A stretch of DNA of 64,000 bases, from NCBI GenBank assembly GCA_964019335.1, contig OZ025677.1:124001-188000 (forward strand). The letters run 5' to 3'. The notes under the pieces are model-generated. The model was not told where the DNA came from and ran no database searches. It was given only the letters and a program-made list of their open reading frames with translations. The translations under genes were made by a program, and so were the position numbers. Of the stretch, positions 1 to 64,000 are shown one piece after another. Origin of the DNA: Diplonema japonicum. Its lineage: Eukaryota; Protista; Euglenozoa: Diplonemea. The number at the start of each line of letters is the position of its first letter. Position 1 is the first letter of the stretch.

Positions 1-93
1 AGAACAAAAGGACGCATAATCTTTGTCCTTTTGTCAACCTCTAGCATTGCTGATTTTGCAATCTGTTAAGGTGTCGGGGCAGCAGGGGAGGCC

Positions 94-266
94 ACGGGAC
101 CGGCAACAGAAGCAACGGGACCGGCAACAGAAACCACAGGACTAACGGGAACAGAAGCACCAGGCGCGGCAACAGGACTAACGGGAACAGAAGCACCAGG
201 CGTGGCAACAGGACTAACGGGAACAGAAGCACCAGGCGCGGCAACAGGACTAACGGGAACAGAAGC
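94..266. repeat. Minisatellite: ~3.5 x 36-bp unit plus ~2 x 21-bp unit
   Basis: acaggactaacgggaacagaagcaccaggcg(c/t)ggca is repeated. On the minus strand it reads ASVPVSPVAAPG repeats within ORF 66..371, which has no in-frame ATG (possibly a terminal exon or TE remnant). Confidence 0.8.
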
Positions 267-814
267 CGGACCAACAGCAGTAGGAAGGGCTTCTCTTCTG
301 TGTCTTTTCTGCTCTTTCTTTATCTGGGCATTCAGGGCGTCCGCGTACCTTGTTTTGAAAATGGAAACCAAAAGTAGATCTTGTACACCACAGACGTCGC
401 TTTGATTTTAGTGGGGCCTGTCCTGGGGGGGGTCAGGCCAAAAATAATAAAAATAGTTTTTTGTATTGTTCTGTAAAAAGTCCCAAGTTGGGTCCAAAAT
501 CCGAAAAAGGTACATAATTTATACAGCACACTAAATCCCCAGACCATTATTAAAACTGAACAATATAAATACAAATCCGGTATTGTTGGAACAAAAAAAA
601 GAGAAAAAAAAAAAAAGAAACGTTGCTGAAAGGTCGTGAACGAATCATCTCCAATTCATTCCTTCTTCCCATTATCAAAAGCGAGGCAGGCCTGGTCCCA
701 GTCACGAGCGGCCCAAGGCATAAAAGGCTAGTACCATCGCTTCGATCTCTTAAGGTCAACAAAAAAAAACCCCCCCTTCTTTTTTTTCTTTTTTTTTTTT
801 TTTCCCCTTCTTCT

Positions 815-2095
815 TCACCAAACCAGCAGCGAGCGGCCGAGCCCCACACTGATCACAAGGTAGCAATACGAAAAAACAACAACAAGCAAAATCGGGATCT
901 CGTAGCTCCAAGAAACCACCGGTGGCTTCACAGCTAGTCCGCTCGGTTCCTTCTTCGAATCCTCATCCAACTTCTTCTTTTTCTCCAATTTTCGTTTGAG
1001 AACTCGCGTTCTCTTCTCACCGTAGCTAATACAATACAGCGGCATGACAGCTCTACTCAATTCCCCGTCAACAGTGGCAACACTGCAAACGATGACGAAC
1101 CGGTCCCGCAGGTCTGGGTCAGTGCTGAAGATGGTTTTTGGATAGTGGGAAAATGACAAGCCAGCAGGGTAGTGCCCGTTACTCAACATGTTTTTCAGTT
1201 GAGCAACAGACAGACGAGTGTTGAGGAAAAGCTGCCTGTCCTGCACCTTGTACGCCGGGTACTCGTCGCGAAGCACTGCAAGTGCATCTATGTAACGCGA
1301 GACCTTCCTCGGACAGCAGCACTTCCTTACATCAACACACCCTACCCGCAGCTTTCTGGACTTCTTGTTTTCAAACCGTTTCAACAATTCAAAATACGCT
1401 CCGTTGTGGTTCATAGCTTTCCATGTTCTGATCTCGCTGAGATCCATTTTCACGTAGCTCACACATGAGTGTGTGTCAGCCTTGTCCTGCAGCACTTTAG
1501 ACACTGCTGTCTTATTCATCAGCTCCTTAAGCCAAGCAGGGCTTGCAATCCAACCCGACCCATGGTATAAAAGGTACATTGGTAGAGCCATCACCGTCCC
1601 TGGCTGGGTGATGATGACATGGAAACGTTGGCCGTTGATGTATCGTGAATGGACAGACTGCTGACCGATGAGGAGCTTGCAGTAGAAAATGTAGTTTGAA
1701 CCAGAGGAGAACATGACAGCGCTGGAAGGGAGGGCTGCGAAGTACTCTCCAGAGCCATGGGCTTGCCTGTTACGTTTTGTGATGTCGAAGCCGTGAGAGG
1801 CGATGCTGTAGATGTTGTGATCAGGGGTCCCATGGAAGCCGTAGTCTGTGTCGAGGTACTCTCCTGCTTGACTGGAGAGTATTTTGTGTGTTGTGTTGAA
1901 CGCTTCCTCTGCCTTGTCGTTGCGGATGCGCCACATTCTTTTCATTGTGGTTCCGCTGCATCTTTCCCTGATAAGTTTTGTTTCTTCCGGACATGAGACT
2001 TCTGTGAAGGTAACTTCGCTGCTTTTTCTCGGTTTCTCCTTTGTCTTGCTCCGATCAGTATTTGTGGCAGGTTTTGGTTTGTGGTGCCCACACAT
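815..2095 (-). CDS. PARP-like ADP-ribosyltransferase domain protein with a second degenerate ART-like domain and a C-terminal TM anchor
   Basis: GFHGT...IASHGF...HGSGEYFA...YIFYCKLLIG...LPMYLL follows the PARP catalytic pattern. A second copy reads RQLFLNT...MLSNG...GLSFS...VIVCSV...VMPLYCISY. Hydrophobic C-terminus IPILLVVVFSYCYLVISVGLG. Confidence 0.8.
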   Translation of the reverse strand: MCGHHKPKPATNTDRSKTKEKPRKSSEVTFTEVSCPEETKLIRERCSGTTMKRMWRIRNDKAEEAFNTTHKILSSQAGEYLDTDYGFHGTPDHNIYSIASHGFDITKRNRQAHGSGEYFAALPSSAVMFSSGSNYIFYCKLLIGQQSVHSRYINGQRFHVIITQPGTVMALPMYLLYHGSGWIASPAWLKELMNKTAVSKVLQDKADTHSCVSYVKMDLSEIRTWKAMNHNGAYFELLKRFENKKSRKLRVGCVDVRKCCCPRKVSRYIDALAVLRDEYPAYKVQDRQLFLNTRLSVAQLKNMLSNGHYPAGLSFSHYPKTIFSTDPDLRDRFVIVCSVATVDGELSRAVMPLYCISYGEKRTRVLKRKLEKKKKLDEDSKKEPSGLAVKPPVVSWSYEIPILLVVVFSYCYLVISVGLGRSLLVW

Positions 2096-3220
2096 TTTCT
2101 TTTTTTTAAAACAATAAGGATAAAATATTCCTTTTAGGGGGGGGGGGTTTTAAAATCTAAGAGGGGGAAGAAAAAAAGAAGAAGAAAAACAAGAAGCTGT
2201 TCAGTCGTTGATATTCACGGGGTGGGGGTTTAAGGGAAGAAAAGAGGGTATTTTCTTTTTTTTTTGTGTGTTTTTTTTCCCTTTTTTTTTTTCCTCCCTT
2301 CTTGCTGAGCTAACAACCGTAAATCACTGGAACTTGGGCCGTGTTCGTACGTGCCGTAGGAAAGAAGAAAAAAGAGGGGGAGGGGAAAGATTTATATGTT
2401 CTCTTTCAAAAGCTTTTGTACCCCCCCCCCCCCCCCTGAGCGAAAATGGTATAAAAGAAACAAAAAAAAAAGAAAAATACAAGCAGAACGAAAAAAAAAA
2501 AAAGGAAAAAAAAACACCACACCACCAAATAATAATAGCTATTTATTCAACGAAATTTACGACACCACTGGGCGCATAAAATCCTCAATTTACTTCATTA
2601 AGTTCCTCGAGTCATTTCTTTTTTTTTTTTGTTTACCTTTTCGTCATTTGGGTCACTCACAGTAGATTGGTAATTTGATATCGGGGAAACCAATTCCTTT
2701 TTTTTTTTTTTTTTCCTGAAAAAAATTATATGAGGGGGTTTCATTACCGCCCGGGGCATATTTCTTTACACCGTGCACATACTGAAAATCCTCTATTTTT
2801 AAGCCGGGAAAAAAAGGGGGTAATCTTGTGAGGCGGGTTAAGAAAAAGACGAAGGGGGTGTAAGAATACAAAAAAACAATAATAAAAACCCACAAAACAC
2901 AAGAAGAACAAAAAAAATACTTGGAAGAAACGAAAAAAAAAAATGAAACTGGCCCGGTGGTTATCAAAACACATCCAGGCACCATAACCATCAAAAAGAA
3001 GTCTCCCCCCCCTTTTTTTTTCTTTTCTTTCTTATATTCCGAACAGAGAGAGGAGAGGGGGCAAAAAAAAAGGCAAACCAAAAAAGATCAGAACAAAAAA
3101 AAAAATCAGGCAAGAAAAAATTCGCAAAAGAAAAAAAGAATCTAGGGAAGGGAGGGTGTAAAAACACACTTTGACACTCTTCCCCCCCCCCACCCCACCC
3201 CTCCCCCCCCCCCTTTTTTT

Positions 3221-6200
3221 TTACATCATTTCAGGATTGCTGAACACAGTGGATAGGTTTGCATACGTCCCACCGTGATAAATTACATTGAACCTGACGT
3301 ACAATGGTATCTTGTGTAAAGAGTACTCGTCGTCCTGGTTTTTTTTTTTTTTTTTTTCCCTTAACCCACACAAATACCTCTCCAAATGTAACACCAGTCG
3401 CCTTACCCGCGTTGGGGGACTTCTTTGCAGACCATCTTGGCTTCAACCCCGTCCAGTCATCGTCATCCGACGAAGAAGAAGCTTCAGCCTCCACCCCCTC
3501 GCCTTCATCCTTCTTCTTCACAATCTTTTGACGATCCCCAGCATGCAATCTCGGATTAAATTGCACCAACGGCACCAACCCTTCCGTCACAACTAAGCTC
3601 AGTTCGACCGATTCCAGAACCTTGTTCAAGAGCACCGCATAACCCTGCGGAGGAACCATCTCGCCGGGAAGCTTTAAATAACGGTTTCCGTCTTCCCGTT
3701 TGTCAATGCTGTCTAACGACGCGCCGCTAATCTCAAGCAGCACATCCGACGCCCATTGCAACTGAGGCAAGCAGTCGACAAGAATCGTGGCGTGCGGGCA
3801 AGCTACGGCAAGACCTTTTCTCCTGGCCTGTCCGGTTATGCTCAAACTGCTTGTCACCAACCTCTGTTCCAACACGCTTACTGGTATAAGTACATTCCCC
3901 GCATCGCGAAGTCCCCAGTCGAGCTCTTGAATGTACGACATGCAAGCTTGGAATGTAGCCAATCTGTACGCGTCATCTGAAGAGGAATCGAACAGCTCCG
4001 AATCAGCAGTGAAGTCCTGTAGGAACCGAAGCTGTGAGGAACAACTTTTCAATCCGGCTTTGATGAAGATGTACAGGTTGATGGGGAACAGATCGTCGGC
4101 TGACCCGCCTTCAAACGCGTCGGGGTGCGTCTCCTGAGCGAGTTCTTGCACGTTGAGCTCGAACACACATGCTGTTGACATTCGTGTTAAATCGCCTTTT
4201 ATGTCAGTTTTCGTTGGCGAGGTCATCGGGAGTTGCGAAGCGATCTTCTTGCCCACTGCAGACGCGGATAGAATTAATGATTCGTCTGCAAAATTTGTGA
4301 ACCCGTCGCTCAATGGTGTTGAGCTGCTGATTCTGTCGATGTCAAGCGACACCCTAGTAGGGGACTGTGATATGATAACTTCTTCGTGTTCCGGCGGGCG
4401 TGACCCTGCGCGTTTTCTGTGCGATGCAATCACACCCTTCACCTCGTTGTTGATGGCCGAGGATTTCAGCTGGGACAGCATGGTGAGCTGGTCGATCTCT
4501 GTTGCGATCTTTCGCAAGCATTTCAGTTTGCTCACCACCCCTGGAAGCGACGGCAGGCCCGCGAGCTCCGTGATCGCATTGTCATAAGGCTGGAACAGAG
4601 TTTTCCCGGTATCCCTTCCGTATGACACTCCAATGTCGTCTAGCGTAACGTTGCGGAGGGTTGACAGCTTCCGTGCTATCTCCGCGTCTTGCTTAGCAAA
4701 GATCACCTCGTACAGGTTCTTTGTGATGGAGTACGTCTTTGATAATATGGCGTCGTTCACACGCTTCAGGACGACCTGCGACAGGTCCATTCTTCTGAAG
4801 AACAAATCGGACAGGACTTCCCCGAAACATTGTTCGATGCATTCCCGCAGCCTGTACAGGAACGATGAGACATCGTCCAGCGCGTTGCACAGATGGCTCA
4901 TGTGAACCTTCATTCGGGTGCCACGATGGATGCACCCGCCAAAATGCTGCCTTCCGTGGCAGTATGAGATGGGTCGTGTTTTTGTTGGAATGATGGTCGG
5001 GTGGTGTTGCGCGGGGCCGGGGAAGCTGCCCGCTTTCCCGTGCATTGCCATTTGCTTCTCCTTGAAAAACTTGTCGTCAAAATACCCGGACTTGTACAAC
5101 GGGGTCAACGGCCCTGCGCCCACCTCATCGTTCGCACCGCAACTGCCGTATAAAAACCCGAAATACCTGTTGAACCACGAGCAGTACACGGCAAGGACGT
5201 GTTTTGGTTTGCCGTCGAAGACCTTTGTGAAATACTGAACAACCGCTTCTTCTAGTTTTGGGCGGATGGCGTGATAGTCCTTCGGCCTGAGATACTGGAT
5301 GCAGTCGACCCCAACAGGCGTTTTCAGTTTCAAATGGCGGTGGATGATCTTCAAAAATGGCGAGTCGGGACCTTCCAGTTTCGTCCTTTCGTCGTGAAAC
5401 CCCGACTGGACAGCTGCCCGGAAGGGTTTCCATCTTGTCGGTTTGCACCTGTTAGATGTGACCGACGTGATGTCGGGCAGCCAGGAAGGGTTCAGCATGG
5501 ATATGGCCCACGAAGTCGGTTTGTGTGTGTTCGTGCTGCATTTCCCCTTTGCAGTCAGAACGTCGCCTTTCCATAGCCCGGAGACCGTTGAGCCGTTTGG
5601 CATGTATAAGGTACCAGGTCCGCAGTATTCGTCCTTCCTCCATTCTCCTTCGTAGATGGAGCCGTCTTTGTTCAGCATGGTGCCTGTTCCTGTCCGTGCG
5701 TCGCAGTCCCACTGCCCGTAATACCGTGCCTTGTCTCTGTAGGTCTGCACGCCGAACCAGACGCGTTTGTCGGCTTTCCAGTGTCCGAAATATCTGTTTT
5801 CTTTTTCAACCCCGCTGCACAGCTCGCCCATCCCTGTTCTCTGTATTGTGATGCACCGCACGTACCCAATGAAGTCCTCGAAGGCGACGTCCCTGTCCTT
5901 CGTCACCGTGATGACCCCGTAGTACAGGTCGCCATTTGGGTACTCCACCTTTACAGGGCGCTTCTCGTCGATGCGGTTGGTGTCCCACGAGCAGTGCAGT
6001 GCGATGCCCGTCATGTTGGTTTCGGAGCTGTTGATCTTCACTGACCCAAGCCCTTGCGCCATCCCGTTCTCGAAGTAGCCTCGAAACTGGTACGCCGAGC
6101 ACGTCTTCTCGCCAAGACCGTTCGGGATGTTAGTTGAGGTGACCGGTCCGAAGTATATCTCACCGCGTGAGCTTTTGTGCGTCACCAGCTTCCCCATCAT

Positions 6201-6473
6201 GTCGTCTGCCGGCATTGAGAGACGCCTGGCTGTTGCGTGAATGGGTGAGAACGTCCTCTCGCTTGTCGGTGGTGCGCTCTGCATCCTCGTTCTCTTCGTT
6301 TCGAATTCTGTCGGTTTGTTTGTTATCGGCGTGCTCGGCCCGACCCTCACCCGCAGCGCCGACGGGGCGGACCCATCCTTCACTAAGCTCTCTCGTAGCT
6401 TCTGGCCTTTCGACACAAGCCGCATCGAAGTGTCGGCATCGGGAACCAACGGGTGTTCCTCCTTATCGCCCAT
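3221..6473 (-). CDS. MORN-repeat + VPS9-domain protein (alsin/ALS2CL-like Rab5 GEF); exons 3378-6473 and 3221-3334
   Basis: MORN repeats (YFGHWKADKRVWFGV, YYGQWDCDARTGTG, YEGEWRKDEYCGPG) and VPS9 motifs SADDLFPINLYIFIKA and AYRLATFQACMSYI. Splicing 3335-3377 replaces a poly-K read-through with DDEYSLHKIP...NPEMM*. Confidence 0.85.
3335..3377 (-). other. 43-nt GT-AG intron, phase 0
   Basis: GAG|gtatttgtgtgggttaagggaaaa...aaccag|GAC; restores a plausible 37-aa C-terminus. Confidence 0.7.
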
Positions 6474-6851
6474 GTACCCGCCTGCAGTGGTGTGAAATAA
6501 AACCTTTCACAAAAGAAAGGGGAGGGCAGACCAGAGTTTTTTATTAAAAAAAAATAAAATAAAAAAGAACGAAGAAGAAAAAAAACCTAATTATAAGGAA
6601 AGGGGCAGTGAACTGTAATTGAAGACATCACGAAGTGTAGGCGGCTGGGGACGGGGGAGGAAGAAGAGATGGGACGCGTGAGGAAAAAAAAAAGAGAAAA
6701 AAAAAACAAAGAAAGAATGAAACACAGAGAAGAAGGGATGGAAAGAGAAAAGAAAAGAAAAAAACATCCTACTGGAATGAAATGAAATGTATCTGTTCTT
6801 CACAGGTTCCAAAGAAAAAAAAAAGAAGAAAAAAAAACTGAAAAGAAAGAA

Positions 6852-8063
6852 CTACGAGAGAGACTCGAGATAGGTGGCAAGCTCGTCGTGCCCAGCATCT
6901 CTGGCGATGCTTCCGGCAGATTGATGAGCAGCGTTGGTGTCAGTGTGGCATGCGGAGTGAGTGACAAGGGACTTCGCGGCGGCGATATGACCTTTCCGGG
7001 CTGCAAGCATAAGGGAGGTCCACCCACCTGTTTTGCGAGCATGAGGGTAAGCACCGCGGGCCAGCAGCAGGTCGAGGAGGCCTGTGTCGCCATTCTGCGA
7101 CGCGTACATAAGGGGGGTAACACCGTTGTAATTTGCTTGATTGGGGTCTGCTCCTTTAGCGAGGAGCTTTCCAGCGACGTCCGCGTCGCCAGCTTGGGCT
7201 GCGAACACCAACGCAGAATCACCTTGCAGGTTGGTGTGGTTCATGACCTTCTTCGAGGCTCGTTCAAGTAGAACGTCTACAGCCCCGCCCCTCCCGTACT
7301 TGATAGCGTACATTAATGGGGACGACGATCCTTTGTCGCCTTCTTGACTGCATCCTGTGTCTAGTAGAAGTTTTATCGCGTCTTCATGTCCCATCCGTGC
7401 GGCGAAGCACAAGGGTGACTGCTTCCCCCCCACCTCTGCGTCCATCCCCGCTGCCACAAGCTTCTTGATGAGCTCCGTGTCGCCTATCGATGCGGCGTAC
7501 ATCAAAGGTGTGATGCCTGTGTCCTGTAGGTACCACTTGGCGATGACTTCACCTCCATGGTACATCAGAAGGTAGTCGACGATGTCTTGTCGGCTTTTCT
7601 TGCAGGCCTTTCGCAGCTCCACCCCCGACAGCGACGGTTGCACGGCGACACGGTTCGCCTCCAGCCACATCCTTGCCTGTTCTTCCTTCGTGATGGACAG
7701 GAAGATGGTCGCGTCTGCCGTCAGGCATGTCTCAAGCAACAGTGTCTCATCGTCATATGTACCGTCGAACAACTCCTGAACGGAGGCAGGGAGGCCTATC
7801 CTTTCCTCTATTTTGGTTTTGATGTCGCCCACCTTGTCCAGGAGAGCGACCTCTACGCACACGGTCTCTCCCATTACACACACGTAGATGTTCATACCCC
7901 CTTCTGCTGTGTCGCTTGCCTCGTAGCACGGCGATGCCCGTGCGTCATCAGTGCTGCATGGGGTCACCTCATTGTCCACTCTGATGTGTTTAATGCCACC
8001 CTGCACACATACAACTGCCGCTCTGTTGTTGTGTTTCGAAGGCGCTGTGCCGCAGTTACCCAT
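6852..8063 (-). CDS. Ubiquitin-like domain + ankyrin-repeat protein, putative N-myristoylation/palmitoylation
   Basis: N-terminus MGNCGT; Ubl-like MNIYVCVMGETVCVEV...KVGDIKTKIEERIGLPASVQEL; ankyrin motifs TPLMYAA, SPLCFAA, SPLMYAI, SALVFAA, TPLMYAS, TSLMLAA. Confidence 0.9.
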   Translation of the reverse strand: MGNCGTAPSKHNNRAAVVCVQGGIKHIRVDNEVTPCSTDDARASPCYEASDTAEGGMNIYVCVMGETVCVEVALLDKVGDIKTKIEERIGLPASVQELFDGTYDDETLLLETCLTADATIFLSITKEEQARMWLEANRVAVQPSLSGVELRKACKKSRQDIVDYLLMYHGGEVIAKWYLQDTGITPLMYAASIGDTELIKKLVAAGMDAEVGGKQSPLCFAARMGHEDAIKLLLDTGCSQEGDKGSSSPLMYAIKYGRGGAVDVLLERASKKVMNHTNLQGDSALVFAAQAGDADVAGKLLAKGADPNQANYNGVTPLMYASQNGDTGLLDLLLARGAYPHARKTGGWTSLMLAARKGHIAAAKSLVTHSACHTDTNAAHQSAGSIARDAGHDELATYLESLS

Positions 8064-8188
8064 CCGGCCTGTGTGGTGGTTCGTTGGAAAGACAGGGAGG
8101 GTGAGGGGAACTCGAACTTTGAGATGGGGGAAAAAACAGGGCGAAACCGGGGCGTGTATACTAATTATTATTACACTTACTTAAATAG

Positions 8189-10729
8189 TTAGTGGGTCCC
8201 AACTGCCTCCCATTTTGAAAGGTTGCTTTGCAGCTGCAGCAATACAGGTTCCAGCCCCGAGAAGCTGCCGTTCGCCACCGCCGTGTAGAAGCTGAGCGCG
8301 ACGCCTCTAATGAAACCTATCTGGCCTTGTGCGAGTTCTTGTTTTGTAGTTCTGTCGAAGCCTGGTGTGACAGACTTGCCAGCAGCACGCTCTGAGTCGC
8401 CTTGGAGGTAGAACTCCGTGGTAATAGCGATCCCCCACAGCCTGGAGATATTGAAGGGCTTTGTCAGATTGGAGAGGTCCGCACATTTCAGCAGAATTGA
8501 GCACAGCAGCTTCCTTTGGTCCTCGTCATCCGGCGGTCGATTCATCACCTTTAGTTCCGAGTATGCAGCCACGGCATCCCTGTGCCGGGCCATGTCAGTG
8601 TTCAGAATGTTGTTGATGAGCAATTTGTACGCAAACACAGACTGCTCCTTTTGAAGCTCGGAAAATAAGCTCAGCTCCGGAAAGCCGAGGATCGCGATGG
8701 CCACGTTGCAGTGGTGCACCTCCAACACGGACGACGCACCTGACGCGTTGCTAAGCAGCCCAAGGGGCGTCTCAGATTTGGAATGGAACGAGTTGTTCAA
8801 ACCCATATGGTCCACGTCGTGTAGCAGGGCTGACACGAAGAGGACGAATATGTCCAACCGATGCAGGACCTTCTTGCAGCCGTAGACCTCTATGTACAAG
8901 TACATCGTCTGCAGAACGTCGAAGGCGTGCACAAAGTTATGGTACGGGATGGCACGGTACTTCTTGGAAGTCGTGACGAGAAACTTCGCGAGCTTCGTCT
9001 TGCTGACCTTAAACTCGTCCAAAATGCCCATGTGCTCGAATAGGAACACCGACAACGGGATCAGCTTCATGTACGACTCTTGCTTGTGAACATAGGTGTG
9101 GACGTTGAACTCGTCGCTCAGCACCATCTGGTACTCCTCGTCTGAGACATACACCATCGCTGCGGCTGTCTCCTCATCGGTGGCGGGGTAGATCCTGTCT
9201 GCCTCTGTGCTGTCCGCTACACCAGACGAGGCTTGGAGGAGCCTCATGGCGGAGTCACGAGATTCTTGGCAGAATTCCATTAATTTCGAGTTCGCAAGAT
9301 GCAAGCCTCCGAATGCCGCAAAGAAACGAAGCAGCTCTTCATCATCGTCGGTGAACTCGCCAGATATCTTGTTGATAACCTGCGCAACGGCAACAGTCTC
9401 GCCCTGTGCTATGACAGGCATGCAGAGAATGGTGCGTGTAACGAATCCGGTGGCAGCATCAACGTCAGGGTTGAACCTCGGGTCGCAGTATGCATCAGGA
9501 ATGTTGACTGTCTCACCTGACTGACACACGAACCCAGCAATGCCATGGTCAAGCGGCATTCTGATCTCCGTGCCGCCGGAGTTCGCCAGTAACGTACCGT
9601 TTTCTTTGTCAATGATGAACAGTGTGCATCTCTCTGCTTGCAGGAGAGCTGTGCAGCCGTCGACGATGACATCACAGACCCCCAGCCACGACCCGAGGTC
9701 TGTCTCGCTTACACGCTGCACCACGTCTAGAAGGATCTCGTTCTTGCGCTTCTCTGTGGCGATCTGTCTGTACGTGTAGCTGTTCTGAAGGAAGACACCT
9801 GCGAACAGCGAGAAGGCTTGAAACAACGACTCGTCCTCCGAACAGAAGTAATCCTTCCCCGGAGCATTTTTCTTGTTGAGCAGCTGCGCCACAGCGATGA
9901 CAGACGACTCGTACAACACAGGTGCGCACAGCAACGCCTTTGTCCTGTACCCGGTCTTCTTGTCGATGTCTTGGTTGAACCTGCTGTCGGCGTAGGCGTC
10001 GGGGAGGTTGATCACTTTGCCTGTTTTGGCTACATTTCCGGCAATGCCACCACCGATGGGAAGGCGGATTTCAGAAGTTCCTTCTGCGATCTTTGAGACG
10101 ATTTCCTCGCCTTCAACGAGGAAGAAGGTGCACCGGTCGGCTTCAAGCAGCTTTGACGCGGACTGGATCAACGTTTCAACGAGCTTCTGATGATCCGTTT
10201 GGTTGGAAGACATGTCGAGGCAGGTTTGAAGCAGTACTGATGCAGCTTCAGATTTTGTTGAGAGCACTGCGGAGAGAGTCAGCTTGCCTTTGTTTCCTGG
10301 TTCGTGGTCACCGTCTGTGATGAGCGTTCCACTTCGAAGTAGCCGTTTTAAAGTTCGGAATTGTGGAGGGCCTGAAATGGACATTCTGTTGGATTGGGCC
10401 AGCATGGCTTGAGACGCGGTTCGGAATCTTCTTCCGGAGCTGTTGAGGGAACAGTCGCTCTCCGCTTGCAGACCCCCCAGGTTTTTTATCTCCGTCACCT
10501 CGTCGCAGTGCAGTCCCCTCTGTTTAGAGACAACAGAAAAAGATTTCAAAATCTCACTCAGCGAGCCTTTCTCCTTAAACGCACCGTGGGCTATGCTGTG
10601 TTCAAGCATTTTCTCAGTTAAAACACGTAGACCTTCTTCCGGTTTTTCTTTTAGAAGATTGCCAAGCACACTTTCCAGTGCACTGTGAATTCCATTTTCT
10701 ATTAGATACGCGGAGTCGGTGTTTTCCAT
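8189..10729 (-). CDS. Class I cyclic-nucleotide phosphodiesterase with two GAF domains (kinetoplastid PDEB-like) and an N-terminal RIIa/Dpy-30-like D/D segment
   Basis: GAF motifs GIAGNVAKTG...DAYADSRFN..IDKKTGYRTK...VAQLLNK and GIAGFVCQSG...DAYCDPRFN..VDAATGFVTR...INK. PDE motifs YHNFVHAFDV, LLHDVDHMGLNN, LEVHH, TDMARH, KCADLSN, EFYLQGD, QIGFI. Confidence 0.95.
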   Translation of the reverse strand: MENTDSAYLIENGIHSALESVLGNLLKEKPEEGLRVLTEKMLEHSIAHGAFKEKGSLSEILKSFSVVSKQRGLHCDEVTEIKNLGGLQAESDCSLNSSGRRFRTASQAMLAQSNRMSISGPPQFRTLKRLLRSGTLITDGDHEPGNKGKLTLSAVLSTKSEAASVLLQTCLDMSSNQTDHQKLVETLIQSASKLLEADRCTFFLVEGEEIVSKIAEGTSEIRLPIGGGIAGNVAKTGKVINLPDAYADSRFNQDIDKKTGYRTKALLCAPVLYESSVIAVAQLLNKKNAPGKDYFCSEDESLFQAFSLFAGVFLQNSYTYRQIATEKRKNEILLDVVQRVSETDLGSWLGVCDVIVDGCTALLQAERCTLFIIDKENGTLLANSGGTEIRMPLDHGIAGFVCQSGETVNIPDAYCDPRFNPDVDAATGFVTRTILCMPVIAQGETVAVAQVINKISGEFTDDDEELLRFFAAFGGLHLANSKLMEFCQESRDSAMRLLQASSGVADSTEADRIYPATDEETAAAMVYVSDEEYQMVLSDEFNVHTYVHKQESYMKLIPLSVFLFEHMGILDEFKVSKTKLAKFLVTTSKKYRAIPYHNFVHAFDVLQTMYLYIEVYGCKKVLHRLDIFVLFVSALLHDVDHMGLNNSFHSKSETPLGLLSNASGASSVLEVHHCNVAIAILGFPELSLFSELQKEQSVFAYKLLINNILNTDMARHRDAVAAYSELKVMNRPPDDEDQRKLLCSILLKCADLSNLTKPFNISRLWGIAITTEFYLQGDSERAAGKSVTPGFDRTTKQELAQGQIGFIRGVALSFYTAVANGSFSGLEPVLLQLQSNLSKWEAVGTH

Positions 10730-10846
10730 TTTCCTCTTCTTTTTTTTTTTTGTTTAAAGGGGAAAAAGGGTATTTTGTTGTGTTTCAAAAAAAAAAAAAA
10801 AAAAAAAAAAAATAAAGAATGGGATACTCTAAGCTCACTGATTTTA

Positions 10847-11158
10847 TTATTTTTGTTGTTTCTTTTGGAAGACCTGTTTCGCTTTTCTTCTCGCGGCTTC
10901 GAATGTGACGATGCCCAGCCTTGGAACGCTCTGGACCTTTTGAAGATTCGCGGCGCGTTTCGCCTTGATCAGTTCCTTTCTCTCCGCCTCCACCTCGTCA
11001 TACTTCTTCCAGTTCTCTGTGAGCCGCTTTCTGAAGTCTAGTCTTTTCTGGTCCTGCGTACAGATCTCTCTCAACTGCTTATTCTTCACGTTCAGTTTTT
11101 TCACGGGGTTTTTCTTTTTATTCTTGTCACGCTTGTTACGGCTCCACGGGCCAGGCAT
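10847..11158 (-). CDS. Small basic coiled-coil hypothetical protein (103 aa)
   Basis: ATG preceded by an A-run like neighbouring genes, coding-like composition, flanked by homopolymer intergenic DNA. Confidence 0.65.
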   Translation of the reverse strand: MPGPWSRNKRDKNKKKNPVKKLNVKNKQLREICTQDQKRLDFRKRLTENWKKYDEVEAERKELIKAKRAANLQKVQSVPRLGIVTFEAARRKAKQVFQKKQQK

Positions 11159-12349
11159 TGTTTTTCTTTTTTTTTCTTTTTTTCCTGTTTTTTTTTCCCC
11201 CCCATTTTTCAGCGGCTCAAAACAAAAACAAAAAAAGGAAGTAAGTAGTAGGTACTTTTTTTTTTTTGATTTAATTTATCTTTCTTTCTTCTTTTTTTTT
11301 TAAGTTTTTCTTAAAAAACTTTTTCGGCCGATGAGCTAGGGCAGGGCGGGGGGGGGGCATTTTTTTTTCTCAAGATGAATGAGAATGGAATAAGAAGGGG
11401 GGGTTGGTGTGTTGAGTAGCAGCAAACCTGTAGGGGGAAAAAAAAGAAAAAGCAGAAAGACAACCGCGGACAAGGGGGTGGTTACCCACACACTCAAGCA
11501 CGCAAAAAGGATTGCTGGGGCCAATGGATAAAAAAAAAAAAATTCAACAGGGAGGAAGTCACGAAGAGAGGGAGAGCTTTCCCCAACCGCTCTTTATCAT
11601 TTACCTCCCAACCAGAAACCCACAAATGTTTCATGGAAGAATTTTTTGTGATACAGGTGGCGAAAGGTAATATGAAAAAGGAACGAGGGAATTTTCTTTT
11701 TTTTTTTTTCAAAAGAAAAAAGAAGAAGAAAAAGGAAACGAAAAAAAAAAAAAAAAAAGAATAGAGAGAGAGAAATGCAAGCTCTCTCCTCTCTTTTTTT
11801 CTTTCTTTTTTTTTCTCTTTATTTCCTTTCTCTTTTTTCTCGTTTTTTAAAAAAAAAAAAAAATAAGAGAAACTGAGCGGTTTGTCCTTTTGGAAAACCA
11901 CACGGGGAGGAAGGGAAAGAAAAAAAAAAAAAGTAACGAAGATGTAGAATTTCGAGACAAAAAAAAAATTTTTATAAACGAGATACTTGTCTTTGCCCGT
12001 TCTCTCGACACGTTCTAGTCAATATGGGAATAAAAAAAGAAATCATTTCATGAAAAAAAGAAAAAGGAGGTCTTAAAAAAAAAGGGGGGGCCTTTTCGGG
12101 CCCTTGTTCTCTTACAAGAGAGGTTGAAAAACAATTTTGTTATGATCAACTGCCGCATTCGTGAAGGCTTGCTGCGGTTTTAGACATAGAACGAGTGGTC
12201 AACGAGAGGGGGGGACAGTATTTCTCCAATGGAAGAAGGAGAGAGGGATGATGGCGATAGATTAGGAAAACAAAACAAAAAAAAATGAAGTGAAATAAGA
12301 AAACTTCGGATTTAAGGACCTAGAGAAGTAAATTCTCGTTTTTTGTCAC

Positions 12350-12381
<32 letters not shown>

Positions 12382-12464
12382 TACAATTCCATAAGTAGAA
12401 GAAAAAAAGAAAAAAAAAAACAATTTATGTGTTCTCATGATTCATGGATAAGAAAAATGTGCTC

Positions 12465-12500
<36 letters not shown>

Positions 12501-13729
12501 AAATAGGAAAATGAGGATAAAGCCAGGAAACTTATAATACCTTCCCCCTTCTTTTTTTTTTCTTTTTTTTTTATTTGTCCATTCAGGCCATAAAGAATAT
12601 CACGGTAGAAAAAAGTAATAAAAAAAGGGGGGGGCAAATGGGGAAAGATGAAAGGATACTTGGAATAACAGGAAATAAATTTCTTTTTTTTTTTTAAAAA
12701 GAAAAGGGCAGCATTTTTGAAAAGAAAATGGGAAAAAAAATGTAAAAAAAAGCAAAAAAATAAAAAAGAAGGGGAGATGTAAGTTGAAAAATGCTTAAAG
12801 ACTCTTTGCTTAAACTATGGGAATACTGGAATTTACCTTGTGCTTATTCTGCTTTTCTTTTGTTTTTTTCTTCTTTTCTTTTTTTTTTTTTTTTTTTTTT
12901 TTTTGAATTTTTTTGTTCCTGTTTACATTGTGTATGGTACTTATTCTTTTTTTATTTTTTTCTCAAGTCATATCCAAAAAAAAAAAAAGAGGGTACTGGG
13001 CCCTGGCTAGAAAGACCATTGCCCTCTTTTTTTTTTTTTTTTTCCTCTCTTTTATGATGCGAGTCTCGTGCCAGCGCAGTTTGGGAGACAAGAGTTTTTT
13101 TTCTTCTTTTTTTTTTCTTCCCAAATCATTTTTTGGGGGAAAATTAAAGAAACAACAGCAAGTATGTTAACATATGAAACGGAACCTCTTTTTCAAAAAA
13201 AAAAAAAGGAATTCTTGCTAGCTCTTATAGGTAGGTGACAAGGGGGGGAAAAAAAAAGAAATAGAGCAAAAAAAAAAAGATACAGAAGAAACATAAAAGT
13301 AACAATCCCAGTAGGAAACTGTAAAGTTTTACTGGGAGAAATACTTTTCCCCCCCCCTATTTCTCTTGTTTTCTTCTCATTTCTTTTTCTTTTTTTGTTG
13401 TCACCACTTTGGCCTACCACAAGAAGGAAAAAAAAAGATCTTTTAAAAAACAAAAGATATCAGAACGTAACCTAGTTAGGCAAACATGTTTTTTGGCACT
13501 CGACCATAGTGGAAGAGATCAAACCCTTTCTATAAAAAAAAAAAAAGAAGGATATTTATTTCCTGTCTTTTCCTCTTTTCATCATGGGGGGGGAAAAAAA
13601 GAAGAAAAAAAAGTACTAATTTCTACCTTTAAAAAGCAAAGAGGACCTCTCGGGGAGTAAGGGAATAAAAAAAAAATCTTTTTTTTCTTCTTTTCCTGGG
13701 GCTTTAAAAAAAAAAAAAAAGGAGCATGT

Positions 13730-13777
<48 letters not shown>

Positions 13778-13789
13778 TCTTTTTTCGTT

Positions 13790-14503
13790 TTAAGAATGCG
13801 ACCCAGAAGGTGCCTGTTCCACCTGAACAACAGGAGTAATAACACAGCCAGGGTTCGGCTGTATTGGGTTCGCTGAACTATGGCCTTGCTTTTTTGCCTC
13901 CGCCTTTGCTTGCTTCACACGCTGCCGTGCCCTGGCTTTGGCAAGAGACCGCTTCGACCGCGTACCAGAAGGAGTCTCAACCAAAATGGATAAAATACCG
14001 ATGTCCTTCCACACCGTTCGAATAACAGAAGATACCGACGCACAAGGAAGGGGAACCGCTGAAATCTCAAGAACACGCATTCCCACCTTCAGCTCTGCCT
14101 GCTCTGCCGGGGAGCCAGGGACTATGTTGGTAATGGAATTCCCCCGTACCCATGCACCTAGCCTTGACGAAGGATCAGACCTAACCACTGTGTGCAAAGA
14201 GAGGTATTTCCCAGGATACGTCACAGCAGCAACCGATAAGTCCGAAACTACATTATTCATGGCGTTCACAGCGATCGTGGTGACGAACAAGGCACAGACC
14301 TCTTCCTCTTTGTTGTCTATGCTTGAACCAGGAGTTACATCTTGGTACTGAAACATCGATATCTCTGGCGGAGTCATTGTTGAACCCTCATAAGCCACAG
14401 GAGGAGGAACAGACGGCGGGCACGCAGAATGGTATGTTAGCCCGTAAGGGTCATGTGTGTATGTCTCGCCTTGTGACCCCTGGCTGGATGTGCTTCGGGT
14501 CAT
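13790..14503 (-). CDS. PDZ-like domain protein with an N-terminal YTHDPY motif
   Basis: RLGAWVRGNSITNIVPGSPAEQAELKVGMRVLEIS is a PDZ pattern; YTHDPY at 14444-14461. Confidence 0.75.
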   Translation of the reverse strand: MTRSTSSQGSQGETYTHDPYGLTYHSACPPSVPPPVAYEGSTMTPPEISMFQYQDVTPGSSIDNKEEEVCALFVTTIAVNAMNNVVSDLSVAAVTYPGKYLSLHTVVRSDPSSRLGAWVRGNSITNIVPGSPAEQAELKVGMRVLEISAVPLPCASVSSVIRTVWKDIGILSILVETPSGTRSKRSLAKARARQRVKQAKAEAKKQGHSSANPIQPNPGCVITPVVQVEQAPSGSHS

Positions 14504-14628
14504 TTTTTTTTTTTTTTTAAATTCTTCTTTTTTTTTGAAATCTGTATGGGGGAGGGAGGGGGATTGTGAGATTTAAAAGAAAAAAAAAAAAAAAAAAAAG
14601 AAAAAGTGGGGGCGGGGAAAAATTATTC

Positions 14629-14835
14629 TTATTCTCCTAGGACGTCGAGCAGCTCCTTCATCCCAAAGAACACGAACGCGCCAAAAAACACGATGAATAG
14701 CACTGTGAAGCTGACCTGCGCCCACTCCTGCTCGGTTGCTGTGAGGTCCATCCTGGATATCTCGGGAAAGAATGTGGTTTGCCAGGCCATCACGGCCACT
14801 AGCACCGATATGTACAGCCTTCTCGTGGTCAGCAT
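14629..14835 (-). CDS. Small (68 aa) protein with two hydrophobic segments
   Basis: GC-richer island between homopolymer tracts, ATG after an A-run; hydrophobic LYISVLVAVMAW and VSFTVLFIVFFGAFVFFGM. Confidence 0.55.
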   Translation of the reverse strand: MLTTRRLYISVLVAVMAWQTTFFPEISRMDLTATEQEWAQVSFTVLFIVFFGAFVFFGMKELLDVLGE

Positions 14836-15257
14836 TTCTTTTTTGTGAGGGGGTTTTTTTTTTTTTTTTTTTTAAAATTTCTCTCCCTCACCTTATTTTC
14901 TTTTATGTTGCCGGCCAAAGAACAATGAACAAAAAAAAAGAACAAGACAAGAAGGAGGGGGGGGGGGGGGGGGGGGGATAAAGAAAGGGAAAGAGACAGG
15001 CTTATTTTTTTAATTTTTTTTTCTTTCTTTTCCAGTTTTTTTTTTCGTTCATTGCCACTACAAAATAAAAAGAAAGGGGAGGGGGTGAAATGGAAAGAGG
15101 GGAATGGGAAAGAAAAGCACGAGAGAACGAATCATAAAAAAAAGAGCATTAACCTCTCCCCTCTCTCCCCCCTCTCTTGGAAGAAGAAGAAAAAAAGAAA
15201 TATAAATAACAACACACGGATACTATTCTTTTCATTGCGTTCCCTTCCGTAACATGG

Positions 15258-15388
15258 TCACTTCTCATTCTGCCCTGGTAGGCTACGTAATGTTACTAAA
15301 GGGTTCAGGGTTTTTTCCATATATTGCGGGGCGTGGGATTCCAGATATTCTTTCGACTTCGTTTTACTGGAAGCATTCCAACTTTGAG

Positions 15389-15429
<41 letters not shown>

Positions 15430-18203
15430 CCCCATACTTTTTCCTCAATATTTCGAATGGCCAAAAATTCGTGACCGCTTCCTCTCCTGCTTCCTTCCCC
15501 TGCTGTTTCCCTGCCTCATCCGAGTCCCTTGCAGGCTTGGTGGAACACGACTCTTTATAATGGTACTGAAGAAAATGCGTATTACACACATCACCATGAT
15601 GCCCCATAAGCGATTTGACCCTGTCTTCCTTCGACAAAAGAGTTGCCTCAAGATACAGGAAGGGAAGCGGGTCTCGTTTGGGATCCTGAAATTTATTTTT
15701 TTTTTTCCCCCGCTCTCCCCCATTTAAATACCGTTGCTTCCAGAGACCTGATTTCAGCAACCAAGTCAGCATCTAAGTAAATACCACCTGAACGGAGGAC
15801 TTGAAGAAACTGTCTCCGGGTGCAGGTGTGGTAAGCTGAGTTGATGAGAAGCCTGTTAAGCTGGGTTGTCTTTGGAAAGGATAGTTCTTCCAAGGTCACG
15901 CTCAGCGCGAGTAGCGCTGAGAAGGCATCGCTGTCCCTCACGTTGAGGTACTTCATCATCTCGTTGAGAAGCTTGTCCAAGATATTGGAGGCAATCTCAG
16001 CATACCTCCGCACAAAAGGCACTGCCCTGTGCTTCGGGATCGCTGCCCACAGCTGCGGGTTTTCAGGCGTTGCGCCCCCTTTGTAAAACTGCTTCAGAAC
16101 CCCTTCTTTGAAAGCATTGGCCGTTACGGAAGCATATGTCTTGTCCCCTACGTCGGGTGCAGCATGAACAGTTTGCATCATTTGAGAACTGCTGCTGAAC
16201 CCTGATATGCTCAGCCTGTCCCTCAACCCGTGAAAGAAACCCGATTCGGTTTCATGCGGTGCTGGTACGGGCGTGTCGTCGTCGTCTTCCCTGCAGTCCA
16301 TCTTAACCGGCAGCATTACCAACCGTTCGCCGCCGCTTGACCCTGCACCGGGAAGCCGGGTGATGGTTATCCTGCACCCCGTCCCTGCCATCCTCAGCTT
16401 GCTCACCGACGACACCAACGTCGTGCGTGGCATCAAGTCCAGCATGTCGCTGACGTCCTTCCCCTTGTAGTGCTCCTTCACCTTCTGGTGTGTCGTCCCG
16501 ACGAAATATTCTTTAAACAGCTCCGAGGTGAGTGTCCCCGGACGCTCCTTCGTGACACCGATGATCATGTCGAGAGGGTTGAAGCGGATGGACGACATGT
16601 CCCGCAGGTGGCCTAAGTTGTAGTGCATGATGGGGGGAAGGGCATCAGAAGGGGCAGAATGGATGGTCCAGTCACGCAGCGCCTGCTCTTCAAGATCGTA
16701 GGAATAGAAGGTGCACGTGCTGTTGTCCAATATCAGCGAGGCCTGACCTGTTGTGTGGTGCATGAAGACAAGCTGCCTAACGGCCTGATCCTCGTGGTGC
16801 GAGGGCCATGCCCGCTTGGGCGACCCTGCAGGGGAGAAGGTGATAGGCGACGGGGAGCCTTCCCTGCAGTCGGTGTCAATGCGCACCGAGGAGGAGGGCG
16901 ACGTAGTGGTGGCCACAGAGGGCGTCGTGTTGACCGACGAGCTGTCGCCACTGTCGTACCTCACCTCAGGCGGGGCAGGGGGCGGAGGGGGTGGGGTCAC
17001 GGGAACCCTTCCCGAGATGCACATGACGGTCACATCAGGACTCGCGCACCCTACAAGAAGTCTGCTGGGCCTGGACCTGTGCTGGATGTCGAGGAGGTAC
17101 AGGAAGTAACCTGGAAGATAAACGGCAAGAATACCCCGACGTAGGGGCCCGACGAAGACGGACGTGAGTGGGGAGAGAGGAGGGAGGGAAGGGGAAGGCG
17201 AGATCGAAAGCGATATGCAGTGCTTTGTCATAAGACAGTAGAGCCCCATCCTGATGGCAGAATCCCCCGGCAGCGAATCATGCTGGTGCACAAGAACAGC
17301 CATTATCTGCTTGTCTTCGGTTCCCCGTCCGGTGCGGCGGCGGTCGTACTGGGTCACCATCTGGATGCGGAGGTGTTTGTCAGGAGGTGCATGTCCGCCA
17401 GCCCATGGACGGTCCTGGTAGACTGTGGGGGAACGGAGGACCTTCTCAGAGAATTTCATCGAAAGGTTGACCTCCATGATGGTTTCAGGGCGGTCGCCGG
17501 GGCGGAACGAGAAACATTTCAGAACGACATCAGCGCCAAACAAGGTGGAGCCAGTGCCGCCCTCCCTCCTCTGTTTCAAGAACAGGACATACAATGTGTT
17601 GTTGTGCGGCATGAACTGAGACCAGAGGTGCTGCTCGGCGACGCTGTAGATTTTCCCACTCTGGCCTACAAGGCCTTTTTTCTTGTCTTGGTGTAGACTG
17701 TATATTTCGATGGTTTCCTTGTCTAGGGTGTAGATGTAAAGGCATTTTGAGCTTTTTGAGCTTTCGAAGTTGAGAAACTGGACCCGGGGAAACTGCTGTC
17801 GGGAGCCCTCCGGGTTCTTTAGGGAGAAATAGCTGTTGCCCCTCCCCATGAGCCAACACTCGTATTCGCTGATCGGGGGTGCGCTTGGGTCCTGTGTTGC
17901 CCGCTCACGGCGAACGGTGCAGGCCAAAATGGACTTGTCCGTGTTGAGGGACGCAGCGCATAGTTTCAAAGGGCCGTCTTTTGCTGCGTGCTTCGTGTCC
18001 TGTTTGAACCGAACGCTTGACTTTCCCTTTTCCAGCACGTCAATGTAGCTTTTGTACACTTTGCCGTCCCAATCGTTCCTCGCAACCAGCACCACCCCAT
18101 CCCGTTCCGTCCCCACTATATGTTGCTGCGCAGGAGTTTCCTGCCCTTCAGGCGGCAGGGTGAGCTTTGTCCCTGGTGTGATCTCGCTTTTAAAAGACAA
18201 CAT
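15258..18203 (-). CDS. Gamma-secretase-activating protein (GSAP/pigeon)-like protein; exons 15732-18203, 15438-15685, 15258-15381
   Basis: Collinear resemblance to the recalled GSAP N-terminus: LCAASLNTDKSILAC ~ FSCSVNSERTLLAA, RVQFL ~ WVQFL, VAEQHLWSQF ~ IAEDFVWAQW, VLKCFSF ~ ILKCIQF. Two short introns join ORF-track fragments in frame. Confidence 0.7.
15382..15437 (-). other. 56-nt GT-AG intron, phase 2
   Basis: AA|gtatgggg-polyA-ccctcaaag|T joins ILRK-N-WNASSK in frame. Confidence 0.7.
15686..15731 (-). other. 46-nt GT-AG intron, phase 0
   Basis: ACG|gtatttaaatggg...aaaataaatttcag|GAT joins LEAT-DPKRDPLPF in frame. Confidence 0.75.
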
Positions 18204-18526
18204 TCTTCTTTCTTTTTTTTTTCTTTTCGTTTACTCCGTGTGTCCCCCCCCCCCCCCCCCCCCGTTAATGTGGGGTGGGACGAACGAACCTCCCTGTTGT
18301 GTTTTTTTTTTTTTTATTATTTCTTTTTTTTTAAATACATCGGCTTATAAATGAATAGTAGGAAAAAAAAAAGAAAAGAAGCAGAATATTGTTTGGTTTC
18401 TGTCGTGAAAAAAAAAAGGGAAGTCCACAAGGGGGGAAGGTAAGGAAGGCGCCCCCCTTACCATTCTGGCCCCAAGGGCAAACCGGGGGATGGGAAGAAG
18501 AAGAAGAAGAAGAAAAAAAGAGCTCC

Positions 18527-19084
18527 CTAATCACCACTGCTGCTGTAGATATTTATAGTTACAATTGAACTTTTCCCCCTGTACTTCTTTCTCTTCTTCT
18601 TATCGTTGCTCTGCTCTCCAAACACGCCGGTGATCTCGATCCCTGACACCCAAGCGTTTGCTAGCGTCCATGACCCAAGAATGCGGCCTGTTGGGGAAAC
18701 CTCTGAAAGGACAGCAAGCCTTTCATGGACTCTCGAAGAAGTAGGTCCCGAGGAGTATTCTTGGGCCTGCCTGGCCCAGTGCACGTACTCTTCTGAGAAG
18801 ATACCTTCGCTGAGGGAGATAGGGTCAATCTGAGTTTTGCCCGGAAATCTTTCCCCGGCAACCTTGACATTTAACCCATCCATCTTGAGGAAAGTGCCGA
18901 CCACTGCCCCTTCGATGCTGACTGAGTAGCTCTTGCCTACAGCACTCTTTGTCCTGGCTGCTTCCGTGACTTGGAACACACCGAAATCTTTAATTTGCGT
19001 GGGATTAGCCTCCCTGCTGGATGATTTTCCTCCTTCGCTGCATGCGAAACAGGCGAGGAACAACAGCATGCATTTTATTTTCAT
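18527..19084 (-). CDS. Secreted protein with a T4 gp19 / eCIS (Afp1/Afp5-type) tail-tube-like domain
   Basis: Signal-peptide-like MKIKCMLLFLACFACSEG, then YSVSIEG..VGTF.KMDGL...FPGKT..DPISLSEG....YVHW......ERLAVL.EVSPTG.ILGSWTLANAWVS...SN...IVTINI. This is collinear with the recalled tube-protein pattern F.VEIDG...gF.evsGL...lPGr.ky.nITLkRG.....l..W.....RR.g.i.lld..G....rW....AWP.k....sne.aietlel. Confidence 0.75.
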   Translation of the reverse strand: MKIKCMLLFLACFACSEGGKSSSREANPTQIKDFGVFQVTEAARTKSAVGKSYSVSIEGAVVGTFLKMDGLNVKVAGERFPGKTQIDPISLSEGIFSEEYVHWARQAQEYSSGPTSSRVHERLAVLSEVSPTGRILGSWTLANAWVSGIEITGVFGEQSNDKKKRKKYRGKSSIVTINIYSSSGD

Positions 19085-20125
19085 TTTTTTTTTTAAACTT
19101 ACCGTGTACCTAGTCGGTGTGGTTTAGGTGGGGTTGTGGGAATGAGAAAAGGGGAAAAGAAAAAAAAAAGGCGAGCGGACGTGGGTTTTTTTTTTCTTTT
19201 TTTTTTTTTTTTCCCTTGAGATCTGAGATTTTTCAAGATTTATTTTCCCAAAATCTAAAAAAAAAGGGGGGGGGAAACATGGATTTTGCTCCCCCCCACG
19301 CGTCGCTTTTGGCAAAAATAGTGGACAAACCACCAGGCTGAGACCTAGGCCCCCCGAAAGAAAAAAAAAAGCGGTGCCCTCTTTTCTTTCGGAAAAGGAT
19401 TGACTTTCTTTAACCGTGTAATAATGGGTAATTATTCGCCCCCTTCAGCAGTGAGTGACTCAAACGGCGTAAATGGGTGGAATAATTCATTATTAAAACT
19501 ACATACTTACCGCCAAAACAAGCCATTCTTTAACTCCCGCAAACCCTCTTTTTTTCTTTTTTTTTTTTTTTTCTTCTTCTTGCGGTGAAGAACCTAGCAG
19601 GGGATAAAAAATAATGACTCAAAACATCGGGGCCTTTTCTTTTTCTTTTTTTTTCTTTCGTATTTATTTTAAAAGAGAGACATTGGAACGCCTAAACTTC
19701 TAACCCCAAAATCCGTTTTTTTTTTCTTTCTTTTTTCTTTTTTTTTCTCCCTTGTCCCGTATGGTTTTTAAAACCTGAAAGGTATCTCTTTTTTTTTTTT
19801 TTAAACTCGTGTGCACTTCCTTTACTGGATAGAAAAAACTTAAAAAGACTTAAAAAGCTCAAACACGAAAAGAACACTGTCTACTGCTTTCATGACACAA
19901 ATTTGTGTGCTGTCGGGGCGGTAGGTACCGCAACGCAGTGAGAGTCTTGTTGTACTTTCTCGCGAGAAAAAGAAGGGGGGGGGGAAAGAAGAAAAAAAAA
20001 AAAAAAAAAAGCCAGTATAGAGGTTGGCACGTGTTTCAAGAGTTGCGTATTTCTTTAATTTTTAAAAATGCGTGAAGAGAGGGAACGAGGCCCTCCCTGT
20101 ATCCATTATTTCGGGAGAAGGAAGG

Positions 20126-20158
<33 letters not shown>

Positions 20159-22336
20159 GAATACGGAGAGGAAAAAGAAGAAGGTAAGGCCGTTACCAAA
20201 TATATTATATTCTAAGAGCTAGACTATGGAGTTGGAGAGAGGAAAGACATAAAAATCAGCAAAAAAAAAAAGGTAGTTTTTAAACTCTTTTTTTGTTAGG
20301 TCTAACCCCCTTTTTTTTAAAAAAAAATGATAATCAATAAACGCACGAATAGGGCATAGCGGATACCTCGGGTATTGCATGTTATAAGACAATACTTTTG
20401 ATTATAAAGGGGGGGGGGGGGGGGAGGATAAATAATAGGAGAGCAAATAAAACGCGGGGTTGTTTTTTTTGGGGGGAGTGTACCTCCTACCGGAGTTGCC
20501 GTTTTACATTCTATTTGCTTTTAGAACTTCTGCATTTGTAGTTCACCAAGATGCATTAGTGCTGTTAAGCTGTACAATGCAGTAGATTGACAAGTAGGGG
20601 CTTCTTTTTTTTTTTTCCAGTTCTTGTAGTTGTACACCACCTCCTTAGTGCGAACGGTAAAAAAAAAAAAACTAAATAAAAAATAAAAAATTGCGCCTTA
20701 AATCTCTAAAAAACCGGTTTGGGTTTAGCACCCCCTGTCGTCGGGGGGGGGGGGGGGCGAAAAATTGCTTCCAAAAAAAAAAAACAAAAAAGAAATCAAA
20801 ACAAATGGCTTCCTTCTACAGACCCCTCCCCTCATGACGGGCTTTAGAGATATGGGGCGTTGCAACTACTGGCTAAAGTTAGAAAAAATCAAAAACGGAT
20901 GCTTTAATTTTTCTCGCTTTTTAGCTCAGTTCGTCAGAATACTTTAAAAAAAAAAAAAGAAAAAAAAAGAAAAAACATCGATGCCACGAACTAAAAATTA
21001 CGTTTTTTTTTTTTTTTTTTTTTTGCTTTCTTTTTCTTTTTTTTTTATTATAAGCCTTAACGAGACAACAGGGGATTCTTCCCGGGTTGAAAAATGTTCC
21101 TGCTGCTGGGAAAAGGATTATTCTCAAAAAAAAAAGGGTGGGGAGAATCCATAAAACTCTCTTTTTTTTTTTCTTTTTGAAAAAAAAGATACTGGGACAG
21201 ATAGCTGCCGTTCCCCCCTCCCCCCCCCCCCCCCTTTTTTTAATATGTGTCGTAAGAAGTGACAAAATTACAAACGGGGGCATTAAATTATAAAAGAAAA
21301 AAAACTTTAAAAAGGAGAGGGAGAAAACTTTTTTTTTTCTTTGAGAAATCAAGAAAACAGGCAACTTAACAATTGCTTACAGGTAACCGGACCACTTCGC
21401 GATTAGATGACAGTTTTTACTTTTTGCTGTTATCATTTTATAACCTATACAAGGGAAAAAGGCTTTAAAACCCCCCCAAATTTAGGCCCGCGACTTAGGA
21501 GCTCTGATCTCTTGATTTCTATTTTGAACTACACCTACTTTGACGAAAACTGAAAGGGTGGGTGACTAAAGCTTCCTTTTGCCGCTGCCTTTGTTCCAGA
21601 AGAGAGAAGAAAGGGAAGGGGGGGGAAATAAAAAAAAAGAATAGGCATTGGCAAGAAAATACTTTAGGGGGGAGGAAGGTACACATAAAAAAAAAAAAAT
21701 TAAATACTGCGTAATATCTTGAAAGAAAAAAAAATTGACAAAAAAAATGGGGCTTTGATTGCAACACTAGGTGGCGTTAAGCGTGCAATGAAAAAAAAAA
21801 AGAAATTTAAAATTAAAAAAGAAATAGGCAGATAGACACCGAGGGTGACGTCACATCAGATTTCGATTTTTTTTTTTTTTTTTTTTTCCAAATATGTCAA
21901 GAAACACAGCAGCCAAAGAAAGAAGGGGAAAAAAAAAAAAAAAAAAAAAAAAAAAACACAAATGAAATTCAAAAAAAAAAAAATAAAGGCCAGGGGAAAA
22001 AAAAACAAGAAGAATAAGAAGAAGAGGAAGGGGGTGGGCGGGGGGGTAATCTTTCACCACCCTTTGAGGAACTGTACCTTTTCTTTTTTTTTCTTTTGGC
22101 GATCCTGTAAGGCATGCCTTATAGCGTGCTCTTTGTGACTGCCTTCTACTCCGGTTTCCCTCCCCCCTTTTTTTTTCTTCCTTGTTGGGCGTGCGTGTGA
22201 TATTAAAAAAAGAGAGAACTGTTCAAATGAATCGGATGATGAGCAGGATAAGGAGAAAAAAAAAAAAAGGAAAGAAAAAAAGAGACATGTTTTACACGTT
22301 GGTGTGAGCTCGGCCTCACCTTAGGAATGTTCTTGG

Positions 22337-22369
<33 letters not shown>

Positions 22370-23374
22370 ACCTTTTTTTTTTCCAGCTTTTCTTCACAAT
22401 TAAATGAACAATTTAAAAAAAAAAAAAAAAAAAAAAAACACACACTCTGTTGTGATAAGGAGTAACAAGTAGGTATGCGTCTTCCCCCCATTTTTCCATT
22501 CTTCTCATCTTGATTTTTTTTTTTCCCCCAAAAGAGATCGCACATTGAAACTGGTCACTCGGGTAAGAAGGGCGGGGAGGGGGATTCTTTTTTTTTCTTC
22601 TTTTTTTTTTTCCCAGGGGAGAAACAAAAAAGCAACGCAAAATCGCTTGATAGGGGCTTAAGCCCAGTGTGGCATAGGAAACAAGGGGGGGGGGGGGGGG
22701 GGGGGGGAACATTATACTGTGCTGATGGCGGAACAGGAGGCTTCAAGAAGAAAAAAAAGAAGAAAAAAGAAATCCATCCTCTTCAATTGATCCGCACGCT
22801 TTAAAAGAATATGGTAATATAGGGGTTTTTTTCAACCTTAGGTGTTTATTTAAAAACTTCGGTGAGGAGGACAGTTCTATCAAAAAAAAAAAAAAAGAAA
22901 AAGGTTACTTTTGTGCGGCAGCACAGCAGAAAGGTATTTTGTTACACGAAGACAGGGGGGCGAAGGGGCCGAACCCTGACTGTCGCAAAACTTGTAAGTA
23001 GAAGGGGAGAATAAAAAAATCTTTTTCCCACACGCACGCAAAAGAGTAAGTTGCCCACCACTCTTTTTTTTTTTTTTTTTAGCAAGACAAAATAGTTGTT
23101 TAAAGAGGGAGAGGGAGAAAAAAAAAGTTTTTTTTTTGGTTTGCGTGTAATGGCTACAAAGTATTTACCTAATAAAGATAATATTTGCAACGAACGCAAA
23201 ACGCTTCCTAACGATGTTCAATTTGATAATCATAAACAACAAGTGTTTTTGCTCATCATAAGAGGGGGAATGGAGAGGGGGGGCTAATGCTAAGAAAAAA
23301 GGTTCTTTTTTTCCTTTTTCTATTTTTCGGTTGGGAATAGATCACCTTCTTTCTTTCTTTCTTTCTTTCTTGAA

Positions 23375-23416
<42 letters not shown>

Positions 23417-23888
23417 TTTTGTAATCGATTCTCAAAAAAAAATAGATACAGAAAGAACAATCCCACGCTGCACATACCGTGTGCCAATAAAAAAAGAAAA
23501 AAAAGAAACGAAGGAATACTAGACACATATTCTTTTTTTTTTTTTTTTAATATATGAACCTTGTTTATAAAGGAGCTACCAAGGTACATAGATAATACTG
23601 GTTTTTTTTCCCCCCCCTTCTTTAACCCTTATGCAGCCAGGGGAGGGGTAATTGATTTTTGAAAGTCTCCGATTGTGGGTCTTTGTTGGCCGTTTCTGGG
23701 ATGAAGTTATGAAGTTTCAGATGGATACAAATAGCGCGTTTAACGCAGATTTTCAAAATCTTTCCATTCCAATTTTCTTTTTCTCTTTTTTTTTTTTTCT
23801 TCTGAAAACCGATCCAGACTTTTGGTCAAGATGACCAGAGAACAACACCTATGAACTGCGTCAACAGAAGCAGTTAGCTGCATAAGGG

Positions 23889-26800
23889 TTAAATAGATAA
23901 TTTTTGGTAAGGCTGGGACTCAGCTTGGGATTTGGGTTGCGTGAAGTAACTCTGCTGCCCACTGCTTGCCGCCTCGAGAGTATGATGAGTCACAACAGTA
24001 GAGCCACTGGTGTACAAGATAGGAGGTGGCGGGCTAGCTTCGTAGACCACCGGAGGTGCCATGCTAGACTGTGGTGGGCCGGGTGCAAACGGGGTCATCT
24101 CCTTCGACTCCTCAACTCTTTCCAAGAACTGTCGCAAGGTAATCTCATCGTCCATGGGCTCGGGATCGGGGACGTAGCCCCTTCTCCTCCACAGCAGCCC
24201 GCCCATCAGCATCATCCCGCAACACAACAGAACAATCAGCAGAATGACCCACCATGGTATGTTCGTCCCGCCGCCATCGTCCTCAACAGGCACCATCACC
24301 GGTACATCAGGCATCCCCACCCCTGGGGCCTGTGGTGGCGCTGGTGTCGGGACCCCAGTGCTCCCCGGTGCCAGCGTGGGGATGTTCGTAGGAGTTGCAG
24401 TGGGCAGTGCAGTGGGGATCATTGTGGCGCCCGGCACCAAAGTTGGAACCCCAGTTGGAACTGCTGTCGGGCCAGCAGTACTCCCTGGGGCCAATGTAGA
24501 TGGCATATTTGTAGGGACCGCCGTTGCCCCCGGCACCAAGGTCGGCATTGCAGTGGGGCTTGCTGTGGGCGAAGCCGTCATGCCTGGAGCCAACGTTGGA
24601 GCATTTGTAGGGAGTGCTGTAGGTGTCTGCGTTGAGCCCGGCGTCAAGGTAGAGGTAGGGACGTTCGTCGGAACAGCTGTTGGAGCTGCCGTTGTTCCAG
24701 GTGCAAGCGTGGTAGGTGCTGCAGTAGGTATCGCTGTGGGGGTGCTTGTTGGAACTGTCGTAGGTACTGCCGTGGACCCTGGTGGCAGGGTGGGGGTAGC
24801 TGTGGGTGTTGCTGTGTTGGGAGAAGTTGTTGGGACTGTTGTGGGCGAAGCGGTTGATCCCGGTGTCAAGGTGGGTACCGATGTGGGCACTGAGGGAGCA
24901 CTCGTTGGCGTCGCAGTTGAACCAGGGGTCAAAGTGGGGGCTGACGTGGGAGCAGAAGTGGATATAGCTGTGGGAACACTCGTTGGAACTGCCGTTGGAA
25001 TGGAAGTAGATCCCGGTGTTAAGGTGGGGACAGCTGTCGGTGTTGATGTTGGTATCGCTGTTGGGGTGCTTGTTGGAACTGTTGTCGGTACTGCCGTGGA
25101 CCCTGGTGTCAAGGTGGGGGTAGCTGTGGGTGTTGCTGTGTCAGGCGAAGGTGTCGGGACTGCCGTGGGTGTTGTGGTGGGGGTGTTTGTTGGAATTGCT
25201 GTTGGCGTTGCGGTTGATCCAGGTGTCAAAGTGGGGACTGACGTGGGAGCAGAAGTAGGTATAGCTGTAGGAACTGCAGTTGGTGAACTCGTAGGAAGAG
25301 CAGTCGATCCAGGGGTCAAGGTGGGGACGGCTGTGGGTGTTGCCGTGTCAGGAGAGGACGTCGGGACTGCCGTGGGTGTTGTGGTAGGGGTGCTTGTTGG
25401 GACTGCCGTTGGTGTTGCGGTTGATCCCGGGGTCAAGGTGGGGACTGACGTGGGAGTACTAGTCGGAGCTGCAGAAGGAACAGCTGTTGGGACAGCAGTG
25501 GGAACTGCAGTTGGTGTACTTGTTGGAACTGCTGTTGGAATGGAGGTGGAACCAGGTGTCAAGGTGGGGACGGATGTGGGCGTTGCTGTGTCAGGAGAAG
25601 ATGTCGGGACTGCCGTGGGTGTTGTGGTGGGGGTGCTTGTTGGAACTGCCGTTGGAATGGAGGTGGACCCAGGTGTCAAGGTGGGGACGGATGTCGGTGT
25701 TGCTGTGTCAGGAGAGGGTGTTGGGACTGCCGTAGGTGTTGTGGTGGGGGTGCTTGTTGGAACTGCCGTCGGTGTGGAGGTGGACCCAGGTGTCAAGGTG
25801 GGGACAGCTGTTGGTGTTGCTGTGTCAGGTGAGGGTGTTGGGACTGCCGTCGGTATTGTAGTTGATCCAGGGGTCACAGTGGGCACAGCTGTGGGAACAC
25901 TCGCCGGGACAGCCGTCGGAGCTGCAGAAGGAACAGCTGTTGGGACAGCAGTGGGAACTGCAGTTGGTGTACTTGTTGGAGCTGCAGTTGGAATGGAGGT
26001 GGACCCAGGTGTCAAGGTGGGGACGGCTGTGGGTGTTGCCGTGTCAGGAGAGGGTGTCGGGACTGCCGTGGGTGTTGTGGTAGGGGTGCTTGTTGGGACT
26101 GCCGTTGGTGTTGCGGTTGATCCCGGGGTCAAGGTGGGGACTGACGTGGGAGTGCTGGTCGGAACTGCAGAAGGAACAGCTGTTGGGACAGCAGTGGGAA
26201 CTGCAGATGGTGTACTTGTTGGAACTGCCGTTGGAATAGAGGTGGAACCAGGTGTCAAGGTGGGGATGGATGTGGGTGTTGCTGTGTCAGGAGAGGACGT
26301 TGGGACTGCCGTGGGTGTCGTGGTGGGAGTGCTTGTTGGAACTGCTGTCGTGGAGGTGGACCCAGGTGTCAAGGTGGGGACAGCCGTTGGCGCTGCTGTG
26401 TCAGGTGAGAGTGTTGGGACTGCCGTTGGAATGGAGGTAGTCACCGGTGTCAAGGTGGGGACGGCTGTGGGTGTAGCTGTGTCAGGAGAAGGCGTCGGGA
26501 CTGCTGTGGGTGTTGTGGTGGGGGTGCTTGTTGGAATTGCTGTTGGTGTTGCGGTTGATCCCGGTGTCAAGGTGGGGACTAACGTGGGAGAACTGGTCGG
26601 AGCCGCAGAAGGAACAGCTGTTGGGACAGCAGTGGGAACTGCAGTTGGTGTACTTGTTGGAACTGCCGTTGGAATGGAGGTGGAACCAGGTGTCAAGGTG
26701 GGGACGGCTGTTGGCGCTGCTGTGTCAGGTGAGGGTGTCGGGACTGCCGTGGGTGTTGAAGTTGATCCCGGTGTCAAGGTGGGGACTGACGTGGGGGTGC

Positions 26801-29800
26801 TGGTCGGAACTGCAGAAGGAAGAGCTGTCGGGGCAGCAGTGGGGACTGCAGTTGGTGTAGAAGTAGACCCGGGTGGGGCAGCTGTTGGCGTCAATGTTGG
26901 GACAGCCGTTGGCGCTGCTGTGTCAGGTGAGAGTGTTGGTGTTGCGGTTGATCCCGGTGTCAAGGTGGGGACTGACGTGGGAGTACTGGTCGGAGCTGCA
27001 GAAGGAACAGCTGTTGGGACAGCAGTGGGAACTGCAGATGGTGTACTTGTTGGAACTGCCGTTGGAATGGAGGTGGAACCAGGTGTCAAGGTGGGGACGG
27101 ATGTGGGCGTTGCTGTGTCAGGAGAAGATGTCGGGACTGCCGTGGGTGTTGTGGTGGGGGTGCTTGTTGGAACTGCCGTCGGTGTGGAGGTGGACCCAGG
27201 TGTCAAGGTGGGGACAGCTGTTGGTGTTGCTGTATCAGGTGAGGCAGTGGGTATTGTAGTTGATCCAGGGGTCACAGTGGGCACAGCTGTGGGAACACTC
27301 GTTGGGGCAGCTGTAGGAGTGTTTGTTGGGACTGCCGTTGGAATGGAGGTGGAACCAGGTGTCAAGGTGGGGACGGCTGTGGGCGTTGCTGTGTCAGGAG
27401 AGGGTGTCGGGACTGCCGTGGGTGTTGTGGTGGGGGTGCTTGTTGGAACTGCTGTCGGTGTGGAGGTGGACCCAGGTGTCAAGGTGGGGACAGCTGTTGG
27501 CGTCGCTGTGTCAGGTGAGGGTGTTGGGACTGCCGTGGGTGTTGTGGTGGGGGTGCTTGTTGGAACTGCCGTTGGAATCGTAGTTGATCCAGGGGTCAAA
27601 GTGGGGGCTGACGTAGGAGTGCTGGTCGGAACAGCAGTGGGAACTGTAGTTGGAGTGCTTGTTGGAATTGCCGTCGGAGTGGAGGTGGACCCAGGTGTCA
27701 AGGTGGGGACGGCTGTTGGTGTAGCTGTGTCAGGAGAGGGTGTTGGGACTGCCGTGGGTGTTGTGGTGGGGGTGCTTGTTGGAACTGCCGTCGGTGTGGA
27801 GGTGGACCCAGGTGTCAAGGTGGGGACGGCTGTTGGTGTAGCTGTGTCAGGAGAGGGTGTTGGGACTGCCGTGGGTGTTGTGGTGGGGGTGCTTGTTGGA
27901 ACTGCCGTCGGTGTGGAGGTGGACCCAGGTGTCAAGGTGGGGACGGCTGTTGGTGTAGCTGTGTCAGGAGAGGGTGTTGGGACTGCCGTGGGTGTTGTGG
28001 TGGGGGTGCTTGTTGGAACTGCCGTCGGTGTGGAGGTGGACCCAGGTGTCGTGGTGGGGACAGCTGTTGGTGTAGCTGTGTCAGGTGAGGGTGTTGGGAC
28101 TGCCGTGGGCGTTGTAGTTGATCCCGGGGTCGAGGTGGGCACTGCTGTCGGTGTGGAAGTGGATCCTGGTGTCAAGGTGGGGACAGCTGTTGGTACCGCC
28201 GTTGGCACGCTTGTTGGGCTTGCCGTTGGTGTTGTTGTTGATCCCGGAGTTGAGGTTGGCACTGACGTGGGAGTGCTGGTTGGAGCTGCTGTAGTCGGAA
28301 CTGCTGTTGGCGTAGAGGTTGATCCGGGTGCCAATGTGGGTATAGCTGTGGGAACACTCGTCGGGACTGCACTTGGTGTGCTCGTTGGAACTGCTGTCGG
28401 TGTGGTGGTGGATCCTGGTGTAAGAGTGGGTGCGGCTGTTGGTGTAGATGTAATTGGAGTAACTGTGGGAGTATTTGTAGGTGATGCAGTAGGGATAGCC
28501 GTGGGAACTGCAGTCGGCGTGCTTGTTGGAAGAGCAGTCGGTGTGGAGGTGGACCCTGGTGTCGTGGTGGGGACAGCTGTCGGAATTGCTGTGTCAGGAG
28601 AGGGTGTTGGGACTGCCGTGGGCGTCCCAGTCGGTGTCGCAGTAGGACCACTTGTTATTCCTGTGTATTTGTTAAAGCACTCGTATTACACTCAACATCT
28701 TTCCCCCCCATTGAAATCACTATAAAACACACCTGGTGCAGAAGTCGGTACAGCGGTAGGAACGGCTGTAGGGGTTGAAGTGGGTGTGGCTGTAGGTGTC
28801 GTTGTTGGCGCAATTGTAGGAACGGCTGTTACTGCTGGGGTGGCCGTGACACCAGGGACTCCCGTCGGTGTTTGTGAAACAGGAGTCAGCGTGTCAGGTG
28901 CCACAGTAGAGGGGGCTTGTGTACCGGGTGCCATTGTGACTGGTGCTTGCGTGTCGGGTGCTGTTGTAAGAGGAGCTTGTGTATCTGGAGACGATGTGAG
29001 AGGCGCCAGTGAGTCAGGTGCCGTTGTCATAGGGGCTTGCGTATTAGGTGACGTTGTAAGAGGAACCTGTGTGTCAGGTGGCATTGTAGAGGGCGACTGT
29101 GTATCAGGAGCTTGTGTATCGGGCGCCGTTGTCGGAGGAGCCTGAGTACCAGGTGACGTTGTAAGAGGTGCTTGCGTGTCAGGTGCTATTGTGAGGGGAG
29201 TTTGCGTATCAGGTGACGTTGTGAGTGGAGTTTGTGTATCAGGTGCCGTTGTTGGGGGAGCTTGCGTGTCAGGTGCCGTTGTGAGGGGGGCCTGGGTGCC
29301 TGGAGTTGTTGTCGAAGGAGCTTGTGTATCAGGTGCCGTTGTCGAAGGAGCTTGCGTGTCAGGTGCCTGTGTATCAGGTGCCGTTGTTAGGGGCGCTTGG
29401 GTACCCGGAGCTGTTGTTGAAGGAGCTTGTGTATCGGGTGCAGCTGTCGGAGGGGCCTGAGTATCGGGTGCCGTTGTTATGGGAGATTGCGTGTCAGGTG
29501 CTGTTGTGAGGGGAGCCTGAGTATCGGGTGCTGTTGTGGCCGGTGCTTGCGTGTCAGGTGCCGTTGTGGAAGGAACCTGAGTATCAGGTGCTGTTGTCGA
29601 AGGAGCTTGTGTATCGGGTGCCGTTGTTGTGGGAGCTTGCGTGTCAGGTGCTGTTGTTTGGGGAGCCTGAGTATCGGGTGCCGTTGTGGCTGGTGCTTGC
29701 GTATCGGGTGCTGTAGTTAGGGGTGCTGTTGTGGTTGGTGCCTGAGTATCGGGTGCCGTTGTTGCAGGTGCTTGTGTATTAGGTGCTGTTGTGAGGGGGG

Positions 29801-31589
29801 CCTGAGTATCAGGTGCCGTTGTGGAAGGAGCCTGAGTATCGGGTGCTGTTGTTGCAGGTGCTTGTGTATCAGGTGCCGTTGTGAGGGGAGCCTGAGTATC
29901 GGGTGCCGTTGTGGCCGGTGCTTGCGTGTCAGGTGCTGTGGTTGAAGGAGCCTGAGTATCGGGTGCCGTTGTGACAGGTGCTTGCGTGTCAGGTGCTGTT
30001 GTGGAAGGTGCTTGTGTATCAGGTGCCGTTGTGAGGGGAGCTTGAGTATCGGGTGCCGTTGTGGTTGGTGCTTGCGTGTCAGGTGCTGTGGTTGAAGGAG
30101 CCTGAGTATCGGGTGCCGTTGTGACAGGTGCTTGCGTGTCAGGTGCCGTTGTGGAAGGAGCCTGAGTATCGGGTGCCGTTGTGGCTGGTGCTTGCGTGTC
30201 AGGTGCTGTTGTGGAAGGTGCTTGTGTATCAGGTGCCGTTGTGGCCGGTGCTTGCGTGTCAGGTGCTGTGGTTGAAGGAGCCTGAGTATCGGGTGCCGTT
30301 GTGGAAGGGGCTTGTGTATCAGGTGCCGTTGTTGGGGGAGCCTGAGTATCGGGTGCCGTTGTGGCCGGTGCTTGCGTGTCAGGCGCCGTTGTGGAAGGAG
30401 CCTGGGTATCGGGTGCTGTTGTTGCAGGTGCTTGTGTATCAGGTGCCGTTGTGGCCGGTGCTTGCGTGTCAGGTGCTGTTGTGGAAGGAGCCTGGGTATC
30501 GGGCACCGTTGTGGCCGGTGCTTGCGTGTCAGGTGCCGTTGTGGCAGGGGCCTGAGTATCAGGTGCTGTTGTCGAAGGAGCTTGTGTATCAGGTGCCGTT
30601 GTGGCCGGTGCTTGCGTGTCAGGAGCTGTTGTTGAGGGTGCCGTTGTGTCTGGTGCCTGCGTGTCAGGCGCAGGAGTATCAGGAGCTGTAGTTGGGGGTG
30701 CATCTGTAGTTCCTGAACACCCTGTTGCGGCAGTGTTGGGCTCCAAGACATTTTGGTCGTACTCACGGCCCGCACCCATGGACCCGAAGTTGCCCGCGCT
30801 GAAGTAGTTACAGATGAGGTACACCTCTGTCGAGGATCCTGGTTTAACGTGACAGAGCGAGCAACCGACTTCCGTTGAATCCTTCCACACCACTTGCGTC
30901 ATGTGCCCTGTAGTCCCGCTATTCATGGCGGTGGTGTAGTCCCAGCAGCCCTCCTCGCTGCAGTACCAGGAGTTGGTACCGGACGCAGGGTCGTAGTCTT
31001 GTAGTTCGGTGCTGCCACCGACCATAGCGAGGTTCTCACCGTAGCTCACGCCGTTGTTAGAAGGGGGGTTGTTGTGGGTGAGGGATTGCATGCTGCACGT
31101 GGTGGTGAAACCTGTGGAGGAAATCGAGTAGTCTGCGATGTCTTGGTTCCATGTGAGGGGACAAGCGCCGTGCTTGGCTCGGAACTCATTATGCTTTGCA
31201 AGCACGCTTGTTTTCTGCCACGGTGAGAGGTGAGCATAACAAGGGGTAGCCGTGGCCCCAACACACGTGCCCCCGTTTGGGGGGGCGGGTGTCGCTGTTG
31301 GGTCATACGTACCAGGGGCACAGGTGCAAGCAGTGCACCCACCCATACCAACCAAGGTAGGGCAGTCATAGTTACTTAGTAAATCTACGCAGTTAAAGCC
31401 GCTGAATTGGTCCGTGCACGAATTGCTGGGGCACCATCCTAAAGAGGATGAGCACACCCCTAGAGCGTCTGCTTTGCGGCTCCCAGTCTGATAATTTGAC
31501 ACCTCACTCTTAAACTGTAGCTGTAGCTCCGACACATTGAGCTTGGCACCCACCGAGCCCACGGCGGCAACGGCTATGAAGGATAGCAT
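23889..31589 (-). CDS. Giant (~2,542 aa) type I membrane mucin-like protein with an N-terminal CAP/SCP/PR-1 domain; exons 28733-31589 and 23889-28660
   Basis: Signal [15 protein letters not shown] and a Cys-rich segment; CAP motifs [42 protein letters not shown]; Thr/Pro repeats; [26 protein letters not shown] followed by RRR and a cytoplasmic tail. The intron fuses two ORF-track ORFs in frame. Confidence 0.85.
24330..28650 (-). repeat. Coding Thr/Pro repeat array, including near-perfect 117-bp (39-aa) units
   Basis: gtagctgtgtcaggagaggg recurs at 27721, 27838 and 27955; [17 protein letters not shown] modules. Confidence 0.9.
28661..28732 (-). other. 72-nt GT-AG intron, phase 1
   Basis: CCA G|gtgtgtttt...aaatacacag|GA ATA; an AT-rich island between two repeat blocks, with frame matching ORF 23889..28334. 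Confidence 0.85.
28890..30710 (-). repeat. Coding 30-bp tandem repeat ([10 protein letters not shown])n
   Basis: Dozens of consecutive 10-aa units in the translation. Confidence 0.95.
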
Positions 31590-31974
31590 TCTTTTTCCCC
31601 CCCCTAAGAAAAAGAAAATGCCACTTTTATTTTCTTTTTTTTTTTTTTTAAACTGCGGTGTGGGGTTTAGCACTTACTTGAAAAGGGGGAACGAGAAAGG
31701 ACTACCATATAAACTACTAGAGAAACGGAAGAGAGATAAAAAAAGAAGAAAAATAATAACGCAACGGGTCCTTAATTGGCACTTGGCATGTACAAGCAAC
31801 AGCCCAGTTCCTCTTTGTTTCTCACTTAATAATAGACCCAGGTGCAAGATGGGGAGAAAGAACAGGAGAGGGAGGGAGAGAGGTGGTACATAGTTAGGAA
31901 AAAAAAAAGAATGTAAATTTAAAAGAAAAAAAAATCAGACTAATAACAGTGCTTTTGGAAGGGGTACTCATTGT

Positions 31975-32012
<38 letters not shown>

Positions 32013-32015
32013 GCC

Positions 32016-33230
32016 TCATTCAGTTTTGGCATGCAACACAATGGACGGAGTGGGCAAAAGAAGCACCACACTAGCGCACAAAGAAGAAAGTGAAAAGAGA
32101 TGAAATAGCGCGGTCCAGCCATAGCTTTGGGTAATCACAGGAGTGAGGTAACCTTGGGCGAAAGCTCCGAGCGAACCGACTCCATTTATAAGGGCGCAGA
32201 GGGACCCTGCGTAGCGAGGGCCCGCAAGGTTCTGGCCGATAGCACCGACGATGAGCGAGTCTGGGCCGTATAAAAAGAATCCTATGAAAGGAAGGAGGAA
32301 GGGAGACGGAGTCGCTGCATAAGCACACATAACAACAGCAAGGCAGAGCAGAAACCCACTGCACGCATGGCCAGGGGCAACATTAAACTTCTGGCAAAAG
32401 AAACCAATCACGACAACCCCCACAGACCCGCCGATCTCTATCAATGTCGACAAGTACGCTGCAGCATCGTCCTCGTACCCGTGCTCAGACGCGAGGTAGA
32501 AAGGCAGCCAGAACAACAAGCTGTACCGCACGAGCTTGATGGCAACATACACGCTGCAGTGCTTCACAACTATACTGTGGCACAGGAAGATGATTGGGTT
32601 CTCAACCTGCACATCCGTGCGCTTCTCCGTTTTGACTGTCTCTTCCTCAGGAGAGTCTTGTAGGAAGAGCAGACAGCATCCTGCAATGCACAGCAGCACT
32701 TGTGCAGGGACGTAAAAGGCCATTTTCCATGAATGGGCAACAGAGAGGTACCCCGCTAGCATGGACGCGAAAACTCCCCCGAGCTGATAGTTGGTAGACC
32801 AGAGGCCCATGATGGCCACTCGCTGAGAGGCAGGGTACCGGTTGGACATGAGCTTGGCAGTAGACGGCCAACCCGCTGCTTGGCACATCCCGTTGATGCT
32901 GAAGGCGATGAAGACGCCCCAGAAACTGCCCAGCCCAAAATAGTACGGCAAGGCGATGGTCGCCAAGGAGCTGCCCACTAGTCCTGCGACAAGCACCGCA
33001 ACAGGGCTACCGTTGTCTACAGCCATCCCTGCTGGGACCATGCTTATCGAGTACGCCAGCAGGTATCCTACATCCATCGTGCTCAGTGTCTCCAACGAGA
33101 CCACCCCCTCTCGGACAAGTACCCCCTTCACCGCGCTGAGGTTCTTCCGCGTCAGGTACAACCCAGCATAGGACAGCCACGTCAGCAGGAACGTCGCCCA
33201 GGGCCGCATCATGTCTTTTATTGTCACCAT
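32016..33230 (-). CDS. MFS transporter, OPA (GlpT/UhpT/SLC37-like) family
   Basis: TWLSYAGLYLTRKNLS, NGMCQAAGWP, R..IMGLWSTNYQLGG, KLVRYSLLFWLPFYL, FLYGPDSL, INGVGSLG; about 12 hydrophobic segments. Confidence 0.9.
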   Translation of the reverse strand: MVTIKDMMRPWATFLLTWLSYAGLYLTRKNLSAVKGVLVREGVVSLETLSTMDVGYLLAYSISMVPAGMAVDNGSPVAVLVAGLVGSSLATIALPYYFGLGSFWGVFIAFSINGMCQAAGWPSTAKLMSNRYPASQRVAIMGLWSTNYQLGGVFASMLAGYLSVAHSWKMAFYVPAQVLLCIAGCCLLFLQDSPEEETVKTEKRTDVQVENPIIFLCHSIVVKHCSVYVAIKLVRYSLLFWLPFYLASEHGYEDDAAAYLSTLIEIGGSVGVVVIGFFCQKFNVAPGHACSGFLLCLAVVMCAYAATPSPFLLPFIGFFLYGPDSLIVGAIGQNLAGPRYAGSLCALINGVGSLGAFAQGYLTPVITQSYGWTALFHLFSLSSLCASVVLLLPTPSIVLHAKTE

Positions 33231-33344
33231 AATACCCCCTTCCTTTTTTCTTCTTCTTTCTTTTTGAAATTGCGTTGAGTAATCAAGAAGAAAAAACTTT
33301 TCAATCCCAGCAAAAAAAAAAAAAAAAAAAAAAAAACGGTTTTC

Positions 33345-34220
33345 TCACGCGTTTTTAGTGTGTTCTAAGGCAAGGATCAAGGCCTGCGTGCCTTTCTGTC
33401 CATGGCCCAGCCTTTGCATTGTTGTGTAAAGGTCTCTCGCAAGGTGCAATCCGGGGAGGGTGAGGTTCATGCGTGTGGCTTCGTCGACAGCAATGCCGAG
33501 GTCCTTCACAAAGTGATCGATGTAGAAGCCGGGGGCGAAATCGCGAGAGGCGGTTTTGGGACCGAGATTGCTGATCTGGTACCCTCCAGCAGCGCCCTTC
33601 TCGATGGCGGCGATGGTCTGGTGAAGGTCGAGCCCGGCATGCGTGGCGTAGTGGAGCGATTCGCAAACCCCGAGGATCGTGCTGCAAACAAGGATTTGAT
33701 TGCACATTTTGAGATGTTGCCCTTTTCCTGCGGGACCGGCATGTGTGATGTTTGTTCCCATTTTGGATAGGACGGGGGTCACCTTGTCAACAGCGGTTTT
33801 CATACCGCCACAGAATATGGTGAGAGATGCGGCCTTGGCGCCAATGTCACCGCCGGAGACAGGTGCGTCGATGGCATCCCATCCTCTTAGTTCGCCTTCA
33901 GCGAAGATCTCTTCAGCAAGACTGGGTGTCGAGGTGGTCATGTCGATGAAAGTCTGGCCTTTGCCCAACACACCTGCTACGCCGTTATTCCCAAAGACGA
34001 CTTCTCTCACATCGTCGGGTGTCCCTACAATCGAGACAACTACGTCGGACCCTGCAGCGGCCTCGCGTGGGGTGTCGCACCACGTGGCGCCCCCTTCGAT
34101 CGCTTCTCTTGCTTTTTCTTGTGTCCTCGTGAACACCTTCACCTCGTGCCCCGCTTTCACGAGATGCCCCACCATGCTTTTCCCCATTATCCCTGTTCCG
34201 ATCCAGCCGATTTTTTGCAT
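33345..34220 (-). CDS. NAD(P)-dependent beta-hydroxyacid dehydrogenase (3-hydroxyisobutyrate dehydrogenase / tartronate semialdehyde reductase family)
   Basis: KIGWIGTGIMGKSM, FIDMTTS, DAPVSGGDIGA, GKGQHLKMCNQ, PGFYIDHFVKDLGIA. The start is moved to the MQKIGW ATG. Confidence 0.92.
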   Translation of the reverse strand: MQKIGWIGTGIMGKSMVGHLVKAGHEVKVFTRTQEKAREAIEGGATWCDTPREAAAGSDVVVSIVGTPDDVREVVFGNNGVAGVLGKGQTFIDMTTSTPSLAEEIFAEGELRGWDAIDAPVSGGDIGAKAASLTIFCGGMKTAVDKVTPVLSKMGTNITHAGPAGKGQHLKMCNQILVCSTILGVCESLHYATHAGLDLHQTIAAIEKGAAGGYQISNLGPKTASRDFAPGFYIDHFVKDLGIAVDEATRMNLTLPGLHLARDLYTTMQRLGHGQKGTQALILALEHTKNA

Positions 34221-35253
34221 TTTTTCTTTTTTTTCCCCCCCCGTATCCTGAGCGGTCTCTTCCTTGGTTTTTTTTAATTGGGGATATAAAAAAATAAAAT
34301 AAAATAAAATAAAATAAAACTGCATTCACTATGATAAAAAAAGGTGGGGGGGGGGGGGGGGGAGGAGTGTTAGCAACTAAATACTCCCCGCCAGTGAAGT
34401 TTTTTTTTCTTTCCTTTTTTCCTTTTTTTTTCTCGAATACAAGAGGCATCGCTGATCTAGGATGAACCCTTAGAGCACAAAAAAAATCGATAAAATTTCA
34501 GTGTGCAGGGGGGGGTGCTCACTGTTTGAAAAAGAAACAAATAACAGCAATCCTTGGGTCGCAGGTGGGGGGGACAGGTATTCCTGTTGTCACAGAGAAG
34601 AGAGAAGTTAGATAGTGGATGGTTAAAAAGGACCCTTTAAAAAAGAGAGAAAACGGCCGGTATATCAATCAACAGCGGGCTGTTGGGATGGAGGAAAAGC
34701 TCAGGTTTGGTCACATAATTAAATCATTTTCTTTTTTTTTTTTTTATTTGAAATGAGAATGGGAATAGAGGCGAACGAAAGGCTGTTCCCGCTACTCTTT
34801 ATCTTTCCTTTCTTCCTTTCTTCCTCTTTTGTGTTTCCCGTTACAAATTCGAGCTTTTCTTTTTCCGCGTAAAGATTTTTGTGTTCAAAACGAACCCTGT
34901 TCTATTTTTTGTAATTTGCTCAGGTGAATAGCTTGCTGATGAAAACCCTCAACTCATTATTGCCACGGGTCTTAAAGCAAACTTACTTACTTTTCGCTGA
35001 GCTTCGGGGGACCGCCACCAAATCACCTTTCGCTTTTCGTTTCATTGTTTTTCCTCTGCTCGCCTCGCTCTCTTATTCTTCAAAAAAGAAAAAAAAGAGG
35101 GGGGAACGGCATTATTTCCTTTCCAAAAGCCTTTAGGCTATTTTAAAAAAAATAAAAAAAAAAGGTGATCCAAATAGAATTAATTCATTGCCCGGCACAA
35201 GTGATAACAAGTTCTTTATCATTTTTGCTCGAAATGCATTTGATTTCCTTTAA

Positions 35254-36981
35254 CCACTAAAGGACCGGGGGTTTTGGCGAAAAAAGTGCCAAGGACCGTC
35301 TATTTATGAACCCGGGAAAAAAAAATGCGAGAGTTTAACCATAGGAAAGTACACAACACCCTTTAAAAAGCACGTGACCCAGGGGGTAAAAAAAAACAGT
35401 TTATTTTCCATGCAGGGGGGCTTACTTAGTGCTCATACGGGGTCGGGAGAGGAAATATACGACAAAGTACTGAGCATCACGAGCAACTTTGCTCAACCCA
35501 CTCGAGGGCGCTTGGGCGGAGGACAGCCTCCCTCGCTTTTCTTTTCTTCTACAGATGTCGATTTTCTTCCAACATTGGGTCCTGGCGGAGAGCAGAAGAA
35601 CTGGTAATTAGAATAAAGATTATCCATTGTAACCCAGTGACCACGATGCTCGAACTGTCGCAGAAGACAGGGTACCGTGTCCTTCGGGTCCCCACCAGAG
35701 TAAATTCTAATGTTAAGCGCGCACCCTGTGCATGAATGCGGCGGAGTACACCTTAAAGCCATAGCGCTTGCGTTTAGCTGGTTGAAAAATGCTGTGCTTA
35801 AGGCGGGAGAAGGAGCGAATCAATGCTCAGCTCTTGACCGGGGGTGGTATGCAGCTTTCCAGCTGGGGGAGTCCGGGAATGCAGCATCTCCACTTTTGAT
35901 AGTGTCTCGTTGCCCTGTGAGCCAAAGTGGACACAACAACGGCCTATGTAAGGCGTTGCAATCTCTTCCTTTGTAGACCAGTAGTACTTGACGCCCGCCC
36001 TGCAGACTTCGTCCATCAAGGCGGGCAGAACCCAGACAGCGATCCAGGTGTTCAGTTGTACCACATCTGCGTCGAATGTGGTGCCTTGGATGTGGCATAC
36101 ACCTGATAATGGACCTCAGCAAACTGTTTGTGATAAACAAACTGAAAAGTTGTAGCCTATCCATGTTGCTGTTTGATGTTGCTGGACCCCTGTACCCATG
36201 TCATTTCTTGGCCGGTATACGGTTGATATTTGTCCCCCAACGCACACCACCCTCATCTGAGGTGGTGCTGGGGCTGGAAGAAGCACTTCTGAAGGTCCTG
36301 AGAAGCTGCTCTCAAATAATAAGTACAAAAGGACACCAAGCAACCCTCTTGGGGACGGGTTTTTGTGTTTGTTCTTCGCGCAAAAGGGTATTTCAAATAA
36401 AAAGTTGTCTCGATTTTAGTGGTGCCATGCAGTATGTGACACAGCGGCCACCCTTGTGAAACTTCGCCCCGAAGCCTCCCAAGTCCCCTGTGGTCCCGTA
36501 GAAAGTAAAAGTGGAGAGGTAAAGAAAGCTTGGAAATTGAAATAGGGAGAGGGGCCACAGAAGCAATTAATATAAACACCAACTAGAGAGTTGTGGGAGG
36601 CTTGCTTCACTGGCACGATGCCGCGGGGAGGCTACTTGCCTGACCTGGTGAAGCCACCTCCTTGTTCGATGTAATGGGATAAGGGACTCTCCGTTGAGGG
36701 CGATGCTAACTGGCGCCACGCGTAGGGTGGGCTCTCCACCCCCGTCCAGGTTTCCCCACGTGTACGGCTTTAGAACGAGAGTTTCCCTTTCGCTTGTGTT
36801 TCTCCAAACCACAATTACCAGGAACCACCACAGACAGGGAGGTTGGAAACATTGGTCCCCAAAAAAAAAATCGCGGAACAATGGGTCTTAGTAAAGTCCA
36901 GGGGCTGTGTGGCACAAAAAGTGTCACATAGAAAAGATAATTTTTCTTAAGGACACATATGTCCTCATGGTACTTTAGTGG
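35254..36981 (-). mobile_element. Internally deleted, decayed piggyBac-type DNA transposon with TIRs and TTAA target-site duplication
   Basis: TTAA at 35250-35253 and 36982-36985; 13-bp TIR CCACTAAAG(G/T)ACC. Frameshifted transposase fragments LQLFSLFITNSLLRSII, VKYYWST, PGQELSID, FQPAKRKRYGFKVY, NIRIYSG, GHWVTMDNLYS, and a terminal PPPKRPRV. Confidence 0.85.
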
Positions 36982-37156
36982 TTAAAAATAATTCTTTATG
37001 ACTATATGTCTTTGTTGTTCGAGCAAAAAAGGTTTTTAAAAAGCTGCGAAAGTTTTTTGCTCGGCACAAGTTGCATATAGTTATAAAATCATTTTTTGAA
37101 AGATAACAAAAAAAAAAAGAAAAAAAGAAAGGAAGAATCGCTCTGGCCACTTGTCA

Positions 37157-38410
37157 TCAAACCTTCCGTGGCGGCATCTCCACATCCACAGGTTCCGTCT
37201 TTGGTGTGGCCTTCTTAACTCTGTAGCAGTACAAAACTACGGCAGCAGCAACAAGCACTCCGACCCCCCCAAGTACCGCCAGGACAACAATAACTGTTGT
37301 CACCGAACTACTATCATCGTTCGGACTTGGTGTAGGCACTTCGGTAGCAGGTGCATCAGTCCCTGGTGCAGAGCACGTGTCACTGTAGTAGTTTTTGTAC
37401 ACCTCTGTCGCTCCATTAGTTGTGTCCTTCCACACAATAGTACTGTTGAAGCTCTCCACCACCCAAGCGGGGGTGCGTGTCACCTGCCCTGCCGTCACCG
37501 CAAGGCTCGATTGCGTAACAGTACAGTAACTAGACAAGACAGAGCCACGGATAACGTACCTCGCACCAGCCTCATCCACGTAACCCCCGCTCATGCCGGG
37601 GAGGGGTGCAGGAGGGGGTGTCACTGCCTTCAAAGCCGCATCATGGAGACTCGGGAAGTAGTCAGGGTTCACAGTGACGTAGCCAGGCTTGTAAAGGGTG
37701 CTGGTGTCGGCAGGTATCCCGAACATGGTGTAGCACATGGTGAGGGCGATGAGGTAGGTTCCAAGGGGGTCGGGGTGGCTCTTGTCAGCATTGTACAGCT
37801 TGTAGAAGAGGGTGTTGGGGTCTGTCCCAGGGTCGGCGCTGCTGCTCTGGTCGTACACATGGCTGAAGGCGGTGCCCGCATGGGCAATGATGCTGTCCTC
37901 AGGTGCCATGCAGCCCTGGCGCTTCGTGATGTCCGAGTACAGCTCGTACCCATCGATGCACATGCTTTGCATGTTCTTGTAAGTGTCTCCGAACAAGCTC
38001 AGCCCCTCCCTGTAGCCCCATGTCTCGTACATCACGATCTTCGCAGAGGAGGCCTTCGCCGCAGGGGAGAACAGGTCCACCATTGCCTTGTAGGCAAGAT
38101 TCTTGTTCTCCCAATTCCATGTATCGCATGCAGGGCCTGTCTGGCTTTGATCTTGCAAGATAAGGTAGTCAAAGCCCCCTGCATTCAGCCGTGTGATCAC
38201 ACCGTTGTCCTGCGAGGCCTGTCCCAGGGACCGCCCTCCGGCCACTTTCGACTCCACTGTGATTGTGTGTCCCATGCTGGCTGCAACCTGCCTCACAACA
38301 CCTGGCATGTCACCCCCATAGGTGAATGAGTTCCCAATGAACAGGAGGTTCTTCCCATCTGCTCCGCAGGGCACCCACAGCAGCAAGGCAAGCAAGGTCA
38401 TTCCGTGCAT
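37157..38410 (-). CDS. Membrane-anchored SGNH/GDSL-type hydrolase, paralogue 1 (short stalk)
   Basis: Signal peptide; LLFIGNSFT, GGRSL, DYLILQDQS, YETWGY, DKSHP; C-terminal TM. Confidence 0.85.
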   Translation of the reverse strand: MHGMTLLALLLWVPCGADGKNLLFIGNSFTYGGDMPGVVRQVAASMGHTITVESKVAGGRSLGQASQDNGVITRLNAGGFDYLILQDQSQTGPACDTWNWENKNLAYKAMVDLFSPAAKASSAKIVMYETWGYREGLSLFGDTYKNMQSMCIDGYELYSDITKRQGCMAPEDSIIAHAGTAFSHVYDQSSSADPGTDPNTLFYKLYNADKSHPDPLGTYLIALTMCYTMFGIPADTSTLYKPGYVTVNPDYFPSLHDAALKAVTPPPAPLPGMSGGYVDEAGARYVIRGSVLSSYCTVTQSSLAVTAGQVTRTPAWVVESFNSTIVWKDTTNGATEVYKNYYSDTCSAPGTDAPATEVPTPSPNDDSSSVTTVIVVLAVLGGVGVLVAAAVVLYCYRVKKATPKTEPVDVEMPPRKV

Positions 38411-39702
38411 TTTGAAACCTGTGAACGAAGGTACTAAAGAGGAAAACGAGAGAAGTATTATATCAGGCTACTACTACGACGCGCGCCGTTGCGCTGTCCG
38501 TGCCAGGCCAGGGCACCGTGACCGCAAGAAGCTTACGGGCGATGCCATGCATCAGAACACAATGAAAAAAGACAATGAAAGAAGGGGGACGAAGTTAGAA
38601 AGTAAGCAAGTGACGAGAATGAATAAATCAAATCCAGCCGTTATTGGTTTCCTCTCTTTTTTTCCTCCCCCTCCCTCCCCTTTCGCCTGATTCTTCCTAT
38701 TCATGCTAGTAGCTAAAACGAAAAAAGAAGAAAGGGAGAGAGCAAAAAAAAAGAGGGGGGGGAACAATGCAACAAAACAATGCCCCTGCGAGGATGTCAG
38801 GGGAGAGAGCTAGAAAGGTGTGTGGACTTAAAGGAAGTCTTTGTGAGCCACTCCCTTTTTTTTTCACAGTACTGTTACTGATAATGTAAAGCATTACGAA
38901 GCAAGCCGGAACAAGACTACTGTACTTTTGGTCAGGCACACCCCGAAGGGGCATATTTAATTCACGAACAGGGGTGGGGGGGGTAATTCTATTATCCGGA
39001 CGATGATTCACGTTGTAAATTTATTTACAGAAAATGCTCAGACCACTCAGTATATTACCAAAAGGGATGTGGGTGGGTGGTCTCGGCTCTTTATTCGTGT
39101 AATAAAAAAAAAAAAACCGCTTTTTTTTTTTTTTCCTCTTTTTTTTCCTCGTCGTTGCAACGTCATTCTTTCTTGAAATCCCCAACCCCTCAGTGGGAGT
39201 TGAGGTTTTCCTCTTTTTTTTCTTTTTTTTTTTTTTTATACTTCAATTTTTTTTTTTTCTCGATTTTCATTTTCGTTTATGTTTCTTTTTTTATTTCACT
39301 CTGCTGAAAGTACATCACGGCGAAGGCCGCCCGATGGCTTCAAGTACATGAGAGCCGAGGGAAGACGCCGGCTGCCTAAGTGAACCTACTTTTCCTTCAG
39401 CACGTCGTAAAGTACAATAGACCTTTGTGCCTTCGTGGTGAAGTAATATCAGAGTGTCTTGAAATAAAACCGCTTCCCTTCAATTTCCGTCTTCAAAAAG
39501 GGCAAATTACATATGGTAACCGCCAAGAGAGGAAAAAACAGAAAAGAGAAAGAAAAAAAAAGAAAAAAAATAGAGAGAGAGGCATGAGTGGGGCACAGTC
39601 CCCAGCATTGCGTCCGTTCTTCTTTTTTTTTTTTTTTCTCGTTCTTTCCTCTCTGCTCTCAGAAATTTAATCCCGAGAGATGCTGTTGTCGCCTAGTGTT
39701 CG

Positions 39703-41154
39703 TCAGACAGAAGCTTCCCAATAAGTCATTTCTTCAGGTTTCGCTGAAGGAGTGTTATTCCAGGTGACCTTCTTACTCTTCCAGTAGTAAAATGCAACAG
39801 CAACTGCAAGAAGCACGATGACCCCTCCAAGCACCGCCAGGATAACTGTAACAATTGTCATCGCACTGCTGTCATCATCAGCCGACGTAGGCCATGGGGT
39901 GTAGCGCATAGGTATCGAAGTGCCATGTGTGGGCGTTGCTGTGGGTGCTTGCTGCGGTGCACCAGTTGACGGAGCTGCAGTTGATGGAGCTGCAGTGCGC
40001 GGTGCAGCAGTGTGCGGTGCCAGGGTGGGAGTCGCATTGGGACCGACCGGCTCTGTTGTCACTGGTGCATCGGTAGGTGTAGGTGCCACTGTTAGTGGGG
40101 AAGCCGTGGCAGGGCACGTGTCATTGTAGTAGTACACAAGCTTCATCACCTCGCCTGTGGTCTCCTTCTTCCACACTACACCTTCCTCCGTGAAGCTTTC
40201 CACCACCCAGTCAGGAGACCGAGTCACCTTCCCGCCCACCACCTCGAGGTCTGCCCGGGCAGTCGTGCAGTAACGCGACAAGACAGAGCCACGGGAAACG
40301 TATCTCCGGTCAGTAGCCTCATCCACGTAACCCCCGCTCATGCCGGGGAGGGGTGCAGGAGGGGGTGTCACTGCCTTCAAAGCCGCATCATGGAGACTCG
40401 GGAAGTAGTCAGGGTTCACAGTGACGTAGCCAGGCTTGTAAAGGGTGCTGGTGTCGGCAGGTATCCCGAACATGGTGTAGCACATGGTGAGGGCGATGAG
40501 GTAGGTTCCAAGGGGGTCGGGGTGGCTCTTGTCAGCATTGTACAGCTTGTAGAAGAGGGTGTTGGGGTCTGTCCCAGGGTCGGCGCTGCTGCTCTGGTCG
40601 TACACATGGCTGAAGGCGGTGCCCGCATGGGCAATGATGCTGTCCTCAGGTGCCATGCAGCCCTGGCGCTTCGTGATGTCCGAGTACAGCTCGTACCCAT
40701 CGATGCACATGCTTTGCATCTGTTTGTAAGTGTCTCCGTACCATTCGTGTCCCTCCCTGTAGCCCCATGTCTCGTACATCACGATCTTCGCAGAGGAGGC
40801 CTTCGCCGCAGGGGAGAACAGGTCCACCATTGCCTTGTAGGCAAGCTTCTTGTTCTCCCAGTCCCATGTATCGCATGCAGGGCCTGTCTGGCTTTGATCC
40901 TGCAAGATAAGGTAGTCAAAGCCCCCTGCATTCAGCCGTGTGATCACACCGTTGTCCTGCGAGGCCTGTCCCAGGGACCGTCCTCCGGCCACTTTCGACT
41001 CCACGGTGACTGTGTGTCCCATGCTGGCTGCAACCTGCCTCACAACACCTGGCATGTCACCTACATATGTGTACGAGTTCCCAATGAACAGGAGGTTCTT
41101 CCCATCTGCTCCGCACAACGCAAACAGCGCAACAAGCAAGTACAAAGAGAGCAT
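39703..41154 (-). CDS. Membrane-anchored SGNH/GDSL-type hydrolase, paralogue 2 (medium stalk)
   Basis: Same motifs as paralogue 1; TAAP stalk; TM. Confidence 0.85.
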   Translation of the reverse strand: MLSLYLLVALFALCGADGKNLLFIGNSYTYVGDMPGVVRQVAASMGHTVTVESKVAGGRSLGQASQDNGVITRLNAGGFDYLILQDQSQTGPACDTWDWENKKLAYKAMVDLFSPAAKASSAKIVMYETWGYREGHEWYGDTYKQMQSMCIDGYELYSDITKRQGCMAPEDSIIAHAGTAFSHVYDQSSSADPGTDPNTLFYKLYNADKSHPDPLGTYLIALTMCYTMFGIPADTSTLYKPGYVTVNPDYFPSLHDAALKAVTPPPAPLPGMSGGYVDEATDRRYVSRGSVLSRYCTTARADLEVVGGKVTRSPDWVVESFTEEGVVWKKETTGEVMKLVYYYNDTCPATASPLTVAPTPTDAPVTTEPVGPNATPTLAPHTAAPRTAAPSTAAPSTGAPQQAPTATPTHGTSIPMRYTPWPTSADDDSSAMTIVTVILAVLGGVIVLLAVAVAFYYWKSKKVTWNNTPSAKPEEMTYWEASV

Positions 41155-41273
41155 ATTTAATTCTGCGGTAGATTGACAAGAACGGCAAAAGAACTGTCAT
41201 ATGAGGCTTGCTCCACGCAGGAGAAAGAAAAGGAATGTGAGAGGAGAAAATGAGAGCAAGAAGGAAACAAAAC

Positions 41274-44200
41274 TCGATAAAATTTCAGTGTGCATGGGGG
41301 TGCTCACTGTTCAGGTAGAAATTCACACTAATCGGTCACCGTTCTGCGGTTGCTGTCTGGTGCCTGCGGTGGCTGTTTGTCGCGATGAGATGGACGGCAT
41401 CTGGGCGAGAAACATTGCTTGGAGTCGTGCTAGGTAGGGGGGGGTTTGGCTCGAGGAGAAGAGTGGTCTCCTGTCGTAGCCGTGTGCCGTCGGGCCCCCA
41501 AGATGTCGAAGGGTATGCACCCTTGATTTGGCGTTGGCGGGGAAGGCTGACCTTCCACAGCGTGCTGAGCATTTCTGGATGCGACCCAAGATGTATCGCA
41601 TCCTTGCGGCCTTCTCCGTGAGCAGGTCTTGATCGTCGAGGGGACCTATGAGTGACCGGCGGGTGGTCTGCTCATAGTCTATGGCGAGTTCCATTGTCGT
41701 GACGGAAGTTTTCTTCTTACCATCGTACCATCGTAGGCCTCTTAGCCACTTGAGGACGTTCTTCAAATGAAATGTCAGGACCGCGCCTGACGCCCCGTTC
41801 GCCTTCAGCAACGCTTCTGTCGGAACATCATGTTGCCTCCCTGTCGTTACCTCATCCCAAGGGGTGGAGGTGAGCACTCTCTTGCTTTTTTCCGCTGCTC
41901 TGGCGTCACGGACCGTCACTACTTTCAGGAGGTATTGTTGCACCATCCTGGCACGTTCTTTCCCTGCTTTGTCGGCTCCTCTTGGGACTATCCCGTGAAG
42001 GGCTGTGGCAGCTGGGAGGCCTTCTCGCTTCACCTCTGCGTATTGCTCGCTTTCCAACACACTCCTTGCCGGCTCGCACTCCCACAGTGCATGCTCCGTC
42101 ATGCTGGTCGTTGTCTGGGACCGGTGGTCGCAAACGTCACACGCTAATGCTGGGTTTTCCACACCAGGGCCATCCAATTTTCTCCCTCACACCCTCGGGT
42201 GAGTCGTGAACACTGCACCACTAATGATGCGCCGCAACCTAAAGGACACCAACGGTCTCCGGGCCTGGAGCTTTTTCCACCAATAGTTCGTGGACGGGCA
42301 CGCGCCTCCATCCCCACGAAGGTTGATCTCTTCTCGATCAGCCTCTTCGCAACTGCCGGTCTGATGGCTTGCCTCACTTTGTGAGCCACCGCTGTATCTC
42401 CGTGCAGGTCGGCCACAAAGGACCATCCCTTCCCCAGAAAGGGGAGCCATCTGTTCCGCAGGACTCCAATCGGACCCATCACCTCATCGTCATCACGGTC
42501 CTGGTATAGACCAATGATCTCACCAACACGCTGCCGCAAACGCGGAGAGGCCAGGCTCTCCCGGACCAAGCTGTTTATCGTTCCGTAGATGACCTTCGAC
42601 AACGGATGTGCCGTATGCCCTGGCAGCAGAACGTTCAGTACAGACACGGGGTTTCTCATCCCGAACTGGGGGCCCCACAAGGAGACCACTGCCGCTGTAC
42701 ACATCTTCTTCAGCTGGTCGTCCGAGGGGGCCGCATACGTCGCTCCGTACAGACACGACGGTAGCACAGTGCTCGTCAACATCGTCGACTTGTTCTCAAA
42801 CCCTAGTGGCAAAGCTCCGAGACGGGTCAGGCGTCCCTCCGCTGCGTCCAGCTTGTCCAGCCTGTGATTCCCATCCATGTTCAGGTTCACGCCAAGTGAT
42901 TTGATCTCCCTAGCTACCTTGAACGAGGAACCGGTGCATACTAAACTAGGGCCGATCTCGTTTTTCGTCGAGAATCCCTGCGACTTCTTTCCGTTGAGGC
43001 GCATCTCTGTCCGGTCCCCGAACTCGATCACCTTGTTGGTCGCCCTTGTCAGGACCTCCGCTAAACGCGCCAGGAGGTACACGTCATCCGCGTACGAATG
43101 TGACCAAGCTCCTGGTACTTCCGTCATCACGCACTTCACCATCACCGACACCAAGGCGTTCACCATGATTACCGAGATGGGGCACCCTTGCAGGATACCA
43201 TTCGTCACTCGGAACTCTGAGCCAACACCTGTCGGGAAACGGAATCGCCGCTTCAGGTTCGCATACATAGCTTTCAAGGGGGTCAGTATCCGCTCGTGCA
43301 AACCGAGATCTTGCATCAGGCCAAAAGCTATCTGCTGTGGGACTCTGTCGAAGCACTTGACAAAATCCAACGCAATGTCGTTGAGAGGGGTGCCTGTCAA
43401 CAGCGCCTCTTCGAGCTGTGTACTGAGCTCCATCAGAATGCTATCCGTGCCTCTCTTCGGTCTGAAACCATGCTGAGAGTCGTCGATCCACTTCTCTTGC
43501 CACAGCGTGATGTCACGCAGCCTCGCACATGCCCACAGCCGATAGACCGCGCTCGTGACTGTGATCGGCCGATGGTTCAGAGGAGTTCTCTCGCCACCCT
43601 TCGGGATCAACGTCACCAGCGCTGTCAGGAGTGCTTTCGGCCACTTCCCTGTCGTCTCGATCGCGTTGAACAGCTCGGCCCAAGCATCCAGCAGTACTCA
43701 TCAGACCCACCTCGCATCTCGGAAGCTGCGGGAGCTTCGCTAGCACCTTTACAGCATTCGCCCAAGTCCTCAGCAGCTGCTCCGGCATGTTGCTTGCTAG
43801 TCCCCTGTCGAGCAGATCTTGGACTCCCGCAAGGATGTGTGAGACTTTCCGCTTCACCTCGGCGATGCACTTCTGCCAGCCCACTGCCGCACCTGTCGCC
43901 TCAACCACAGATTTCGCCGACAGGCACTTCTCCTTTGGTTGTCGCGCCACGCTTCTCCCGACGTAGGCCCTCCGTCTCACCGCTGGCAGGTCCCCGATGC
44001 AGCATTCCTCCGAAACGCAAGCTAACGTACTATACGCATCGTCAATGTCGCCGTCGCCCAGCTTCTGCGCAAATCCCCCGACCTGTAGCAGCTCAGCAAC
44101 TCGGTCACCATCAGCAGCTTCCATCGGCAGCTCCCTCGGGACGAAGTATTTCCTCGTCATGCCCTTGAGGGCCGGGATCCGGAGCTGGATTGAGAGGCAG

Positions 44201-46030
44201 TGGTGCTCGTTGGTGTAGACTGCGTCGTGTACCCACACCTTCTGTAGGCCTGCCGCCGCGATCGGGTTCAGCAGAACGTAGTCGATAAGCGTCTTCGTGT
44301 TGGTGGCCTGCCTGGCAAAGGTGTGGCATGGTTCCACGCCATCCCTCTCGGCTTGCAGCATAGCAGCATCCACCCAATCGCTCCCCACCGCCTGTTGTAG
44401 CACTCCCGACTGTGACACCGCGGTGTTGAAATCGCCTGCCACGATGATCGGTACGTCACCGAGGACGCATCTCATCTTGTTCAGGACCTTATCCAGCAGA
44501 GCCTCCCGCTGGTGCTTGCCGTGACCGCCCGAGTGACAGTAGACTACGATCAGGTGTAGCCACATATCTCGACCATCTAGGTTGATCATCGAGTGTACCC
44601 ACCTGTTGTCGTCAGCTCTTCTTGCCGTATCTTTTACCAGAGCAGGTCGGCGTCGCTGCACCAGCAGACCCACCCCGCCCCTCTTCGCCTTATCAGGAGA
44701 CGCGAGTCCATCGACCACGATGCCTGGTTGCGGGCTCCCCCACAACGCGCGATACCTACCGTCGTCCTCGACGTGTCTCCCAACCATCTCCTGACCGTGC
44801 TCCGTCAGCTTCACTTCCTGCAGGCATGTCACGTCGCTCCCCATAGCCAGGACCTCGTCAACCTTGTTGCTCAGGGACCCCACATTGAGTGTGGTGATTA
44901 TGAGCGAATCGGGGTCCCTGGCGCCACCTGACTGGACGTCCCTCCGGACGTCCCAGTCCGCACTTCAATTGAACTCGGTGTCGATGTCCTGGACAGCCAG
45001 GGGGGCGACCATCGGGGTTAGCTGCTGCTGCACAGGTGTCCCGCCAGCTGCCGCGGCGCAAAGGGGGGTGCTGTTGGGCATGATCATCGGCGTCATCTCG
45101 CTAGTGGGCATTGCCGGGTCGCCGTGCCTTGCCGTCACGTACAGGCGCCTGTACGTCTTGCCACGTCCCTCGTTTGTCACCAGGAGGACCTCCGCCATCT
45201 TACCGCAGAAGTAGGGTAATCGTCCCCAGGAAACCACCGTCGCCGCTGCCGTCCCCTTCAGCCACTCTGCCGCCTGTCGCTCATCACCCTGCGGCACCAG
45301 GTACACCGCGCGCTCTTGCACCGTCTCCGGGCCCTGCCACTCCTGCACGTGGACCTGCCACTCATCATCTCCATCGAGACACCCCTCGACGGGCTTGCGT
45401 ACTTCTTTCTTCTCGGGCTTCGAACCACCCTTGGCCACGCTGCGTAGAGGAATGGGGTATCTCGGCCTCGGCTCATACTCATCTGCGTCCGGCTTCCTCG
45501 CTCCTTCCTCCCTGCTGAGACACACGTAGTGGTCTCTCACATACCCTAGCCACAGCTCCTGTGTGGTCACCATCCCACCCACCGGCCTGGAGGTGGTGCA
45601 CACCAGGCGGTCGTCCCGGACCGCGTACACACAGATCACGCGGCCCATGGCTCGCGCCAGGGCATTCACCGCCATCCGGTCTCCCCACGTCCCCGGAAGA
45701 GCCACCAGCCGCTGGTACTCCTTCCACGCCCCCTCCGGGTCCTCTCCAATCATGAAGGACGAGAAGTCCTTCGTCGCCAGGTCTGCCGCCACTGCCTCCC
45801 TTAGGGCAGCGGCACCGTCTCGCGCTCCGTGCACCGCGTATGAGGCTGCCTCATACAAGCAGTCTCCCGGCCTCCTCCCCACGTCTTGGACCCTCCAGCC
45901 CATCCCCAGCCTGCCGGCTAGGTCGCCCACCGCTTCTCCTTGCCTGGTGGATTCGCCAGACCCCCCTTTTGGAGGAGCCTGCCCAGGAACCGCCCTCGTG
46001 GAGGCTCCACCTCGGCCTTTGGTGGCATTT
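41274..46030 (-). mobile_element. Decayed non-LTR retrotransposon: OTU protease - AP endonuclease - RT - C-terminal zinc-binding motif
   Basis: OTU GDCLYEA...WGDRMAVNALA...YVRDHY. APE LIITTLNVGSL, CLQEVK, AGDFN, IDYVL. RT LIPK, RPITV, QHGFRP, DFVKCFDRV, GILQGCPISV, SYADD. C-terminal CDVCD...EHALWEC. Lesions: in-frame TGA at 44965-44967, deletion/frameshift near 43697, further frameshifts near 42300 and 42190. Boundaries are approximate. Confidence 0.9.
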
Positions 46031-46754
46031 TGTCTTCGCGATTTTTGATGTTAAAAACCCGAAACCCAGTGTTCCCAAAAAAAATAAATTGAGAAAACTA
46101 CTTCTACGAAAACGAAACAAAATCGTTCACCGGTAGGGTGAAACTATTGGCACCTCGGAGGGGGGAAGAAAGGGGCATAACTCACTGTGATAGAGAAACG
46201 AAATAGTTACCAACATTCCACTGGTGCGGGTGCCTCTGAAGAAGTGAGGCAAAAAGGGGGGGTGTTCATCAGTGGCATAGGGAAGCAGATACTTTCTTGG
46301 GGCAAGTAACTCCTTGTTTCTTTTTTGTTTTATTTTGTTTTGTTTTTTTGGTTCCTTTCTTTTTTTTTTTTTTCGTTGTTTTCCTCATAACTGAAAGAGA
46401 ACAAAAAAGAAAATCGTGAAAAAAAGAGATAAAGGAGTCCAGTAGTGGTGGCGCCCTTTGTCGCCCTAAATAAATATTCTTTCAGGATTTTCAGGGGGGG
46501 GGGGAGGGGCATATCATCCTATGAAATCGGAAGTAAAAGATTAAAACAATGCACTTTTTAATACTTAAACTATCTGGACACACAAACAAAAAAAAAAAGA
46601 AGAAAATAAGAAAATGTCATTAACAAATTGCAAAGAACCCCCCAAAAAAGATATAAAAAGACGCACACCTTTTGCCGCACGGCCATGATGATGCAATGAC
46701 CAGTTACCTCAGGGGCACTCCCCCCGGCCTAAACCAGATCGATCACCGTGCAAA

Positions 46755-46793
<39 letters not shown>

Positions 46794-47645
46794 TAGAAAG
46801 GGTCACCGAATTTGTTCGTGACTGTGTCACGGCGGAAGAGGGAAAAAAGACAAATCATATATATGAGTTAAAGGAAGTCTTTGTGAGACGCCCCCTTGTT
46901 CTCATCCACTACCTGCACCTGTCCCCAAATCAAAAAAAGCTTAAATAAAGATGAAGGTGACACGTGAAAACAAATCAAAAATAAGAAGAAATTCACGCGT
47001 GGCTGTCAGACTGCAACCGTATAACAGTGACCTCACTAGTGCGAATTTCTTCCAAATAAGAAGTATTAATAGTACGGACTCGAGGGGGGGGGATGACGGG
47101 CAACAGCTGTCGGTTGATGAACCTTAAAGAGAGAGCAATGTAGAAAATGAAATAAAAAGAAAATAAAAGGAATACCCCCCCCCCCCCCCCCACGAGAATT
47201 GATGAAAGCCATCTCTTCGCGGGAAGATCAACATTTCTTTTATTTATTTAAAGGGCCTTTCCGAATTCAACAAAGAAGTCGACCGAAGCCAAGGCCTGCC
47301 AAAAACATAACAGAATTGTGCTTCTTTTTTTTTTTTTTTTTTTTTTGCCTTTGCTGTGGACGGGTCTGGAGTTACTGTTCACTCCTCTCATTTAAGAAAA
47401 CAGAATAATGGTACGATGGCAGTGCATCAGTGTTTTCTTCTTCTTCTTTTTTTTTTTTTCTTTCTTTCTTTCTTTCTTCTTCCTTTTTTTTTTCTTTTCG
47501 TTGTAGACTATTGGGTATTGAGGCTTTTCAAAGGCATGAGTGGGTGGCAGCACGGTCCCCAGCATTGCCTCTATTTTATCCTCACATTCCAGGAATTCAA
47601 TCCCAGAAGAGTCCCCTCCATCTTCTCTTTTTTTTGGTAAGCTTC

Positions 47646-49859
47646 TTATTCACCTTCATTCAGCATCGATTCATGTTTGTCGCCCATCTCTTCCTGGATG
47701 ACGGGCAACTCCCCCATGGTGGGTGCCTTCGTCTTCTGTGTGTAGCAGTACAAGCCAGCCGCCGCAAGGAAGAGAGTGGTGACCGCAAGCCCTGCGATCA
47801 CAAGGTACTTGACGATGTCCTCCCTGTCGTCGCTGGGCGCAGGAGTCGGCTCCAGTGTGCCGTTGCCCTGCGGTGCCGCGGTGGCTGGGGTAGTGGTGGT
47901 AGTGGTAGTGGGAACATTTGTGTCACTCGCCTTGTCAGGGAGCGGTACCGACGTGGGGACCACTGCGTCCCTTTGCGGAGAACTTGTTGGTGTCGTGGTG
48001 GGCATCGCCGTTGACCCAGGGGGCGCAGCAGTGGTGGGAACCGCTGTTGGAGAGCCCGTGACTTCCCTTGAAGGCTCGGATGTGGTTTTAGATGCAGGCT
48101 CAGTGGTGGGGCTTGCCGTAGTCGGCGCCGCCGTGTCAGCAGCACGAGGGGACCTAGTCGGAACAGCTGTGGGAGTGGTGGTGGTGGGGACACCAGTTGG
48201 CGGGGTCCCTGGTGCTCCTGTCGTCGTGGTCGTGGGGGATCCTGTTGGTGGGCTTCCAGTGGGGGATCCTGTTGGTGGGCTTCCAGTGGGGGATCCTGTA
48301 GGAGGGACTGTCGCGGGGGATGTGGTCGGAGGAGCCGTCGGCTCCATCGTGGGGCTTCTTGTCGGAACCACTGTCACAGGTGCCGTTGTAGGACTCGCTG
48401 TTGGAACTATGGTTGCAGGAGCTGTGGTCGGAGGGGAAGCGGTGGGGTTTGCTGTTGGAACCATGGTTGCAGGAGCTGTGGGTGTCGTTGTGGGACTCGC
48501 TGTTGGGACTGCTGTCGCGGGGGAAACGGTGGGGTTTGCTGTTGGCACAACTGTTGTGGGGCTTTCAGTGGGTGTGGTGGTCGCAGGCACCACCCCAGGT
48601 GAGGCTGTCGGCCCCGACGTCGACGGCACAGTCGTTGGCACTCCCGTGGGTGCTGCCGTTGCAGGAACTCCTGTCTTCGGTGATCCCGTGGGAGCCGCTG
48701 TTGGCGTTGCTGTGGGCGGTGCCAAGGTCGGGGTTGCTGTGGGCTCTGCTGTCGCTGGTGTAGGTGCTGTTGTTTGAGGGGGGTTTGTTGGTGTCGCTGT
48801 TGGGGACCCTGTTACGGAGCACGTGTCATTGTAGTAGTACACAAGCTTCATCACCTCGCCTGTGGTCTCCTTCTTCCACACTACACCTTCCTCCGTGAAG
48901 CTTTCCACCACCCAGTCAGGAGACCGAGTCACCTTCCCGCCCACCACCTCGAGGTCTGCCCGGGCAGTCGTGCAGTAACGCGACAAGACAGAGCCACGGG
49001 AAACGTATCTCCGGTCAGTAGCCTCATCCACGTAACCCCCGCTCATGCCGGGGAGGGGTGCAGGAGGGGGTGTCACTGCCTTCAAAGCCGCATCATGGAG
49101 ACTCGGGAAGTAGTCAGGGTTCACAGTGACGTAGCCAGGCTTGTAAAGGGTGCTGGTGTCGGCAGGTATCCCGAACATGGTGTAGCACATGGTGAGGGCG
49201 ATGAGGTAGGTTCCAAGGGGGTCGGGGTGGCTCTTGTCAGCATTGTACAGCTTGTAGAAGAGGGTGTTGGGGTCTGTCCCAGGGTCGGCGCTGCTGCTCT
49301 GGTCGTACACATGGCTGAAGGCGGTGCCCGCATGGGCAATGATGCTGTCCTCAGGTGCCATGCAGCCCTGGCGCTTCGTGATGTCCGAGTACAGCTCGTA
49401 CCCATCGATGCACATGCTTTGCATCTGTTTGTAAGTGTCTCCGTACCATTCGTGTCCCTCCCTGTAGCCCCATGTCTCGTACATCACGATCTTCGCAGAG
49501 GAGGCCTTCGCCGCAGGGGAGAACAGGTCCACCATTGCCTTGTAGGCAAGCTTCTTGTTCTCCCAGTCCCATGTATCGCATGCAGGGCCTGTCTGGCTTT
49601 GATCCTGCAAGATAAGGTAGTCAAAGCCCCCTGCATTCAGCCGTGTGATCACACCGTTGTCCTGCGAGGCCTGTCCCAGGGACCGTCCTCCGGCCACTTT
49701 CGACTCCACGGTGACTGTGTGTCCCATGCTGGCTGCAACCTGCCTCACAACACCTGGCATGTCACCTACATATGTGTACGAGTTCCCAATGAACAGGAGG
49801 TTCTTCCCATCTGCTCCGCACAACGCAAACAGCACAACAAGCAAGTACACGCCCCTCAT
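47646..49859 (-). CDS. Membrane-anchored SGNH/GDSL-type hydrolase, paralogue 3 (long Thr/Pro stalk)
   Basis: Start at MRGVYLLVVLFALCG. Head matches paralogue 2; stalk and TM match paralogue 4. Confidence 0.85.
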   Translation of the reverse strand: MRGVYLLVVLFALCGADGKNLLFIGNSYTYVGDMPGVVRQVAASMGHTVTVESKVAGGRSLGQASQDNGVITRLNAGGFDYLILQDQSQTGPACDTWDWENKKLAYKAMVDLFSPAAKASSAKIVMYETWGYREGHEWYGDTYKQMQSMCIDGYELYSDITKRQGCMAPEDSIIAHAGTAFSHVYDQSSSADPGTDPNTLFYKLYNADKSHPDPLGTYLIALTMCYTMFGIPADTSTLYKPGYVTVNPDYFPSLHDAALKAVTPPPAPLPGMSGGYVDEATDRRYVSRGSVLSRYCTTARADLEVVGGKVTRSPDWVVESFTEEGVVWKKETTGEVMKLVYYYNDTCSVTGSPTATPTNPPQTTAPTPATAEPTATPTLAPPTATPTAAPTGSPKTGVPATAAPTGVPTTVPSTSGPTASPGVVPATTTPTESPTTVVPTANPTVSPATAVPTASPTTTPTAPATMVPTANPTASPPTTAPATIVPTASPTTAPVTVVPTRSPTMEPTAPPTTSPATVPPTGSPTGSPPTGSPTGSPPTGSPTTTTTGAPGTPPTGVPTTTTPTAVPTRSPRAADTAAPTTASPTTEPASKTTSEPSREVTGSPTAVPTTAAPPGSTAMPTTTPTSSPQRDAVVPTSVPLPDKASDTNVPTTTTTTTPATAAPQGNGTLEPTPAPSDDREDIVKYLVIAGLAVTTLFLAAAGLYCYTQKTKAPTMGELPVIQEEMGDKHESMLNEGE

Positions 49860-51654
49860 TTTTCTTTTTCTTTTTTTTTTTTTTACCTGTCCTGAGGATG
49901 AAAGAATGAAGTCACGACTCGAAACAAACAGTAATACAAAGGAAAAAGAAGCGAGGGGGGGGGATGTTGGCTGCTGCATAAAGAAGCGTTTGTAAGAGCA
50001 AACCCAACCCTCGCAGGGTGCCTATGTAGATACAGGTGCCTCGTTCGTTCAAAAGAACAAAAACCGGGGGACGCCATCATGGCGTGCGCAGGCCAAAGGC
50101 AGTAGCATCCTAAAGGGCCACAGGTAACTGACCAATAGGAGGCAGTGGGGGGTGGAGGAAAATGTTGATGAAGATAGAGGTGAATCAATGTTTGAGACTC
50201 ACATGACAGTGCCTGGACTCTCATGAATGGAAAAGAGGAAAGGTAGGGAAGTGTTGTCGAAAGGTTGTTTCGGCGCCATAAAGAAGGGGAAAAAGGGGTC
50301 TTTGAACCTGCAGTAGTCTTCATCTTGTGTTTGACCCAGCCTTGGGGTGAACAGTATTGTTTTTTTTTTTTTTTTGTTTTCAAATTTCTAAATAACTACG
50401 TGCTTGAAAGTACGAAACACAAAAGGTGACACCTCTTTCCCAGCATAACGGGGACTCCTTCGCCACGCTCATATCGATCACGGGGACAGGTGCCGTGGGT
50501 GCACAAGAAGGCAAAAAGTGTCCTCAGGCCCGTCTTGTTGGGGGCATGTTAGAAGTAGGAAGGTGTATCTGGAAATCTTGAGGTGGATTTTTTTAAGGTG
50601 GTAAAAAGAGGGAAAATATTTTCGCTCTGCAGTTTGCATAGTACACGCACTCACAAACGACACGTCGGAGGAGGGAGGAAGACATAGCATTTTACGGCTT
50701 TTTTTCAGCTCAGATATTACACCTGAAATTACAAAATTACTTCACGTTCTCGGGGCTCATTACTTCACTCTAAATCTCATTACTTCACGGTGAAGCAATA
50801 GCCTATTTTCCGTGCCAACTTTTTCCTCTCAATTTGCCAATTTAATTTCGGAGTACGGTCTCTAAAAACATCTGAAAATTTGATTTGGCTTGCCTAGGGT
50901 ACAAAGACACCGTCCGTGTCCAGGTGAGGAAACGTCTTGGCAGCTTGACGCTGCGGCAAGAAAAAAAAAGGGGGGGGGGTTTCAACAGATTTCTCGAATT
51001 GAGACAAAGTTTCCCTGTTCAGTGCCACGTGCTACCTTTGGAGAAAACAATTAAACATATATGAGTTCGAGAGGCGCCCCTTGTTTGATTAAACAAAACG
51101 ACGCGAATAGAGAGGCTCTTTTTTTTTCTTTTTTTTTTCCTTCTTTTTCTCCTCATGTGGGAGTTTACTGCTTCTATAAAATAAAAAAATAAAAAGAATT
51201 CAAATTAACATGCTCCCTGAGACGAAAGCCGCAAGGGGGTATGGTCAGTACTAGGTATCTCTCAGTTTCGGACATATCTCGCGACTCCTACAGGTGCTGT
51301 CGGCACCCTTCAATGGATCCTACTAGCGTCCCAGCAGGTTGGAGAGTACTCTTCCCAACCGAAAAAAGAAAAACTGGTGGGGTTACAGCGAGGAGTGTAT
51401 GACTCTCCCAGAGAATTGTTAACCAAACAAAAAACAAAAAAACAAAAAAGAGGAAAGCTTTGGAGTACAGTTAAGTCTTCATGGTTCCAGTTTACGTATT
51501 ATCAAAACAAAAACAAATCAGAAGGAGGAAGCTTGTTTCAAAGGCATGAGTGGGTGGCAGCACGGTCCCCAGCATTGCCTCTATTTTATCTTCACATTCC
51601 AGGAATTCAATCCCAGAAGAGTCCCCTCCATCTTCTCCCTCTTTGATAAACACT

Positions 51655-53847
51655 TTATTCATATTTGTCGCCCATCTCTTCCTGGATGACGGGCAACTCC
51701 CCCATGGTGGGTGCCTTCGTCTTCTGTGTGTAGCAGTACAAGCCAGCCGCCGCAAGGAAGAGAGTGGTGACCGCAAGCCCTGCGATCACAAGGTACTTGA
51801 CGATGTCCTCCCTGTCGTCGCTGGGCGCAGGAGTCGGCTCCAGTGTGCCGTTGCCCTGCGGTGCCGCGGTGGCTGGGGTAGTGGTGGTAGTGGTAGTGGG
51901 AACATTTGTGTCACTCGCCTTGTCAGGGAGCGGTACCGACGTGGGGACCACTGCGTCCCTTTGCGGAGAACTTGTTGGTGTCGTGGTGGGCATCGCCGTT
52001 GACCCAGGGGGCGCAGCAGTGGTGGGAACCGCTGTTGGAGAGCCCGTGACTTCCCTTGAAGGCTCGGATGTGGTTTTAGATGCAGGCTCAGTGGTGGGGC
52101 TTGCCGTAGTCGGCGCCGCCGTGTCAGCAGCACGAGGGGACCTAGTCGGAACAGCTGTGGGAGTGGTGGTGGTGGGGACACCAGTTGGCGGGGTCCCTGG
52201 TGCTCCTGTCGTCGTGGTCGTGGGGGATCCTGTTGGTGGGCTTCCAGTGGGGGATCCTGTTGGTGGGCTTCCAGTGGGGGATCCTGTAGGAGGGACTGTC
52301 GCGGGGGATGTGGTCGGAGGAGCCGTCGGCTCCATCGTGGGGCTTCTTGTCGGAACCACTGTCACAGGTGCCGTTGTAGGACTCGCTGTTGGAACTATGG
52401 TTGCAGGAGCTGTGGTCGGAGGGGAAGCGGTGGGGTTTGCTGTTGGAACCATGGTTGCAGGAGCTGTGGGTGTCGTTGTGGGACTCGCTGTTGGGACTGC
52501 TGTCGCGGGGGAAACGGTGGGGTTTGCTGTTGGCACAACTGTTGTGGGGCTTTCAGTGGGTGTGGTGGTCGCAGGCACCACCCCAGGTGAGGCTGTCGGC
52601 CCCGACGTCGACGGCACAGTCGTTGGCACTCCCGTGGGTGCTGCCGTTGCAGGAACTCCTGTCTTCGGTGATCCCGTGGGAGCCGCTGTTGGCGTTGCTG
52701 TGGGCGGTGCCAAGGTCGGGGTTGCTGTGGGCTCTGCTGTCGCTGGTGTAGGTGCTGTTGTTTGAGGGGGGTTTGTTGGTGTCGCTGTTGGGGACCCTGT
52801 TACGGAGCACGTGTCATTGTAGTAGCTTTTGTACACCTCTGTCGCTCCATTCGTTGTGTCCTTCCACACAATAGTACTGTTGAAGCTCTCCACCACCCAA
52901 GCGGGGGTGCGTGTCACCTGCCCTGCCGTCACCGCAAGGCTCGATTGCGTAACAGTACAGTAACTAGACAAGACAGAGCCACGGATAACGTACCTCGCAC
53001 CAGCCTCATCCACGTAACCCCCGCTCATGCCGGGGAGGGGTGCAGGAGGGGGTGTCACTGCCTTCAAAGCCGCATCATGGAGACTCGGGAAGTAGTCAGG
53101 GTTCACAGTGACGTAGCCAGGCTTGTAAAGGGTGCTGGTGTCGGCAGGTATCCCGAACATGGTGTAGCACATGGTGAGGGCGATGAGGTAGGTTCCAAGG
53201 GGGTCGGGGTGGCTCTTGTCAGCATTGTACAGCTTGTAGAAGAGGGTGTTGGGGTCTGTCCCAGGGTCGGCGCTGCTGCTCTGGTCGTACACATGGCTGA
53301 AGGCGGTGCCCGCATGGGCAATGATGCTGTCCTCAGGTGCCATGCAGCCCTGGCGCTTCGTGATGTCCGAGTACAGCTCGTACCCATCGATGCACATGCT
53401 TTGCATGTTCTTGTAAGTGTCTCCGAACCAATCTTGTCCCTCCCTGTAGCCCCATGTCTCGTACATCACGATCTTCGCAGAGGAGGCCTTCGCCGCAGGG
53501 GAGAACAGGTCCACCATTGCCTTGTAGGCAAGCTTCTTGTTCTCCCAATTCCATGTATCGCATGCAGGGCCTGTCTGGCTTTGATCTTGCAAGATAAGGT
53601 AGTCAAAGCCCCCTGCATTCAGTCGTGTGATCACACCGTTGTCCTGCGAGGCCTGTCCCAGGGACCGCCCTCCGGCCACTTTCGACTCCACTGTGATTGT
53701 GTGTCCCATGCTGGCTGCAACCTGCCTCACAACACCTGGCATGTCACCTACATATGTGTACGAGTTCCCAATGAACAGGAGGTTCTTCCCATCTGCTCCG
53801 CACAACGCAAACAGCAGTAAGGTAAGCAGGTTCTTTAAACAGTTCAT
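51655..53847 (-). CDS. Membrane-anchored SGNH/GDSL-type hydrolase, paralogue 4 (long Thr/Pro stalk)
   Basis: Head is nearly identical to paralogue 1; stalk is as in paralogue 3. Confidence 0.85.
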   Translation of the reverse strand: MNCLKNLLTLLLFALCGADGKNLLFIGNSYTYVGDMPGVVRQVAASMGHTITVESKVAGGRSLGQASQDNGVITRLNAGGFDYLILQDQSQTGPACDTWNWENKKLAYKAMVDLFSPAAKASSAKIVMYETWGYREGQDWFGDTYKNMQSMCIDGYELYSDITKRQGCMAPEDSIIAHAGTAFSHVYDQSSSADPGTDPNTLFYKLYNADKSHPDPLGTYLIALTMCYTMFGIPADTSTLYKPGYVTVNPDYFPSLHDAALKAVTPPPAPLPGMSGGYVDEAGARYVIRGSVLSSYCTVTQSSLAVTAGQVTRTPAWVVESFNSTIVWKDTTNGATEVYKSYYNDTCSVTGSPTATPTNPPQTTAPTPATAEPTATPTLAPPTATPTAAPTGSPKTGVPATAAPTGVPTTVPSTSGPTASPGVVPATTTPTESPTTVVPTANPTVSPATAVPTASPTTTPTAPATMVPTANPTASPPTTAPATIVPTASPTTAPVTVVPTRSPTMEPTAPPTTSPATVPPTGSPTGSPPTGSPTGSPPTGSPTTTTTGAPGTPPTGVPTTTTPTAVPTRSPRAADTAAPTTASPTTEPASKTTSEPSREVTGSPTAVPTTAAPPGSTAMPTTTPTSSPQRDAVVPTSVPLPDKASDTNVPTTTTTTTPATAAPQGNGTLEPTPAPSDDREDIVKYLVIAGLAVTTLFLAAAGLYCYTQKTKAPTMGELPVIQEEMGDKYE

Positions 53848-54134
53848 TTCTTCTGATGTAAATTAGATAAAGCAAGCTAAGATTCGGTATAAAATGTATA
53901 CGAAAAAAGCGGTTAACGTGTGAAGCATGAACCTTCGTTGTGCGTCACCTGTCACCAAGAGAGAGTCGATGCTTGTGCGAGTTTCACAGCAAGCTAACGT
54001 TGTCAATCACCACACCCACTACTCACTATTGGTTGCCACCTTTCCAGATGGCTTTGAGCTCAACTGCGGGAAAATGTCCACAGTTTTAGAATGTGAAATA
54101 CAGCACCCAAGGTGCATAAAGATTTTTCCCAGTA

Positions 54135-55007
54135 TCACTGCATGGTGCAGCACCCGTCTTGTTTATCCTTGTTGGAGTGGGGCTGCTCAGAGACTTTAGC
54201 ATTTTTCCCATTTTTCGTCTTTTCGTCCCAGGCATCGAACTTGTTTGAGACAGGCCCCAAGAGGGCCTTCATCACCCAGTCAGCACGGTTGAATTGAGTA
54301 GCCCTGCCAGCTTTGAGGACCTGGTCCCTCTCTGAGTAGTAGTCGTCGGTCACGTCAACGGCAGCGAACTGCTTGTCGAAGGTGTCCAGCCATGACACTG
54401 CATCATCATCGTCAGTGCAGGCAAGGATCTGGAACTTGAAAGTCACTTGAGTTATTTTCTTCTTTACAATGTCAGTCACAAGGTGCACGAACCTGCCAGG
54501 TCCTCCATTGGGCACGCCATCAGTCGCTATCAGCATCAAGACAGGCTTCTCAGACGCCCCATATTCCCTCACTACCCTCTCCACTGTCTCGGTCAGCGGC
54601 GTGCCGCCCGAAGGTGGCGTTGAGAGTGCCGCAAGCAGTGTTGAGTCATCACCCGATTTGATTCCCTTCAAGGTGGGCCTGTTCAGGAAGTGCAGGTCTA
54701 TCCCATCATCGTCAAACACACATGCCAGCTCCGCAACCAGCTTCACTGTCTCACCAAGCTCCTCCCACCTTGTCCTCGATTTCTGACCCAGTTTCCTGTG
54801 ACTGGCAGGCTCACTGCTCAGTGTCATGCTCCCCGAGTCATCCAAGATGAACACAATATCATATCCCTCCAAGGCAACAAGGTCGTTGGCTTCCGCTATC
54901 GTTATCTCGTACTTGGTCAGGATACTTTGCAGGCGTTCAGTCTTGCTGAGCTCCGATGTGACGTACGGGTTGGCCATGATGCGACGCTGTGAGGGTCGGC
55001 ATTGCAT
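54135..55007 (-). CDS. vWA (MIDAS) domain protein with C-terminal CCxxX lipidation motif, copy 1 (start 55007 or 54977)
   Basis: FILDDSGSM, GGTPL, IATDG; ends in CCTMQ. Confidence 0.85.
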   Translation of the reverse strand: MQCRPSQRRIMANPYVTSELSKTERLQSILTKYEITIAEANDLVALEGYDIVFILDDSGSMTLSSEPASHRKLGQKSRTRWEELGETVKLVAELACVFDDDGIDLHFLNRPTLKGIKSGDDSTLLAALSTPPSGGTPLTETVERVVREYGASEKPVLMLIATDGVPNGGPGRFVHLVTDIVKKKITQVTFKFQILACTDDDDAVSWLDTFDKQFAAVDVTDDYYSERDQVLKAGRATQFNRADWVMKALLGPVSNKFDAWDEKTKNGKNAKVSEQPHSNKDKQDGCCTMQ

Positions 55008-55554
55008 TCTTTTTATTTGAATCCAAAAAAACAAACAAAACAAAAAAGGGAGAGAGCCAACTACTCTTTGTCAGACAAGCGATTTTTTAGCGCTTATTCC
55101 TATAAAAAGAACACACGAGTGAGAGCACAATGCAAAGAAGAAGAAAAAGGTGAAGAACTGAGTCTCCATTCTCCGAACACATCGAATCTCGCGCAGTTGC
55201 CGCCAAAAGGAGATATTCAATTTCTTTTTCTTTAGTTTCGGTCGAGTGAGGTTAAAGCACCCAAGATAAGTGCAGAATTTGACAAACTCGATCTCACATG
55301 CAAACTCTGGCTTGCTTGTTGGATAAGGAGGGGTACAGCACGAAAGAAGGGGTAAGAAATATATATATATATATATAAGGGATAAAGGAGGCACACTGGA
55401 AGAAGCACTAAACCAAACTACAAGTGATTACTTCAAAAGAAAATATGGTAAAACTAAGAGAAGAAGAGGGTTTACAAGTTTATTTATCCTTTCCAACTAT
55501 ATTGGAAAAAAGAAAAGGGGGAAAGCCTACAATGTTGAAAGAACTTCACAGCGC

Positions 55555-56397
55555 TCAAAGCACATTACAGCACTCGTCTTGTTTCCTCTTGCGCGGCTGA
55601 GGAACAATGGCTGGGTAAGGCTCTGTCGGGCCTTCATCCCAAGCATCGAACTTGCTTGAGACAGGCCCCAAGAGGGCTTTTATCACCCAGTCAGCACGGC
55701 TGAACGTTGTACATCTTTTGCTTCGGAGGACCTGGTCCCTCTCTGAGTAGTAGTCGTCGGTCACGTCAACGGCAGCGAACTGTCTGTCGAAGGTGTCCAG
55801 CCATGACACTGCATCATCGTCAGCAGTGCAGGCAAGGATCTGGAACTTGAAAGTCACTTGAGTTATTTTCTTGTTGATGACATCAGTCACAAGGTGCGTG
55901 AACCTGCCAGGTCCCCCATTGGGCTCACCATCAGTCGCTATCAGCATCAAGACAGGCTTCTCAGACGCCCCATATTCCCTCACTACCCTCTCCACTGTCT
56001 CGGTCAGCGGCGTGCCGCCCGAAGGTGGCGTTGAGAGTGCCGCAAGCAGTGTTGCATCATCACCCGATTTGATTCCCTTCAAAGCGGGCCTATTCAGGAA
56101 GTGCAGGTCTATCCCATCATCGTCAAACACACATGCCAGCTCCGCAACCAGCTTCACTGTCTCACCAAGCTCCTCCCATCTTGTCTTCGATTTCTGACCC
56201 AGTTTCCTGCGACTGGCAGGCTCACTGCTCAGTGTCATGCTCCCCGAGTCATCCAAGATGAACACAATATCATATCCCTCCAAGGCAACAAGGTCGTTGG
56301 CTTCCGCTATCGTTATCTCGTACTTGGTCAGGATACTTTGCAGGCGTTCAGTCTTGCTGAGCTCCGATGTGACGTACGGGTTGGCTGGAACGTTCAT
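55555..56397 (-). CDS. vWA domain protein with CaaX, copy 2
   Basis: Same MIDAS motifs; ends in RKRKQDECCNVL. Confidence 0.88.
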   Translation of the reverse strand: MNVPANPYVTSELSKTERLQSILTKYEITIAEANDLVALEGYDIVFILDDSGSMTLSSEPASRRKLGQKSKTRWEELGETVKLVAELACVFDDDGIDLHFLNRPALKGIKSGDDATLLAALSTPPSGGTPLTETVERVVREYGASEKPVLMLIATDGEPNGGPGRFTHLVTDVINKKITQVTFKFQILACTADDDAVSWLDTFDRQFAAVDVTDDYYSERDQVLRSKRCTTFSRADWVIKALLGPVSSKFDAWDEGPTEPYPAIVPQPRKRKQDECCNVL

Positions 56398-56544
56398 TTA
56401 TAATGACCTGTGGAAAGGTGACTAGGTAGGAGGTGTTGGGACTGTCTTCTATCATATACTAGCAAAAGGTCCGATCTTGCTATTTTCTACAGATGCGGCT
56501 CGGCTATCAGACACATTGGGTTAGTAGTTGCAAAATACGTTTCT

Positions 56545-56639
56545 TAGCTATCGTGATCTCGTACTTGGTTAGAATGCTTTACAAGCGCTCAGTCATGCTG
56601 AGCCCCACTGCAGTCGTACGAGTTGGCGGAATGCTTCAT
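56545..56639 (-). pseudogene. Degenerate 5' fragment of a vWA gene copy
   Basis: atgaagcattccgccaactcgtacg...ctaaccaagtacgagatcacgatagc aligns by eye with the first ~95 nt of the vWA genes but contains a stop and indels. Confidence 0.7.
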
Positions 56640-56683
56640 CTATCTATGGGAGGTGGTCTTCTATCAAAGTGCACTGCACATGA

Positions 56684-57523
56684 TCACAGCACAATGCAGC
56701 AAGGGTCTGATTTGGTCTGATTCTTAGGCGGGGCGCGGTGCTGGTAGGGGGGCACCTTGTGAGCAGGTTCGTCTAAGTCATCGAATTTTGCGCAGATAGG
56801 CCCCAAGAGGGCCTTCATCACCCAATCTGCGCGGCTGAATTTTGAGACCTTTCCGGCTTTGAGGATCTGGTCCCTCTCTGAGTAGTAGTCGTCGGTCACG
56901 TCAACGGCAGCGAACTGCTTGTCGAAGGTGTCCAGCCATGACACGGAGGCTTCATCAGCAGTGCAGGCAAGGATCTGGAACTTGAAGGAGGGTTTCCTCA
57001 GAATAACGTCGGAGATAAGGCGCATGAATTTCACCGGACCACCGCTGGGCTCACCATCAGTCGCTATCATCAGTAGAACTGGTTTTTCAGATGACTCCAG
57101 ATCCCTCACAACCCTCTCCACTGTCTCGGTCAACGGCGTGCCGCCCCGAGGCCCCGACGAGAGTGCCGCAAGCAGTGTTGGGTCATCACCCGATTTGATT
57201 CCCTTCAAGGTGGGCCTGTTCAGGAAGTGCAGGTCTATCCCATCATCGTCAAACACACATGCCAGCTCCGCAACCAGCTTCACTGTCTCACCAAGCTCCT
57301 CCCACCTTGTCTTCGACTTCTGACCCAGTTTTCTTTGTGATACTGGCTCACTGCTCAGTGTCATGCTCCCCGAGTCATCCAAGATGAACACAATATCATA
57401 TCCCTCCAAGGCAACAAGGTCGTTGGCTTCCGCTATCGTTATCTCGTACTTGGTCAGGATACTTTGCAGGCGTTCAGTCTTGCTGAGCTCCGATGTGACG
57501 TACGGGTTGGCTGGAACGTTCAT
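56684..57523 (-). CDS. vWA domain protein with CaaX, copy 3
   Basis: Start at MNVPANPYV; ends in CCIVL. Confidence 0.88.
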   Translation of the reverse strand: MNVPANPYVTSELSKTERLQSILTKYEITIAEANDLVALEGYDIVFILDDSGSMTLSSEPVSQRKLGQKSKTRWEELGETVKLVAELACVFDDDGIDLHFLNRPTLKGIKSGDDPTLLAALSSGPRGGTPLTETVERVVRDLESSEKPVLLMIATDGEPSGGPVKFMRLISDVILRKPSFKFQILACTADEASVSWLDTFDKQFAAVDVTDDYYSERDQILKAGKVSKFSRADWVMKALLGPICAKFDDLDEPAHKVPPYQHRAPPKNQTKSDPCCIVL

Positions 57524-57693
57524 TTCTCCCTTTTCTTTTCTTTTTTCTTCCCTTCTTTGCTCGCCTGTGCTTATGTGGTTGCCTGCAAAAAGAAAAGCGT
57601 AAAAAGGAAAACAAAGGGGGGGGCAAAAAATATAGGAACACATCCAAATACAGAATAGCATTGTAATTTATTTTCATTCCCCCCCCCCCCCTT

Positions 57694-59022
57694 TTAAGAA
57701 GCTTTTGCATCTTCTGTCCAGGTTTTCCATCGTTCCCAAAGGTCGTTCATATCCAGCTCGGGGGGCGGGGTGGAAGGCGGTGGTGGTGCGGTGCCTGGCA
57801 ACACGTCATCACCGTAAAAGAGCTGCAACACACGTTCCTTACTGAGAAGATGTTCGATGACTGCTCGCCGGTCTTCCTCTGTGATGGTGGACCCGGCTTC
57901 TGTGTAAGCTGTAATGGACTCTTTCAAATAGACTTCAAGCTCTGTTCGTTGAGACAAAGCCGCCAGATGCGCAGCGCGTACCCCTTTAACGTTGTTTCGT
58001 TCGATGTCGAGGAGGGAGTTGACCCGCTGCAGGGCCTCCTCATATCTGCCTAGCCTTAAGTGTTCGGGCGTGTTTAGGTCTGTGGCCTCCTGCAGAGAAC
58101 CAAGGAGTAAACCTTCGGCATTAGTTCTGCTGGCGCCCGCATTGTTCATCAAAGATGTTTGCATTGTAAAGATGTGGGATTCCAAGTGGGTTATTCTGTT
58201 TTTCAGTCGAAGATTTTCGTCCCGGACTTTTTTCGACTCGTCCATCAGCAGGACTTTGTCCTCTTCCTGTGCACGGTGCTCCACCAGGAGGCCTTTGTTG
58301 AGCTCGAGGAGCTTCTTTGAGGTTGTGTGTTTTGCCTCTGTTTTTATCAACTTCTTGTTGACTTCTTCTTGAAGTTTTTTGTTCTTGCTGACCCATTCGC
58401 CTGTTTTGTTCTTACCCGTTCGACGCTCGTCTTCTAAGTCCTGCGTCTTTGCGGTGATCTGTTGGACAAAGGCTTCTTCCATGACCTGTTTTTCCTCGCT
58501 GGCGTACTGCTCTGCTGCGCCACGAAGGCTTGCAATTTTGGCCTTGATCTTCTCGTTCATGGTGATGAGTGATGTAATGGTGTCTGTGCTCGTGCTGTTC
58601 AAAGCTTGTTGAAGCTGCCCGTTTAGTGAGGTTACTTCTATCTCGAATCTTCTGGAATTGACGACAGCCTTGTCTTGGATGTGTTCTGCGATTTGTGCCA
58701 GCGATTCGTTTTGTCGTCTCAGTTTTTTCTTGGCGACTTCATACTCGTAGAGCTTGTCCTGCGTTGCCTCTTGCTGCTCTCCTTTTCCCAGGCCGCCCCG
58801 CATCTTGTCTAGTACGTTCCCCAGTACCTTTCCTTTTTCTTTCTGCGGGCCCTTTCCCTTCACTTCTTTCCCCTTCCTTTCTTTTCCCTCCTGCTTCACG
58901 TCCATGCCCCCGCTGCAGCCCTCTGGGTGGTAGTCGCGCAATGCTCGCTCGAGCTTTTCTATATACTCGGACTTCTTGGCCTTTGCAGGCTGGGCAACAC
59001 CCCGTTTAAGTCGTGCTGCCAT
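57694..59022 (-). CDS. Long coiled-coil protein, possibly flagellar/basal-body associated (loose BBOF1/CFAP157-like C-terminus)
   Basis: Start at MAARLKRG after an A-run; heptad-rich; C-terminal RTELEVYLKESI...EEDRRAVIEHLLSKERVLQLFY. The family assignment is weak. Confidence 0.7.
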   Translation of the reverse strand: MAARLKRGVAQPAKAKKSEYIEKLERALRDYHPEGCSGGMDVKQEGKERKGKEVKGKGPQKEKGKVLGNVLDKMRGGLGKGEQQEATQDKLYEYEVAKKKLRRQNESLAQIAEHIQDKAVVNSRRFEIEVTSLNGQLQQALNSTSTDTITSLITMNEKIKAKIASLRGAAEQYASEEKQVMEEAFVQQITAKTQDLEDERRTGKNKTGEWVSKNKKLQEEVNKKLIKTEAKHTTSKKLLELNKGLLVEHRAQEEDKVLLMDESKKVRDENLRLKNRITHLESHIFTMQTSLMNNAGASRTNAEGLLLGSLQEATDLNTPEHLRLGRYEEALQRVNSLLDIERNNVKGVRAAHLAALSQRTELEVYLKESITAYTEAGSTITEEDRRAVIEHLLSKERVLQLFYGDDVLPGTAPPPPSTPPPELDMNDLWERWKTWTEDAKAS

Positions 59023-59288
59023 TTTTTTTTTTATTGTACTGGAGAGGGGAAATGGGAGTGGGGGTCGGGAAAAAAAAGGGGGGAAATACAGGTGAAAAAA
59101 GAAGGGGGGGAAAAAAGAACAGAAGGACGGGGGGGGGGGGGGGGGGATATCTAAACAAAAAGAAGGAAGAAAAACAACAACTGAAGAAAAGGCAGAAAAA
59201 GGGGGGGGGGGGGGAAGAAGAAGAAGAAGAAGAAGAAGAAAACAAACAAACAAAAAGAAGGGGGGAAAAAGAAATGTGTTTAAAAGCT

Positions 59289-60335
59289 TTACTTAAATTT
59301 CGAAACACGGGAAGCTCTTGAAGTCCGAGAAGCGGTGTCGTGGCCTGGCTTATTGAGCTGCCGTTGGATCGCAGCGTACATATCAGTGGCGGGTTTATGC
59401 GGTGTGGAAGGGGGCTTGCGAGGAGCCGATGACGTTCCCAAGGTTGACCCCGAAAGCCTCCTTTTGACATCAGTAGCTTGAAGCTGTTGTTGCACGGCAG
59501 CGAAGGTAGCATCGAACCCAGCACCTTCCGCCTCCTTCTCAAGAACAGACAGCCGCCGCTGAAGCCCTTCAAGCTTCTTCGTGTTTTCACCATCAGATTC
59601 CGTCGGCTCGGTGAAGCTCTCCTCTGAAGACTGCCCTTCCAGTTTCAACCCTTGAAGATAAACCCTCTCTGGTGAAGGGTCCCTTGTGGGTGCCCCCATA
59701 GTATGCCGGAACTCGTATGCATACTGTGCCGCAACAGGTTGATGTTGTTGGTATACTTGCGGCCCCACACCGGAACCAGGGCTGTTGCCACCCGCATTCT
59801 TCACAAGCTGTTCGATCGACTCTAAGATGTCATGTGCATTGACTGTTGATATTTGCTGTGGAAGTGGGGCTGGGACTGTATGTTGCAAAGGCGGTGGCCG
59901 CAATATCTGTGTGGGAGGTGGTGTTTGCTGTTGTTGGTTGTATTCGTGCCGCGGGTAATGAGGCGATGGGTATGGCCGTCTAGGGGAGACTTGCCGTTCG
60001 GTTGTTTGTCGGGTTGGTAGCAGTTGCTGGGTGGAAGATTGGTCGTGCCACTCTCCTACTTTTTTTGTCAGTTCCTCCACCATTCTCTCCAGATTCCCGA
60101 CTTTTCTCAGAACCTCCTCCTGCTGCTCGTTCGCCGCACCCCCGCTGCCCGATCCTATGGTGAACGAAGGCGACACTACTAAGGATGTGGGCATCCCTTG
60201 CATCTGGTACCCTCCCGTCCCTGCGACGTCTCCCACCAGGCTTTGGATCACCCCCATGCGTTGTTCGTCCTGCTTCAGCTCTTCTTTAATTCTTTGTACT
60301 TCTTGCCGGATGCTTATTCGGTCGTACTCACGCAT
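59289..60335 (-). CDS. Hypothetical coiled-coil / Q,P-rich disordered protein
   Basis: Start at MREYDRIS; long ORF with coding-like composition. Confidence 0.7.
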   Translation of the reverse strand: MREYDRISIRQEVQRIKEELKQDEQRMGVIQSLVGDVAGTGGYQMQGMPTSLVVSPSFTIGSGSGGAANEQQEEVLRKVGNLERMVEELTKKVGEWHDQSSTQQLLPTRQTTERQVSPRRPYPSPHYPRHEYNQQQQTPPPTQILRPPPLQHTVPAPLPQQISTVNAHDILESIEQLVKNAGGNSPGSGVGPQVYQQHQPVAAQYAYEFRHTMGAPTRDPSPERVYLQGLKLEGQSSEESFTEPTESDGENTKKLEGLQRRLSVLEKEAEGAGFDATFAAVQQQLQATDVKRRLSGSTLGTSSAPRKPPSTPHKPATDMYAAIQRQLNKPGHDTASRTSRASRVSKFK

Positions 60336-60462
60336 TCTTTTTTTTTCTTTTTCTTTTTTTTCCCCTTTTCTTTCTTCCTCTCGCCCCTCCCCCCTCCCCT
60401 CCCCTCTTTTTTTTTTTTTTAAATAGATGTGGCGGCATAGATATGATGGCGCAAAAAAGAAT

Positions 60463-60515
<53 letters not shown>

Positions 60516-61342
60516 ATAAAAAAGAAAAACACTAACGTAGGGGAAAGGGGAGCAAATGAAAAAAAAAGAAAGAAAAAGGACACACAAATAAAAAAGGGGG
60601 GGGGGGCAACTCCCGCCGTTTTCGTGTAGAATCGCTAGAATCGTATTATTTTTCTACCCCCCCCCCTCCCCCTGGATTTTAGCCCTGGGTCAAAAGAAGT
60701 GCAAAGCGTACGATGTTCTTAAGCAAACCCTTGGAAGGACCATGGTGTTGTTTTCCTGGTTCTTACCACCCGCATTGTGTTTCAGCCTACTCCCCACTAC
60801 TTGTGTCAACATTAAGGAAAGCATCCTGGAAAACATAAGTAGATTCTCTTCCTGAGACCTGTCCTGCTCTCAGATCCACGGGTTTCCGGGTCCTGCTGTC
60901 TGGTAAGGAAGGGGGTTAAGCAAGGATAACTAGTAACGATGCATAAAAAAAAAAAAAAAGCATAAAAGAGGCTTGGATTTTCATGCCTGAGCTAATTGTA
61001 TTGTTATCCTTTTTTTTTCTTTTTTTTTTTTTTTTTTTTTTCTCTCTTTGGGTTAGAGAGAAGAGTTGAAGATGCTTGTCTTAAGTTGTTAACCTCTCAA
61101 AAAAAAAAAAAAAAAAAAAAAAAAGAATAAAAAAAAAAAAAAAAAAGAATAAAAAAAACCCCTCCGAAAGGTATGGACACAACGACTTAAATATATATAC
61201 TTAATTAAGTATAAAAAAAAAAAAAAAAAAAAAAAAGAATGGGCGAATTCAACAGTTTGTAAAGGCGCGAGCAAAGGCGGGGGGAACAAAATACAGATGG
61301 AGGGGGTATTCCCCATAACCCCATCCTGTGTAATCTTTTTCG

Positions 61343-61348
<6 letters not shown>

Positions 61349-61384
<36 letters not shown>
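61349..61384. repeat. (CT)n microsatellite, ~18 units
   Basis: Directly visible. Confidence 0.95.
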
Positions 61385-61387
<3 letters not shown>

Positions 61388-61795
61388 CCCCCTTTTTCTT
61401 CTTCATCTTGTATTTCCTTTTGTTGGACACACTCTTGTTTTAGGAGGAGGGGGAGTAGCAAAAAAAAAAAACACAATAAAAGGGGGAGAAGAAAAGTAAA
61501 AAGCACCCCTTACCAAAAAAGCATCTCTTTCTCCCCCCCCCTTGTTAAAAATCGAATAGAACAAAAGAAACAAAGGGGGAGGGGGAGGGGGGGTCATTTT
61601 AATGGTAAATTAAAAAAAAAAAGAAAACGTGACGTTAAGGGAAGCCTACAGTAAGTGCGGGATCGAAAAAAGAAGAAGGGGGTAAGGAACGGTTGACGCC
61701 AAACTAAGGCACCCCGTCCCACCTACGAAAGACATCTCCTAGTCCTAGACAACGTTGAGCACTGAACTCTGAAAACCAACGGCAGATCGTTGTAG

Positions 61796-61833
<38 letters not shown>

Positions 61834-61947
61834 AAGAAGAAGGAGACAAAAGGCTTGCGTTCATTCTTTTTTTTTTTTTTTTTCCTCCCCCTTTTTTTTT
61901 TCTCGCCTTCTTTCCTCGCTAACCGTAAAAAAAAAAGGAAAAAAAAA

Positions 61948-63599
61948 TCACTCTTCCTCAGCCACGGCAGGTGCTGCAGCTTTTTCTTTTTTCTTTTTTC
62001 TTGTTTCTGTATCGCGCACGGTTCCGTATACCTATTTTTTTTTTAATTTTTAATTTTTTTTTTCCCCCTCCCCAATCAAACCTCCCAACATGTAATGACA
62101 AACGAATTTGTCCCTTTGCTGTTCCCCTTGTGGTCCATCGTCAATTTGAATTGCGAGTAGAACACACCAGCGGCGGCAGGTATGGTCCAAACACCTGTTT
62201 TGTTCTTATAGTTAATAGTGTCGTCTTCCTGGTGGACCATGAGCTCATCCCATGTGGTCCCATCTGCGGAAGCATGCAGCGTCCAGCTTCTTGGGAAGAA
62301 GTCAATGGACCCCGCTCTGTGTGAGAAGCTGTACGCCACCGGGGAGACAGAGATGTTTTGGGGGAAGGCGAACTTCACCCAGACGGGTTCGCCATCAGTA
62401 TCGCTCTCGCCCTCTTTCTTGATTTTCTCCGAGTAGAATATCTGTTTGTTGGTGAACCGCCTGTCGACAGCCGCTCTGCTCGACCCCACCACCTTCCCGT
62501 TCGTGGTGACCTTGAACCCAACATCAAGACAGGAGCCGCCTTGGCTGTTCCTGGCGACATATGCCAATGCGCCGTGGTTGCTTTGAAGAGCTTTGTTTCC
62601 GTGGGGTTTGAAGTAGTTCAGCTGGCGTTCTGCGGGGGGTGGTGGGGGGAGGGGTTTCTTCAGCTCGGTTTTCAAAGTATCATCGAAACTCTTGCACTCC
62701 CTCGCAGTGCCGTACAGCTCGAAACACGCAACATACAGCTCGTCCGTCCCCGATGTGTTCCCACCCTCGTCCATTTTCAAACGGAAATGCCTGTAGTACT
62801 TCGTGCACGGTGGTGTGGAGAACGCAGCCCATGGAACCGCTGCTGTCAGCGTCGCGTCGTCTCGGCGTCTATCAAGTGTTTCCCACACAGTGCCGTCGCT
62901 GGACGCTTCTAGGACCCACGATCTCAAGAAAGACTCTTCGCTCCGTGTACCAGTCGCAAGCGAGTACACAGACGGGCAGACTACGACAGATTCGAACTTC
63001 AGTTCGATCCATTGTCCAGCTGTCGTGCCTTGTGTGTTGAAAAAATGGTTCTGTGAGGTGTATGCCTTGTCCGTTACTGTGTACAGAGCAGGGGTTTCTT
63101 CTCCTGAAGTGCGCAGAGAGACTTCGGGGTGGGCGCCCTTTGCTGGGTTTGACCATGAGCTGCGGCCCTTGTGCATGCCCAGCCATGCGATGATGCCCTC
63201 ACCGTCGCCCACGCGTCGGAAAGAAAAAGAATGCGAGACTACCTCGCGTGCCGAAATTCTCGGTGCGATCGCCAGCAACGGGTGCTTCACAGCGACCGGG
63301 GCTTGCTCGTCTTCATCTGTTTCCTCGTCGAACTTCGTGAAGTTCGGCCGCCTCACTGGTTTCTTCCCCTTACCAAGCCGTCGGAGAGGGTGGTTTCTTT
63401 TCATGGCCTGTACTGCGCCGGGGCCGTCGGCAGTCACCTTTTCTGCTGCCTCTTGGCTTAACCCGGCTGCTTGGAGCTTTGCTGCTCCAAGGTGGATGGC
63501 GTCCTTTCCTGTCCTCACACCACTCTCCTTTAGACTCTTCACCGCCTCGTCGGGCACAGCAAGCTTCAGATGGCTGAAGAAGCTTGTTAGTTGTGACAT
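61948..63599 (-). CDS. Protein with a SAM-like N-terminus and two discoidin/F5-8 type C (HECTD1 SUN-like) beta-sandwich domains; exons 62082-63599 and 61948-62031
   Basis: Duplicated pattern WIELKF...PSVYSL...RSWVLEASSDGTVW...FRL...CFELYG and WVKFAF...PVAYSF...RSWTLHASADGTTW...FKL...CWE|VYG. Splicing restores the terminal EVYG motif. Confidence 0.8.
62032..62081 (-). other. 50-nt GT-AG intron, phase 0
   Basis: GAG|gtttgattgggg...aaaaaatag|GTA TAC GGA gives CWEVYG, matching CFELYG of the first domain. Confidence 0.85.
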
Positions 63600-64000
63600 T
63601 TTTTTTTCCCTTTTTTTTTTTCCCTTCTTTTTTTTTTCTTCTCCCAAATTCCCACACTCCTTTATTTTTAGTTGTGAAAGCAAACCAAGCGAACCATGCT
63701 AGAAAAGGCATAGGGCGTCAGGCGACCTCTTCTTGTAGTGGTGGGTTGTGCAATTTTCTTTACGCAGTCGAAATGAGAGGGGGAAAAAAAAAATGAAATA
63801 AAAAAATAAAAGGAGCATGGTTCATGGCTCAATGTGTGCCATCCCATGATGAAGAAGGAAGAGAGCGAATGAGAAAAGAAAAAGAAGGAGAAAAAAAAGA
63901 AATGAACAAAACAATTAGCTCGATCTATTCTTTGCGGTGCTGTCACCAGACTGTTGTTGCGTCTGGAGCGCGGTTGGTGTTACCTGTCCTGTCGGGCAAG

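What the first reader, a model, noticed from the sequence alone, without database searches (positions are those of the whole stretch)
18527..19084. Phage/eCIS tail-tube (gp19/Afp1-like) gene domesticated as a secreted eukaryotic protein: candidate extrusome or nanotube subunit
Seen: an intact 185-aa ORF, co-oriented with and embedded among ordinary intron-containing eukaryotic genes. It has host-type flanks (pyrimidine tract, AG at 19111-19110, A-run before the ATG) and an N-terminal signal-peptide-like sequence. Established: the ordered motifs (S/E)I(E/D)G..F...GL / PG(K/R) / I(S/T)L..G / W / G....W.l.nAW / terminal beta-strand typify the T4 gp19 / Afp1/Afp5 / Pvc1 inner-tube family. Those subunits stack as hexameric rings, are assembled in the bacterial cytoplasm, lack signal peptides, and are normally encoded next to sheath and baseplate genes. 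None of those genes is recognisable in this window. Relative to the recalled consensus, the ~12-aa 'EYREGG' loop between GL and PG is missing and a basic KKKRKKYRGK stretch is inserted before the last strand. Inference: a horizontally acquired tube protein rerouted into the secretory pathway. Euglenozoans, including diplonemids, have tubular extrusomes, so this may be a structural subunit of a eukaryotic ejectile organelle or of a secreted ring or tube.
Basis: partly seen in the sequence, partly recalled or inferred. Interest (0 to 1): 0.92.

Follow-up and report, generated by a model that had tools for sequence, protein, structure and literature searches.

The report
Phage tail-tube gene in a protist
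The marine protist Diplonema japonicum carries and expresses a very diverged bacterial phage-tail-type "tube" gene with a secretion-signal-like start, one of two such genes in its genome; nothing ties it to the cell's ejectile organelles and some evidence points away from that.

Summary
It is a diverged homologue of the contractile-injection-system inner-tube family (Pfam PF06841 E 2e-5, just under the cut-off; hhalign 91%). Its predicted fold matches Pvc1, Afp1, AlgoCIS tubes and Hcp.

The hydrophobic signal-like N-terminus is therefore translated. Codon usage is host-like.

New here:
- A second, well-conserved paralogue (94.6 bits, 50-57% identical to bacterial eCIS tubes) lies on contig C3, is also transcribed and also has a signal-like leader. 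The scan flagged it separately (s1-857577).
- Sheath, gp25, VgrG, baseplate-J and Hcp families find nothing in the whole genome.
- The window copy has lost about half of the beta-hairpin that plugs one tube ring into the next, and has gained a polybasic loop.
- Bacteria also have orphan, signal-bearing tube paralogues.

I read it as a domesticated, probably secreted tube-fold protein that more likely forms rings than long tubes. The extrusome idea is untested. It is weakened because extrusomes are pan-euglenozoan while this gene has no detectable orthologue.

The parts
19112..19170 (-). Polypyrimidine tract upstream of the trans-splice acceptor
   Evidence: Read directly from the sequence. It lies immediately 5' of the AG used for spliced-leader addition.
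19110..19111 (-). AG trans-splice acceptor, where the spliced leader is added
   Evidence: The X9 contig matches the genome up to 19110 and then carries 22 letters equal to the 3' part of the spliced leader. The leader 23-mer occurs 214 times in the genome and 0 times in the control. The leader's last G is ambiguous with g19110.
19085..19109 (-). 5' UTR of about 25 nt, ending in an A-run
   Evidence: There is no ATG between the leader junction and 19084.
19037..19084 (-). Signal-peptide-like N-terminus, residues 1-16: MKIK, then an 11-residue hydrophobic core, then A-C-S
   Evidence: Maximum 9-residue Kyte-Doolittle hydropathy is 2.86 at residue 5. The core is too short for a membrane anchor, and A at -3 with S at -1 fit cleavage after residue 16 (and my reading of the sequence). 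No SignalP was available, so this is inferred.
18938..19036 (-). Low-confidence linker, residues 17-49, with no counterpart in bacterial tubes
   Evidence: AF2 pLDDT is below 50 for residues 1-38 and 45-56 up to residue 50. The region is unaligned.
18530..18937 (-). Tail-tube / Hcp-type beta-sandwich domain, residues 50-185
   Evidence: PF06841 covers residues 79-160. hhalign covers 50-157 at 91%. AF2 core pLDDT is 80-92. Foldseek and VIA hits to Pvc1, Afp1, AlgoCIS tubes and Hcp span residues 48-185.
18827..18868 (-). Truncated beta-hairpin, residues 73-86: the remnant of the ring-stacking 'plug' hairpin
   Evidence: There is a roughly 14-residue gap against all relatives. Model strands are 73-76 and 83-86 here, against 49-57 and 65-74 in the C3 paralogue model. 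The hairpin's role is taken from PMC10304247.
18572..18601 (-). Polybasic insert KKKRKKYRGK, residues 162-171, before the last strand
   Evidence: It is an insertion relative to every relative aligned. It is a low-confidence loop in the model.
18527..18529 (-). Stop codon
18356..18526 (-). 3' UTR, at least 170 nt, containing a (TTC)n repeat
   Evidence: X9 contigs 27 and 26 continue through 18527 and cover 18356-18483 at high depth. The poly(A) site was not resolved.

Best explanation
This is a nuclear gene of Diplonema japonicum that descends from a bacterial extracellular-contractile-injection-system (eCIS, Afp1/Pvc1-type) inner-tube gene. The host has fully adopted it.

Shown: the mRNA receives the spliced leader 25 nt upstream of the ATG. 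Codon usage is host-like. The protein keeps the tube/Hcp beta-sandwich fold.

Inferred: the N-terminal 16 residues act as an ER signal peptide. The mature protein of about 169 aa (a floppy linker plus the tube domain) would then enter the secretory pathway. The hairpin that plugs one ring into the next is cut to about half its length, and no sheath, baseplate, spike or Hcp gene exists in the genome. I therefore infer that it no longer builds a long stacked tube. It more likely acts as an Hcp-like ring or small oligomer, and the new polybasic loop would let it bind acidic partners such as matrix polysaccharide, membranes or cargo.

It is one of two tube-derived genes. The C3 paralogue keeps the full hairpin and is the better candidate for real tube formation. 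The window copy most likely arose from the same acquisition and then diverged strongly.

How sure I am of each step: transferred tube-fold gene that is nuclear and expressed, about 0.95; secretory routing, about 0.7; ring rather than stacked tube, about 0.4.
For: Homology and fold:
- PF06841 E 2e-5 and TIGR02241
- hhalign 91%, E 1.1e-6
- AF2 core pLDDT 80-92
- Foldseek top six hits are eCIS chains, mostly inner-tube proteins
- VIA Z 8-10

Host gene, not a contaminant:
- The spliced leader is joined at AG 19111-19110 in an RNA-like run. Depth there is 457, against 39 for the neighbouring gene and about 16 for intergenic DNA.
- The leader occurs 214 times in the genome.
- DNA-type runs from two other studies cover the locus at the same depth as its neighbours.
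- The protein is held in EukProt.
- GC3 is 0.565, against 0.61-0.68 for neighbouring host genes and 0.885 for a donor-type gene.
- The neighbours are a GAF-PDE, an ankyrin-ubiquitin gene and a CAP-domain gene.
- The gene meets the same HGT criteria used for D. papillatum: a host contig plus a leader-bearing transcript (PMC10161547).

Second copy: the paralogue scores 94.6 bits, is a complete Trinity ORF from D. japonicum, and is 50-57% identical to bacterial tubes.

Shared origin (weak): the window protein's best family match is the C3 paralogue. It fits that sub-family's profile better than the actinobacterial one, 19.1 v 7.4 bits.

No machine parts: sheath, sheath C-terminal domain, gp25, VgrG, baseplate-J and Hcp families give 0 hits genome-wide.

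Hairpin loss: with its stacking role from PMC10304247.

Signal-like N-terminus.

Bacterial precedent for orphan signal-bearing tubes.
Against: - No signal-peptide predictor was available, so secretion is inferred from hydropathy and the -3/-1 rule only.
- Oligomeric state was not modelled, because only monomer prediction was possible. Hcp proteins with short hairpins still stack inside a sheath, so loss of stacking is an inference.
- The Pfam score is 3.4 bits under the gathering threshold.
- The tree cannot place the protein (branch length about 10), so one transfer versus two is unresolved. An actinobacterial-type tube is about equally similar pairwise (38.5 v 36.6 bits).
- No orthologue exists for a selection test, so ongoing functional constraint is not shown.
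- The nature and growth stage of run X9 are not on record.
Confidence: 0.6

Rival explanations
1. One reading: the protein is a structural subunit of the tubular extrusomes, or of another ejectile organelle, of the diplonemid.
For: It has a signal-like leader, and extrusomes are made in the secretory pathway. D. japonicum makes tubular extrusomes in its sessile and swimming stages (PMC5845003). The molecular make-up of euglenozoan extrusomes is unknown, since no proteome was found.
Against: - Tubular extrusomes are a euglenozoan apomorphy, yet the gene has no detectable orthologue anywhere.
- The C3 paralogue has no other EukProt-labelled relative among its hits.
- Nothing similar appears in the D. 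papillatum supplementary tables.
- From my own knowledge, a phage-type tube is about 9 nm wide. The extrusomes are membrane-bound cylinders with cruciate cores, imaged at a 0.1-um scale bar.
- The stacking hairpin is truncated.
- The transcript is abundant in a run whose culture stage is not on record.
Confidence: 0.07
2. The window protein works together with the C3 paralogue. The C3 protein would form sheath-less rings or a short tube in the secretory pathway. The hairpin-less window protein would act as a terminal or adaptor ring, by analogy with the several tube paralogues (Afp1, Afp5, Afp7) of eCIS particles.
For: Both paralogues have signal-like leaders and both are transcribed. The C3 copy keeps the full hairpin and the N-terminal segment. 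A ring lacking the plug hairpin could only sit at one end of a stack, which I infer from PMC10304247.
Against: There is no evidence of interaction or co-expression. The genes are on different contigs.
Confidence: 0.1
3. It is a decaying or functionless relic. A duplicated or transferred tube gene is still transcribed but is drifting without a role.
For: Divergence is extreme: branch length about 10 and no hit in 1.84 billion representatives. A structurally important hairpin has been lost. The insert and linker are low-complexity and low-confidence.
Against: - The ORF is intact across 185 codons while the surrounding DNA is full of stops.
- The core still folds confidently into the tube fold.
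- The family's conserved core motifs are kept.
- Transcript depth is high relative to the neighbouring gene.
- Codon usage is host-adapted.
Confidence: 0.12
4. It is directed at bacteria. A secreted tube mimic would bind to or interfere with the contractile systems of prey or attacking bacteria, or be delivered to the host's own Holosporales endosymbionts.
For: It is of bacterial origin and is apparently a species-restricted gene in a host that harbours two endosymbionts. The polybasic loop could bind bacterial surfaces, which is my inference.
Against: The endosymbionts lie free in the cytoplasm without a host membrane (PMC5845003), so an ER-routed protein would not reach them. There is no evidence for any interference mechanism.
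Confidence: 0.06
5. It is a contaminant or an assembly chimera: a bacterial gene wrongly joined to protist DNA.
For: The family is otherwise bacterial or phage. The short-read contigs break at the flanking low-complexity repeats, so they do not themselves bridge to the neighbouring genes.
Against: - The transcript carries the spliced leader.
- GC3 is host-like and codon fit is host-like.
- The flanks are host-type.
- DNA depth equals that of the neighbours in runs from two studies.
- The assembly is HiFi plus Hi-C and was screened for cobionts.
- There is no close bacterial relative at all.
Confidence: 0.01

Closest known systems
eCIS inner-tube proteins (Afp1 of Serratia AFP, Pvc1 of Photorhabdus PVC, the AlgoCIS tube; Pfam PF06841 Phage_T4_gp19)
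   Same: Same beta-sandwich-plus-helix fold: Foldseek E 1e-4 and probability 1.00, VIA Z 8-9. The conserved motifs appear in the same order. Profile similarity is significant. The C3 paralogue is a clear member at 94.6 bits and is 50-57% identical to Myxococcota-type tubes that sit next to sheath genes.
   Different: - It is encoded in a eukaryotic nucleus and expressed with a spliced leader.
- It has an N-terminal signal-like peptide plus a 33-residue linker.
- The stacking hairpin is shortened by about 14 residues.
- It has a polybasic insert before the last strand.
- No sheath, baseplate, spike or cap genes exist anywhere in the genome.
- The Pfam score is just under the gathering threshold.
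T6SS Hcp
   Same: It gives the best structural Z-scores, 9-10 with rmsd about 3 A over about 106-119 residues. Hcp is the tube-fold protein known, from established knowledge, to exist as free hexameric rings, to be exported, and to carry cargo in its lumen. That is the nearest functional analogy for a sheath-independent ring.
   Different: There is no sequence match to PF05638 in the genome. By sequence the gene descends from the PF06841 lineage. Hcp is exported by the T6SS itself, not by a signal peptide.
Orphan, signal-peptide-bearing tube paralogues in bacteria (for example P0006 of a Nannocystaceae MAG; also P0052, P0060, P0073, P0092)
   Same: These are tube-domain proteins with an added N-terminal hydrophobic leader. 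P0006 lies away from any sheath gene, next to lspA, an OmpA-family gene and a metallo-beta-lactamase, while the same genome's sheath matches are on another contig. This is the same architecture as the two diplonemid genes.
   Different: They are bacterial and Sec-type, they keep the full hairpin, and their function is unknown. They are scattered on the tree, so they arose several times and are not shown to be the donors.
Bacteria-to-diplonemid horizontally transferred genes (at least 96 genes in D. papillatum, PMC10161547)
   Same: The same kind of evidence applies: a host contig, a leader-bearing transcript and nearest relatives that are bacterial.
   Different: The genes reported there are mostly metabolic, for example CAZymes and detoxification. 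No phage-tail or eCIS structural gene was found in that paper's supplementary tables.

Membership tests
PF06841 / eCIS-phage contractile-tail inner tube | Statistically significant profile similarity to the family | tested here: met
   Pfam E 2e-5. TIGR02241 E 5e-4. hhalign 91%, E 1.1e-6 against a profile built without the query. A local hmmsearch gave 19.1 bits, E 1e-7.
PF06841 / eCIS-phage contractile-tail inner tube | Score above Pfam's curated gathering threshold of 28.2 bits | tested here: not met
   The window protein scores 24.8 bits, or 22.5 bits in the six-frame genome search. The C3 paralogue passes easily at 94.6 bits.
PF06841 / eCIS-phage contractile-tail inner tube | Tube beta-sandwich flanked by an alpha-helix | tested here: met
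   AF2 core pLDDT 80-92. Foldseek top hits are 6j0b, 7adz, 7aeb and 6rap. VIA Z 8-10.
PF06841 / eCIS-phage contractile-tail inner tube | Extended beta-hairpin that plugs into the neighbouring ring, giving ring stacking | tested here: not met
   About 14 residues are missing. The strands are 4+4 residues, against 9+10 in the C3 paralogue model. The hairpin's role is from PMC10304247.
PF06841 / eCIS-phage contractile-tail inner tube | Encoded with sheath, baseplate, spike and cap genes | tested here: not met
   PF04984, PF17482, PF04965, PF05954 and PF04865 give 0 matches in the 62.5-Mb genome, while the bacterial control genomes were detected.
PF06841 / eCIS-phage contractile-tail inner tube | Assembles into hexameric rings stacked into a tube | not testable with these tools
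   Only monomer prediction was available. No multimer modelling or experiment was possible.
T6SS Hcp (PF05638) | Sequence membership | tested here: not met
   PF05638 gives no match in the genome. Pfam lists only PF06841 for the protein. The similarity is structural only, Z 9-10.
Eukaryotic ER signal peptide / secreted protein | An n-region, a hydrophobic core of 7-15 residues, and small residues at -3 and -1 | tested here: inconclusive
   MKIK, then an 11-residue core (hydropathy 2.86), then A-C-S before E17. This fits by rule of thumb, but no SignalP was available. The mRNA does include this N-terminus.
Euglenozoan tubular extrusome component | Conserved across extrusome-bearing euglenozoans | tested here: not met
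   No orthologue appears in 1.84 billion representatives or in the word-index search. Only the D. japonicum entry carried a EukProt label among the C3 paralogue's hits. It is my inference, not something I checked, that those libraries hold other diplonemid transcriptomes.
Euglenozoan tubular extrusome component | Expressed in the sessile and swimming stages and located in extrusomes | not testable with these tools
   The stage of the RNA run is not on record, and there are no localisation data.
Bacteria-to-eukaryote horizontally transferred nuclear gene | On a host contig among host genes, with a host-type transcript (spliced leader) and nearest relatives that are bacterial | tested here: met
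   for the host context and the leader. for the bacterial relatives.

The most novel reading that the evidence does not exclude
Solitary tube-fold proteins exported by a signal peptide may form a recurrent class that works without a sheath. They would have arisen several times in bacteria and been taken over by a predatory protist. In that protist the two paralogues, one with a full hairpin and one hairpin-less and polybasic, would co-assemble in a secretory organelle into a ring or short nanotube used during prey or host invasion, possibly as an extrusome accessory.
Probability: 0.12. Interest if true: 0.88.

Novelty: new variant of a known kind. Interest (0 to 1): 0.62.

Why it matters
Genes for structural parts of contractile phage tails and eCIS particles are, as far as I know and as far as the searched paper library shows, not known as working nuclear genes of eukaryotes. 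Here two such genes are shown to be nuclear and transcribed. Both are stripped of every partner gene and both carry signal-like leaders.

That makes a concrete question testable: what can a tube subunit do on its own in a secretory pathway? It could act as a ring carrier, a scaffold or a nanotube.

Orphan signal-bearing tube paralogues in bacteria suggest that this use of the fold is wider than one protist. The finding also adds a non-metabolic, structural case to the catalogue of bacterial genes acquired by diplonemids, an abundant but poorly understood group of ocean predators and parasites.

Tried and rejected
- PHROGs gave no hit.
- The PDB sequence search gave only spurious antibody matches at E above 0.2.
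- The word-index search and the exhaustive phmmer search with the window protein found only the protein itself.
- The ESM Atlas gave only weak look-alikes, PF06841 and phage clusters at 0.85-0.86, which I treat as a lead only.
- A maximum-likelihood tree could not place the window protein, because its branch is saturated and the careful search did not finish. I make no claim from it beyond the C3 paralogue nesting among eCIS tubes and the scatter of the signal-bearing bacterial forms.
- I tested the idea of a separate origin from actinobacterial tubes, prompted by an exact WTLANAWVS 9-mer in L043 and L044. I set it aside because the actinobacterial profile fits worse than the Myxococcota-type profile. 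It is not excluded.
- Symbiont targeting was considered and down-weighted, because the symbionts have no host membrane around them.
- Run X1, from another organism, held only low-complexity fragments and no orthologue.
I obtained bacterial context through the search for related loci and the genome search instead.
- One genome search failed on a parameter and was repeated correctly.
Full report
**What is there.** window:18527-19084 on the minus strand is an intact ATG-to-stop ORF of 185 codons. It lies downstream of a long AT-rich non-coding stretch and upstream of an 836-aa ORF on the same strand. Other genes in the window are ordinary eukaryotic ones: a GAF-domain cyclic-nucleotide phosphodiesterase, an ankyrin/ubiquitin protein and a CAP-domain/extensin-like protein. 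The window is contig C30 of a 62.5-Mb, 132-contig assembly. The organism is Diplonema japonicum. The paralogue described below is identical to EukProt entry EP01064_Diplonema_japonicum_P007989, and the window protein itself is also held in EukProt. The assembly matches the published YPF1604 genome of 62.3 Mb, built from HiFi plus Hi-C and screened for cobionts (PMC13598402).

**Is it a tail-tube homologue?** Yes, but a very diverged one.
- Pfam reports only PF06841 (Phage_T4_gp19), E 2e-5 and 24.8 bits against a gathering score of 28.2, over residues 79-160.
- NCBIfam gives TIGR02241 at E 5e-4. PHROGs gives nothing.
- A profile of 45 bacterial relatives that excludes the query gives hhalign probability 91%, E 1.1e-6, over residues 50-157.
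- An AlphaFold2 model built on a 52-sequence alignment has mean pLDDT 69.6. The core (residues 50-155) is at 80-92, and the first 38 residues are disordered.
- Foldseek against the PDB puts eCIS chains first, mostly inner-tube proteins: PVC 6j0b at E 1.2e-4, AlgoCIS 7adz and 7aeb, AFP 6rap and Streptomyces CIS. Hcp and T4 gp19 follow, all at probability about 1.00.
- VIA-align gives Z 9-10 to Hcp proteins and Z 8-9 to eCIS tubes over residues 48-185.
The family motifs occur in order, about 14 residues of the 'EVIEYQDGDD-L' segment are missing, and KKKRKKYRGK is inserted before the last strand.

**Is it a real, expressed host gene?** Yes.
- I laid contigs of four public runs on window:17900-19900. 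In run X9 a 648-nt contig at depth 457 covers 18527-19110. The neighbouring gene is at depth 39 and intergenic DNA at about 16.
- Beyond 19110 that contig carries 22 letters whose reverse complement is GCTACAGTTTCTGTACTTTATT. With a terminal G, this 23-mer occurs 214 times in the genome and never in the reversed control. Aligned copies share a block of about 38 nt ending in ...CTGTACTTTATTG. That fits the 39-nt spliced leader described for Diplonema (PMC10161547).
It leaves a 25-nt 5' UTR with no earlier ATG, so the hydrophobic N-terminus is part of the translated mRNA.
- Runs X4 and X6, from two other studies, hold the locus at the same depth as the flanking genes (45 v 52 and 17 v 17.7). That is how genomic DNA behaves.
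- GC3 is 0.565, against 0.61-0.68 for neighbouring host genes and 0.885 for a donor-type bacterial gene. Codon preferences fit the host set better than a myxobacterial set.
- Contamination or a chimeric join is therefore effectively excluded.

**A second, better preserved copy.**
- A genome-wide six-frame search with PF06841 finds one more gene, at G000:C3:617928-618335, scoring 94.7 bits. Read from its ATG (L002:1423-1920) it encodes 165 aa. It matches PF06841 end to end at 94.6 bits. It is a complete Trinity ORF in EukProt.
- Its nearest relatives are 144-aa bacterial 'phage tail-like proteins' at 50-57% identity, from Myxococcota/'Deltaproteobacteria', Pseudomonadota and Anaerolineae MAGs.
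- It begins MASLLLVTAALATQLQS, again signal-like (hydropathy 2.68). It lies about 160 nt downstream of a homocysteine-S-methyltransferase/EF-hand gene.
- Its AF2 model is confident, with pLDDT 85.7, and shows a long hairpin with strands 49-57 and 65-74.
- The two diplonemid proteins are 28% identical (E 4e-8 pairwise). Another first-stage note of this scan (s1-857577, 498 letters) evidently describes this paralogue.

**Origin.**
- Among 101 family members the window protein's best match is the C3 paralogue, at 22.9 bits, with the next best at 19.3.
- A metagenome scan turned up actinobacterial-type eCIS tubes (L043, L044). They lie next to an ORF that looks like a sheath gene, share an exact WTLANAWVS 9-mer, and are 32% identical to the window protein.
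- A profile of that sub-family fits the window protein worse than the Myxococcota-type profile does: 7.4 v 19.1 bits, and hhalign 43% v 84%.
- A tree could not help, because the window protein's branch is saturated.
- I therefore favour one acquisition followed by duplication and runaway divergence of the window copy, but only weakly. Two separate transfers are not excluded.

**No machine around it.** Sheath (PF04984, PF17482), gp25 (PF04965), VgrG/gpD (PF05954), baseplate J (PF04865) and T6SS Hcp (PF05638) all give zero matches in the whole genome, while the control genomes are detected. Whatever these two proteins do, they do it without a contractile apparatus.

**What the changes imply.**
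- In contractile tails the tube beta-sandwich carries an extended beta-hairpin. The six hairpins of a ring form a plug that inserts into the N-terminal rim of the next ring and holds the stack together (phage P1 tail, with the fold stated to be conserved in gp19, Pvc1 and Afp1; PMC10304247).
- The window protein's deletion falls at exactly that position. Its model keeps only two 4-residue strands there, against 9 and 10 residues in the C3 model.
- The N-terminal segment that forms the rim in canonical tubes is replaced here by a longer, low-confidence linker.
- I infer that the window protein has lost most of its ability to stack into long tubes. It more likely behaves like a free ring, as Hcp does, or as a small oligomer.
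- The polybasic loop is new. It could bind acidic ligands or be a dibasic processing site. This is speculation.
- The mature protein has no cysteines and no N-glycosylation sequons.

**Signal peptides on tube proteins are not unique to the protist.**
- Several relatives recovered with the C3 paralogue carry N-terminal hydrophobic leaders: P0006, P0052, P0060, P0073, P0092 and P0096.
- P0006, which has the highest listed identity to the C3 protein (57%), comes from a Nannocystaceae MAG. There it sits beside lspA, an OmpA-family gene and a metallo-beta-lactamase. None of the ORFs scanned in 10 kb upstream or 2.3 kb downstream matched a sheath or baseplate family.
- The same genome has two more tube genes, close to its sheath matches on another contig.
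- The closest relatives of P0006 in other Myxococcota (69-79% identical) start MPxRR without a leader and lie within about 1 kb of a sheath gene.
- The signal-bearing forms are scattered on the tree. Orphan, exported tube paralogues have therefore arisen repeatedly from canonical eCIS tubes.
The leader of the diplonemid genes could be either inherited or new.

**The extrusome hypothesis.**
- D. japonicum does form tubular extrusomes, but only in the starvation-induced sessile and swimming stages. Such extrusomes are described as an apomorphy of all Euglenozoa (PMC5845003; PMC13598402).
- A core structural subunit should then be widely conserved. Yet the exhaustive search finds no orthologue of the window protein. 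Only the D. japonicum entry carried a EukProt label among the C3 paralogue's hits. The D. papillatum supplementary tables mention no phage-tail protein.
- That the libraries contain other diplonemid transcriptomes is my assumption from knowledge of EukProt. I did not check it.
- Together with the truncated stacking hairpin and the size mismatch, this makes a core extrusome role unlikely. A species-specific accessory role is not excluded.
- Delivery to the endosymbionts is also unlikely, because they lie free in the cytoplasm without a host membrane.

**Verdict.** Secretory routing is plausible but unproven, and the extrusome link is unsupported. The most likely mechanism is a signal-peptide-routed tube-fold protein that acts as a ring or oligomer and not as a stacked tube, possibly together with its hairpin-bearing paralogue. 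No paper in the searched library reports PF06841-type genes in eukaryotes. I class it as a new variant of a known kind and score interest at 0.62.

**Tool notes.**
- The single read-laying run was used on the window locus, so leader addition on the C3 transcript was not checked.

Noticed in passing
G000:C3:617928-618335 (+), which is L002:1423-1920: A second tail-tube gene in the same genome. It encodes 165 aa, scores 94.6 bits on PF06841, and is 50-57% identical to bacterial eCIS tubes. It has a signal-like MASLLLVTAALA start and the full stacking hairpin, and it is present as a complete ORF in the EukProt D. japonicum transcriptome. It is probably the subject of first-stage note s1-857577.
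   Followed up: yes
L005, L006, L007, L008 (G000:C1:315922, C1:890271, C2:58530, C2:150572) and about 210 other places: The spliced-leader exon of about 38 nt is dispersed at 214 sites. In the four copies I aligned, similarity stops right after ...TTTATTG and the downstream sequence differs each time. These look more like retroposed leader-bearing mRNAs or leader-tagged elements than tandem SL-RNA genes.
   Followed up: partly
L009:10001-10492 (Nannocystaceae MAG, G001:C233); also proteins P0052, P0060, P0073, P0092, P0096: Bacterial tube-domain proteins with N-terminal signal-like leaders. P0006 is an orphan next to lspA, an OmpA-family gene and a metallo-beta-lactamase, while its genome's sheath matches are on another contig. 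This looks like a recurrent, undescribed class of exported solitary tube proteins.
   Followed up: partly
window:23889-28725: Two very long ORFs overlap on opposite strands: 24244-28725 (+), 1493 aa, and 23889-28334 (-), 1481 aa. The + ORF has no Pfam match. This may be a repetitive or compositionally biased gene.
   Followed up: no
window:15693-18203 (-): The 836-aa gene immediately downstream of the tube gene has no Pfam family at E below 0.01. It contains proline- and serine-rich low-complexity stretches.
   Followed up: partly
window:19100-23900: There is a non-coding stretch of nearly 5 kb at 26-45% GC, rich in homopolymer A/T runs, upstream of the tube gene. Many short-read contigs break or mis-join there, so it is a repeat family.
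   Followed up: no
window:28692-31673 (-): A 993-aa ORF that combines a CAP (cysteine-rich secretory protein) domain with an extensin-like proline-rich region. It is another likely secreted protein in the neighbourhood.
   Followed up: no
L016 (G217:C17:8210-9172): In one Myxococcota genome two nearly identical eCIS tube genes lie in tandem next to the sheath gene.
   Followed up: no
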